Origin: Podarcis erhardii
Lineage: Eukaryota
Reading direction: 5' to 3' (one strand)
Length of the DNA: 64,000 nucleotides
Assembly (NCBI GenBank): GCA_964252035.1
Contig: OZ176200.1
Under the pieces are notes generated by a model. It ran no database searches. It was not told the origin of the DNA and worked only from the letters and a program-made list of their open reading frames with translations. Shown here one piece after another: positions 1 to 64,000 of the stretch; the stretch's first letter is position 1, and each line of letters begins with the position of its first letter. The position numbers were made by a program, and so were the translations under genes.

Positions 1-107
1 CTTAGACTGAAGTAAAGTTCTCAAACCAAGACACTATTTCCAGTTTTGCAGAGTTTGTAAACCAAATCATTCTTAAACTGGACTGTTCTTAAACCGAGGT
101 ACCACTG
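1..107. mobile_element. Tc1/mariner (Tigger-like) MITE, right-end fragment cut by the window edge
   Basis: Ends in ...TTCTTAAACCGAGGTACCACTG, a terminus like that of the MITEs at 23204, 25446 and 28910; interior diverged. Confidence 0.7.
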
Positions 108-1545
108 TGGTAGCCTGTGTTTACCTCAGCATTTGTTTGTTTTTAAACAGTTTTATTTTTTTAGGAGATGGGGGAATATCAGGTCAGCACAACTGCTACT
201 TTCCTGCAGATCTGTGTTTTAGGTTGATATCTTATTTGTCTCTCTGCATACCCAGCAAGAGCCCTGAAGGCTAGGTGATATGCATTCCAGTGAATACTCA
301 AGTTGCAAAGAAAGGACTTCCCATGTGAACTGAAACTGACTTGTTTCAAGATAATGTTTGGAGGTGCCTTTTGTCAGTTTCACTGCAATGGGATTGCAGC
401 TTCCAAAGCCTCGAGGCAGAGACTGAGTACTCCTTCCTTGGGATTTGTGCGTGTGCTGAAACTGACAAATGGCTTCTCCAGAATTTGTCTCAAGACTATA
501 GCATTCTTCATGCGCTACTATGAATGTACACAGAGGAAGCAGTGTCCATTATCATTGCAACTGAATCATAGGTGTATATAACATAACTTCTGAAACAGCT
601 ATGCACGTTCAAAGTATAGGAACATGGAATATTTGCCTGCAGTTGGGAACCCTGTAATCTGTATGTTCCTAAGATCGTTCAGAACTCATATGTAGGATGT
701 GAAAGTAAGGACAGCAGATGCAAAACTATGGTTCCCTCAATAGACATTTATTGTACTGTAGAAAGAAAGTGTATGATCACCTGAATGGACCTGCTCAAGT
801 TAAGACTAAAGGTCACTACCTGGCATTCACTAGCACGATCCTGTATGCCACAGGCAGACCACTATTCTTTGGCACTTGTGGCAGGTCACCACCAATGATT
901 GACTTTTCTGGTGGTAGCTGCCATTTTGCCCCCTTCCTTGAATACCCAGATGTTGCCTCATTTCAGGGAATTATTGGGGCAGCCACTATTGGTGGAACCT
1001 TACCCCCCCCTCCCAGTTCCCAGAATGATGCTATTTCTGGGAGAAATGGTGCCACTGATAGATGCTCTGCTGCTCTCACACCAGTGAATCCCATCCACTC
1101 AATTCCTCAATTGCCAACTGTCCCTCACTTCCGTGGTTTGTTTCAGTCTGGCGTTTCAGTCTGTATGGTGATCTCCTTGTGTTCATCGTCTTCAGAGGCA
1201 CTCATCTGGAGAGAGGCGAGCGGTGAGAGGGGTGCTGTCTTTCTTGTTTGTGGTATGCCCCCCCCCCCGAGAAGCTCAACTGCTTCCAACTATGATCTCT
1301 TTTCTGTGCCAGGCAATTCAGCAATGTGTTATATAGCATGTTGGTGGTGTTTGTTATGGCTTGGTGGGTTTTATGGATTTGTTGATTTTACTGGTACTTG
1401 GCTGTTGCTTTGTGATTAGTATTGATTTTATATGGTGTTTTACTGTATTGCTTTTATTGGACACTGCCCTGGGGGGTCTTGGACTGAAGGCTGGCCTGTG
1501 CATTTATCAAATAAACAAATGTTTAAATGCAGAGTTTTTGCTTGG

Positions 1546-2022
1546 TTTTTTAAAATTTATTTATGCATTTTACATATCTTAGTACCTCAATTATACAATT
1601 GTCATTGTTTATCTTACACTCTACCTTCCACACAGATCCATCTGTGGGGCCTTATTTAAGCTCCATCTCCTTAATTACTACCTGTCTTCTGCTTATTTTT
1701 AACTGCTGCTCATATATCTAACCCCACTTGGAAGTTTATCTGATTGTGACATTTCTTTAAATATTCGCCAAAGTATTCCTACTCTTCTTTTATATCCGAC
1801 TCATCCTGATTTCTTATCTTTGCAGTCAACATTGTTAGCTCCACGTATTCTATTAGCTTCTTCTGCCAGTCTACTTTTGCAGGACCATTTTTGTCCTTCC
1901 ACCTTTGGGCATAAATTATTCTGGCCGCTGTTATTGCGTAAAGGAAAAGACTAAGTGCTTTCTTGGGTATTTCCCCCTTTAATATACTCAATAAAAACAT
2001 CCCTTGTTTCTTTAAACCCAAA
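1546..2022 (-). mobile_element. L1-clade LINE 3' fragment (ORF2 C-terminus and 3' UTR)
   Basis: ORF 1779-2021 (LFLYAITAARIIYAQRWKD...WQKKLIEYVELTMLT) resembles reptile L1 ORF2 C-termini; AATAAA and A-run near 1546-1565 on the minus strand; no TSD found. Confidence 0.75.
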
Positions 2023-4049
2023 TGGCTGACTAAGTTTTAGGGTGGTGGTGTTTTTTAACTGAATCATTGAGAACATCTTCTTTAGGTTCATTACCAGCTC
2101 ATGCATCACGCTGAAGAACAGGCTGAGTATTCAGCAAACACATGAGTCTGTTATTGCCCACTTTCCTTGGCTCGGTGTCAGTGATCGCTGTAAGAAAGTT
2201 TCACTGGTCCAAAGAATGTGTAAAATGGCTTGGAAAGTTGCCTGCATATATCTTTCCCTCCCTCTTCCTCTCCCCTTCACCCACCCTTCCCCATTTTGAG
2301 GATGGCATTCAAAATTGCAAGCTTTGCTCTCTTTTTCTTAGCTCTGAAAAGCAAGGCCTTATTGCTGAGACCTTGCCTCTCACATTGTGTTCCCCTGTTA
2401 ATGGTGATTTTATTAGCCCCTCTTCTTTCTTTCCATCTCTGGCAGCACACAAAATGACATAGCATCCAGGGCACCTTTCCAGGCTCTGAAGTTTTACAAG
2501 CAATACACAGTGGAAACATTTACAAATCTTTTCCAAAGCACATACACTACATGGGGGTGGGGGCTCCGTTATTCAATACTGATAGCTGTTATTTGGATTA
2601 CCGTAGCTTTTCAGTTTATTGAACTTCTAAGGTGCAGATGAAAAATTTGTGAGTCTTCATGGTTTTTTTTAAGAAACTGAAGTAACCCAGAGACGCCAAC
2701 GACAGTGGAATCCGTGTACTTCAGACTCCTTAATATTAGCAAGTTAAGAGTTTTCAGTGTGATCAGATTCCTTCCATTGTTGGTTTACCCTACCTGATTG
2801 CTGAATTGTTAAAATCACTGGATCCCTTGAGTTTATGATGTTGGCTGAGATCTCAGCTTGCTTAATCTCTTAATCGTTTGCACTAGTAAATTGCAACTTT
2901 GTTGGGGAGAGCATACCCTTCATATATTCTGTGTTCAGCAAACACAGTATCATTTTCAGACTATACACACCTGAATGCTGCCTGTAAACGGAAGTGCCAG
3001 TCTTTACCCATCTTGAAGGGCCAAGTATATGTTTCTGTTTTTTACATGTGGTTAACGTATATTAATAGCTCAAAAGGATGGTTTTATGGCTTTTTTCAGT
3101 ATGGTTTTAAAAAACTGTATTTAAATTGTTGACCTGAACTTGGGCTGATCTGATTGTTTTTGTAATAGTTAAGAGTGTGGTTAGAACTGTTTTAATGTTC
3201 ATATATTTTATAGTGGTGTGTTTTATGACACTAATCATAGGGTTTCCATACCTTGGAAAAGGAAATAGAAAGGATTTTATTTCTTCTTTAAATTATGGGT
3301 CAAAAAGTTTGCTGAGTCAAAAAGTTTATACCTAGAAGTATCTAATCTCTGGTTAGTAAGATTTCTGGCTTGGATATATTTCTTACGTTAATTAATTAGT
3401 TCCTGTGTACAAAATCTCTTTTTACCAGAATACACTCTTAAAAAATCTGGCATTTTTGATATCTGCCCAAGTGCCAGTGACCACCATGTTATTTTTCATT
3501 CTGAGTAGTATAATTAAAGACTCCTTAGAGTTCCATTTATTGAATGGCAATGCACACAGAAGAGCAACACTCCAAAATAGCAGTCTTTTAAACAACATTT
3601 GCCTAGAGCTAATATGCACCCACCGTTAATAAAACTTCCAATGCAACAGAATTTCAATCACTCTCTCTGTCTCATTGTCAGAATGTAGAAATTCAGATCA
3701 ATTCAGTCTTTTGCAATTATTCGTCCTCTGCTGCTCTGCTGCAAAAGCTGGATTTTATGTCCTGAAGACAGGAGCCTTAAATTATTAGCAATATGAAGAA
3801 TCTTTGACATGCATGCCATGTTAGATGTATGAATCTGTGAGGCAAAAAGGTAATGTGTGGCTGAAGTTGAGAGAGAGGGGGTCACATTCATCCTTTCCCT
3901 TTCCTACTAGAATCGCTAGCCAGTTGACTGTGGGAGATTGTGGCCGTCCTCTTTTGTCTCCCTACTTGATCCTCCCTACTTTCCCCACTGTTCTCATCCA
4001 CCGCCTGTGACCTATAAAGCCCTATAAATAAAAATAAATAAATATATAT

Positions 4050-4530
4050 AGTTTAGGTCCAGGTTGTCTGAAATGCTGTATTCTCCCATACAAACCTGCC
4101 CAGGCTCTGAGATATTCAGAGAAGGCAGACCCACCACCTTCACCAGCATGTTTGTTAGGGACATGGGAGAGGGCCTTCCTGGTGGCTGCTCACAGACTTT
4201 GGAACCCCTTTTCTAGAGAAACTAAACTGGCTCCCACCTTGTTGTTCCTCAGCTATCAAGTAAAGAGTGTTTTATTCTAACAGGCATCGGGGGAACTGAC
4301 TGTTTTGTCAAGAAACTGCTTTTAATAGTGCTGTGCTATTTTTACTCTCTGCATTTTAACAAATTTGTTTAAATATTATTTTAATTCTGTTATAGTTTAA
4401 CTGCTTTTTAACTATAACATTTTATTTGTTTTTAGCTTTGTGTCTGTGTTTTTTTTAAAATTTATGTAAGCTTTCTTGAGTCCCGATCTGGGGGAAAGGC
4501 AGGATATAAATAATGATAATGATAATGATG
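4050..4530 (+). mobile_element. Old L2 LINE 3' fragment
   Basis: L2-type 3' region (GGGCCTTCCTGGTGGCTGCTC...), then TGTAAGCTTTCTTGAG...GGCAGGATATAAATAAT and a (TAA/TGA)n tail. Confidence 0.55.
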
Positions 4531-6758
4531 TAGTAGTAGTAGTAATAGTATTCATGGTACTTTGTTGACATTGCAGTTTGATTCAGGGTCAGGTAAAATA
4601 ACCCCAAATTAAATCTATTGCCCTGTTATTTGGGACCCAGCAGAGGAATCAAATAGGGGACACCAACCATCTGCTCATTCCCTAAGACAGTGACAATTCC
4701 ATGCATTTTAACATGTAATTGCCCCAGTCTGTAGAAAGAAGGAGGTAGGGTCTGATTTTAACAGCAAAAAAGGTGCCCAAATGAGAGGATGTGAGCCCTT
4801 TCCTTTCCAGAAGCTTCTCTGTCCAAATGTTGGGAGAATATAGCTTTAGAAGAGGGGTTAGCTTTGGGAGGAGGGTAGAGATGCCATCAAGCAGAGTTCA
4901 GGGCTAGAAGCCTAATGCCCAGAATCTAAAACTGCAGAACTGCACCACTTGAGGAGGGACTGTTTGATACTACATCCACACAAGCCATTTACCTTTGAAA
5001 TTGGAACCCCACCTCTTTGTTCATGATTGGGGCACTTCCATGTTTAAGTACAGGGAAATAGTGGCATTGCTTCTGGTTTGACACATATAAGGACAGTGGT
5101 CAAATAGGTGGCACACATCTACAGGATACAGAGAAAGGGGCAGCAGACATTGTATGGAATCCCCTACCCCAGTATTGACTATTGATTTGCATATGCATTT
5201 GGAGGAGGGGGATATTATGGGTTAGTACAGCTCCAAGGGAGCTGAGCTATGGGAGATCATTTTAAATGCTTATCTGGATCAGCCCACCAAACAATATAAT
5301 CAAATAGAAGTTCTCTGGTCTCCATTGTTCACGCTAGCCTCTACATTCTGCAGGCAGTCCAAGTGGCATTCACCAAGAAAGTAATTACCCAGTTTGGCAC
5401 CCGTCTGTACATTTTGTTGCAGCAAAACGGCTTTACATGCCAAATATTTAGATGGGAAGGAAAATAAAACATGTTTAATTAAAGCTGCTATTGTATTTTG
5501 TATTCTCTGTTGTGCCTGCATTTTGGAATACACCCTTCAGTACTATTACTCAAAAGACCGATTCCCATATGTGCTGAGAGACTTTTAATTAGACAGAGTA
5601 TTCCAATATGCGGCAGTTTGGCAAAATGTTTCTTATTTCCACTACATCCATCTGCAAATAAGTGCCACAAAAATCACATCTCTTCGTCACTGTGTTGTGC
5701 TTGGATTGGAGGGATGGCAGCATCCTCACTTTCTTTTGCAATAAGTGCATGTACTTATTTACAAGGAAATAGCACAAAGACAGGGAAATAATTGAAACTG
5801 ATGCTGCTACACAGGAAATATTTAAGCAAGTGCCTTATGAAAGCAGGGAGAGAGTCACTGTTGTTTTGGAAACTCAGAGTCAGATTATGCAGAGAATGAG
5901 AGATTCCTAAGACAGTCAGATATTAATCATATTCATACTTCTTCCATTATTACATGGAGCTAGGGATCACACTTTATTCTCAACACAACCCAGTAGGGTA
6001 GGCCAAGCTCAGAGACAGTGGTTTGCTCAAGGCTGCAGCTTCACAGCTAAGCAGGAATTTGAACTCTGGTTTCTCCAGTGCATAACACCACTCCTCATTA
6101 TTGGGTGCCTCATTATTTAGAAACAGGTTCACATAAATTAGCTGGGCAAAAGTAGACCATGCTTTGCCATTGCGGATAAATATTGTTATGCCTTGGCTGA
6201 ACACTGTGCCTTTTAAACAAAGGCACACTAGGTTTTATCTGCCTAGGCTTTTTCATACAAAATAATTTTGTTGTTTTATTACTATTGGTTTTATTGGTCC
6301 TGGTTTTTATTGTCTTTACTGCATCTCCTATTGTTTTATTTGTTTTCTGTTGTTTATTGGCTATAATGTTGTTTTTATTGTTTATTTTAATATTATGGTA
6401 CACCACATTATAAATTTTTAATTGAAAGGCAGGGTAAATGAGTTTAAAAATGAATAAATAAGTGTGTCTGCTTTGTGGATTAGCAAACAACAATAAGAAC
6501 AACAACAAAAGAATATTGTGAAATCTTAAAGACTGATTTAGTGGGCAAGATTTTATCATTTATCAGATGTAGATTAGGTAGCATTCAAGTGGATAGCTCT
6601 GTAATATATATATTGTATCTGCTGATCATGTGCAAATGGAGAGTTGCCTGTATTACATGATATACTAATGTTTTCCACACACTAATCTGGAACTACAAAA
6701 GCTATATATATTTTTCCTAGTTATAATGCACAGGATCCTTAGGCTGCATTCCTAGTAT

Positions 6759-6828
6759 CATCATCATCTTCTTCTTCTTCTTCTTCTTCTTCTTCTTCTT
6801 CTTCTTCTTCTTCTTCTTCTTCTTCTTC
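6759..6828. repeat. (TCA)n(TCT)n microsatellite forming the RTE 3' tail
   Basis: Seen directly. Confidence 0.95.
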
Positions 6829-6934
6829 TGTGATCACTTGTAGCCAAGTAAGATTGTCTTCCATGAACACGGTCTTAACAGTGAGTCTGTAAGTGACTGT
6901 GGAGGCCAATTCTGGATCCACATGTCCTTCCACA

Positions 6935-7748
6935 CAGTGGCGTAGCGTGGGGGGTGCAAGGGGGGCCGGCCGCACCGGGCGCAACTTCTGGGGGGGGGCC
7001 GCACTCGCTGCCTCCGGAGTCGCCGAGGAGCCGCTGCCTGCCATGCCGCCCTGGCTGCTTCAGCCGCGTCCGACAGCCGGCTCGAGGTTCCTTCCGGCCG
7101 GGTCTCCCGACGGGGCGCTGCGGGCGGAGGCTCCGGCACCAAGCGCCACGCCGCCCAGGCTCGGGTCGCTGTCTGGACGCGCGTAGCCCGCCAAATGCGC
7201 CACCGGCGGCGAATGAAGCGCCCAGCCAGAGCCACCTGCGCTCTAGTGCCTGCGCGCCAAGACCGCCCACCCGCCCCGACGGGGCCCACCCACCCGCGCC
7301 GGAGGCCGGCCGACGCACTGGCCCCAGAGGCGCCCCCTCCCCGCGCCAGAAAGAAGCCGCGTTGGGGCTAGCCGGGCCGGGGAGGGAGACCGAGAAGGCT
7401 GCGCCGCGACGCCCAAAGACGCGCGTCTTGGCGCAAAGGGGCCCGCGGCACTCAGACGCGGAAGGGACCCTCTCCCCCTGACCCACCACTGAACTGCAAT
7501 TCCCAGCTCCCTTGGCAAATCCCAGTCCCCAATCCCCAAGATGCTTTATTTGAGGCAGGGGTCCTTTAATTGCAAAAACAACACTACGGAGGGCAGTAGT
7601 CACCACGGAGTTTGCCCCAGAGTAGAGCCGTCAGTATTAATGACCATGGTTAGGGGGTAGGGGGCGCAAGTTACTTGCCTTGCCCCAGGTTAGGGGGCGC
7701 AAATTACTTGCCTTGCCCCTGGTGCTGACAACCCACGCTACGCCGCTG
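6935..7748. mobile_element. Non-autonomous hAT-type DNA transposon, 814 bp, with GC-rich cargo
   Basis: TIRs CAGTGGCGTAGCGTGGG / CCCACGCTACGCCGCTG (1 mismatch); perfect 8-bp TSD CTTCCACA at 6927-6934 and 7749-7756; ends shared with 34901-35068. Confidence 0.92.
6998..7490 (-). promoter_or_regulatory. CpG-island/promoter-like cargo inside the hAT element
   Basis: Very CpG-rich; GC boxes CCGCCC at 7263 and 7271; ETS core CCGGAAG (minus) at 7091-7097; ATG in strong Kozak context GGCGGCATGG at 7042-7044. Function is inferred. Confidence 0.45.
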
Positions 7749-8544
7749 CTTCCACAGTGGGGATATAGGTTTCTGGGTGGGAGTTGATCACAGTGAGGGT
7801 TTGCTAAATGTGCATTCCTTTTAGCACATTTCTCCCTTTTGTCCTGAGTTTAAACGTCTTCAAAGTCTATGACACCTTTGGTAAAGGCTGTTCTCCAATT
7901 GGAGCGCTCACAGGCCAGTGTTTCCCAGTTGTCGGTGTTTATACTACATTTTTAAAGATTTGCCTTGAGAGCATCTTTAAACCTCTCTTGTTGACTACCA
8001 GCATTATGCTTCCCTTTTTTTTAGTTCGGAATAGAGTAGTTGCTTTGAAAGACGATAATCAGGCATCTGAACAATATGACCAGTCCAACGAAGTTGATGT
8101 TGAAGAATCATTGCTTCGACATTGGTGATCTTTGTTTCTTCCAGTACACTGGCATTAGTTTGCCTGTCTTCCCAAGTGATGTGTAAAAATTTTCAGAGAC
8201 ACCACTGATGGATTCTTTCATGGAGTTGGAGATGGCATTTATAAGTGGTCCATGTTTCACAAGCATACAGTAAGGTTGGTAGTACAATAGCTTTGTAAAC
8301 AAGCATTTTGGTTTCCCTGCAAATGTCCTGGTCCTCGGGCACTCTGTACTACAATTGGGAGAAAGCTGCAGTTGCAGAGCTCAGGCAATGCTGGATTTTG
8401 GCATCAATGTCAGCCTTTGTGGAAAGATAACCGCCCAGGTAAGAGAAGTGATCAACACTTTCCAACATTACACTATTGAGTTGCATTTGTGGTGCTGCAG
8501 AGGGGTTGTTTTGTGCTTGTTGGATGTTGAGCAACATTCCTAGT

Positions 8545-8745
8545 ATACACATTTATTTGGGAGCAAGCCGCCTTGAACTCAGTGGAGCTTGCTTCTGAGT
8601 AGACATGTATAGGATTGTGCTGGAAGGGTTGTATTTGACAAAGCCCTGCTCAGACTCATTGAAATCAATGGACCCTAATTAGTAATGACTAATTTAAGTC
8701 TATTGATTTCAATGGGTCTACTCTGAGCATAACTTAGTCAGATGC
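8545..8745. repeat. Two short palindromic dispersed repeats (about 80-100 bp each)
   Basis: Imperfect inverted arms (GAGCAAG...CTTGCTTC; CCATTGAAATCAAT-like...ATTGATTTCAATGG); related copies near 11885-11965, 27895-27965, 31555-31650, 53860-53990 and 63815-63880. Confidence 0.6.
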
Positions 8746-8943
8746 AGTCCTAATTGTTGTGATTACCACTTCTTTGTTGTCCATCTTGATGATTTGTAAG
8801 AACTGTGCCCTTAAAGGCAGTCTATAAGTAAGAATACAAATTGAATGAAAAATATGTTATATCCTTATATTTTTAAATAGGTTTTTAGTATGCAAAACCT
8901 GACAATGTACAAAGGACTTTTTTGGGCTACAATCCCAACCAAG

Positions 8944-8946
<3 letters not shown>

Positions 8947-8986
<40 letters not shown>
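8947..8986. repeat. (AG)n microsatellite
   Basis: Seen directly. Confidence 0.95.
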
Positions 8987-8988
<2 letters not shown>

Positions 8989-9669
8989 TCAGTCCAGTTT
9001 AGATTTTGCCTATTAACTTGAAGTCTGCTCTTTACCATAAACTGCATTCTTGTTGCTGAGGTGACTGGTGACCGGAATTGATGCTAGGGGCTAATTGTCT
9101 GGCTTGTTGGATAATTCCTTTCAGGGCAGAGAAAGTAGGTCACAAGTGTTCTGAATTTAGGATTTGGGTAATTCAGGCATTTGTGGAGACTTTCTAACAC
9201 ATTGTGCTGCCAAAAAGCATAAGGTTTCATAGTGAAAATCAACTAAATGTCCAAATCAGCTTGCAAACTTAGTGTTTTTCTTCTTCTTCACTGCCCCATG
9301 AAAGTGATGATAATGTAAAATCAAACTGCAATGAACCAAAAAGGAACTCTTTTAAAAACTAGCCATAGCTGTGATATAATGACAATATAGTTTCCTGGCA
9401 CATAATTTGCAGAAGTCCAGTCACTTAAAACCAAGAGAAATGGTACCTTAAGGACTTTAATCAATCTTACTCTGTCAGCATGACAGACTTGCACACTTTC
9501 CTTAACAAATAATGGGGAGAGAGCCCTGTAGTCGATGCATACCTTTCAAGGTACACCTCATTAAGTGTTAAGTTCACATTAGTTGCTTGATTTTAATGCT
9601 GATGATGAATTGACTAGGACACATTATTTTAAGAATGTAGTATAAGAAAAGCTCTGCTAGATAAGATCA

Positions 9670-10480
9670 AACCCCATTTCAATTGAGGTTTAGGCCCAGT
9701 TTTGGCACAGAAACTGCTTTGGTCATCCTATATTATGACCTGTTGGGAGAGAGAGAGGAACTATGCTCCTGTTAATTCTCCTCGACCTCAGCAACATTTG
9801 ATACCATCAACACTGGTATCTTTCTGGAGCAGAGGAGGTATGGGTGGGTGACACTGCTTTATAGTGGTTCTGATCCTACTTGGATGGACATTTCCAGAGG
9901 GTGATGCTTGGGGAGTGTTTTTCAGCCCTGTGGAGCCTTCAGTTCCTTAGGGTTCAGTTTTATCCTCTGTGCTGTTTAACATCTACATGAAACTACTGAG
10001 TGGGGTTATCCAGAGGTTTGGAGTATGTTGTCAGCAATATGCTGATGACACACAGCTCTACTTCTTCTTTACATCTGCAGATGTGGCAGAGAATGTGCTG
10101 GACCATTGTCTGTAATGGACTGGATGAGAGCCAACAAACTGAAGCTCAAAGACTGAGGCACTCTTAGTGGGCGGTTTCCTAGACTAGATGGATGGGAGGT
10201 GGTCTGCTTATGGTGGGGTTACAGTCACTCCCTCTGAAGGAGTGGGTATGCAGCTGGATCCATTGCTGTTGCTTGAGGCTCAGGTGGTCTGCATGGTACA
10301 GAGTTCCTTCCATCAGCTTTGGACCCTGACCCTGCAATAATCATCTGAGGTCCTTCTTCATGTGCCCCCTCCATGAGAGGTCTGGAGGGTGGTAACATGA
10401 GAATGGGCCTTATCTGCAGTGGCTCCCTGTTTGTGGAATGCTCACCTGGCACCTTCATTACATATCTGTGGCAAGTCACA
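9670..10480 (+). mobile_element. L2 LINE degenerate RT fragment
   Basis: Broken frames read GFRPSFGTETALV, FNIYMKLL and QQYADDTQLYF (YADD RT motif); L2-type 3' sequence at 10320-10480. Confidence 0.85.
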
Positions 10481-10703
10481 GTACTCATGTGTAATATCAT
10501 ATTTTCCATGATCATATAGACACAGGTCACCTCAACACAATCTCCCCCATCAAGGATGGAAAAAGTAGTATATTTCCATAGAAATGATCAACACTTGTGC
10601 ATCTATCCCTACAAATTAACATATCCACATATTATGCAAATATGTAACTTTTGGTGATGCATCTCTTCTGACACTAGGATTACAACACTGGTTGCTTGCA
10701 AAT

Positions 10704-11110
10704 GTAATAATAATAATAATGATAATAATGATAAGGATAAATTTTATTTATACCCCGCCCTTCCCAGCCAAGGCCGGGCTCAGGGCGGCTAACAACCAAT
10801 AATAAAAACAAGTTGAATGAATACAGCTTTTAAAAAAAGATTAAAATACAACATTAAAACATTAAAATGCAGCCTCATCACAGGAGGAGACAGGAAAAAA
10901 GAAAGAGGGGGAGGGAATCAAATTAGCTCCAAGCCAAAGGCCAGGAGGAACAACTCTGTCTTACAGACCCTGCAGAAAGAAATCAGATCCTGCAGGGCCG
11001 TGGTCTCATCAGACAGAGCATTCCACCAGACCGGAGCCAGTGTTGAAAAGGCCCTGGCTCTGGTTGAGGCTAATCTAACTTCCTTAGGACCCGGGACCTC
11101 TAGGGTAGCT
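10704..11110 (-). mobile_element. L2 LINE 3' end with (TTA)n tail
   Basis: (AAT)n, then TTTATTTATACCCCGCCCTTCCC...CAGGGCGGCT and CATTCCACCAG...GAAAAGGCCCTGGCTCTGG, typical of reverse-complemented lizard L2 3' ends. Confidence 0.75.
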
Positions 11111-12720
11111 GTGCAATGGGAATGAAATGGTTTCCTGGATCCACTACCATCTTTTGGCTACCAGTTTTTTGTTCCGTACATGCTACTCTTTCAGCATCCT
11201 AGAAAAAGAACCATGTATGAATTTGTATTGTTAGGAGAAAGAAATTTCAAAATGTAACCCTGAAAGAAACTTCCCAAAGTCCTCAGTCACTGTTTACTTG
11301 TGTGATTGGGAAAGTGATTTAATGCTAACATTTCTGCCCAAATCAATATTATCTGGAGTTTATCATATATATTTTCTTTAAATACTTCTTTTCCTCCCTC
11401 TAACACAATATGATTCTGTAATGGACAAAAATATGATGGAAGAGCAGACTATGTAGACCACTTGGGAACATTTTCTTTCTAAATATTTTTATTTTAAGTT
11501 GAAAGAATGCCATCATATAAACAAATCATAGCCATGAACTATCTTAAAATATGCATCAGAGTGGAAGAATAGTTCACATAGCATGTCCCCTACACATCTC
11601 TGATGTAATGAACTGTTTTGTTTTGTTTCCAAAGCATAATAATAATAATATTACAAAGCATGATAATAAATGTTTACCACCCATTAACATACAAAATGAT
11701 TAATGGGTAGAGCTTGAACTCTGGTCACACAAAAGTTCCCCATACCAGACAAAGTCAGGAACAGAGACTTAAACAGGAAAAGAAGTGAAGTATAAAGGAG
11801 TACTGGAGAAAGCAATATCAGTTTCAAGGAAGAGAGGCACAGGGATAATTTTAAGGGGGGGGGACACTGAGAGATATTGGCATAGTCCTGTGAATGTTTA
11901 CTTGGGAGTAAGTTCCATTGTGTTCAGTGGAACTTACTTCCTTGTAAATGCATTTAGGACTGCAGCCAAAATGTTGCTCACACCGAACTACTCCCAAGGG
12001 AAATAAATCTACCTGACATTGAAGGCAGCATGAGAGCAGTGCTTTTCCTATAAGGACCAAAAGCTTTAACAGACAGCAAGCAAGATATATTAAACAACAA
12101 ATGATTCAAAGGGATAAACTATTCATATTGAATTTCATTTTCTGAAAACTCACATAACTCTGTGGAATTATAAATGGCATAAAATGCAGATTTGAGAGAT
12201 CTGTAATCTTGAAAAAGGGCTCCGTTCAAGCTTTTTCTTGTTGCGAGTTGTTGGTTTCCCTTCTTTAATTTTTCATCTGCTATTTGTGGACAACAAGACT
12301 GGGTGTCCATTGCGGGGCCATTTTAAGGATTACTAAAAAGAAAATGTATTTGTGAATTGCTTTAGAAACCGGCTCGATTTCTTTAACAACTTCCCTTGCT
12401 AACATTGAAAACATTGGTAGAGGTATGAAATCTTTAGTTAGATTAGGAATGGGGAGCTCTCCCCCACATTGATGGAAAATAGCTCCCATCATCCTTAACC
12501 ATTAGTCATGCTGGCTGTACAGTAGAAGTGGAGAATAACAGGTTCTCCATCCCTGACTTAGATGCTTTGATACTCAATAGGAGTTATTGGTCAGTAGAAA
12601 GAAGTTGATTTTGATAGATAGAAGCTGAACATCCACAGCTGCATCTTATGTATCTATGGTCTTCTAGATTGGTAAAGAAAAAGCCATTTTTGTGTGTTGT
12701 ATTTGCGATATAACATTGTG

Positions 12721-12734
12721 CCACCAGATGGCAC
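12721..12734 (+). promoter_or_regulatory. Candidate CTCF site
   Basis: CCACCAGATGGCAC matches the core consensus CCASYAGRKGGCRS at every position; no evidence of binding. Confidence 0.45.
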
Positions 12735-13919
12735 TGTGAAGTCTCATTTTCCCCTACCGGATTTCCCTGTTTAAATTTACAATACGTTTAACTGAAACAC
12801 ATTTTTGATGTGTCTAGATCCAGCCTATGTCAGAGAAGCTGATAATCACTTGGTAAATTCAGAACAATTCATAAAAAAACAGCAACCAGCTTATTTTGGA
12901 AGCAGTACTTTTTTTACTCACAAAACATACAAGCGTTGTGCTTTAGGAAAGCAACAACTTGTAAGCTTTATAGTCACAGATGCCTTATTACTGCAGTGCT
13001 ACTACCTCCACTGCTAGCTTTTTTTGGCAGGGAGGGGAGGGAGAAACTCCCCTTTCACAGCAATCTGCTGCTGCTAAGTACAGAATTCAAAAGGCCTGTC
13101 ATCAATCTTGATACTCCCCATAAAAAACGCCAGGATGATTTGCTTGTACGAGACCACATGAGATGAAACCTACAGCTTTCCAAATGCATGTGCAAACAAA
13201 TGATGAGGGATGACATGCCATCATCTCCCCGTGTAGATGTGTGCTGTCATTTGCTTCCTATAGTGGCAACAGCATGACTGTACAAACAAGCAATGGAGTA
13301 AAACCTATAGTGAGCTGTGTGCCTACACTGGAAATCACAGGTTTGCTGTGATTATGGTTATCATTGCTAAGAAGGGGGCAAGCCTGGGATGAAGGAAGAT
13401 GTGCAGTGTGAGACATATCTGCATCTATTAGAGATTATATGAAGCGAGGAGGTCTTACAAGAGACACTGATTCTAACCTGTAGAATCTAAGCTGGTCAGG
13501 GTGAGGTGGTGACATGTGATTTTCCAGGTGTCGCTGTACATTTCCTAACCTTTGGCCATTCTGGTTGGTGTTGATGGGAGTTAGAGTCCAACTACATGTG
13601 GAAGGCCACAGGTTTCCCACCACTGATCAAAGCTATTGTCTCTTGCTATTTTTGCACTGCCAGATGTTTGTGCTGCAGCTGTCTCCAGCCACGGCATGTT
13701 GTCCCATGGTGACTTCTCAAGATGAAACTTCAAAGTTTCACATTTTACTTAATGTTCTATCAATATAGCTGGCAAAGAAACACACGTACACACAAGGGCA
13801 GTAACGCAGTGTTTCCCAACCGGTGTTCCGCGGCACACTAGTGTGCCGCGAGACGTTGCCTGGTGTGCCGTGGGAGGGAGGCGGGCGAGAGCGCAAGGCT
13901 TGGGGCGGCAGCTGGCAGC

Positions 13920-14360
13920 GCGGAGCACGGGGCGCCCTTCGGAGGGCTCCGCGTGCTTCGGGCAACAGGCTGCCGCCCCAAGCCTTGCGCGCCCGGCGGG
14001 AGCTCCTGCCGGGCGCGCAAGCCTTGCAGACACTCGCCCGAAGCACGGGGAGCCCTCCGGAGGGCTCCCTGTGCTTCGGGCAACAGGCTGCCGCCTCAAG
14101 CCTTGCGCGCCCGGCGGGAGCTCCTGCCAGGCGCGCAAGGCTTGCAGACACTCGCCCGAAGCACGGGGAGCCCTCCGGAGGGCTCCCTGTGCTTCGGGCA
14201 ACAGGCTGCCGCCCCAAGCCTTGCGCGCCCGGCGGGAGCTCCTGCCGGGCGCGCAAGCCTTGCAGACACTCGCCCGAAGCACGGGGAGCCCTCCGGAGGG
14301 CTCCCCGTGCTTCGGGCAACAGGCTGCCGCCCCAAGCCTTGCGCACCCGGCGGGAGCTCC
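13920..14360. repeat. 118-bp GC-rich tandem repeat, about 3.7 copies
   Basis: GCTTCGGGCAAC recurs at 13955, 14073, 14191 and 14309. Confidence 0.93.
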
Positions 14361-15517
14361 GCGCGGGGCAGACATCTACAGCTTAGGGAGCCCTGCAGGA
14401 CTTCCCCGCAGGGCTCTCCAAGCTGCGGATAGCAGCCTGCTGCCCCGCACGAGGGGCGCTCTTAAGCAGAGCGCCCCTTGGGCGGGGCAGACATCTGCAG
14501 CTTGGGGAGCCCTGCAGGACTTCCCCGCAGGGCTCTCCAAGCTGCGGATAGCAGCCTGCTGCCCCGCACGAGGGGTGCTCTTAAGCAGAGCGCCCCTCGC
14601 GCGGGGCAGACATCTGCAGCTTGGGGAGCCCTGCAGGACTTCCCCGCAGGGCTTTCCAAGCTGCGGATAGCAGCCTGCTGCCCCCCACGAGGGGTGCTCT
14701 TAAGCAGAGCGCCCCTTGGGCGGGGCAGACATCTGCAGCTTGGGGAGCCCTGCAGGACTTCCCCGCAGGGCTTTCCAAGCTGCGGATAGCAGCCTGCTGC
14801 CCCGCACGAGGGGTGCTCTTAAGCAGAGCGCCCCTTGGGCGGGGCAGACATCTGCAGCTTGGGGAGCCCTGCAGGACTTCCCCGCAGGGCTCTCCAAGCT
14901 GCGGATAGCAGCCTGCTGCCCCGCACGAGGGGTGCTCTTAAGCAGAGCGCCCCTCGCGCGGGGCAGACATCTGCAGCTTGGGGAGCCCTGCAGGACTTCC
15001 CCGCAGGGCTTTCCAAGCTGCGGATAGCAGCCTGCTGCCCCCCACGAGGGGTGCTCTTAAGCAGAGCGCCCCTTGGGCGGGGCAGACATCTGCAGCTTGG
15101 GGAGCCCTGCAGGACTTCCCCGCAGGGCTTTCCAAGCTGCGGATAGCAGCCTGCTGCCCCGCACGAGGGGCGCTCTTAAGCAGAGCGCCCCTTGGGCGGG
15201 GCAGACATCTGCAGCTTGGGGAGCCCTGCAGGACTTCCCCGCAGGGCTTTCCAAGCTGCGGATAGCAGCCTGCTGCCCCCCACGAGGGGTGCTCTTAAGC
15301 AGAGCGCCCCTTGGGCGGGGCAGACATCTGCAGCTTGGGGAGCCCTGCAGGACTTCCCCGCAGGGCTCTCCGAGCTGCAGATAGCAGCCTGCTGCCCTGC
15401 ACGAGGGGCGCTCTTAAGCAGAGCGCCCCTCGCGCGGGGCAGACATTAACAGCTTGGAGAGCCCTGCAGGACTTCCCCGCAGGGCTCTCCAAGCTGCGGA
15501 TAGCAGCCTGCTGCCCC
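14361..15517. repeat. 119-bp GC-rich tandem repeat, about 9.7 copies
   Basis: GACAT of GCAGACATC recurs at 14371, 14490, 14609 and every 119 bp to 15442. Confidence 0.95.
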
Positions 15518-15867
15518 GGACCTGTCCTAAAGGCTTGCAGCGGGAGGAGGGCTTTCCTCCCCACCGCCAACATTCAGAATGCTGTTCTGAATGTTGGCGG
15601 TGGGGAGGAAAAACCCTCCTCCCACCGCAAGCCCCGGGAAGAGAGGAGAAGCTGTGCGCCTTTTCTTCTGTTCCCGGACCTCCCACCGCAAGCCTTCAGG
15701 ACAGGTCCCAGAACAGAGGGGAAGGCGCGCAGCTTCTCCTCTCTTCCCGGGGCTTGCGGTGGGAGGAGGGTTTTTCCTCCCCACCGCCAACATTCAGAAC
15801 AGCATTCTGAATGTTGGCGGTGGGGAGGAAAGCCCTCCTCCCGCCGCAGGCCTTCAGGACAGGTCCG
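15517..15867. repeat. Long inverted repeat whose arms each contain a palindrome
   Basis: Arms at about 15517-15673 and 15711-15867; each contains CCGCCAACATTCAGAA-N5-TTCTGAATGTTGGCGG. Confidence 0.88.
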
Positions 15868-15946
15868 GGAACAGAGGGGAAGGTGCGCAGCTTCTCCTCT
15901 GTTCCCAGGGCTTGCGGTGGGAGGAGGGTTCCCCGCTGTCCCGGAG

Positions 15947-16082
15947 ATTTCCCTATGGGCTTTCGTCTTGCGAAGCAAGCCCATAGGGAAATTCGTCTTG
16001 CGAAGCCGCTAAAAAATCGGAAAACCCTTTCGTCTTGCGGGTTTTTCGTTTAGCGAGGCATTCGTCTTGCGGGGCACCACTG
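15947..16082. mobile_element. Single end of a Tc1/mariner (Tigger-like) MITE nested in the hAT element
   Basis: Ends CATTCGTCTTGCGGGGCACCACTG followed by TA; four TCGTCTTGCG repeats; TTTCCCTATGGGC...GCCCATAGGGAAA hairpin; the matching other TIR was not found. Confidence 0.7.
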
Positions 16083-17356
16083 TACTTTATATATAGTCAA
16101 TATAGGCACAGAGTTAATTTTTTAAACATTTTCTAATGGTGGTGTGCCTCGAGATTTTTTTCATGAAACAAGTGTGCCTTTGCCCAAAAAAGGTTGGGAA
16201 ACACTGCAGTAACGAATGGCAACTTGACGGATGTGACCACGTGCTCCTATGGCAAATCTGTTGCAGGACTGATTCAGGCTGCAAGTGGAGGGCTGCATGT
16301 TTAATAACATCTCGTGTTAAAAACACCTTGCACATTCAAAACTATGTATCAAGAAAACTCTTAGACTAGAACATTTTTACATTACATGTTCATGCAGGGA
16401 CTTCTTTAAAAAAATGTGAGGAGCCATTTATTTCTTGATTGTTAAAAAAATAGAGGCTCAGGCTGTCTTGTATTTGATATATGGGACAAGAGTAAGCACT
16501 TGGCTTTCTCATAAATCCCCTTGAAAGGGAATGTAAAACACATATTTAGTCTATGTGGACTTGCTCCTACATCTCTTTTTGGCTTGAAGATAAGCATAAG
16601 CGCTTTGAGAAAGGGTACAATTTTTTGTTATCATTTGCAGTTTGGGTGGTTCAAACATATGAGAAAGCTTGGACACCTCTTTTTAATGAGTTTGATGTCT
16701 GATTGGTTTCAATCAGTAGCTCATGGATATATGTTCAGAAGACAGAACTGACTTCCACACAAGAATTTAAGAAATTTTTATTGGATTGTCTTCTCATGAT
16801 ATCGCTGAGGAATTTTGCTTCTACAAATTCCACTCCAGTAAAAACACATATTCTAGCAAAGATAATTTTCTTGTTGCATGATGTAGTAGAAAGGAAAAAC
16901 TAAGAGAGGGATTTATATTTATAGCACAAGTCTACCCATGCCTACTTAAAAAGTAAGTGCCATGGAGTTCGCTGGGGCCTACTTCACAACAATGGACATA
17001 CACATACTTTATTCCCTCTGGTTATAGCTGGATGGTGTGGATAAACCAGCCACAAAAAAACACATAAACATGCCAGGCAACTGAGATCATAATGCAAGGT
17101 CATTCTCTGAATGCTCTGTCTTTGGATGGTCGGAAGGTGGCTAATGTGTAGAGGCACTGAGATTATGGAATCCTTTGCCCACTGAAGTTAGTCTATCACC
17201 ATCTGTAGTGTGGTTTAGATGGCAGCTCAGAACTTGGTTGTTCCAGCAAGTCTTTTCTTGAAAGTGACCCATACTGTATTTCAGTGAAGTTTTCATTCAT
17301 TCATTGTTTTATTCTTTTTGCAAACCATGTTGAGGTTTCATTAAGCAGTATTTGCG

Positions 17357-17750
17357 TGTTCAGACCCAGAGACCCCCCCTAAATAAATTCACACTTGACT
17401 CAAATTTTAGTTTTGGTTATTGGCAGAATTTAGGCCACAACTTTATTGATTACAGAAGGTGAGTGGTTGCATAGGCTCTGGTTCGACTAGCTCCCTGCAC
17501 CCTTCCAGGCAGTGCAGACCCAGGGCACCAGCATAGGTCAGCCAAGGGTGAACACCTGCATAGGTGAAAAGCTGGGAACAGACTATGTTCACCACCCAGA
17601 TGCCCCCCTGGACTCAGGCACAGGCACAACCCCCTCCTGGGGGTTGACCAAACCAGTTGAGTCCCTCGATTCCTTTATTGGAATACCCTTCACATAGGGA
17701 TGGTGAGACTGCTGTCCCATCCCTATCACCTGAACCAGTGCCTAACCAGT
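17357..17750 (-). mobile_element. Probable LTR remnant (3' part)
   Basis: Minus strand reads AATAAAGTTGTGGCC...GGGTCTGAACA (polyA signal, then terminal CA); no TG start or TSD found. Confidence 0.45.
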
Positions 17751-17814
17751 TCACAGCCTGAAGTTATCAAAGTGGTGTGTAAGATTAAAATGAGATAAAA
17801 CACAATAAGAAGAG

Positions 17815-18028
17815 GAGACTGCCCTACGGAGTCTCAAAGCGGCTAACAATCTCCTTTCCTTTCCTCCCCCACAACAAACACTCTGTGAGGTGAGTGAGGC
17901 TGAGAGATTTCAGAGAAGTGTGACTAGCCCAAGGTCACCCAGCAGTTGCATGTGGAGGAGCAGAGACGCGAACCTGGTTCCCCAGATTACGAGTCTACCA
18001 CTTTTAACCACTACACCACACTGGCTCT
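17815..18028 (-). mobile_element. tRNA-derived SINE with L2-type tail
   Basis: Reverse complement begins GAGCCAGTGTGGTGTAGTGGTTAA (A-box) ... GGTTCGCGTC (B-box-like); highly similar to 60367-60609. Confidence 0.85.
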
Positions 18029-18789
18029 CTAAGAACTCTTACAAGCTCTAAGAACAATTAAAATCCTTTCTACAAACCCTAAAAACTGAAACAATTTCTG
18101 CAGATATACTCTTAGTATTCCATAAATGAGGAATACTCAGGAAAAGCCTTCTCAAGCAAATGTCTTCATCAGGCTCCTAAAATATAGGAGGCTCCTCACT
18201 AGAGAGATTGCCCTCAATGTTGGTGACAGGACTAAAGAGAGGGTCCTACAGTATTTGCTAGTCTGTGTAGGTCTCAGTTGATGGCCTTAAGCACGAACAC
18301 AGAGGAGAAAGATCTCGTAACATTAAAGTTCGATTAAACATATTTGAATTCTTCAGAGTCCTGAATGACATGAAATATGCTTGTATTTTACATAATTTTG
18401 TTTTGGTCTTTTATATACGTAACAAGAAGTACTTTTATTAATTCTGCATAAATAATTCTTTTTTTAAAAAAAACACAACGCAGAGTTTCTAGACCAATTA
18501 AATTATTCTTTGTGAATATAATTCAGTAGAAATGAAAAGCTCCAGTCATAATCCCCCTTCTAAGGAATTTGGGTTCTGATGCATAAATTAATATTCACAT
18601 ATTGAAAACTGTTCAAGTGAACAAAAGCATTTTAGAAGAGCACAAGGCTGCAATCTGTGTTCCATTTGAAAAGGCAGAAGATCAATTATGGAAGGTTTTT
18701 CCCTGCAGTTTGACAATGCTCTGTAGTACAGAAAAGGCTAAGGATGACAGAACACCCACATGAGAGTATCAACATCAGCACAAAATAAT

Positions 18790-19245
18790 GGTCTATAGTC
18801 CCAAACAACACTGAATTCAGCTCTGTTCTCTTGGCTAAGGCTTATGAAGCTAACCACAGGCAGCTCCAGGGTCTTGTGGATGAAACTGATTATATTCCTT
18901 AGCAATCTGACTTTGGAACAGATCCTCATCAGCCTGCTGCATGACTACACTGTGAGGCTATTTATTCTGACAGCCTTCATATCCTTCTGGGTTGCCAAGC
19001 TGTGAGGGAAGATGCAGGAAGGTAAAGACACCTTATTTCACTGTAACTGTCGGATAGATCCTAGAGAAGGTCGATCCTGGAGGGCTGCTTCTCTGCCCCA
19101 TTGAATACATTCTATGAGATAAAGCACAGTTCCTTCTTGTACGCAGTACACCATAATTTTTAACATCTACATGAAGCCATTGGAAGAGGTTGTCTGAAGT
19201 ACAGTGACATATGTAGATGACACCCAGCTTTATTGTTCCTTTTTA
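18790..19245 (+). mobile_element. Old L2 RT fragment
   Basis: Broken frames read QLQGLVDETDY and IFNIYMKPLEEV...YVDDTQLYCSF. Confidence 0.75.
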
Positions 19246-22200
19246 AGGATTCTGGGAGATACTGTATGGTGGAAATTATCAGTGAGTGCTGGGTATGGGG
19301 CAGCAATGAACATGAAGACCCTCAGTACAGTGAAGTCTAACTTGTCAATGCTGGGGTGGCTAATTGCTCTGAACAGTGACTCATGAGGAGAGGGTAGAAG
19401 CAGTGGTGTCCTCCCAGCAGTTGCACCGCACTTGTTGGAAGGGCAAGGTGGTGGTGGCGGCAGGGTCATAGTGGCCCTGCAGAGCTGCATGCACCTATGG
19501 GATAACCATCACCAAGCCAAAGCTCCCCCAGTCTGGCCAGAGCCACCTTTCCATGTTCTTTCCCAATCCCAGTGAGCATGGTGCCATCAACAGGAGGATA
19601 CCATTGCTTCCATCTTCTCTCATGAACCACAACTGCCTTCTCTGGCTGGTTAAGGTTGTCAAGGACAAGGAGTAGTACTGTTAACTGTCTCTTTAGTACT
19701 TCCTTCCCAGGGGAAGCACTAGACCAAACCCCTTCTCATCTGCCACATATTAGACTAGACAGTTCAATTTTGTGAGATATTTAGACACTGAAATGGCTCT
19801 TATTTTAATCTGACTTTTTCAGGTTGGCAGTTTATGTTTTTGCTGCTTGGTTGTGTTTTATAGCTCAGCTGAGATATTTTTGGTTGATTTTTTGTAATGG
19901 GTAAGTTATCTTACTGAAGAATTTAATTAGGGCTGAGATAGTTTATTAAACGTTTTAGTTGCTATGGCTTTTATTTAGCTGCCTGAAGGAACTATTTTAA
20001 GCAGGTAGCATGGTAACATGATATAAATGTGGAAATAAGAGAGCTTTCAATTTCTCTGTAAATTGCAGTGTTTGGTTCTGATATTTATTTGTGCTAATAT
20101 TTCTATACTGCCTTTGGTTCCAAAAGGAGCCCCAAAGTTGCAAAATTATAAAAGCATGCAACCGTTTTTAAACAAAATAAAAAGTAGTATTAAATCTAAC
20201 ATCAGTTACTGCAAACAGCACAACTTTATGCTAAAAGGAAAGTGTGTTTGGCTCACTGATTTGTCTTTAACACTAGGTCAGAGGGGGGGAAACCTGTCGA
20301 CCTGCAAATATTGTCGGAATTGCAGCTCTTGTCATCCCTACCAATTGGCCATGCTGACTGAGGTTGATGGGAATTGGAAACATAGGAGCATAGAAGGCTG
20401 CCTTATACCAAGTCAGACTCTTGGGGTGACTGTAAATAGGTCTTTGGGCTTCTTCTGTTCCTCGAATAACAGCCCTCCTCCTCTTCTGTGATGCATAAGA
20501 AACGTGCATTTTTAGTCCACTGTTTGTAGATCTGTCATTGCAACCAAGAGGGAATAAATTCCAGTGGTCTCACAAGCCTTTGAACACACCTCAAAAGTCC
20601 TATTGGATCATGCTAAATGTGAGTATTTTTTGAGAACAAAGGGCAATGAAGCAAGCATGCAAAACCACTGACTTGATTTCCCTACCCCACCCCTTTCATT
20701 TAATGTTATCATGACAAGAGAGACCTACCTTTACATTTCCCCCTGCTGTTATCTCACAATAGGCAGAAAACATTAATAACTAGTTTATGGGTACTGATAA
20801 CACTTTAATGATTTTGCACACTATCTCCTGTCCCAGCACTTCCAATTCTAGCTGCATGCTGCTGTCTCTCCCTTTAAATAACTAATGTAATATACTTGGC
20901 AATTCCTTCCGTCATGCCTTGGTTCAGAATATGTACACACGCAGAGAGAAATCCTGCGGGAATGTGAAAATAAAAAAGGAAACAAAGACAATGAAGCAGC
21001 CATTAAAATTATTAGTCAGTTTTGTGCTTTTTTCTCTCCTGTTGCACAGAATTAAGTGGGTCAGAACACAGCTTAAATCCCAGCAGTATGTATGGATTTC
21101 ACAAATGATCTGCAGGTTTAAGTAATCACAACTCTGTGTAGTGCTTTAGACAATTAAAAGAATGAGAAATTCTCTCAGGTACATTTACAGCAGCTTTTTA
21201 TTTCACAGAATTAGGAGCTGCTGAATAATTATAGGCAGGTAGTTTGTAAGAAATTCTCACAGTTCTCAGTTTCTAATGTTTTTAAAATTCATCTAGAGCT
21301 TTAACGAGGAGCAGCTAGCATGGTGGGACAGGGTCAAGGAGCCACCCTCCCAACATGGGTGTTGCTGCCACTAACTGGGATGGTGGGGAGGATGGGGCTG
21401 TTGCAGATGCACCGGTGGGAACATTGGATTAGCTCCTACAGTGTGCCTATGTAGCCCCAACCTCACCACCCTGCCCTGCCCTGCCCTGCCCTGCCTCCAC
21501 ACTGTCCCAGTATGTAACTGAGATAACACAATTGGGAAGGTGGTTCTGTGGCACCACCCCACTGCACCAGCCACTTGTGATCTTAGCAGAATACAGCACT
21601 GAGATAGAAGCCGAACATCAGTTTTGTTAGATTTGGCATTTGGCTAAATCTCTTCCCCTTGTTTCCAGTAGGAAACAAGATGGAATAGCAGTTGCTTTAA
21701 AGGATTAATATTTTAGGGTCAACATACATGTAATGGTTTCACTTAACTGTCTCCCCACCCCACAAATAACAGGGCAGAGCAAATCTGGATCTAGACAAAA
21801 TAAATCCCCCCCCCCCCCGTTTGGTTTCACTTGAACAAAATGCAAGAAAAACTAATATTTAACTGCCCGAATAAACATTTGTTGATCTGGAGAATCTACA
21901 TTCAGGTTTTTGCATGCTTGCGCCATATGTGTGTAGTCCTGGGAGTGTTTTAATTATCTTATAAAGAATTTATGTGAAGTCATATGGCTGAAACATGCAC
22001 ACTTTGCTTCCTCGCAGTAGGTTGTTTGGCCCTGGAAAGTCCTGTGCCTACTGCAAATTTCACTTAAATCAAATCAGGTGTGGGCCCAAGGGAGAGGTTT
22101 CAAGGATTACAGCTTAAGGCTGTGATAGCAACCCTCTCTCACAGTAATTTGTATCAAGGGTGCAACAGCGGTTTTCCTTATATAGGTACATTAAACACCA

Positions 22201-22402
22201 TATCCTGCTTAGCTAAGGGATTTTAGTACTATTCTTCTTACTATTCACAATACTTACCCAGAGGTGTAGCATTTTTATTGCTTTTAGAGTTTAACGTGTA
22301 TCACCTGAATATCATTTGTATTTTGCTTGTGAAGACCAGATTTTTGTGGCAAACAAAACGCCTTTGGGATGCTGACGGTAGTGTGTATGTTTCAAATATA
22401 TC

Positions 22403-22403
<1 letters not shown>

Positions 22404-22477
<74 letters not shown>

Positions 22478-22479
22478 AA
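22404..22479. repeat. (GAAA)n microsatellite
   Basis: Seen directly. Confidence 0.95.
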
Positions 22480-23203
22480 TTATGCATACAGCTTCAATTA
22501 AGGGATTCAGTATAAGATTCCTTCAAGTGACGACTTCAGAGTGCTAACCACCTGGCACCCTGTAAAAGGGACTTTATTCAGTTTCTGCTCTGTTCCTAAA
22601 TGTCAAGCAATTAGCAAAAACCTTTCAGCTTAGCATATTGTGTTCAGGGCTTCTCATGTTCCCTTAAGCTCCAAAATGCCACAAAATTGCAGCAATTAAG
22701 GATCACACCATTAACAGATACATTGTTTAGGAAATGTTTATATGGTAAGGTATCCTGTAGTTAGTTCCAGCCCCACTGCTGCCTTAGAGCTGGATAGCCG
22801 TCTGTGGCAGAGTAGTGGAGCTAAGTCCCAGATCTGACTGCTCAGGAGAGCAGACGCATGGAATCCATGCAACTGAAAACACCAGTCCTCATTACAAGTG
22901 CCCAGCTGGCAACCAATACCATCCATTGCCTTGGACAGAGCAGGAAGTGGGGGCTTGACTTTTTCTCTCTCCCCCTGCCCCCTTTAGTGCAGTGGGAAGG
23001 AATTAATTACATCAGCCCTATTTATGTGGGCATTACATGGAACCATAAGGGGCTTTGTACACGACATGGGAGCCATACCCACCACACCCCATTTCTCATT
23101 ACTCCATTAAGAGAACATCATTAGAGGAATTTCTAAGCTGCTGGAGATTTCTGTTATCATGTGGATGCACTTCTGGCAGCCTAAGTCTTGGCCTACCAGT
23201 ATA

Positions 23204-23429
23204 CAGCGATACCTCGGGTTACAGACGCTTCAGGTTACAGATTCTGCTAACCCAGAAATAGTACCTCGGGTTAAGAACTTTGCTTCAGGATGAAAACAGA
23301 AATCGTGTGGCAGCAGCATGGCAGCAGCGGGAGGCCCCATTAGCTAAAGTGGTAGCTCAGGATAAGAATAGTTTCAGGTTAAGAACGGACCTCCGGAACA
23401 AATTAAGTTCTTAACCTGAGGTACCACTG
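23204..23429. mobile_element. Tc1/mariner (Tigger-like) MITE, complete
   Basis: TIRs CAGCGATACCTCGGGTT / AACCTGAGGTACCACTG flanked by TA on both sides; inverted relative to the 25446 copy. Confidence 0.9.
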
Positions 23430-23639
23430 TATCTCCATCTCCGCCAGCAGAATATGACTTATGCCACTTTCTGTTTCCCTTCAACTAGCTTTGCAATGGG
23501 ACTTGGATTGCACCTTTAGGTTGTTATCCTCTTTCCCCCTAATTCAGTCCTTTTGCTTTAACTTGGACTTTAACAATTCTGATTTCATGTGTCCTTATAG
23601 CCCCAATCCAAGGCATCTCCACAGCACAGTAGCAAATAA

Positions 23640-23870
23640 ATGATCGTGATGGAGGCTGTGTCCCAGCACCACCACAGGAGGCAGTAATGCTTCTGAATAC
23701 CTCCTTGCTGGAAACTGCAGGAGGGAAAGAGTTCTCTTGTGATCAGGTTCCACAGGCATCTGGTTGGCCACAGGCTTATAGGTTCCACAGGCATCTGGTT
23801 GGCTACTTTGAGAACAATTTGCTGGATTGGATGGGCAACTGTCTTGACCCAGCAGGCTGTTCTTACGTTT
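23640..23870 (+). mobile_element. Old CR1-type 3' fragment
   Basis: CACAGGCATCTGGTTGGC...GCTGGATTGGATGGGC...CCAGCAGGCTGTTCTTACGTT resembles CR1 3' ends. Confidence 0.6.
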
Positions 23871-25445
23871 TTATGATGAGAAAGATCATTGACAAGAAAG
23901 AATAGGCAATACTGACCTAATGCTGGGACAAATAGTTTTGCCTGTTTTTGATGGACTTTTGGGCTAAGAATATTATTTCACAAGCAACACTTGTGTATTG
24001 GGTAGCAACCCCTCTTCTATCAGTGCAGCTATCCTCCCTCCCCAAAGGAAATTTCATTTCGATGTCACACACTAGAGTATTCAGATGAGCTGGGATTGTC
24101 CTCAAGTCTGTTTCTTTGCCCTGGACTATTTTGGCTCATTTATTTGGGTCTTCATCATACCATCCACACATATTTAAACTGCCTCAGTCCCTCAACAGTT
24201 TGCTTTTTAAGTGTTCGTTTCATTGAATATGTTGATAAAGATATTAAGGGATAACCATGGTCAGTATTTTTCATGTTATTGAATAAGCACGAGATAGATT
24301 GCATTTATATCAGTGTGCTGACAGAAGATGGGTTTTCATCCAACAAATTAGCTTTGGTCAGTAAAGACTTCAGGGCTTTTTTGATAGTGTCAGTGTTAAA
24401 TGACATACTCACCCCATATATGTCCATCAAAAACAGGACGAAGGAGTGGTAATTGACAGCATTTCAGCTAATTGAAAATCACAGTATATTAAATGGTTAA
24501 TTCATATTGAGTGATAGCATCTTATAAAGTTTACATCTGACAAAGAATCTCCATAGCAACATAAGGAAATGAACCTATTTTGGTTTAATGTGTCCATAAG
24601 AAAAAGCTGACCAAGAAGCAAATAAAACATTCATTTAGGTGCATTAACATTAACAGTTAACAGTTACCATTTGTAAGTGGAGTCACAGTCTCCTTTTTAG
24701 GGGGTCCTAATAACACAGACTTATGTCACTTGCTAATAACCACATGTGAAAATAAATCACTTTTGTTCTCTCTGTGTGGGATAATTATTAATTATCACTT
24801 GGTTGCTCCTCAGCCTCATTGAGAGGGCTGCATTTTGATGGAGTGAAGGTTCTGCCTTCCGCCTCCTTTCTGCTGCTTTAAGTGTGCGGCAAACACAACT
24901 TGTCTCCTAGCAGCAGGATTTATGTCACCGCTGTCTCTGCAGGGTTGCTTATTCAAAGAGTCATTACAAATTCTCAAATTAAACTGCTTAGCTGTTTGCC
25001 GCTTTCCTTGTGTCTCGCTGCTCCTTGGAGTCTCGCTGCTTTTCCACAGCAAGGAAATCAACGGCCATCTTACACAGGCTAACAGCTGAACAATAGTCGT
25101 CAGTTCTGTCCCAGTTCTTAGCTATTTACACGTGCAACATACAAAGAATAAAACCAGAAAAACATTATAGATAAAAACACCATTAAAAACATCAATAAAT
25201 ACTGATGGGTTAAAAATAGAAAATTAATATTGCAAAGGCCTGTCTAAACAATATCATTTTTTAAAGGTATCTAGAAGAAGGGAGAGATGGTTCCTGCTGA
25301 ACCTCTGCTGAGCAGGGCCTGCTTCACTAAATGATCTGTTTCTAGTGAAGACCAATCAAACCTCAGGAGTGCAGTTGGACCTTGTTCCTTTGGTTTTGGT
25401 CAAAGGAAGCCATTCCAGAGCTTCCTCAGCTCCCAAGGGAACATA

Positions 25446-25687
25446 CAGTGGTACCTCGGGTTAAGAACTTAATTCGTTCCAGAGGTCCGTTTTTAACCTG
25501 AAACTGTTCTTAACCTGAGGTGCCACATTAGCAAATGGGGCCTCCAGCTGCCACTGTGCCATCTCCACGCGATTTCAGTTCTCATCCTGAAGCAAAGTTC
25601 TTAACCCGAGGTACTCTTTCTGGGTTAGTGGAGTCTGTAACCTGAAGCATCTGTAACCTAAAGCGCCTGTAACCCGAGGTACCACTA
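25446..25687. mobile_element. Tc1/mariner (Tigger-like) MITE, complete
   Basis: TA-CAGTGGTACCTCGGGTTA...TAACCCGAGGTACCACTA-TA. Confidence 0.92.
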
Positions 25688-27030
25688 TATAGTACTGTTG
25701 TTCTGTACTAAGGGAGCTACAGGCATGACCCCTAATGCCAGTGCAAGGCTGTTTATGAATAGTATGAATGAGCTTCATGCGCCTGCACACAGCTGCTTTG
25801 CTTCTGCCTTCACATGAGTAGGAAAACAAGCCAAGAAGCTGCAGTAAACTGTGTATTTCCTTTACTCCTGAACCAAGAAACAATAGTCTGGCTAGCTTGG
25901 AAGCCAGTATTAAACCATGGGCTTCATATTCCTAGTTTAGATATAACAGGAATCTGTGCAGCTTCCTGGCTTGTTTCCTCATTTATGCAAAGAAAGCAGC
26001 TAAGCACCTGTGTGTGAGCTTATTAAAGTGAGATTTGATTGTCCTAACATGGCCATAGTTTGGCCTGGCCCCAGATATTTTGCTGCCTGAGGCAAAGGAA
26101 CAAGATGATGCCTCACTGAAGACAAGCAGATTCAATGATAGGGGGGGGGGGGAAATCCTCTGCTGCACCTGAGGGAAGCAGGCTATCTTGGGCGGAGGGC
26201 ACATTAACCAGGCCATCCCGCATGCTTACAGCTGTGTCCTCTAGCGCTCCTCCAGTATCCACCAGCACCTGAAGCAGCTGCCTCAGAACCAGCCTGGGCC
26301 ATTGTGTGGGCAAAGATGGCCAGGAGGCAGAAACCTTCACTTTGTCAAATGCAGCCTTCTCTAGGGGACTTACCATGTGATAATTGATAATAATACCATG
26401 CAAAGGAAACAGAAGTGATTTATTGTCCACATGCGGCTGTTATTAACAAATGACACAATGCTCTGATTTTTGGTTTGTCTGAGGTATCTTTAACCGATCT
26501 CAGAAGTCTGTGAGTGGCACCATTACAAACCACACAGGGCAGACCTTGAAACAAAGAACGGCATGCGAAAGTCCTCTTTTCTCAAAGAGAATCAGAAGCC
26601 CTGTAGTTAAATTCCTGCTTCTATGGTAATATCGAATCGGAAGGCTCAGGCAGCTGAGTGCAGGAGGAGCCTGACTGACTGTCAGCTTTAGTTTATCATT
26701 CATAGGATATTTCTGCATTTGTGTCATAAAGGTCACAGTGTCTGGAACTCGGTGGCTTACTTTAAATCAGTCTGGGTGTTCATGACAGTTTGTTGAGGTG
26801 GGGAGAACCACGGTGGCATTTGTGAGAAGGCTTTTTCTTATCCTGCAACGTGTGCCAATCAACAAAACGAAATCACACCTAATATACCTCCAAGAAAGCT
26901 GCAGAGCCAAACATTGTAGCATCTCTTTGACAGAGAAGGTGGTCCTTGTTTGGCTTTTATTCAAAGATGTGTATTAGTAATATTTGTGACTAAAAGGTCA
27001 CTGTGTCACTCCTGAAATAATACAATCTAT

Positions 27031-27074
27031 CTCCCTCCCTCCCTCCCTCCCTCCCTCCCTCCCTCCCTCCCTCC
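27031..27074. repeat. (CCCT)n microsatellite
   Basis: Seen directly. Confidence 0.95.
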
Positions 27075-28909
27075 AAGAGATGCAGATCCAGCTACTGATT
27101 TTTGGGAAGCCTAACCTGGTTACCCACAGTGAGCATACCTTTGTGTCCCATCCCGCTCCTGTTGCCACTTCTGGGCCCTGGTAGTGCACCTGGCAGTCTC
27201 CTGCTCACTATCACACCCTTAGCACAAGCTAAGACATTCACACAAAAAGCCCCTGAACCTTCCTTTTAAAGTACAGGACAACCACCACTATTTGTAGGGC
27301 AAGTGTCCCAAATACCTTTAATGTAGGCTGGCCCTGCAGGCCTGTTTGCACAGGTGCTGATGCCATCAAATTATCGGTAATGGGGACCTGGGGGATGGAG
27401 ACAGAGCCAGCTTGACATCAGACCCAATCTCAGCTGTCTCCCTAGAAGAGAGGCAGCTCCACAGCAGGAGGCCTCAGGCTGGGGGTCTCCAGATGCCCCT
27501 CCAACAGCCTGTTGGGCCCTTCATTGGGATCCAGATCTCCACCTCTCATGCTGCTCCTCAGAATCAGACACATCCAGCAGCCTGGGATCTTCTCCCCCAG
27601 CCCACTTGGACCCTCTGTGGGGTCTTCTACCTCCTCAGTCTCTCTCCATTCCTTCTCAGCATCCAATCATCCTCTCTATTACATCTCCACAGGACTCAAG
27701 ACGGTCCCCTCCCCAAATGGCAGTAGGCACTGGGGGGCTGTGGACCCCTCCAAGTGTCCCAGCGTGTTGGGTTCTGACCCCAGGCTTGAGCTTCGGGTGG
27801 TATACATGGTTCTCCCCCCCCCATGTTATCTTTGCAACAAGGCTGAGAGATAATTAACAAACTTTCATAACCTCAGAAGCATCACTTACAGTGCAATTAC
27901 CGGTATATACATGTCTACTCAAAAGCAAGGCCACTGGGGCTTCCTCCCAGGTAAGTGAGTTGCACTTTTAAGTGGTATCCATTTGTTACACTAGTTAATA
28001 CTGCATCTCTCGCACACATACACCTACTTTGAAACATAAGAATTGCTTCTGAGCAACGTTTTACTTACAACTGACTATGTTTTGCTACCCTAATCTTCCC
28101 GCATGAATACTTGTAGCTCAGATACTTGCAGCTGAAGAGATATGCATTTCACCGTGCAAAATCTGGATCTGAACCATGTAAATTCATGGCTGTCATCTAA
28201 TACATTTCAGCTCTAGATATGTTCATCTGATTTCTTAGCTGTAATACAGCTTCCTGACACTTAGCTGCAAGCACAGCCTGAGCCAGAAAACAATATGCAA
28301 AGAGCACAACTCAGGAGAAAGTTAGATTTGCTTTGCTTCGGTTGAAATAAATGAGATATAAGTTCTTAATGTGTGCTTAAACCCTTTGGATTGAAATGAG
28401 GCTTAAGCATGTCTGGCCTTCCCTAGAGTATGCCCACAATTTCAAGTGATTATTCCACACCCCCTGGAAGAAACAGCAACTTTTCCAACACTTGTTAGTT
28501 AAGATTATACACACACACACACAAACATATACATACTGAGTTTTGATTAATCAGTTGAAACAAATTAGTTTAATGAATGGCCAGCATAGTGGGAGGGTCC
28601 TCCTGTGGAGCTGCCCCACCCCCAGCACCAACATTGCTGCCACTTACCAAGATAGTGCAGGGGCAGAGCACTGAGATTGGGGCTGCACAGCCACATAAGG
28701 ATGATGTAAGAGTGGCATTGTGTACAGACATTGCTTGTTGGCAAGTGACTCCATAAGCACTTGGGTGAACAGGGTGGTTACCACTGGGCCTTGCAGCTCT
28801 ATCACCCCGGGTGACCTTACCCCCTGTACACTCCAACCCCAGGACACTACCCATGTTCCAGAATTTCATTTTTCAGGCATTAGTCACCAATGCTGATATA
28901 ATAATGTTG

Positions 28910-29059
28910 TTGCTTCAGGATGAGAACAGAAATCATGCTCCAGCGGCACAGCGGCAGCAGGAGGCCCCATTAGCTAAAGTGGTGCTTCAGGTTAAGAACA
29001 GTTTCAGGTTAAGAATGGACCTCCGGAACGAATTAAGTACTTAACCTGAGGTACCACTG
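28910..29059. mobile_element. Tc1/mariner MITE, truncated (one TIR)
   Basis: Colinear with the second half of 23204-23429; ends GAGGTACCACTG-TA. Confidence 0.85.
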
Positions 29060-29221
29060 TATAGAGAACCTGTTCAACTGATCAAGCCAGTCTCTTTATA
29101 AGATAATGGCCCTCGCTGGCCCAGCTAAGTACCCAGCATCTTAAAGAGTGAACCATGTTGCCATAGAGACGAATGGGTTGTCCTGCCCACCATTTCCTCA
29201 CTGGATGCCACACCATCCTAT

Positions 29222-29440
29222 CAGGATGAAAGGGAGAAATGTGCTAAGAGGAAGGCACGCTTGGCAAATCCACACCGTGATCAACTCATGTCCGGAAACC
29301 AATGTCCCCACTGTGGAAGGACATGTGGATCCAGAATTGGCCTCAGTCACTTACGGACTCATTGTTAAAACCATGTTTATGGAAGACAATCTTACTCAGC
29401 TACAAGTGATTGCCAAAGGAGGAGGAGGAGGAGGAGGAAG
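29222..29440 (+). mobile_element. RTE-clade LINE 3' fragment, same family as 6759-8534
   Basis: Reads CPHCGRTCGSRIG; same 3' UTR (ATGGAAGACAATCTTACT); (GGA)n tail. Confidence 0.88.
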
Positions 29441-31747
29441 AAAATGGACCAGTAGGGGCTAGTCTCTGTGTGGGTTTAGGCTGCTGGTGGAAGAGACACA
29501 AAGACATTACACACTCACAATGTGCTGAATCCAAAGCTATGGCTTGCAGTGGGCAGGGTGGGGGTGGAAATGCATGAAAACCTGATGGGGAGCCAAGATC
29601 TGTTGGAGCCTTAGTGCTGTGAGCCCTTCCATCCTGTGCTCAGGTTGTATAAAGATGTAAATGAAACCGTATGACCTAAAGACACCTTCCTTCCAAGGAA
29701 AGCAACCCTTGTGTAAGTGCTGTAAACCTTGCAGTCTCTTGCTGCTTGGAGATTGGGTTGCACACAATAATATGTAGCAGAGCAGTTTCTGAATGAGGGC
29801 GAAACCCCAGGAATCCTGTAGCTCAGGGAGCAGAAACTCTCAGGAAGCTGTCATGTTTTTTGACTACTCCAGTAGAGTGTTTTCTAGCCAATCTGGTTTT
29901 TGAAACGAACAGTTATTAGGGCTTGCCTTTCTGGAAACAGATACAGATGTTGCTACATATCAGTTGTATGAGTTGTGTCTATTATATGATTATTAGAATC
30001 CCAACGCAGCCATTGCTGTTAGTGATTACTATCCCTCTTGTCCTTGAGGCACATTAAGCACCTCTAGGTTAAGTACCAAGAACACCTAATTGTATCTAAC
30101 CCTTACACCCTCCTGAAATGATTTATTCTAAAGGCAATGTGCTTTTGGGCTCCCGTGACAATTTGAGGGATGAATTCTATTACCCAAGCTTTTCCTGAGT
30201 GCATAAGCCATATGGTATCTTCATTGGAGAATGCAACAGAGATCAAATATGTCAAATTTTGGGCAGAATTGCTCTGCGCTCCGCACACACATACATCTTA
30301 AAGTGGTTTTGTTTGCTAAGGAAGCAAATGTAGAAGTTCTATATGGTAATGAAATAGGAAATTATATAAATATTGGGTATTCCCAGTGATAACCAGTGAA
30401 CATATTTCAACAGATTAATCCATATTTATTTTCTTGACAGCTAAATGATAACCTGTTTATTTGCTACTAAGAAGTTCTTGACAGGTTGCATTTAACAAAT
30501 ATTCTGTGTAACTTGGTGCTTGAACTGTAATTTAATTCAAACGGTAGTCAGACACATCAATCTGAATGAATCCTTTGGAAAATAAAATGCTATCAGTTTC
30601 CCTTACAAAACCAGAGTCTTCTACTATTGTCTATATTTCATATACTGAAAAATAAAACAGTATATTAATAACCACTTATCATAATGTCAAGGGAGTCAGC
30701 TGACATGTGGACCAGCTTTTCATTATACCCTTGAAAATGTCCCTCAGAACTAATCTCTAGCAACGTCAGATGTGTTGTCATGTTACAATGTCTAGATGCA
30801 CTAAAAAGATTAAGGGACACTTGATTTCCTAGCCATGGTTAAAAGATTGGGAGTGTCCCACATGCTCCTCCCTCTGTCTACTGCTTGTAAAGCCCCTTTC
30901 CCCTTCCCCTTCTCAAAGACAATCATGGTTCACTGTCGCTGATGCAATTGCTAATGAGATACTGGCAGAGTTTGCAGATAATGAGCTTGTGACACATTTT
31001 TCCACTGCTTGTAATATTTGCTTTTGTAATGAGCCTGGCACCCTTCTCCTGAAACACTGTTCATAATGAAGACAAACGGATGTCCCATTTTTGCACCTTG
31101 GTGCTCAGCAGTGCTCAGGCCAGACCAGAAGGGTTGATAGCGGCTGTTGGCATAGGCTAAGATCTGGATTAGCCTCTTAGTCTGGTTGACAGCTCATCCA
31201 CACTTCTGCTTGCCCCATGCCTAAAAATCTTGGGTCTGAACGGCTTTCTGCTTTTCCCATGCTTTCTACGCACAGGTCAGAGCAGTTTTGTGTTTGCGCT
31301 GGAATCTGAACAAACAGCAAACTGCAGAAAACCTGATTGCCTTTTGTTCCAATTCAGTTTTAGTATTCCCATTGCTGGGGGAGGAAAAGTGGCCTCCCAA
31401 TAGTGAAATACATTTCTCTGGGGCATATGTTCCCTATGACACCTGCATGCTGCACAATAGACTCTGGAGAGCCTTCACACTATGGGCAAATATCCTTGCT
31501 GCTGGCTGGTAATGGTGTGTAAACTCTCCGTGCCATAGCGGCACTGCTCTAAACCCACAATCTAAGCCCACACTTACCTGCAAGAAATCCCTATTGAGCT
31601 CAACAGGGCTTCCTTCTGAGTAGATAGGTATCAGAGTGCACTCTAAATTTACAGCCACCACCTAGAAACTAGAGTTGGGGTTTTCTGAAAATATCAATGT
31701 TGAGCTTCTCAATTTTTTCCCATTTCATGTCTTGCTCCTTTATCTCA

Positions 31748-31945
31748 CCAGTATGGTATAGTGGTTAGAGCATTAGACAAGGACCTAGGAGACCAGGATC
31801 ATGAAGTTCATGGGGTGTTCCTGGGGCCAGTCACTGCCTCTTAAACTAACCTACCTCACAGTGTTATTGTGGGCATTATATGAGGTTGGGGAGAACCATG
31901 TATGCCACCTAGAGCTCCTTGGAGAAAAAGGTGGGATATAAATAC
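31748..31945 (+). mobile_element. Older tRNA-derived (MIR-like) SINE
   Basis: CAGTATGGTATAGTGGTTAGAGC head, CTAACCTACCTCACAG core and GGTGGGATATAAAT tail; related to 53445-53645. Confidence 0.65.
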
Positions 31946-32020
31946 AAGTATTAAAATGTGATGAGTTATTTTTTTCTTTAACCAGTTCCAATAAAAATAC
32001 AAATAATTCTTGCAAATTAT

Positions 32021-32366
32021 GGGTGGTGCTGTGGGTTAAACCACAGAGCCTAGGACTTGCCCATCAGAAGGTCGGTGGTTCGAATCCCCATGATGGGGTG
32101 AGCTCCTGTTGCTCGGTCCCTGCTCCTGCCAACCTAGCAGTTTGAAAGCACGTCAAAGTGCAAGTAGATAAATAGATACCGCTCTGGTGGGAAGGTAACG
32201 GCATTTCCGTGCGCTGCTCTGGTTTGCCAGAAGCAGCTTAGTCATGTTGGCCACATGACCCGGAAGCTGTACGCCAGCTCCCTCGGCCAGTAAAGCGAGA
32301 TGAGTGCCTCAACCCCAGAGTCGGCCACGACTGGACCTAATGGTCAGGAGTCCCTTTACCTTTACC
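32021..32366 (+). mobile_element. Sauria SINE
   Basis: GGGTGGTGCTGTGGGTTAAACCACAGAGCC head, GGTTCGAATCCC B-box and (TTTACC)n tail. Confidence 0.92.
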
Positions 32367-32398
32367 TATAATAAACAGATACTTACAAGAATGCATGT

Positions 32399-32399
<1 letters not shown>

Positions 32400-32450
<51 letters not shown>
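32400..32450. repeat. (CT)n(GT)n compound microsatellite
   Basis: Seen directly. Confidence 0.95.
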
Positions 32451-34900
32451 ACAAACACAAATAATGCTTATAAAATTATTCTGCAGAAACATAGTAACAC
32501 ATAATGTATTTTTGACATAATTATGCATATAATTGGTTGGCCTTTAAAAAAAAATGAAACAAAACCAGCAATCCACAAGCAACTCGGACATAAGTGGGCA
32601 CATAAGTGGGCACCATCAGGAGGTGGTCCAAGGTAGGCAAAGCTTGATTAGGTTAGAACTAGAAACTTCCATGTATAAACCCATTTTAAATGGATTACTC
32701 TTCCATACCTACCAGAAACTACTGATTTCAGCATGGTGGTTGTAACATACGTCCTCACTCACCTGACTAAACTGACTGAAGATGAGCCTTGTAATACTGG
32801 CTGGCTCTGTGCCATGATGAATAGTATAGTATATGATGGCCTTGAAAAAAAAATTCTTTCTTTCTTTTAAAAATCATGTGTAGGTGGGCTTTTTTCTTTT
32901 TTTATTCTAACCTCTTCATCTTAGAAAGATGTTTTTAGAAGATTAGTTGTAAAATTAGATATTGATTTCTCAGAGTTAAGGATGGGGAAGGCAGCATCAA
33001 TCCAGCTGCATTAACTATGAAACTGATTGTGCTGATAAACGCATGATTCTGGTTTCCTGCTTTGCTTTATTATTTGAAGAACTTCTTCTTCACTGATGCC
33101 ATTAAGAAAATTATAGCCGTATCATGTACATGACAGGCAAAGCTCCTATTGTTAGCACTCAGCAGGGAACAAACTCCCTGTAACTAGGATAATGCAGCAT
33201 CCTTAGCAGAACAAGCAATATCCATTGTCTCTGCAATCCTCCAACATTTGCAAGGGCTTTCGCCTTTCTGTAACTTGCTAAACTTGCATACTATCTGGGA
33301 AGGGAAGTTGGACCAAACTTCATTTCTGACTTTGGTTCTCAAAAGCACAGATTAAAGATAGCCATTGTGAACAAAACAGGTATTTGAAAAGTGCTGGGTA
33401 ATTAGCATCATCTGCATAATTAGCTCCATTGAAAAGCTATCTCCATGCATCAGTATTAGAGCTATGTCAAGCAAGTAGAACTAGCTGCTGATTATTTTGA
33501 CAGCAATTAAAATTCAATTGCTTCTTATATATGTTATGACGGTGGTATCTCAAGGTGGTATAGATAGAGAAGTACATGGATTAATATGCCAGTGCTGTTG
33601 CATTGTTTTGCACCAGGTAATGCTTGACTAGGTCTGTGGTGACGCCAGTTTTGTGTTCTTCTATTTGTAATTAATTGTGCCTTATGGTATGGTATGCTAT
33701 TTGTGTTGATTCTGATCCGCAGTGAAGAGAGGGATAGACTGCATTATTACATCCTTAAATGTTTTAGATAAATAAAATAACCAGGTGTTGCTGGCACAGA
33801 TCAATGGAATGACATGCTCTTCAAAGAGAGGTGCACATATAATTTACATTACTGCAGGTGCCTGTTCTACAATATATGTAGCATGACAGTAGATTTGCAA
33901 TTTCTAACATTAGTAAAATTTAACTCCATGAGTCTGAGAAACAATCATAATTAAAACTTCGCTTGAGGGGGCAAGCCCACCTTGGAATTTATTTGAAATT
34001 ATCTGAATTCCATGCAGCTCTTAACTCACCCAGCACACATCTGCAGGGTGTCTTAACATACACACCAAATAAACATGCCTGAGGCTTTGCCATGCAGTGC
34101 TTCTTCCCCAGCTGTGCAGGACTGATTCAACCAAGCAGGTAGGATAGATAGTTGCCTGGAGCCATTTAATTAAAGGAATGTTCTTCATACCAGAAGCAGG
34201 GTCCCAGCTGAGGTTCCATGCTGCATTTAGCATAGCTGGCTACCCTTGCAAAGTGAGTGCATTCCAGAATGACGAATGTGATCCCAATTTTTGTGTGGAG
34301 GCCCTTGGGTGGTACTGGAGATGGGCAGCCTTTATATCAGGCACCGTGATGTTTGCATGGAAGTGCTTTAGGGAAGAATCATGTGCCTTTTTCCATCTTT
34401 GCCTGGGTAGCTGCCATGGATGCATGCCCTACTGCCATCCTGTTAAAATTTAGTAGTATTGCTGTGGATTAAGCAGCCGTCTTATTTCTTCAACATCCAA
34501 AGATAAAGATCACTCCCTCCAATAGCAAACTTAAGTAGTGAGTGCTAACAGGATCACAACCAAAATGGGGCCATTTGAAAAACCTCAATGCTTGGGAAGA
34601 GCCTGAAGGTTGCAGACAAGCAACAGCAACAATATTTTCTAAAAACTTTAAGAGAGAGACTCCTGCAACAGCTTGATGCAGTGAGCATGTTCAGTAGTCA
34701 TTGCATGCTGGAAAAAGGAAACTGAAAAAGGGGCAGCGGAATGCCCTGCTTGAGCTCCTGACAACATAACCTGGAGGAGGGCATGGTGGTTGGCTGGAAC
34801 CCTAAATGGAAGCACTCCTGCTAGTGTTGGAAGCAGTGGGATGCAATTCTGCTTGTACTGAAGACTGGTGTGTCTGTATGGGAAAGAGTAGATAGAAGAA

Positions 34901-35068
34901 CAGTGGCGTAGCGTGGGTTGTCAGCACCCGGGGCAAGGCAAGTAATTTGCGCCCCCTAACCCGTGGATTTACGCCCCCTAACCCATGGATTTGCGCCCCT
35001 AACCCTAACCCCCAGATGTTGCGCCCGGTGCAGCCGGCCCCCCCTGCACCCCCCACGCTACGCCACTG
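34901..35068. mobile_element. hAT-type MITE, 168 bp; short sibling of 6935-7748 in opposite orientation
   Basis: Perfect TIR CAGTGGCGTAGCGTGGG / CCCACGCTACGCCACTG; perfect TSD TAGAAGAA at 34893-34900 and 35069-35076. Confidence 0.95.
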
Positions 35069-37062
35069 TAGAAGAAGCTCCAAGTTTCATAGACTGTCCT
35101 TTCTGACCTAACCTCAACTTCTGCTGAGTAGTTTAATTCCAAATACCAATAGCTAGGAGGTGAGGTTACAGGGTAATATTTGGCTGCAGATCTCTCTTGT
35201 ACTCATCAATCCATATCTTTATTGAAGAGTGATGAGCTGTTGTAATACTTGGAAATGTACAAGATAGGGAAAAGTAGAGGTGTGAGGTGGAAAAGGTGTG
35301 GTGTGGACCTAAATTTTTCATCAGAATACCTGCTGAGCCTTCAGAATCCCAAGCACCATTTTAACTTTTGAACATCCTGGATTTATATGCAGCATCCACA
35401 AGTAAGTGAGAGAAGAGGGATGCTGATAACTTTTCTCCAATACAGGAGACTTTGCTGGCCATGTGCAACAGCCCTACTGTATCAGTGAAGTCTCCAGAAT
35501 GAGGGTGAAATTGCACCATATTCCAGTAGGTTTCCAGCCAGAACCATAGATTTCTTTCCAAATGATGCATGTAGCATCTCTAATCAAAACTCATAGTAGA
35601 AGCAGAGCAGTTTGCTGCTCCTTATTAATACCAGATAATGCCTTTTCACTGACAACATTTAGAGTTGTTTATAACTATTTCTTAATAAGCAGTCTCATAA
35701 GGCATAACCTAGTTTTCAGTGAGCAATTGCCTTTATTATTTGACAGGTTAATTTTCTGCTGCTGCCTTAAAAGAGCATTCCTTCTATTGCACCACCTTTT
35801 GATCTCTGCTACAGTAAATAGAAGAGGCACATACATAATTGAGCAACAGCAACCACCGCTATTTGGGAGTTTCTGCTTCATCCCTGTGTACAGTGTGAAG
35901 GGGGGAGCTATTAAATTAGAGTCACCGCTGGTGGTACCTCAGATCCCAGCACCAGGCAACTGTCTTTGGTAGAGCTGCAAGGGCCCTCTCTTCCTGCCCC
36001 ACCCCTTGTGCAAGATTCTGTGGTGAGTTGTGAAAGCAGATCAGCAACATCCTCCGCTGAAAGTACGTGATTTGAGGTGCATGACCTGTGGCTTTGGGCT
36101 ACATGTGGCATGCATCCTAATTTCATGTGGCTCTAGGGAGTGGGTGGGAGTGAATATCATACACACACTCAAACACACACTATTTCTCCCTCTCCCTTTC
36201 TTGCATATGGGGTAGCTCTGATCCCTCCCAATGCTAGCATGTGCTCCAGAGAGATTAGTTCCAAGGGACTGCAGCCCTCAATGTGAGGGTGGGGAAAAAG
36301 TTGTCCACCCCTGTGATACAGAGTTTCTGAGAAGTGTTCTGGCTAGTTTTGCTCTGCTTACCAAGAAATCTTTACTGAGATAACATGTGAAAGTCCCTCC
36401 TTGTATGTCTTTCTTTCTAGGTTTCATGTCATGCAGAGGAGAATAATAAGCAGAGCATCACTTCATTTATTTTCTTCCTTTTTCCTTTGTATGTTGACAT
36501 AGACCTAAGAAGACCATTAACCGGTTCTGAGGATGCCTTCTGTCTGAGCATGTGTGGGATTCAGCAGAGTTTGTGGTTCCTGTCCATTGTATAAATGTCC
36601 CAAGATACCTCAGCCAAACATTACAGATGATCATTATTTCAAGCCGGCGGCCTATTTCCATACAGCCCTGCTCCTTTTATAAAACATGAAGTGCGCTGCT
36701 CTTGACCTGAGTCAAGAAGGATTCCCAGGGAACAGCTCAGTATACACAAAGCAGTGTTACAGGTTTAAAGTAGCAGTGTGCCAGTGAACACGCTGAATGG
36801 AAGGTTTTCAATTTTTAATAGCCCAAGTTCAAATTATGCCTGCAGCCATAACAACAAGGGGCTTTGTTCTTGTCAGATCTAGCAAGCTGAAGAGAATCAA
36901 GTTGGCTTAGTGGGTGAATCAGAAATCTCAAAGAAACATTCAGGTTGCAGAACAAGTGACATGCGTCATTCGATGGCTGCCACTCTTCCCTTTTGAGCCC
37001 AGTCAGTGCCACCACACTTGTTCACAGCCAAGGGGTTCCTTGTTGCTAAAGCTGCTGAATGA

Positions 37063-37088
37063 ATGAATGAATGAATGAATGAATGAAT
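37063..37088. repeat. (GAAT)n microsatellite
   Basis: Seen directly. Confidence 0.9.
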
Positions 37089-40000
37089 AAGGGGTTTGCA
37101 TTGTTGTTAAAGACTTAGTATCATTCCAGAGAACAATTCAGAGCTGCATGCAAATACATGAAAATAAAAACCTGACTGCCACTTCCTGTGCCATAGAGAA
37201 AAGCAGGTTTGGGAAGGGACAATTAAAAGTGGGAGAGTGGCAGGGAAGTGTTAGTGCCTCACCTGTGTTTGCTTGTCCATATAGCTTCCTTCCCCTTTAG
37301 GCTTCAGATCCATGTCTGCAAGTATAAACACAGATCTTCATGCTCATAGGGAAGTGTGTGTGTGTGTGTGTATGTGTGTATGTGTTCAGCAAAAAAGCAG
37401 TGGAGGGAGGGAGGTTGAGCACCATTTCTCTTTACCACTGCTCTGCTTCTAACTGTGCTTCCAGAAATGGCTTTTCCCTTTAAAAACAAAAACAAAAAAC
37501 AGCTGCTACAGTTTTGTTACATGCATTCATGGGTAATAGGTAGCATCAACCTAAGAATAACTTGGCTGGACTCCAAATGTAATAGATGCGCTCTAATATA
37601 TTTTTATTCTGCCTAACTTCAAATCTCTTTCTGCTTTGATTATTCATTACCCATCCCTATAGGCTTTTGAACAGTTGCATACTCTTATACGCAAGATTTC
37701 TCTCCCCCCCAAAAAATGTAGAGTGGTAAATCTGCATTTAAAGTAAAGAAATCTCTATCATCCATCTCATTTATTTCTCCCACCTTTCCACCTACCTAGG
37801 ACCCTCAGAATAGAAAACCTTAAAGAATATCATTACTATGACACCAGGTACTTACTTAACCATCACAATACCAAAGGCTATTTCCTGGGCTATATTTGGA
37901 TGAAAATAAATTTAAAAATTCATGTAAATATGGTAAAATTTAGATTAGTTCAGCCAGTTTTTTCTAGCACTTTTAAAGAAAGTGGTTCTTGAGCTGGCTT
38001 TGCAAGAAGAGACCATTTAGCCACTGGACAGAAAGCTTAAATAATATATAAACAGATCCAAGATCTGCATTTATTATGCCCCTTCCCCAATCCCAACATA
38101 CAGTAGATTTTTCTGAAGATGTATCTATTAAGATGAAGGGAAAGGAATCAAATTTCTTCCTAAGGCTAAAAAAATCAGGTCAGCAGTAGGCTGACTTGCC
38201 ATGGCGATCTGTCAAGGTCTTGCTGTTTCCTCACCTATAACCCAAGGCTACAGACAGTGAGTTGTAAGCTTTCTTCTGCTCCAAGACAGATGTCTCACTT
38301 GTCCATCAAGCAGATTTCCTGAAAATGTGAATAAAGACAGACTGTCATTAGGATACAGGTCAGTAAATCAGCGAGCAGTTTGCTGGAATAGACAACAGAG
38401 GCATGGCAGGAAAGGAGGACTGTCAGGCAAATTTTTGTTAGACTGCAGTTTATTTGTTCCAAAGCAGGAAAGAGATTAGGACACATTCCCTAGACATTTA
38501 TTTTCTTTTATTTACAGCTTTTGCCAAATACAGCCTAAGAATGAAACAGCAGAAGTAGACATAATTATACAAATGCTGCACAGCATGCCCTGAACCTCTG
38601 TGGGTGTGTGGTTCATAGGGTCTATGTGCAATGGGGGATCAGGGGATAGGTTTTCTGCTTAAATCATTGAGGCTGGGAGTAGGCTGGATCCATGGAACTA
38701 GCTGGATTGGAAAAGACCTCTCTACCTGAGACTCTGGGGAACAACCGCTAGGCAGACTAAATAATAATGCTGACCTATAAAGATCAGTGGTCTTATCCAG
38801 TACATGGCAACTTCATATGGAAGTCCCAGTTCCATCCTACTTTACAGAGAGGAGTCCACATTTGAAGGGCACTCAGGGGAAAGCCCTCTTTTGAAGATGT
38901 TCTCTATTTAAAGACTGCCTGGCTTTAGTTTGATTTACAACATAGAAATTGACATGTTGCACATTTCTTACAGAACTTTGTCCTCAGTTCTGGTGATCCT
39001 CAGTTTTGGCAATGCATAACCGACCACTATACTCCTAGTTTCAGGACTGAAGTTTTTTGTCCCATTCAAATGCCAGGTGGCCTTTTGTCAGCATTTCAGT
39101 GTTTCTCAGATTAGGATGATTAGTGGGTGTAAATTTTGGTTACATGGTCTTAATCTGGGCAGGTGATCACAGACATGTGAGTCACATATGAGCCACTTTT
39201 GCCTACTAGGCAACAGTGACACATGAAATATGCTGGTGAAAACTGTTCAAATGCCTGAAGTGTTTTTGTAAAACACGGTAGCTTAAGTCAGTCTGCCATT
39301 TTTTTGTGAGGGTTTTGTGTGGGTTTTCTAGACTGGATTTCACATGTGGCTCATTGAGCTAGTAATAATCTACATATGGTAGTTAGAAGCAAAGGACCCA
39401 GCAGCCTATCTTTGCTGAGAGGGACGACAGCAGAGAATCCACATGGCTGGAGCAGTTATTGGAGTGTGCTATGGTTGTAAATATATACTCTACACCCTGC
39501 AGATCTACAGGAGACTAATTTGGGATAGCCACAACTGCCTCTTCCCAGAAGGGAAACAAGTTGCCATCTATCACTCTGCAAGTCTGTGATTCTGTATGCA
39601 CTAAGGTCCTTCTAAGTGGGTACTAGTAGATCCAGCTTTGTCACTGGAGACTCAGATAGCCTCTGTGGCCTTACATTAGCTTAGGCTAGTATGCTACCTG
39701 CAGCCTGTCCTGTTCTTCCTCCACTTTCCTCACAGGTCAATTGTTCCAACCCCTTAATTATCCTGGTTGCCCTTTTCTGATTCTACCGCAGGGGACTGAG
39801 CCAATGCTATCTGAGGTACTTTGCTCAATAGACCATGTGCCTATATTACCTATAGAAGAGTGCTCTCCTCAACTCCTTTAGGAGTTGATGGTTTATTAGA
39901 ACTACGTCAGCTGAAATGTTTCCTGATCTGGCAGCCTTACAGTCCAGGCACTGCTGCAGAAAGGAGAAACAGGGATATATATCCCAGCCAGCCATCACAA

Positions 40001-40582
40001 GCCTCCATGTGCATTCTTATTGGGAAAGAATGTTAATATTTTTATTGTAACATTATTGTGTAAGTCTGTTTGAGGAAATGGCTCTGGGTTGTTTACGTCT
40101 CAGTGACTACTACTCACAGCCAATATCCCATCCACTTTAAAAAAAAGGGGGGGATTCTACAGATTAATTGGAGTTGTTTTCTGATTTGACAACAGAATTT
40201 TGGATATGACTACCAAGACTTTACTGAGAATTTATAGGTTTCTGGCTGCTAAATGCATTGAAAGCAATTGTGTTGAAGTATGAGCAAAATCCATTATAAA
40301 ATATAGAGCAAAAAATAAATAAAAATGAACTTGTAGCAACAAGTTTCACACACATAATTATACTGTATTTTGTGTCGTTGGCCCTTTGAGACATCTGCTG
40401 TCAACACTGGCAGTTAATAGATGCAACATTAATGATGTGACCATAATTTCAGTGTATTTTGTTAAGGACTCTATGTAAGTCAGTCATGGGGAACCAGATG
40501 TTGTTGGACCACAGCTCCAACAACATTGGCCATGCTGGAAGTAGGGCTGACCTCAGTTGGTTATACAACAATTCCTCTAGAG

Positions 40583-40971
40583 CAGGGGTGTCAAACTCAA
40601 ATTCATCGGGGGCCGCATCAGCAGTTTGGTCACCCTCAAAGGGCCGGTTGTATCTGTAGGACTATGTGTCCACTCTTTATTATCATAAATTATTGTCACT
40701 GCATTCAATTATTACTGTTTTTTGTAATAATGTAAGTAATAACTAGCTCTGAAAGCAGAAACATAGTCAGAATAATGGCAAGTTTCTTGTGTAGAACGGC
40801 CGGCACCGCTAGAGGGCAGACGTTCTCTGGCTTGTAGGCTGCTGCGCATGCGCTGAAGAGGCGGCTTTCTTGTGTAAAAAAAAAAAAGCGAGAATAAAAG
40901 GTGAAGGCTGGCCACATGATGAGGTCTGGCGGGCCGGATTCGGCCCGCGGACCTTGTGTTTGACACCCGTG
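40583..40971. mobile_element. hAT (Charlie-like) non-autonomous element, 389 bp
   Basis: TIR CAGGGGTGTCAAAC / GTTTGACACCCGTG; TSD CTCTAGAG at 40575-40582 and 40972-40979 (TCTAGA-centred, typical of Charlie-type hATs); GGGCCG subterminal repeats. Confidence 0.92.
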
Positions 40972-41484
40972 CTCTAGAGCCACAGGTTTCCTGTGCCTGA
41001 CATACAACAAGCAAGAGATAACTTTGCCAGGATTATTCAGTAGTGATGTTTTCTTCCTCTGGTCATTTATGTATTTCATTCAGTTTCCCCCCAAATAGCA
41101 AAACTAATATGCAGAAGAAAGAAGTATGGTGCATTCCCTCTAAAGGCCTACAGCTCCAGCAGCATATTCCTATAGTGCTCCACTACAGAGCATACTCCAC
41201 TAGCTGAGTTTACTTTCCTTAACTTTCCCATTCAGCTTCCCACCTCAACCCCTCCTCTGAGATCCAGTGTAATATAGCTGTTTGTTGAAGATAGACCGGA
41301 GAGTCCCAGGTTGAAAACCTCTCAGCCAAAGCCTTGAGGGGGTTGGGGGTTAAGGATTGCAGTTATTCCTCTTGAATGAGGATTGCCCACTAATTGCTGG
41401 TTACATTTGTATTGCATGGTGCAGCACCTTTATTAGAAGAAATGCTGCAATTGACAGGTACTACATACCTACATACATGCACAG

Positions 41485-41841
41485 CAGGTGGCGCTGTGGT
41501 CTAAACCACAGAACCTAGGACTTGCTGATCAGAAGGTTGATGGTTCGAATCCCTGTGATGGGGTGAGCTCCCGTTGCTCTGTCCCTGCTCCTGCTAACCT
41601 AGCAGTTCGAAAGTGTGTCAAAGTGCAAGTAGATAAATAGGTACCACTCTGGTGGGAAGGTAAACAGTGTTTCCGTGCGCTGCTCTGGTTTGCCAGAAGC
41701 AGCTTAGTTGTGCTGGCCACGTGACCCAGAAGCTGTCTGTGGACAAACACCAGCTCCCTTGGCCAGTAAAGCGAGATGAGCACCGCAACCCCAAAGTCGT
41801 CTGCGACTGGACTTAATGGTCAGGGGTCCCTTTACCTTTAC
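41485..41841 (+). mobile_element. Sauria SINE
   Basis: Colinear with 32021-32366; GGTTCGAATCCC B-box; CCTTTACCTTTA tail. Confidence 0.92.
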
Positions 41842-42457
41842 ATAAATAAAGACCCAGTTAAAAATATTTATTTATAAATGTATGGCTCACCTCCACAGTG
41901 TACAAGAAGACAGCACAATACACCATACCTGCAATACTGTGAGCCACCAAGGTCTGCTTGCTATAGTCCAAAGTTGCTATGTTTCTTTGTCTCTCTCTTT
42001 GGACATTCTTAGAGTAGAGCTGGCCCCTTTTGTCTGACATAGTTAATCCTGAAAAATTGTGTTGATTTCAAGTATGACTGCTGGCAAAATATGCTAAATC
42101 ACTGCCTGGGCCAACTCTCTCTACTCAAGGGAGTTATAACATCTAACTTTAATAAGGGACATCTTAATAATAGAAAAGTGCACAGTCCTAGAGTCATGAT
42201 TCACAAGTGAGAACTGGGCATTGCCCAATTGTTTTCACATGAGGTGACGGAAGGTCTGGTCCCACCATTTCTGAATCCATTTATTAGCTGAGTCACCCAT
42301 GTCTCTCCATCGCCAAATATACATATAATTTATAGCAATGCAGTCTGGAGAAAACTTGTCTGGCTTATAAAACATCATCACAGATCACTGCAGTGAAAGT
42401 AGCAGCTAATGCTGAAGATCAGGGCCTCTTTATTGTCAATGAGGTTTACATATCTGA

Positions 42458-42497
<40 letters not shown>

Positions 42498-42830
42498 ATT
42501 TATACCCTGCCCATCTGGCTGGGTTTCCCCAGCCACTCTGGGCAGCTTACAGCACTTTAAAAAATGTAAAATATTAGACATTAAAAACTTCCCTAAACAG
42601 AGCTGCCTTCAGATGTCTTCTAAACATCAGATAGTTGTTTATTTCTTTGACATCTGATGGGAGGGTGTTCCACAGGGTGGGCGCCGCTACCGAGAAGGCC
42701 CTCTGCCTGGTTCCCTGTAACTTAGCTTCTTGCAGCCGCCAGAAGGCCCTTGGCGCTGGACCTCAGTGTCTGGGTTGAACAATGGGGGTGGAAATGCTCC
42801 TTCAGATATACTGGGCCGAGGCTATTAGGG
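42458..42830 (-). mobile_element. L2 LINE 3' end with (ATC)n tail
   Basis: (GAT)n, then TTATACCCTGCCCATCTGGCTGGGTTTCCCCAGCCACTCTGGG...GAGAAGGCCCTCTGCCTGG; same family as 49755 and 63458. Confidence 0.85.
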
Positions 42831-42886
42831 CAGCAGAGAATCAGCATGCATCAGCTTGCCTTGAGAGAAGTTATGTTCTCTAGGGT

Positions 42887-43413
42887 TGTTGTTGTTTTTT
42901 GTTTAGTCATTTAGTTGTGTCCGACTCTTCATGATCCCATGGACCAGAGCACGCCAGGCACTCTTGCAGTTTGGTCAAACTCATGTTTGTAGCTTCAAGA
43001 ACACTGTCCAACCATCTCATCCTCTGTCGTCCCCTTCTCCTTGTTCCCTCAATCTTTCCCAACATCAGGGTCTTTTCCAGGGAGTCTTCTCATCTCATGA
43101 GGTGGCCAAAGTATTGGAGCCTCAGCTTCAGGATCTGTCCTTCCAGTGAGCACTCAGGGCTGATTTCCTTCAGAATGGATAGGTTTGATCTTCTTGCAGT
43201 CCATGGGACTCTCAAGAGTCTCCTCCAGCACCATAATTCAAAAGCACCAATTCTTCGGCGATCACCCTTCTTTATGGTCCCGCTCTCACTTCCATACATC
43301 ACTACTGGGAAAACCATGGCTTTAACTATACGGACCTTTGTTGGCAAGGTGATGTCTCTGCTTTTTAAGATTCTGTCTGGGTTTGTCATCGCTTTTCTCC
43401 CAAGAAACAGGCC
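42887..43413 (-). mobile_element. Bov-B (RTE) LINE, 5'-truncated
   Basis: ORF 43090-43389 (LKSRDITLPTKVRIVKAMVFPVVMYGSESGTIKK...ELWCWRRLL...LKLRLQYFGHLMR) is the Bov-B RT C-terminus; (CAA)n tail; imperfect TSD ATGTT(C)TCTAGGGT at 42873-42886 and 43414-43426. Confidence 0.93.
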
Positions 43414-44816
43414 ATGTTTCTAGGGTGGCCATGGCTAATTTCTGGCCTTCCAGACAAAGACCTGTGTACTCATTAACAATTAGCACAGGGAATGACTTAG
43501 GTTTTGAGCTTTGTTTGGTCATTGCTTTTACTTCTGGATGATACAGCAGGTCATTTCCTTGATTACTGCTGCCTTACCTCTTTCCTGGATTCTACCTAGA
43601 CTCTTGCTTTCTTTCCTGATCTTGTGACTCCAGTTTTGCACTAACCAATCATTCCAGTCTTAAGCTTTGCAGAACCACAACCTACCCTGACCTCTTTTGG
43701 TTTTGACACTCTTAGAGCAGAATACATTCCATGTTCTCCTCCTGCCCCCTTTTGCTTGGGCTTAACATATTCTGATTTTCTTGCCCGGACTGTCACTTGG
43801 AATTAGTGTGTAAACGTGTACATATTGGCTACCATGTATAGTTCCCATAAAGGTTGCTGCAGGCTGACCATATCCTGATTCTTTGCCATCAGTGGTTAAG
43901 AGTGTAAACAGCCATAGCACAGTGATAGCACATGCTTTCTAGGCAGAAGGTTCCGGAGTCAGTCCCTGTCACATTTAGTTAAAGGGTCAGAAGCAGTGGG
44001 TCTAGTATAGACCTCAGCCTCAGATCCTGAATAAAGGAATAGGGTCGCCAAGTGTACTGCTTTGTATAGAAGTCAGTCTTCTGTATGAAGAGCTTTCTGT
44101 CCAAGGCCAGTTTAAAGATAAGCAAAAATAGGAGGGAAAATGAAAGATCTTGAAGTTGGTCATCAGTGGTTAGCACCTGCAAAGCAAACTGAGCTGGAAC
44201 ACAGGCCCCGTGGTCACAATCTTCCCTACTATGGGAATATATATTATTTCTGTTTAGAAAGGAGCAGCTTTGGGCAGAGTTGCAGCAGTAGCTTATCAGA
44301 AAGGGAGTCACTGTGATGTATCAGGAGGAGCAAGGCAGCAGTGAGGTCAGGGCTACATGGGCACACATTTGGAGTCAGTCTAGCACTCTCGTTGGTGATC
44401 CTGTGCAACCCTAACTTTCCTGCCACCTTGCCTTCCCCTCCTAGTATGCAACAGTGACACCGCTGCCAGGAAGCTGTTACTGCAGTTCTGATTCCTCACT
44501 GGGCAAGACACATTTATTATGTATAAATTAACATACACAAATTTGATCATGCAAATCAGTGCCCTTTAAAAAAAATCTATTCTTACGTTGATCCATTTCC
44601 TCTTTTTAAGCAATGAGTGACCATGCTATAGAGCAGGAGTGGGGAACTGGATTCAGCTGGTGAGCTGAAACTTTTATCTCCCCCTTCCTCTATGGTCCAA
44701 GCCCACACACTTGTTGGTCACCTGTCAATTACGCCAGGTAACTCATTTTTGCCTGCACAATTTGAAATTAAATTGCATGGGCTTTGAAGCCCTGGCAATC
44801 AATTCATTGTTGGTGC

Positions 44817-45978
44817 ACTACATGCCCTCTTAAACAACCCAACAGTAAAATCAGCAGCAACTAGGCCCCTGACAACCTTTGAAAACCTCCTCCTAACAAC
44901 AAAGGGAAACGGTAAAGGGACGGTATCCGCAATATACAAAATACTACTCCAAAATCCCGCAAATCCCCTAGACGCAATCAAAAAAAATGGGAGAATGACA
45001 TAGGCTATGAGATTAATCCCACTCAATGGACCAGAATGTGGTCTAAACCCCCCTTTAAATCCATATCAACGAAAAGAAAAGAACTCACACTGAAACTCAC
45101 CTACAGGTGGTACATCACACCAAGGAAACTAGCGCTAATACACCAAGGAACCTCACCAAAATGCTGGAGAGGGTGCACCTCCACAGGCACATACCTTCAC
45201 ATGTGGTGGGAGTGTCCCAAAATCCAACTATTCTGGACAACAGCCATACAAGAAATATGTAAAATAACTAAGCAAGTATTAGACTTCACCCCAGAATTGG
45301 CCCTACTAAACATCTTCCAAGACAACAATGCCCATTTACACCACAAAGAACTCATAACCCACCTACTTTCAGCAGCCAGAAACACCATAACCAGACACTG
45401 GAGAGACCTGTCAGGAGTAAGCATGGACCAATGGTACCAAATAGTATGGGAAACAGCCCTACTAGAAAAATTAACTAATAAACTGAAACTGACACAGGGA
45501 CAAACAGAAGAAGACACCTTCACCCCGGTATGGCTCCCCTTTATCACATACACAGCCCAACAGGACAATGACAATAATCCACCAACAGCATACAAATCAA
45601 TATGGCTAACCTGATCCAAAACACCCACCCACCTCACTCACACACGAAAACAAAGATCACCACAGCCAATCACAAACAAACAATCACATCCTAGGCCAAC
45701 CCCAACCTCTCTCACCACCAAAGGAACACAAGTGAACAACACAAGCACGCTGACACCAAACTACATACATTAAACATAATAGAAACACCGCTACCCGACC
45801 CCACCCCCATCCATCTCCCCTCCCTCCACCCCGCCTTTCTTTTCTTTTTTTTTTCTTCTCCCCCTAATGCCTCAACAAATGAAATGGATTTGTAAAAATG
45901 TTACATGGGGGAAAAAATACGAGGCATCACACTTACACTGTAAAACAAGAAAACCCTTAATAAAATATTTTTTTAAAA
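44817..45978 (+). mobile_element. L1-clade LINE, 5'-truncated, with TSD
   Basis: 16-bp TSD AATTCATTGTTGGTGC at 44801-44816 and 45979-45994; C/A-rich 3' UTR; AATAAA followed by a T/A tail. Confidence 0.9.
45036..45614 (+). pseudogene. L1-clade ORF2 C-terminal fragment (192 aa open)
   Basis: CWRGCTSTGTYLHMWWECP cysteine motif and AARNTITRHW, typical of L1 ORF2 C-termini; the frame continues upstream across a frameshift in the A-run near 44980. Confidence 0.85.
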
Positions 45979-47274
45979 AATTCATTGTTGGTGCTTCTAA
46001 GTGCTGTGTAGGGCTCTGTGCAAGCACCAGTGACCAGTCGATCGGTCCTTGATGCTTTAATAGAGCACTGCAGGACATTTTAAAGCCCTGACAATCAGCT
46101 GATAGTGTAGCACAGAGCAATTAATGGTCTGACTCAATATAAGGCAGTTTCATTGATACGTTTATATGACCTCCCTTAGTTTTGACTGGTATGTTGACAA
46201 AGTTTTATCAGTCTGCAAATGAACATTTCTTCCTACAAATCCTTGCTGTTTATCCTCGTGGATAATTTAGCTGCCTGCATAATGTTTGCATAACTCTTGT
46301 CCTCCCACCCACAGAGAAGCTCTGCCTAAGAGGAAGTAGCTAGATGGGCATATGCCACAACGGCTGCTTGGGAAAGCTGGAATCACTTCAGCTGAGACAA
46401 GCGGAAAGACGACAAGGTGCTTACTGAAGTGCAGCCTTTCCGGAATCACCACAGCCTAATCTCTTGTGCACCGTCTGCTATCAGTTAATCCTTCCTTACC
46501 TTATGCTCTCACTTTATGTTTTCTCCATCTGACATGGGTTGTAAGTGTTCTCGTCAGAATAAACCATGTCTTCAACATGTTGTAGAGCAGACTTTCCTCA
46601 CCAGATGTTTGCAACTTACACCATCACTTACTATTGGCCATGCCGGCAGGAGCTGATGGGAGTCTTAGTCCAAAACATCTGGAAGTTGGTAGGTTGAGGA
46701 AAGCTATTGCAGAGCATACAACTGCATGCCTTTGAGTCTACATTAATGGTGTGTTGCTACGGCTATAGTAACTGCGGCAGATCGCTATAGATCATTGATG
46801 TAGAATCTGTAGCATGCATGCTAAAAGTGTCACAAATAGTAGGTGTTGGTGGCAGCATTGCATTGAGACTACACCTATCTGCTTCTCCTACACTGTGCAG
46901 CTGTGGGAGGCAAAACCACACAAAGATACAGAGGGGAAAGTAGATGTACACTCAAGTGACTTTATCTCAGCTGTAAACTTGACTTGTTGTCCATTTTTCA
47001 GCACTCTGTGCTGAAAGTCAAAGTGGTGCCTTCCTGATGCTGGACTACAACTGTCATCAGCCCTGGTCAGCACAGCCATTGCTTAGGTGCGATGGGAGCT
47101 ATAGTCCAACCATACCTGGAGAATATCACCATCAGCTACCCCTATCCTAGACCATTGGCAACCCTGGCTCGTTACAGAGTGTCTTGAATGGTTTTTTAGT
47201 GAATTTGTCGGTGTCACATTCACACTTCATTTTTTTTTATATAAAAAAACCAAGATAGAAATGTAATATGTGAA

Positions 47275-48540
47275 TCATAGAATCAAAGAATTGTAGAGTT
47301 GGAAGGGACTCCAAGGGTCATATAGTCCAACCCCCTGCAGTGCAGGAATCTCAACTAAATCATGCAAGCCAGATGGCCATCCAACCTCTGCTTAAAAACA
47401 TCCAAGGAAGGAGAGTCTAACCACCACTTCTTGTGGGAATCTGTTCCACTGCTGAACAGCTCTTACTGTCAGGAAGTTCTTCCTGGTGTTTAGTCGGAAT
47501 CACCTTTCTTGTAACTTGAAGCCACTGGTTCATGTCCTACCCTCTACAGCAGGAGAAAACAAGCTTGCTCCATCCTCCAGGTGACAGCCCTTTAGATATT
47601 TGAAGATGGCTATCATATCTCCTTTCGGTCTCCTCTTTACCAGGCTAAACATACCCAATTCCCTCAACTGTTCCTTATAAGGCTTGGTTTCCTGACCCTT
47701 GATCATCTTGGTCACTCTGCTCTGTCTGCACACCTTCCGTCCTGTCAGCATCCTCCAATTGTGGCTCCCAGAACTGGACATAGTACTGGACCACAGGTGT
47801 GGTCAGACCAAGGCAGAATAGAGCGGGACACTCTACTTCTGTTGATGCAGCCTAGAATAGGATTAGCTTTTTTTTTTTTTTTTTGCTGCTGCTGCTGCTG
47901 CTGCTGTACCTGGTGAGCCAGGTGTCCCCCATCTTCTATCTGTGCAGCTTGTTATTCTTGCCTAAGTGTAGAACCTTACATTTGTCCTGATTGAATTTAA
48001 TTCTGTTTGTTTGGGCCCAGTTCTCCAATCTGTTAAGGTCTTCTTGAATCCTGATTCTGTCTTCAGCAGCATGGCTACCCATTCCATAGAATCATAGAAT
48101 CATAGAATCATAGAGTTGGAAGAGACCACAAGGGCCATCGAGTCCAACCCCCTGCCAAGTAGGAAACACCATCAGAGCACTCCTGACATATGGTTGTCAA
48201 GCCTCTGCTTAAAGACCTCCAAAGAAGGAGACTCCACCACACTCCTTGGCAGCAAATTCCACTGTCAAACAGCTCTTACTGTCAGGAAGTTCTTCCTAAT
48301 GTTTAGGTGGAATCTTTTTTCTTGTAGTTTGGAACCATTGCTCCGTGTCCGCTTCTCTGGAGCAGCAGAAAACAACCTTTCTCCCTCCTCTATGTGACAT
48401 CCTTTTATATATTCCAGTTTGGTTTCATCTGCACATTTGATGAGCATCTCTTCAATAACCTTCATCCGTCATTTATAAAGATGCTGAAGAACAACTGGCC
48501 CAGGAATGAACCCTGCAGCCCCCCACTTGTCATTTTTTTT
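47275..48540 (-). mobile_element. CR1 LINE 3' fragment (older), interrupted by a second CR1
   Basis: CATAGAATC tail; ORF 47530-47781 (ELGMFSLVKRR..GDMIAIFKYLKGCH...LFS) and KCADETKL motif. Confidence 0.88.
48086..48410 (-). mobile_element. CR1 LINE 3' end nested in the older CR1
   Basis: (ATAGAATC)n tail; reads RTRSNGSKLQEKRFHLNIRKNFLTVRAV; ATTCC repeated at 48081-48085 and 48411-48415. Confidence 0.85.
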
Positions 48541-49754
48541 CCTGGATGAGGAAAAAGGGACCCTCAGCTGTCAACTTCCAGAAAGACATGCAGAAATACC
48601 AGAACATGCAGCAGAAGAACTTCCAGAAAGACATGAACATGCAGCAGGAAACCCTGCGTCTGAATAGATACCCTTTCATCATTGGAGCCAGAATTAGATC
48701 CTTGGAGGGGTAAAGTCATCACTTTCATGATGATTATTCCTTTTCCCAGAATGGGAAGGTTTCTCATTAGCTCAGACTTGGGGACAACCCAGAATTACCC
48801 TTGAAGTGTTACTAAATATTACTGTTATTACTGTACTTGTCAGATCTGGCTGCTAGACACATCAGCCTTAATTCCTTTGAACATCAAACATCGGATCATT
48901 TTCCCTAATGCAGTATTACCAAATTTTTGCATTTCATAAAAGATAAAAATTAAAGAATCCTTTGCCCAGCAGTGCAGTGACTCATCTGAAAGTCAGAGGA
49001 TTTACAGTTTAAACTGACTAATGTTAAGTGCCTGTTTTCTCAGATGTTTCTGGCATACTTTAGCTTAAGCAGCCATCCTGCATATTTTGTTTTTATTCAA
49101 ATTATAGAAATGTCAGAAAATATATTGTAGCCTCCCAAAAGTAATTGAGGGTAGTAGAGTCATTGGGCACAAACCAACCATATGTAATATGATTACACTT
49201 TGAAGCCACTTCTGTGGTCTTATTTTTTCCATGTTATTTATGGCTGTGTAGCATTATTATTAATATTTAATTACTAAGCTTGGTGCTTTAGAAATGTGCT
49301 GAACTTGACAGTTCCAGAGACTGAAGGAATAAGTGTAGCTGTGGACACATGCAAACATGGTTGTGAAGGTGGAGCAACATTGAGTTCCAAAACCCATGGT
49401 GGCTACATAACATAATGTGGGGAATTGTGAAAGATAATTACGTGAGGGAAATGCTTAATTATTTTCCTACTCATTTATTCTCCTGCTGAAATCACCCCAC
49501 CCCTGAGTAAGGCCCTGAGTAAGGTGAAGGGAAGGCCTGAGGTGAGAACTGTATCTACAGGAAATGTTTCCACTCCCACTTGCCAATTCTACTCTGTAAA
49601 AAAAATAAATTATTTTTACAAAATGAGCAGTTTGGGAAATGTATTCTCAGCGTGCAGTTCTGTCCTGAGCATCCATCTGTCATGTTGTTGCTCTCAGCAT
49701 TCTTCAGACTTTCCAAACCCAGAAAACACCTTTTAATCCCAACATGTAACAAGA

Positions 49755-50065
49755 GATTGTTGTTGTTGTTTTTGTTGTTGTTTTATTTATACCCCACCCA
49801 TCCAGCTGATTTTCCCCAGCCACTCTGGGCGGCTTACAGCACATAAAAAATTGTAAAACATTAGACATTAAAAACTTCCCTAAACAGGGCTGCTTTCAGA
49901 TGTCTTCTTAAAGTCAGATAGTTGTTTATTTGATTGACATCTGATGGGAGGGCATCTGATGGGAGGGTGGGTGCCACTACCGAGAAGGCCCTCTGCCTGG
50001 TTCCCTATAATCTCACTTATTGCAGTCAGGGAACCGCCCAAAGGGCCTTGGAGCTGGACCTATGT
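49755..50065 (-). mobile_element. L2 LINE 3' end with (CAA)n tail
   Basis: Colinear with 42458-42830. Confidence 0.85.
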
Positions 50066-51514
50066 AGTGGTTACATAGTGGAGGAATCACACTTTTTAAC
50101 CCCACTGCTATGCCACAGATGTTATGTGCGCTCCTAGGATTCAGTCCTCCATCCCTCCATGAATTGAACAAAACTGGAGCTGTTGAGGTGCTCAGGCTAG
50201 CCACCCCGCTGCAACTGTGCCCAGCAACACACTCCCTGCTGTCTGCATAGTAGGAGCAATCAGGATGGACCCAACTGATATTACGATTTCTCTTTTGTAT
50301 GGAAAAATTCTATGTGCATGCATTGGTATTCACAGAGAGCCCCTTCTCAACTATGCCAAATGTGCAGACTGTGGGGATTTATTGCCCCCAGCTGTGTTGG
50401 TTGTGGGCAGGGCAAACCCCTACAGCACCACAGCCTGCATCCTGCATTCTTTCATGAAAGCAGGAGTGGTGGTGGTGGGATTGTGCTGCAGTGGACCACC
50501 CTGCATTGACTATGCAGTGAGGTTCAGGACTTTATTGGGATAGAAGCCTAGTTTTCACAAATAGCAAATAAGATGGTAAATCTGTGCCTGGTCTGTGCCA
50601 CTTCATATAGCTCAGTTCCCCTCATACAAAAATTACTTCCACATAGGAAATCATAGATGTCAGGAAGATACCTCTTGTCTGGTCTTATCCCTGAGAGTTT
50701 TGCACGTTCACATAGATATTCTCCACTCACATACCATTTTATAATTTAATAGTTGTTCCTAATCAAAAATGTTTCCTAATCTTTAACACGAGCTTGTTTG
50801 ACGTTGGGGGGGGGGGGAGGGAATTGCAGGCGTTGTGAACTCCACTTCTTAACAGATGTCTTTCTCTCAGTATAATGCCAGATTTCCAACCATCTGCAGC
50901 TCTCTATTGAAGTCAGGATGGATTCCAGTTTTCTTGGCCTTTTCTTGTTTGCATCAAATACTAACAATGGGAATGTAGGGAATGCAGGTTTACTTCCCAA
51001 CTGGAATAGAAATGTGTTGCTTCTTTTCTTTCCAGAGACCAACATTCATCCTAAAGATACCAGATGTATGCCTTTTTAAGATTCCGCATGTTACATCATA
51101 CCTTTAGTTTCACATAGTGCATAATATTTAGAATATAGGTGTTTGGATATATGGCATAGAAAAGTATTGCTCTAAAGGTTTACTTTAAGTTTAACAATTC
51201 AGGGTGGGATTTCATTGTTCATTGAACTCAGGTTAATAACATTTGCAGAACTGCCAATTAAAGAAAAAGCTTGCTTTTTAAACCACCTTTCAGTATAGGT
51301 GGCCTATAGTGGTTTGTGTGAAAATATAAATTTATGGTGAATTGGCACAAGCTATTCTCCTTGGATCTGAGTTTATGGGATTTCTTTTGGCCTCTGTAGA
51401 TTTTATTTTTTTGCATATGTGCATTCTCAGTTTTTTGATCATGGACTGAAAGTCCAGGACCATATTATTAAAGTAGCATTATTCATCAAATGATATCTGC
51501 CCTATTGAATGCAT

Positions 51515-51896
51515 AGGTAAAAAAAGGTAAAAGACCCATGGATGGTTAAATCCAGTTGAATTCGACTATGGGGTGTGGAGCTCATCTCCGCTTTCAGGCC
51601 AAGGGAGCAGGCGTTTGTCCACAGACAGCTTTCCAGGTCATGTGACCAGCATGAGGAAACTGCTTCTGGTGCAATGGGAAATTGTGATGGAAGCCAAAGT
51701 GCACAGAAACACCATCTACCTTCCCACCTATTTATCTACTTGCACTGGTGTGCTTTTGAAGTGTTAGGTTGGCAGGAGCTGGGAAAGAGCGGCTCCTTTG
51801 TGGAGCTCAGCCCATTGTGTGATTTCAAACTGCCATCCTTGCGATTGGCAAGCCCAAGAGGCTCGGTGGTTTAGGCCACAGCGCCACTTGTGTTCC
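51515..51896 (-). mobile_element. Sauria SINE (more diverged)
   Basis: Reverse complement of the 32021 and 41485 copies; GGTAAA tail on the left. Confidence 0.85.
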
Positions 51897-53444
51897 ACAT
51901 GCATAACATATTTAGCAATAGAGGAGCAAATAAGTAACAACAAATGCTCTTTTCACAATCCAAGAGCAGTGGAGTAATGATAAATTCTGAAGTGCACAGT
52001 GGCTCTATAGCCACAGCCCCAATGGGTGTCCAAACATACAGACAACTGTGTTTGTTGGCCAATGCATACACACCCCACTCCTCAAAGAGCAGCAGTACAC
52101 CACATAATGCTCAATTTTAAAGGATTAGCTGGTAGTCATAGAATAATGAGCTGGCAAAGGGTAACAAAGTGCAATCCTATGGATAGTGATCTGACAATAA
52201 GCTTCATTGAATTCAGTGGTGCTTACCTTTTGACTACATAAATTCAACTTTTAAAACACATGGAGCTTTAACAAAAGGTCTTCAGCCAGCTGAAATGCAA
52301 CCTAATTAGATCAGCAAAGAATCTTTCATGGAAGCATTTACTCTTTAAAATGCTAGTATGAACTGGGAACCCTACCAAGGGAAGCACCCAGCCTTTGTTT
52401 TATTAGTTCACACATTTTTCGACTTTCTGTGTGCTAATCTGTCACAGACAGTGGTAAAACCTGAAAGCCTTGTTATCACCCCATTCACTTAGCAGAGTGA
52501 AGAGACTTTCCTGGTGCTCCTGCTGATCACATCATTGTGCAAAAAGGTCCTGGAGCTGCCCTTCCGCTGCATTCTTGCTCCATACACATTGCAATGTTGG
52601 AATTACACACATTAAGAAGAAACAAAATTGCATAACTGGCACAGCCCCCAAATGAGCCTGTAATGTTCAACAACAACAACAACAACAATAGCAACAACAC
52701 GTAACATGTCTACGTGCATTGCCATACAAGTGTCTCTGGAGCTGAAGTCCTCACCTGTAAAGGCTACTGCCTTAGTATCTCCAGATTCACCAGCAATGTC
52801 TTTTGCCATCTGATAGAAACTGGTAGAGGGAATCTCTGGACCCATTTTCCCTCAGAAGGGGACTGCCATCATTTCTGTCTTAGGGTTAAAAGTCAAGTCT
52901 TGGTAGGATGATTTCTTTTGATACAACCATTGTACGAGGTACAATAATCTTGTAGCCTTCCCTTTAAAATAGAATGTCCGAGAACGATTTTTCAGTTTTC
53001 TTTCTGAAATATTTTGCCCGCGCTTCTTAGGATTTACTGCTACTATCTTCAGGCTCATCCTCTCTTTCCATTATGTATGCAGTATTTTAGCAGTGGTGCT
53101 CAATTACGCAGCAGGGTGTATTTAATGGCACAGGCTATTTTAAAGAATTTACAGCTGGACTGGCTGCTGATTGCAAAGCACCGAGGAAGAGTTTAAGCTA
53201 ATACAAGCTTTAGAGGGAGCCATTTGTGGGCAAATTGCCTAGATAGTTTGAATATAAAACTAAAAATATTTGTTATAGCCCATCCATATGTGCTTGTATA
53301 AAGCAATTATACAGTTAATAAAAAATCTTTTGGAATTGGTATGACTGTCTTGCCAAAATACTAACTGATAGCAGGTTTTATTTTAAGATAGCCTATTTCA
53401 TTTTCACTAACTAATCTATCAGGCAGACATATACACTTATCTTT

Positions 53445-53645
53445 AGCCAGTGTGTTCAGAATGTTGGACTAGGACCTAGGAGACTAGGGTTCAAATCCCT
53501 CCTTGGCCATGTAGAATACAGGGTGACCTTGGGCCACTCACTCCCTTTCAGCCTAACCTACCTCATAATATTGCTTTGGGGATTAGATGAGGAAGGGGAA
53601 AACCAGGTAGCTTCTGGGAGGAAAGTTGGTATATGTAATCTATCA
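53445..53645 (+). mobile_element. Older tRNA-derived (MIR-like) SINE
   Basis: GGGTTCAAATCCC B-box, GGTGACCTTGGGCCA and CTAACCTACCTC core. Confidence 0.7.
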
Positions 53646-56029
53646 ATCATTTCAACTAGAATTTATAGACTTCTAAAGAAAAGCAGGCACATTCTGAGAA
53701 AGAGGTTGAAAAACGACAGTTTCTTTCACAGGGGAAGAAAACCTCTGAGCAATTTGAAGGGCAAATTTAATCACAGCACTGCTTAAAAGAGTTTTAACCC
53801 AATTACATCTGCTCCCTCTTCCTATGCACCATATTAAGATAAAGACCAATGCAGGCTTAACAGGTTGGATCCAAACTAACTCAGTAATGCTTTAGTTCCA
53901 TTGATATCAACAAGTCATGTTAGTCATGACTAACAAGTCCCCTTTATTTAAGTGAGGTTAAAGTATGACTAACCCATCTGAGTCTAACTATGACTTTTAC
54001 ACCAGCCTAACTACCTACCACTCTTTGCATCTAGCCTGATAAAAAGTTCTGGAGAATTCAGAAACTTGTTCACCATTCTGTAACTTTTTCTGACAATATT
54101 GCCCTACTGTGGGTTTTGGTTCAAAGTGCAAAGGAGCCATATGAGAAAAGTTGTTGAAGCCCCTTCAGGGAGCTATGTCCAATATTGTAAGTTGCTTTGA
54201 TGCTGTCAAGATAAAACCATTTTGATAACAGAAAACTGGTATAATTTAGATGAAAGTTCTGATGCTGTTTAATATTGTCCTCACTGAAACCTGTCTTAAC
54301 ATCAGTTAACATCAGTCTTAACATCAGTTAACTGATATCAGTTAAGTGGGAATTTTGGGGCAGTGTTAGGATTTTAGTGTTTAATAAAATCCTTCTATCC
54401 AGTGGATTGCAGTAAAATTTAGCTCCCATGCTCAATTGTAGGTTTATGCTTTAATATTTGGACTTTGTTGTGATAGTCTATATGAGGAAATATTGCAAAA
54501 AGAGTTGTAAATGCAAATGAAGCTCTACCCTTCAAATGAAGAACATATGTTAGTAAGAGCCGAGATTTAACTTTGTCTTTTTTGTGCTTGGGTTGTTTTA
54601 ATAAAGCTTGAGTGCTTCAAGTCATTATTTCATTTTGAAAATTAATCTGGAAGAAGAAAGGTGATTTAGAAACCAAATACATATTGTCCTTGCTTTTCAT
54701 GTTTTCATGGTCCAATTATCACTGCTATTTATATGCTGCTTCTTAGGATAACACCATTTCCCCTTTTTCTTTTTTGCATAACCTTGAAAACCAAGGATGC
54801 TGCAGACCAGAACATTGTTATCAGCTAGTATTAGTGGTTGTTGTTTCAATCAGAAAATATTAGTGGTCCCTGGTGTCCTCAATGAACAAAGGGTGTGGCC
54901 CCTTTCTGTCCAGAGAAGGCATACAGGCAGCAAATGATGTGGGTGAACCATTGCATGTTGACCTGTCCTGGAGAGATCAATGGTTATACATGGATACTCC
55001 TCATAATACCAAAACTGTAGGGCAGGGGGGGATAAGATTTCAAGGAGCCATCTTATGATCAATACTCTCAGGTCAGTGAAGTTGGGTTGCCTTGAGGCTT
55101 TTATACACCTTCCTATCCTTGTCTCTGATCTCCTGAACCACTGTCAAATCAGAGACAAGGAAGAAAAATAGTAGTGGAAATAAATAGGCCAATGTTACCA
55201 TCCCACCCTACAAATTCCTTTATTGACACCTTGTCACCTGCTAGTGCAGCACATTCTCCTCTGTTTAGCTAAATTTGCTTGACAGCAAATCCAGGTGGAG
55301 AGAGCTTCAGTTTTAAATCTGATGTCGTTACTTTCCAGGAGAAATTAACATGTGAGAGAGACTTGAGACAACATTATTTAAAACTTTTTGTTTTGAATTC
55401 ATTTTAAGGAGGCATTTAAATATACCTTTTGGCCTACAAACAAAACTACTTACAGTTCTTGATGCATCGCATGACTAGTCATTGCCAAAGAGCTGCTAAG
55501 GAGTGGGTTGCATCTTGCAGAAAGATTAGGATGTGTGATGTAACTAATGCATTTTCCACAGATTCTCCTCCGTTGGCATAGATACATATAATCTGAGCAA
55601 ATCTGCACTTAAATTGTTTTGGGAAACACTTTGAAATAATGAAAGGGCTGTGGCAGAACATTTAAACCATGCTCTGTGCAAATGTGCATAAATTCTTGGT
55701 TGCAGCCAAACTAATCAGGAACAGCAACATTCCTTTCAACGAAGAGAAATAGGTACTTATTTTATGTTAAGGCAGAGGTTGTCTACCCTTCTGGACCAGT
55801 GGGCACATTCTGAATTTTGAGAAAGTGCTGTAAGCACCCGTCACAGAATGATGGCTTTAGGGGCATGGCACAACACAAAACTAGACAAAATACAGTCATT
55901 GTCAGCTATGTCCTGCTGGTCCTGATTGTGAAGTTCACACAATATTGATTCTGCTAGACATACACAAAACTTGATGCTGTTACAACCTAATGACAACAGG
56001 GCACATTTTCCAGTACCAGTTAAAATATA

Positions 56030-56191
56030 AAAGGTGGCTTTACCGCACACACACTATCTTGCACTGGCAGCACAAAAACACATTCACCACACACATAGAG
56101 GCCACAGACATACATGCATCTCTCCCACTCCCAGATTCTCATATGCATCATGTATACACAGCCACACACACATCTCTTCCTCTCACCCAGA

Positions 56192-56236
<45 letters not shown>

Positions 56237-56290
56237 CCACACATTCATTCACCCTTTGCCCCTCTGTCTCTCTCAAACACTCTACACATA
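56030..56290. repeat. CA-rich low-complexity tract with (CA)n(GA)n core at about 56193-56236
   Basis: Seen directly. Confidence 0.85.
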
Positions 56291-56729
56291 AATACATGTG
56301 TGAATTTTGTACATTAATATGCATTTTGAACACTAAATCCTAAAATGCATAGACTTTCCAAAATGCTTGAAAAATTGTGAAGCCTAGTGAAGTCTGATCA
56401 GTAACATCCTGCCTGATGAACAGATGTGTATGTCTGGTAAGCTTCAATATAGTTGCACATCTGGTAGTCACTAGCAAACTGCATATCAAGTTAGGAAATA
56501 CTGTACTGTATACAGCTTTCAAGTTACTGAATTGCAGCTGCTAGGAAGTGCAAGACAGAGACAGTTCATGAGCTTTCAGTGGTATGGTAGAAATGCCTGT
56601 TCTTACACTATGTGAGAGTTTCTTACATTCTATGTCTATTGCTGCATTATCTTCAGTGCTTCTTGCATTATATATTAAAATATATTAAATATATATTTTT
56701 AATGGTTTTGACCTTTAAAGCCTTATGCA

Positions 56730-57075
56730 GCTCAGGATCCCAATACCTCAAGGGCCACCTCTCCCCATATGAATGAACCCAGACCCTGCAATTGTCATCT
56801 GGCACCCTTCTTTGTGTGCCCCCTCCTCAGGAGACTTGGTGGATGGCAACACAAGAATTGGCCTTTTCAGTGGTGGCTCCCTGCTTGTGGAATTGTCTCC
56901 CTGGAGAGCCTCACCTGGCACCATCATTGCATAGGTTTTAGGTTTCAGGCAGAAACATTTCTTTTTTTCCAGGCCTTTGGCTTTTATCTTATCTGTGGCA
57001 TCCTTGAGTGGATGGGATGTTTTGATCCTGCCTTTTAAAAACAGGGTTGCTTTGTTTTCTTTTATGCTGATTTTA
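56730..57075 (+). mobile_element. L2 LINE 3' region
   Basis: GGCCTTTTCAGTGGTGGCTCCCTGCTTGTGGAAT...CCAGGCCTTTG; same type as 10320-10480. Confidence 0.7.
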
Positions 57076-57109
57076 AAGTAAGTGTGTGTGTGTGGTAAAA
57101 AATACCCAG

Positions 57110-57216
57110 TCAATCAATCAATCAATCAATCAATCAACCTATGATATGGTTGTCATTATTATTTAATTACATTTCTATCTCACCTTTCCTCGCAAACAGC
57201 AAAACAGCAAAAGGAA

Positions 57217-57251
<35 letters not shown>
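57110..57251. repeat. (TCAA)n at 57110-57137 and (CA)n at 57218-57251
   Basis: Seen directly. Confidence 0.9.
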
Positions 57252-57256
<5 letters not shown>

Positions 57257-60200
57257 GTTACTCTTCATAAAAGATGGCCAAAGAAGGGTGGGGATGCTGT
57301 CCTCCTACAGTGACATTGCTGCCACTTATCAGGATGGTACCCACACAGCATAGGGTCAGAGTAGCAGTGCAGTTGAGGCTGAGTGGGTGCGCCAGTGGAA
57401 CCAATCTGCCCCTCCCACCAGTGCACCCATGCAGCCCTGACTTAACCCTTTCCAGCATTGTCTTGGTACCATGCAGTAGTAACATCGCTGGCAGAAAAGT
57501 GGCAACACAGAACCATCTTACTGCACAAGCTGCTCCTGCTCCCCACCCCATCATCATGAATGGGCAGAGCTGCAGCACACAGAATTATTATTATATGCCC
57601 GTCATGGTCTCACATTTGAAGTATTACTGTAGTGATGTGCAACACAACCATTCCAGAATAGCACCATCCTACTCAAACATTCTAAGATTGGGCCATTTTG
57701 GAGCTTGCAACAGAAGTGCAAGCTATAAGGCTGATAAAAATTACAGGTTATGCACAAGTGTGTGAAATAGTACCAAAACAGGAAATGCCACTTCATTAAA
57801 TGTGACAAGGACAGAGAAATGAAAGAGGGAGAAGAGAAGGTCCTTACCCTTTCCAAACTATCTTCTTCTGAAGCAGTTTTCTTTATATTTGAGTGTTGCT
57901 CTTGAGTTACTATAAAATGTGTTGCATGGAGTTTGACCCTGATGATTATAGAGCTTCTTGTCTCTAAGACTAGGCTCAGGAAGAAATGTGTTATTGTTAG
58001 TGTCTTATGTTTTAGTCAGTAGGTGGCACTGGACTTAGTTATAGCTTAGTTATAGAATTAGGAGTTTCCTCTTTGTGCTTTATTATTGTGCCGAGAAAAT
58101 AAAATTCTTGCCTGGCTACTTGGTTTGTTTGTTGTTATGGCTGAGTGAGCTGCATGAAGCTAGAATAACAGTATGAGAAACAGCGCTGTGAATTAGTGAT
58201 GAATGCTATGGAGAGAGGGACTGTTGGGGAGAAGGTGGTGGAAAGGATCTGCTGTTCTTGGTCATGTCAAGATTTTGTTATATTGCTGCTTTTTTGTTTT
58301 GTTTTTTGCTCATGAGCATTATCCATACTTGCTTTCTTTTGGATACCTGAGCTATGCTTTTGATGAAGGAACTTTTATTATCCTTCCTCCAACATAATCT
58401 TTGGATGGTATTAAATGGTTGCTTAAGATCTCAAAGAAGATATTCAATTACCCTTGCTTTATTCTGGTGATTGATACTTATGCAGTATTAATTATCTAGT
58501 TGAAAGTTCAAGCCAAAGCTCATTAACTGGGAAATAAGTTCCACTGAACGCATTTGGACTTAGGAGTTGACACACATGTACTTCTGTTTTTCAGTTTAGC
58601 CATCAGTTCAATCTTGTGCGTGCAAACAAGAATCATCATTGTTAAGCCATGGTTAATCCTATTTAAACCACAAGATATCACTAGTATCTGTGTAATTATC
58701 CAGATTCATTTCCATATCCTTTGCCACTTCAAAACAGCACTTACTTTCTGCAGAGAAGAATTTGGAATAAGATACTGATGATGTTGGTTGGAGGGAAGAA
58801 TCTTCAGATTTAATATGTGTACATTTAACTTACATAAAACTCCACATGTTTTACTGAGACCAATTAGTTCAACTTTATCCATTCTCAAATCCTTGTGATC
58901 CCTTTTAAGATACTTATATACACAAGAAGATCTCCCCCGTAGCGTCTTCATCTTCATACTGTATAGTCTTAAGATCATTATTGTGGTTCCCATTAACACA
59001 GCAAAGTCCTTCTACATGCCGGTTCAATCCTGAAGCTCTTCCCATTTCCTCCTCTTAAGCTTGTGCTGTGAAGGTAAGAGCCTCAAAGTGGACTCAAATG
59101 CCAGTTAAGTCCTTCAAGTTGGCTTTTTACCATGACATAATCATTCCTTCCGTCTTGTTCTTAAAATGTAGCTTTGACTGCCCTGCTGGAAGGCAGTTGG
59201 TTTCTCTTGGCATGGCAGCCATGTGCTCTGAACCCTTTACCTTTGGCAAGAATTCTGGCAAATAAGCTCCATCTGCATTGCAGTCAGAGTGCAGGCATTT
59301 GAGACCCATAAAAACTGGTTCAGCCCACCTGCAGTGTAAAATCCAGCAGCAATTGCAGCTACATTAGGCTAAGTAAGTAAAAGAGCTGCTTGAATTTTTT
59401 AAAAAATAATAATGTAAGGCTCTGATTGATTGACTGATTTTTGAAAAGACGAGCAGGATTTCAGTAAAAACTCCATGGGAAGTGTAAGGTTGTAAAGTAC
59501 TTGGAGTATTTTGTTATTGTCATGACCTAGTGGCATCAATTGTACATGCTAAGCTCTATGTCTCAAGCTCTATGTCCATCTCACATTGTGGACTACAGTA
59601 AGCCATAACTGTGATATTTGTATATTTAACTCAACAGAGAGGGGAGAGAGAACCCAGATGGGTATATTTTATATGAACTGTTATTCTTCAAAGGTTGGTG
59701 AAAGCCATTATTTTGTTGATGCCCCTCCCAGCTTCAGCCCATAGAACTATGCTTTAAAACTATTGTCAGATCATCAACAATAATCTAGTTTCAGCTGGCA
59801 AGAGCTTCAAAGGTACTTCATGACACTGAAACTAAACCTTTTGCATCAATAATTCCAGTATGCATCGTCCTAGCTTTTTCTACTTAGTCAGCTGTTCTAC
59901 TTATGTCCTGCCTGGCAGCCAGTCAGGTCTTTATTTTAAGTTTCTTGCTTCTCTGATGCCCTTCAGTTAGAATAGCTTAAAATTTGGCTCCTACTGGATC
60001 TCCACAGTAATGAGATTCATGATTTCCAGGTAACATCTGTTGAGATCTATGAGGTCCATTTCAACACCTTACTTCAAACGCACTGGGTACTCATGCTTCT
60101 GGAAACTATACAAAGGAAGTAATGTATGAACCACCTATAAGTCATCTTAAATGGACAAAGAAATAAATGTTAACGCGGAATGGAAAAGGCCCTGAAATTC

Positions 60201-60366
60201 TTCAAAGAGCATCTTCAGATGTTGCATTCCTGTGCAGGAATACCATGGCAATTTTTCACACTTTCTGTTCCTCCACAACAATGTCACATCTGAAATATAG
60301 TCTTGCATATCCCAAGGAAATCTGCAGGCACTCTCACAGGTATGGGAGAAGCAAAGGCTCTGTTGT

Positions 60367-60609
60367 GAGCCAGTGTGGTGTAGTGGTTAAGAGCGGTAGT
60401 CTCGTAATCTGGGGAACCAGGTTCGCATCTCCACTCCTCCACATGCAGCTGCTGGATGACCTTGGGCCAGTCACACTTCTTTGAAGTCTCTCAGCCCCAC
60501 TCACCTGACAGAGTGTTTGTTGTGGGGGAGGAAGGGAAAGGAGAATGTTAGCCGCTTTGAGACTCCTTAAAGGAAGTGAAAGGTGGGATATCAAATCCAA
60601 ACTCTTCTT
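60367..60609 (+). mobile_element. tRNA-derived SINE with L2-type tail
   Basis: GAGCCAGTGTGGTGTAGTGGTTAAG head; GTTAGCCGCTTTGAGACTCC...(TCT) tail; matches 17815-18028. Confidence 0.88.
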
Positions 60610-60641
60610 CATGGGGAACTGTTCAAGCAATTTCTATACAG

Positions 60642-60773
60642 CAGGGATGAGGAAACTGTAGCCCTCCAGATGTTGCTGTCCTCCAACTACTCCCACCAAT
60701 CCCAGACAGCTTAGCCAATAGTCAGGGATGGTAGTAACTATGGATTGAGAACATCTGGAGTTCCCCACCCCTA
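60642..60773. mobile_element. Short hairpin-type hAT MITE
   Basis: CAGGGATGAGGAA...TTCCCCACCCCTA ends; near-perfect 8-bp TSD CTATACAG / CTATATAG; related decayed copies near 12480, 13545, 20310, 40490, 46600 and 47030. Confidence 0.7.
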
Positions 60774-62714
60774 CTATATAGCAAAGTATCATTTGAAGCT
60801 ACTCTTAACATTCAGTACTTTAAAAGGGAATGAGCGAGAAACAGAGATCTTTTGGGGTCATCTGTCTGGAAACAACATACAGCAGTCTAGAAGACTTTCC
60901 CTTAATCCTTGATGAGTGATGACACAGAGTGTGGCAAATAGACTCTGAACATTTTTGGGGCACTTTTATCTATTCTTTATGTATTTCAGGAATAAGTTCC
61001 TGGAATTAGATAACTGGAGTTAGCAAGAGCCATACTGATTACATTGCTTACATCACACAGACTTTTGTTCCTGCATTCAAAATAAATCATGCTTCCCTAT
61101 GCGTTGAGTTATTGTGGGGACAAATGCATGTTCACTAGAATGGGTGTGCTTTTAGCAAGCCAGGGGTGGAGTGGGGGGTGGAATCAGCCCTTTCCATTCT
61201 TATCAACTCTCTTTTTCTTACCCAAAGTTCCTTCTTTCTCACCTGCCTACTGAGTTGCTGCTCCTCCATCTGTGGAGAGGAACAGAGCAAATCCCCCTCC
61301 AGCATCTGTATAACAGCACACCAGGTACCGGAGGAGGGAGCGGCAAAGATAATAGCTGGCAGAAGTATGGGATGAAGTAGGATGTTCATGGATAGGTTGG
61401 TGGTAGGGTAGAGTCATCCCATCCATGTTTATTTTTCCCTTGTTTTCTTGGAGAATGTTTAACCAATGCCCATGTTTGTTCTGGAGATATTCTGAGAAAG
61501 CTCTGGAGAACTTTGTGCTTTCTAAGATGATCTGGAGGAGTGCTTGCCTAGCATTGACCCTTTCTATGCTAAAGGTAAGAATGAGAATCAAATACGGTGG
61601 ATCCTTGTCAAAGCACCTCTCTCTCCTCCCTCAAAACATGACCAGCTGGAAGAATCTGGATATATTTATTGGCATTACTTTGAAATAGCTGACTGCCCCA
61701 GAACAGAAATCATAGTGCATATAGAAATAATAATTATTAAATGCTAAAGTGGCTGGAACCTTTTAAGGCTTAACTACTACTGCTGCTCAACACGAATATT
61801 TGAGGAGGAGTGTTAGGAGTCCTGGGTGGGGTTTCAAGGCATGCTTACTCTGAACCCCAACTCCAACGCTGGTTTCAGTACATCTCTGACAAAACATATA
61901 AATCCTTTGAACTTTTCTTCTTTGTCCCTGTAAAACTGAGGGACTGCTTTGTTTCATACAGTGATGAGAGCTTGGGGTATTTTTTTTAAATTATGCTTTG
62001 AAGTGAAAGGTCTTTACAATTACACATTCAATATATATAACACTACACACACCCAGCATTTTGATAATAAAATCCTCTCATCAACTGAAAATATCCTGTC
62101 TGGAGTATAATAACAGTGATTAGGAAATGGCTGTGTTAGAGCCTTTGAATTTTCATTCTTAATTTATAGCACTTACAGCTGATGTGGTAACCCCATGCTT
62201 GGCACTCAGCTGTTTCTAGGAACTTACAGATATTATTCTTTCATTTCTACACTTGTAGGATATTTAAGAGCCAGCCTGAGATGTAAGCATTTAATGGAGA
62301 CTTAACTTACTGAAGTCCCTTTGCCTCACAAGTCCATTGTCACTTCTTTTCCAGTTATACATTATCCTCATATGAATTCTGTGCTGTCAGCTTTTCTGAT
62401 GCTCTCAGGTTGGGGAACTCAATTCTTCATATGCTGGAGTTTGGTTAACTAATTAGAAGAACATTCTGCCAAGAGCTCCTGATTCAATCGGACAAAATTT
62501 GCTCAGAGTTGCTTGCCCTAGGCTATGAAGCAGAATTGTACATAGTTAGATGTACTTGCCTATGTAACAATGATGCAGGATATGTGTGGACCAAGTAGGG
62601 TGATGGGCAATCCATATACACATAGAAATGTCCCCAATAATTGAAATAGTTGTCCATACTACAGCTGTCAAATACTGTGTACCATTGCATGTTATCTATT
62701 CAATGCTGACAGAT

Positions 62715-63056
62715 TATCAACAACATGGTACCAATAAGTTAGTTAAAAGGAATATGAAGATAAATGAAGATATAAGAAAAGATAAATTTTGGATAAATAT
62801 TATGTTAAAATTAAGCTTGTAAGGTTTGGGTTGAATTATCTAAAATTAGGGATACAATATTAGAAAATTATAATATAAGAATTGAAACAGAGTGATAAAT
62901 TGCTGGGTAAAGCTCGAAAATTTGGAACGCAGGAACAAGAGATGCGAGGAAGTCCAAAGAAGTGAAAATGTGGATATTGAAAAATTATATGTTATATTTG
63001 TTTGTTTTTTCTACTGTATTAAGAAAATCTTTAATAAAATATTTATTTAAAAAAAA
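62715..63056 (+). mobile_element. L1-clade LINE extreme 3' end with TSD
   Basis: 13-bp TSD AATGCTGACAGAT at 62702-62714 and 63057-63069; AATAAA and poly-A; residual ORF2 end (KDKFWINIMLKL). Confidence 0.85.
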
Positions 63057-63457
63057 AATGCTGACAGATACTATATAGACCAGTGCATGTCACTGTGAAA
63101 CAATGTTGCATAGAATACCTAGTATCAGACTTGGCCTGAGACACTTCAGTTCAACAATAAGCTTAGTTGTGAAACTCACTGGTGACCTTCGGCAGTCACT
63201 TTCTCTCAGCCTTACCTACCTCAGAAAGTTGTTGTGAGGATATGATTAAAACACCTGATATTTTATTCATTCAGCCATATTGTAATTGGTTGTAGCCAAT
63301 AGTAGTTACAAAATACCCAGTATACCCTGAGCTCTTTGAAGTAACAACAGAAGACAAATGTTCCAGATAGAAATCAGACGAACACAATTGCATGTATTCC
63401 ATTGAATTAAAACTATCCCATTGCATGATTCTGTGGTTTTGTGAAGTTTTAGGATGC

Positions 63458-63498
<41 letters not shown>

Positions 63499-63735
63499 TT
63501 ATTATTTATACCCCATCCATCTGGCTGTGTTTCCCCAGTCACTCTGGGCAGCTCCCAATCGAGTGTTAAAAACAATACAGCATTAAATATTAAAAACTTC
63601 CCTAAACAGGGCTGCCTTCAGATGTCTTTTAAAAATAGCTGCTTATTTCCCTGACATCTGATGGGAGGGCTTTCCATAGGGCAGGCGCCACTACCGAGAA
63701 GGCCCTCTGTCTGGTTCCCTGTAACCTCACTTCTG
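63458..63735 (-). mobile_element. L2 LINE 3' end with (TTA)n tail
   Basis: (AAT)n followed by sequence colinear with 42458 and 49755. Confidence 0.87.
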
Positions 63736-64000
63736 ATACACACACCAGAAAGGTGTGCTTAGGTTTTTGTTTTCAATCACTTACTAAATGATCCCGTTTA
63801 TGTTTACTCAGAAGAAAGTCTCACTCTATTCAGTGGTGTTTGCTCCCAGGCACTCTCAGTGCATAGGACTGCAGCCTTAATGCTGTAAAAACTCTTTTGA
63901 GATCCATTGATGAAAGGTGTAGTGCAAGAACAAAGTATTATTCCTGCAGTGATCATATTCACTACTGGCTCTGAACTCTTGATGCCCATTTTATCTGTTC

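What the first reader, a model, noticed from the sequence alone, without database searches (positions are those of the whole stretch)
6935..7748. Pack-type hAT element carrying a probable captured promoter and first exon
Seen: the 814-bp element shares both ends with the 168-bp MITE at 34901-35068, but the sibling's short interior is replaced by about 645 bp (roughly 6998-7643) of unrelated DNA. On the minus strand this cargo reads as a moderate-GC flank, then a CpG island with two GC boxes and an ETS core (CCGGAAG), then a strong-Kozak ATG (7044) beginning MAGSGSSATPEAASAA. It is cut off at the transposon end. TIRs and TSD are essentially intact, so the loaded element appears to have moved as a unit. 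Known: TIR elements that capture host fragments are described as Pack-MULEs in plants and Pack-TIRs in animals. Inferred: this is a mobile promoter cassette copied from a host gene's 5' end.
Basis: partly seen in the sequence, partly recalled or inferred. Interest (0 to 1): 0.7.

Follow-up and report, generated by a model that had tools for sequence, protein, structure and literature searches.

The report
Lizard hAT transposon carrying foreign CpG island
A small cut-and-paste (hAT) transposon in a wall-lizard-type genome has picked up about 650 bases of foreign, promoter-like DNA and then multiplied to roughly 10-35 copies; this is a known but rare event in vertebrates, and the source gene could not be named.

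Summary
At 6935-7748 lies an 814-bp element with a perfect 8-bp target duplication (CTTCCACA) and 16-bp inverted ends. It shares 60 and 61 terminal bases (95-97%) with the 168-bp MITE at 34901-35068. Between them sit about 650 bp (6995-7643) of unrelated DNA: GC 0.69, CpG o/e 0.91, against 0.43 and 0.24 for the window.

Public contigs add three things.
- The loaded element is multicopy, at roughly 10-35 times unique depth in two lizard species. The cargo/right-end junction is present at that same depth.
- A 1698-nt contig from a third species matches only 7016-7568, at about 98%, and runs on unlike the window on both sides. This is a candidate TIR-less parent.
- This copy carries nine private C>T/G>A changes, five of them at CpG, so it is probably methylated and decaying.

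Raw single-cell RNA reads gave zero depth on the cargo. No transposase, Pfam or Rfam match was found.

The Pack-type capture reading is partly supported. The "promoter plus first exon" part stays unproven: only about 10 codons are shared with the TIR-less contig, and the donor gene was not identified. The scan has already reported other Pack-hAT elements in this same genome, carrying GNAL, ATP1B3 and CENPW cargo. I class this as a new member of a known kind, of moderate interest.

The parts
6927..6934 (.). Left copy of the 8-bp target-site duplication, CTTCCACA
   Evidence: In one search, joints 6926>7749 have 8 letters fitting both sides.
6935..6994 (+). Left end shared with the MITE family. 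It includes the 16-bp TIR CAGTGGCGTAGCGTGG at 6935-6950.
   Evidence: 95% to 35068-35009.. In one search, the loose end at 6994 continues as TTAGGG..., the normal MITE interior, in X1 and X16.
6995..7015 (-). 21 bp of cargo with no match to the MITE or to the TIR-less contig. On the minus strand it holds the codons 'EAASAA..'. It may be filler, or donor sequence that has diverged in the other species.
   Evidence: the X16 record 12 alignment stops at 7016..
7016..7568 (-). Core cargo of 553 bp, homologous to a TIR-less 1698-nt contig of another lizard species. It holds the CpG island (7045-7470), the GC boxes, the ETS core and the minus-strand ATG at 7044-7042.
   Evidence: table 8, record 12: 11 other letters, plus a GCCGCC insertion after 7029 and a CCC insertion after 7356..
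7569..7643 (-). 75 bp of cargo absent from the TIR-less contig but contiguous with the core cargo in the multicopy form in species A and B. Origin unknown.
   Evidence: X1 record 4 spans 7217-7648 and X3 record 18 spans 7468-7681. X16 depth falls after 7568; no significant match elsewhere in the window.
7644..7748 (+). Right end shared with the MITE family. It includes a tandem duplication of a 33-bp subterminal unit (7658-7723) and the right TIR at 7733-7748 (15 of 16 bases).
   Evidence: 96.7% to 34961-34901, and a second copy at 91.9%. (I3).
7749..7756 (.). Right copy of the target-site duplication, CTTCCACA
34901..35068 (-). 168-bp sibling MITE of the same family, in opposite orientation, with its own TSD TAGAAGAA at 34893-34900 and 35069-35076.
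6832..8748 (.). High-copy repeat into which the element is inserted, interrupted at 6935-7756. Summed word depth is roughly 10^3 to 10^5 times the unique depth seen at 8749-8940, falling to a few hundred times in its last ~200 bp.
   Evidence: table 2. The loose end at 6934 reads GTGGGGACATAGG..., which is 7757 onward.

Best explanation
This is a non-autonomous hAT element of a very abundant lizard MITE family. The family's short interior has been replaced by about 650 bp of foreign genomic DNA.

The central 553 bp (7016-7568) comes from a locus that exists without transposon ends in a related species. On the minus strand the cargo reads as follows:
- a CpG-poor stretch with AATAAA and ATTAAA signals;
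- a 426-bp CpG island with GC boxes and an ETS core;
- the first ATG in 600 nt, followed by about 10-16 codons.

Inferred mechanism, steps not shown:
- The fragment was copied in by template switching during repair or replication of a MITE (gap filling or FoSTeS-type), which left short unexplained filler at both junctions.
- The chimera kept both ends, so a hAT transposase supplied in trans could move it.
- It multiplied to roughly 10-35 copies in at least two species.

The copy in this window landed inside another high-copy repeat and made an 8-bp duplication. It has since gained about 1.6% private C>T/G>A changes, enriched at CpG. It is therefore most likely methylated and silent, not a working promoter.
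For: - Structure, TSD, TIR and shared ends.
- Foreign interior with CpG-island composition.
- No ATG on the minus strand in the 600 nt upstream of ATG 7044. Expected 3.6, P=0.0075 by dinucleotide shuffles.
- Multicopy. Cargo contigs have depth 208-294 in X1 against 10.9-13.2 for unique flank contigs. In X3 they have 815-1283 against 67.4.
- Contigs X1 record 4 (7217-7648) and X3 record 18 (7468-7681) run from cargo into the right end at that same depth.
- TIR-less relative. X16 record 12 is 1698 nt and aligns only over 7016-7568 (record positions 394-955). It continues 393 nt and 743 nt unlike the window.
- After removing the window's private changes, that contig differs from the multicopy consensus by about 3 substitutions and 2 in-frame-length indels.
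- Paralogous empty sites with 8 shared letters: joints.
- No transposase, Pfam or Rfam match.
- Private decay pattern: (table 3).
- Other gene-start captures by hAT elements were noted earlier in this same genome. These are unchecked leads.
Against: - The parent was seen only in another species and only as alignment coordinates. Its flanks could not be read, so I cannot show that it is a gene's 5' end or that it is free of transposon sequence nearby.
- The X16 run is only guessed to be RNA.
  - If it is RNA, the contig includes about 900 nt upstream of the ATG, which is odd for a promoter.
  - If it is low-coverage DNA, the contig could itself be a repeat.
- The contig homology stops at 7016 and 7568, inside the cargo, leaving 21 and 75 bp unexplained.
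- The left cargo/TIR junction was not seen in other copies. Contigs there break at 7036-7047.
- Word depth is not a true copy number.
- No RNA reads lay on the cargo in X23.
- A 10-16-codon, Ala/Ser/Gly-rich open frame is not evidence of coding.
Confidence: 0.55

Rival explanations
1. Ds-like deletion derivative. The CpG-rich segment is the family's own promoter, long leader and first transposase codons, inherited from an autonomous or longer hAT parent. An internal deletion then joined codon ~16 to the other end. Nothing was captured from the host.
For: - The layout matches an internally deleted autonomous element: TIR, subterminal repeats, promoter-like DNA, a long ATG-free leader, an ATG, a few codons, then the other end.
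- The form is multicopy.
- The longer contig in species D could be such a parent.
Against: - The longer contig is not colinear with the element beyond 7568 or 7016. It lacks the 180 bp between the core cargo and the right TIR, and the left end, although the shared core is about 99% identical to the multicopy consensus.
- Under this reading two separate deletions would be needed.
- The MITE ends have summed word depth about 2000 times that of the cargo. The sibling MITE shows no trace of the cargo.
- No transposase similarity was found, though only 16 codons are available to test.
Confidence: 0.2
2. The capture is real, but the cargo is not a promoter plus first exon. It is a piece of GC-rich intergenic, intronic, lncRNA or other-repeat DNA, and the ATG and 'Kozak' context are chance.
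For: - Only about 10 codons are shared with the TIR-less contig, and the peptide is low-complexity.
- Two poly(A)-type signals lie upstream on the same strand.
- In the island alone, lack of ATG is expected by chance (P=0.45).
- No RNA depth was seen.
- Another CpG-rich block at about 13.6-16 kb in this window also lies in a hAT-like element, so GC-rich interiors are common here.
Against: - CpG o/e of about 1.0 over 426 bp at GC 0.76 is typical of an unmethylated promoter island in the source.
- GC boxes and an ETS core lie within 250 bp upstream of the only ATG.
- The ATG-free 600 nt is unlikely by chance (P=0.0075).
- The GCCGCC difference in the contig keeps the reading frame.
- Small runs of species D hold the segment in two separate studies while sister runs do not. 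That pattern looks like tissue-dependent expression.
Confidence: 0.2
3. Assembly artefact or chance resemblance of the ends.
For: None found.
Against: - The TIR matches are confined to the four ends.
- Both elements have perfect 8-bp TSDs.
- Independent runs of two species hold the cargo and the cargo/right-end junction.
Confidence: 0.02

Closest known systems
Multicopy Pack-TIRs of animals (Tan et al. 2021, Nat Commun 12:4280, PMC8277862), for example Pack-hAT-N8_XT of the western clawed frog, which carries 291 bp of the CAPSL 5' UTR
   Same: - A non-autonomous hAT element with intact ends and distinct TSDs.
- A few hundred bp of non-TE DNA from a gene's 5' region.
- Moved as a unit after capture.
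- Short unexplained insertions at breakpoints are also described there.
   Different: - The apparent copy number here (about 10-35 by contig depth) is well above the three loci of the frog example. That survey found only 4 multicopy cases among 370.
- The parental locus has not been shown here in the same genome.
Pack-MULEs of plants (rice, maize)
   Same: TIR elements that acquire host gene fragments and amplify them. From my own knowledge, not tested here, Pack-MULEs preferentially acquire GC-rich 5' ends of genes.
   Different: - A different superfamily: Mutator, with 9-10-bp TSDs and long TIRs.
- Plants rather than animals.
- The acquired fragments there are often identifiable exons.
Other Pack-type hAT elements noted by this scan in the same genome, with GNAL-XL, ATP1B3 and CENPW cargo (s1-259082, s1-220624, s1-263131)
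   Same: The same genome, the same kind of short hAT vehicle, cargo described as promoter or 5' UTR plus the first 16-21 codons, and tens or more copies by contig depth. These are AI notes that I did not check.
   Different: - Different cargo. A sequence look-up found no look-alike, and the peptide here does not resemble those proteins' starts as far as I can judge.
- The donor is unnamed here.
Ds-type internal deletion derivatives of autonomous hAT elements (maize Ac/Ds)
   Same: Short non-autonomous elements that keep both ends and part of the 5' leader.
   Different: Here the longer relative is not colinear with the element's subterminal regions, and no transposase sequence is present.

Membership tests
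hAT superfamily, non-autonomous element | 8-bp target-site duplication | tested here: met
   CTTCCACA lies on both sides of 6935-7748, and TAGAAGAA on both sides of the sibling. Empty paralogous sites share 8 letters.
hAT superfamily, non-autonomous element | Short terminal inverted repeats beginning YARNG | tested here: met
   CAGTGGCGTAGCGTGG, matching 15-16 of 16 bases at all four ends. The YARNG rule is from my own knowledge.
hAT superfamily, non-autonomous element | Mobilised by a hAT transposase with BED and hAT dimerisation domains | not testable with these tools
   No autonomous partner lies in the window, and the lizard genome could not be searched.
Pack-TIR (criteria of Tan et al. 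2021) | Both flanking ends cover at least 10 bp of the terminals of one TIR element family | tested here: met
   60 bp and 105 bp of the MITE ends.
Pack-TIR (criteria of Tan et al. 2021) | Internal non-TE sequence of 100-5000 bp | tested here: met
   649 bp (6995-7643), with no match to the MITE, to the rest of the window, to Pfam or to Rfam.
Pack-TIR (criteria of Tan et al. 2021) | A unique parental copy in the same genome at 90% identity or more, with a length ratio of 80-120% | tested here: inconclusive
   A TIR-less contig matches 553 of 649 bp (85%) at about 98%, but it comes from another species. The window's own genome could not be searched.
Pack-TIR (criteria of Tan et al. 2021) | No TE within 100 bp of the parental copy, and not a retrocopy | not testable with these tools
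   The flanks of the 1698-nt contig are not given by read laying. Attempts to fetch the contig failed.
Captured promoter plus first exon | Donor transcription start and start codon lie in the homologous segment of an annotated gene | not testable with these tools
   The 10-16-residue peptide is too short for the protein searches, given their length filter. The donor is unnamed.
Captured promoter plus first exon | Transcription from the cargo | tested here: inconclusive
   Zero depth over 7045-7612 in raw single-cell RNA reads. Only about 6% of that run was read, and it is from species D. Contigs guessed to be RNA hold the TIR-less form.

The most novel reading that the evidence does not exclude
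The huge hAT MITE family of this lizard lineage repeatedly copies unmethylated CpG-island gene starts into itself and then amplifies the chimeras to tens of copies. That would make it a vertebrate counterpart of the 5'-biased, GC-biased acquisition seen in plant Pack-MULEs. This element would be a fourth independent capture, after GNAL, ATP1B3 and CENPW, and some copies might act as dispersed promoters.
Probability: 0.3. Interest if true: 0.7.

Novelty: new member of a known kind. Interest (0 to 1): 0.45.

Why it matters
In a survey of 100 animal genomes, only 4 of 370 Pack-TIRs were multicopy, and the illustrated frog case had three copies (PMC8277862).

A lizard lineage in which a hAT MITE family has several times picked up CpG-island gene starts and spread each to tens of copies would be a natural system for two questions. 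One is how DNA transposons acquire host DNA. The other is whether they scatter promoters and short N-terminal exons through a vertebrate genome.

On its own, this element adds one more such capture. Its donor is unnamed, and this copy looks silenced.

Tried and rejected
1. Fetching the TIR-less contig through its open frames. A word search with the 243-aa frame that stays open across the whole core cargo (window:6875-7606:-) gave no hit. Applying the reported differences in a script shows the frame is also open in the other species' version. The collection therefore does not seem to hold gene calls from those contigs.
2. An exact 30-mer of the cargo in JGI metagenome contigs gave 0 matches.
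3. Rfam on 6700-8900. Nothing lay in the element, so the GC-rich cargo is not a known small-RNA gene.
4. Pfam on the five long ORFs of the element and its flank, and on ten other ORFs of the window. No transposase and no host-gene domain were found. Poly-Glu low-complexity hits were ignored.
5. Earlier scan notes searched by sequence, for both cargo and MITE, came back blank.
6. A sensitive BLAST of 7460-7660 against the rest of the window gave only chance-level matches, so the unexplained 75 bp is not a recognisable fragment of another repeat in the window.
7. Not run: a protein search with the 16-residue N-terminus.
   - The word search accepts only proteins 0.55-1.75 times the query length. 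The longest stop-free reference in that frame is 106 aa.
   - A 10-16-residue low-complexity match would not reach significance in either large search.
   - I judged the cost unjustified.
8. Literature searches for lacertid hAT or Pack elements found nothing specific.

Full report
**Observation**

- The element at 6935-7748 begins CAGTGGCGTAGCGTGG and ends with its inverted complement (15 of 16 bases). It sits between two copies of CTTCCACA, at 6927-6934 and 7749-7756.
- The 168-bp element at 34901-35068 has the same ends and its own duplication, TAGAAGAA.
- The 16-mer occurs only at these four ends in 64 kb at up to 3 mismatches. Shuffles give 0.19 on average.
- BLAST of the element against the window gives 60 bp at 95% and 61 bp at 96.7% to the MITE, inverted, plus a second copy of a 33-bp subterminal unit.
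- Homology to the MITE ends at 6994 and resumes at 7644. In other genomes the common MITE form continues from 6994 as TTAGGG..., and into 7688 from ...GCGCAAATCCACG (loose ends).
- The foreign interior is therefore 6995-7643. It has GC 0.69 and CpG o/e 0.91, against 0.43 and 0.24 for the window. A 426-bp island at 7045-7470 has o/e 0.99.

**Surroundings**

- The element is nested in another repeat. Positions 6832-6934 and 7757-8748 have summed word depths about 10^3 to 10^5 times those of 8749-8940, falling to a few hundred times in the last ~200 bp (table 2).
- Contigs and reads from other copies of that repeat join 6926 to 7749 with 8 letters fitting both sides. The loose end at 6934 reads the sequence found at 7757 onward.
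- These paralogous empty sites fix the insertion boundaries and the 8-bp duplication.
- I found no protein-coding context in the window.

**What the cargo looks like**

- On the minus strand there is no ATG from 7644 down to 7045. Dinucleotide shuffles expect 3.6, P=0.0075. Most of that signal comes from the CpG-poor 174 bp.
- The ATG at 7044 sits in the context GGCGGCATGG, with an in-frame stop five codons upstream.
- GC boxes lie at 7263-7276, 7151-7156 and 7046-7051, and CCGGAAG at 7091-7097.
- AATAAA and ATTAAA lie at 7545-7550 and 7565-7570, upstream of the island on the same strand.
- The cargo matches no Rfam family and no Pfam domain, so it is not a recognisable transposase fragment or small-RNA gene.

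**Evidence from public runs**

The cargo's words are held by runs of five coded organisms in ten studies. No run holds more than 0.60 of them. I laid 6832-8940 on four runs at 90% likeness.

- Species identity. Organism B (X3) matches the unique flank almost perfectly: records 23 and 24 have 0 and 1 differences. It is the window's species or very close to it. Organism A (X1) differs by about 2% there (record 8: 8 letters and 1 gap in 353).
- Copy number in X1. The cargo lies on contigs of depth 208-294, against 10.9-13.2 for unique contigs.
- Copy number in X3. Cargo contigs have depth 815-1283, with bin sums up to 2510, against 67.4.
- Taken together, the cargo stands at roughly 10-35 times unique depth in both. 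The tool warns that this is not a copy number, and GC bias would lower it.
- Cargo joined to the transposon end. X1 record 4 (7217-7648) and X3 record 18 (7468-7681) run unbroken from the cargo to or into the right end at that same depth. The multicopy thing is therefore the loaded element.
- The MITE ends reach about 5-7 x 10^4 times unique depth, so loaded copies are a tiny minority of the family.
- The left junction was not seen. Contigs break at 7036-7047, next to a variable GCC-type repeat.

**A TIR-less relative**

- In run X16 (organism D, guessed to be RNA) a 1698-nt contig of depth 72.9 aligns to the minus strand only over 7016-7568 (its positions 394-955).
- It carries 11 substitutions, a GCCGCC insertion after 7029 and a CCC insertion after 7356. 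It then continues for 393 nt and 743 nt that do not fit the window.
- X16 has no depth on 7569-7612.
- Eight of the ten listed substitutions (one of the 11 is not itemised) are also read by X1 and/or X3, so they are private to the window's copy. The contig differs from the multicopy consensus by about three substitutions and two indels, both multiples of three.
- Two studies of organism D hold this form, while sister runs hold none.
The limits are that it comes from another species, that I could see only coordinates and not its flanks, and that its homology stops inside the cargo. That leaves 21 bp (6995-7015, the 'EAASAA' codons) and 75 bp (7569-7643) unexplained.
- Those two pieces may be filler or second fragments acquired at capture, as described for other Pack-TIRs. 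They may also reflect lineage-specific changes at the parent locus.

**State of this copy**

- Nine positions in the cargo read T or A in the window where the other runs that cover the position read C or G. At 7288 the copies in X3 are mixed. Five of the nine restore a CpG.
- That amounts to about 1.6% private divergence, enriched about fourfold at CpG. It is the signature of germline methylation, not of a protected promoter island.
- Raw single-cell RNA reads of organism D gave zero depth over 7045-7612. The test is weak: only 6% of the run was read, the library is probably 3'-biased, and it is a different species.

**Interpretation**

- The best reading is a multicopy Pack-type hAT element. 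The steps shown are the structure, the foreign interior, the precise insertion, the multiplicity of the loaded form, and the existence of a TIR-less relative.
- The steps inferred are capture by template switching, mobilisation in trans, and the promoter and first-exon nature of the cargo.
- The main rival is a Ds-like deletion derivative of a longer hAT whose own leader this is. It is weakened because the longer contig is not colinear with the element's subterminal regions. It cannot be excluded without reading that contig's flanks.
- A second rival accepts the capture but denies that the cargo is a gene start.

**Comparison with what is known**

- Tan et al. (PMC8277862) found 370 Pack-TIRs in 100 animal genomes, mostly hAT. 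Only four were multicopy; one example is a 291-bp CAPSL 5' UTR fragment moved to three sites.
- Against their criteria, the ends and the internal-length criteria are met. The parental-copy criterion is inconclusive, because the parent is in another species. The TE-free-flank criterion could not be tested.
- The scan has already reported Pack-type hAT elements in this same genome with GNAL, ATP1B3 and CENPW cargo, and tens or more copies. I did not test those notes. They raise the prior for capture and lower the singularity of this case.

**Dead ends**

Attempts to fetch the TIR-less contig by protein words and by an exact DNA word in metagenomes found nothing. The N-terminal peptide is too short for the protein tools. 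The donor gene therefore remains unnamed.

Noticed in passing
window 6767-6829 and 6832-8748: The element sits inside a very high-copy repeat. Its summed word depth is about 10^3 to 10^5 times the unique flank, lower in its last ~200 bp. The repeat abuts a perfect (TCT)21 microsatellite on its left and ends sharply at 8748. I did not determine its class.
   Followed up: partly
window 8652-8719: A 32-nt-arm palindrome (84% complementary, 4-nt loop) lies near the end of that repeat. It gives only sub-threshold miRNA-precursor-like Rfam hits (about 30 bits against gathering scores of 70-100). It is probably a palindromic MITE-type hairpin.
   Followed up: partly
window 13600-16200: This is the only other CpG-rich block in the window (GC 0.58-0.73, CpG o/e 0.67-0.86, many overlapping ORFs on both strands). 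It lacks the CAGTGGCGTAGCGTGG ends, so it belongs to a different family.
   Followed up: no
window 7493-7507 (+): ACTGCAATTCCCAGC lies in the CpG-poor part of the cargo. From memory it resembles the ACTACAATTCCCAGC module of ZNF143/THAP11-type promoter sites. Not tested.
   Followed up: no
window 7545-7550 and 7565-7570 (-): AATAAA and ATTAAA are followed by a G/T-rich stretch just upstream of the CpG island on the minus strand. They could mark the 3' end of a neighbouring gene at the parental locus, which would make the cargo a piece of intergenic DNA spanning two genes.
   Followed up: no
window 6935-6994 and 7644-7748; 34901-35068: The MITE family's ends reach about 5-7 x 10^4 times unique depth in two species. 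Its interior is built of ~22-33-bp units containing CCCTAA/TTAGGG-like motifs. It is probably the 'telomere-motif hAT MITE' family noted elsewhere in this genome by the scan.
   Followed up: partly
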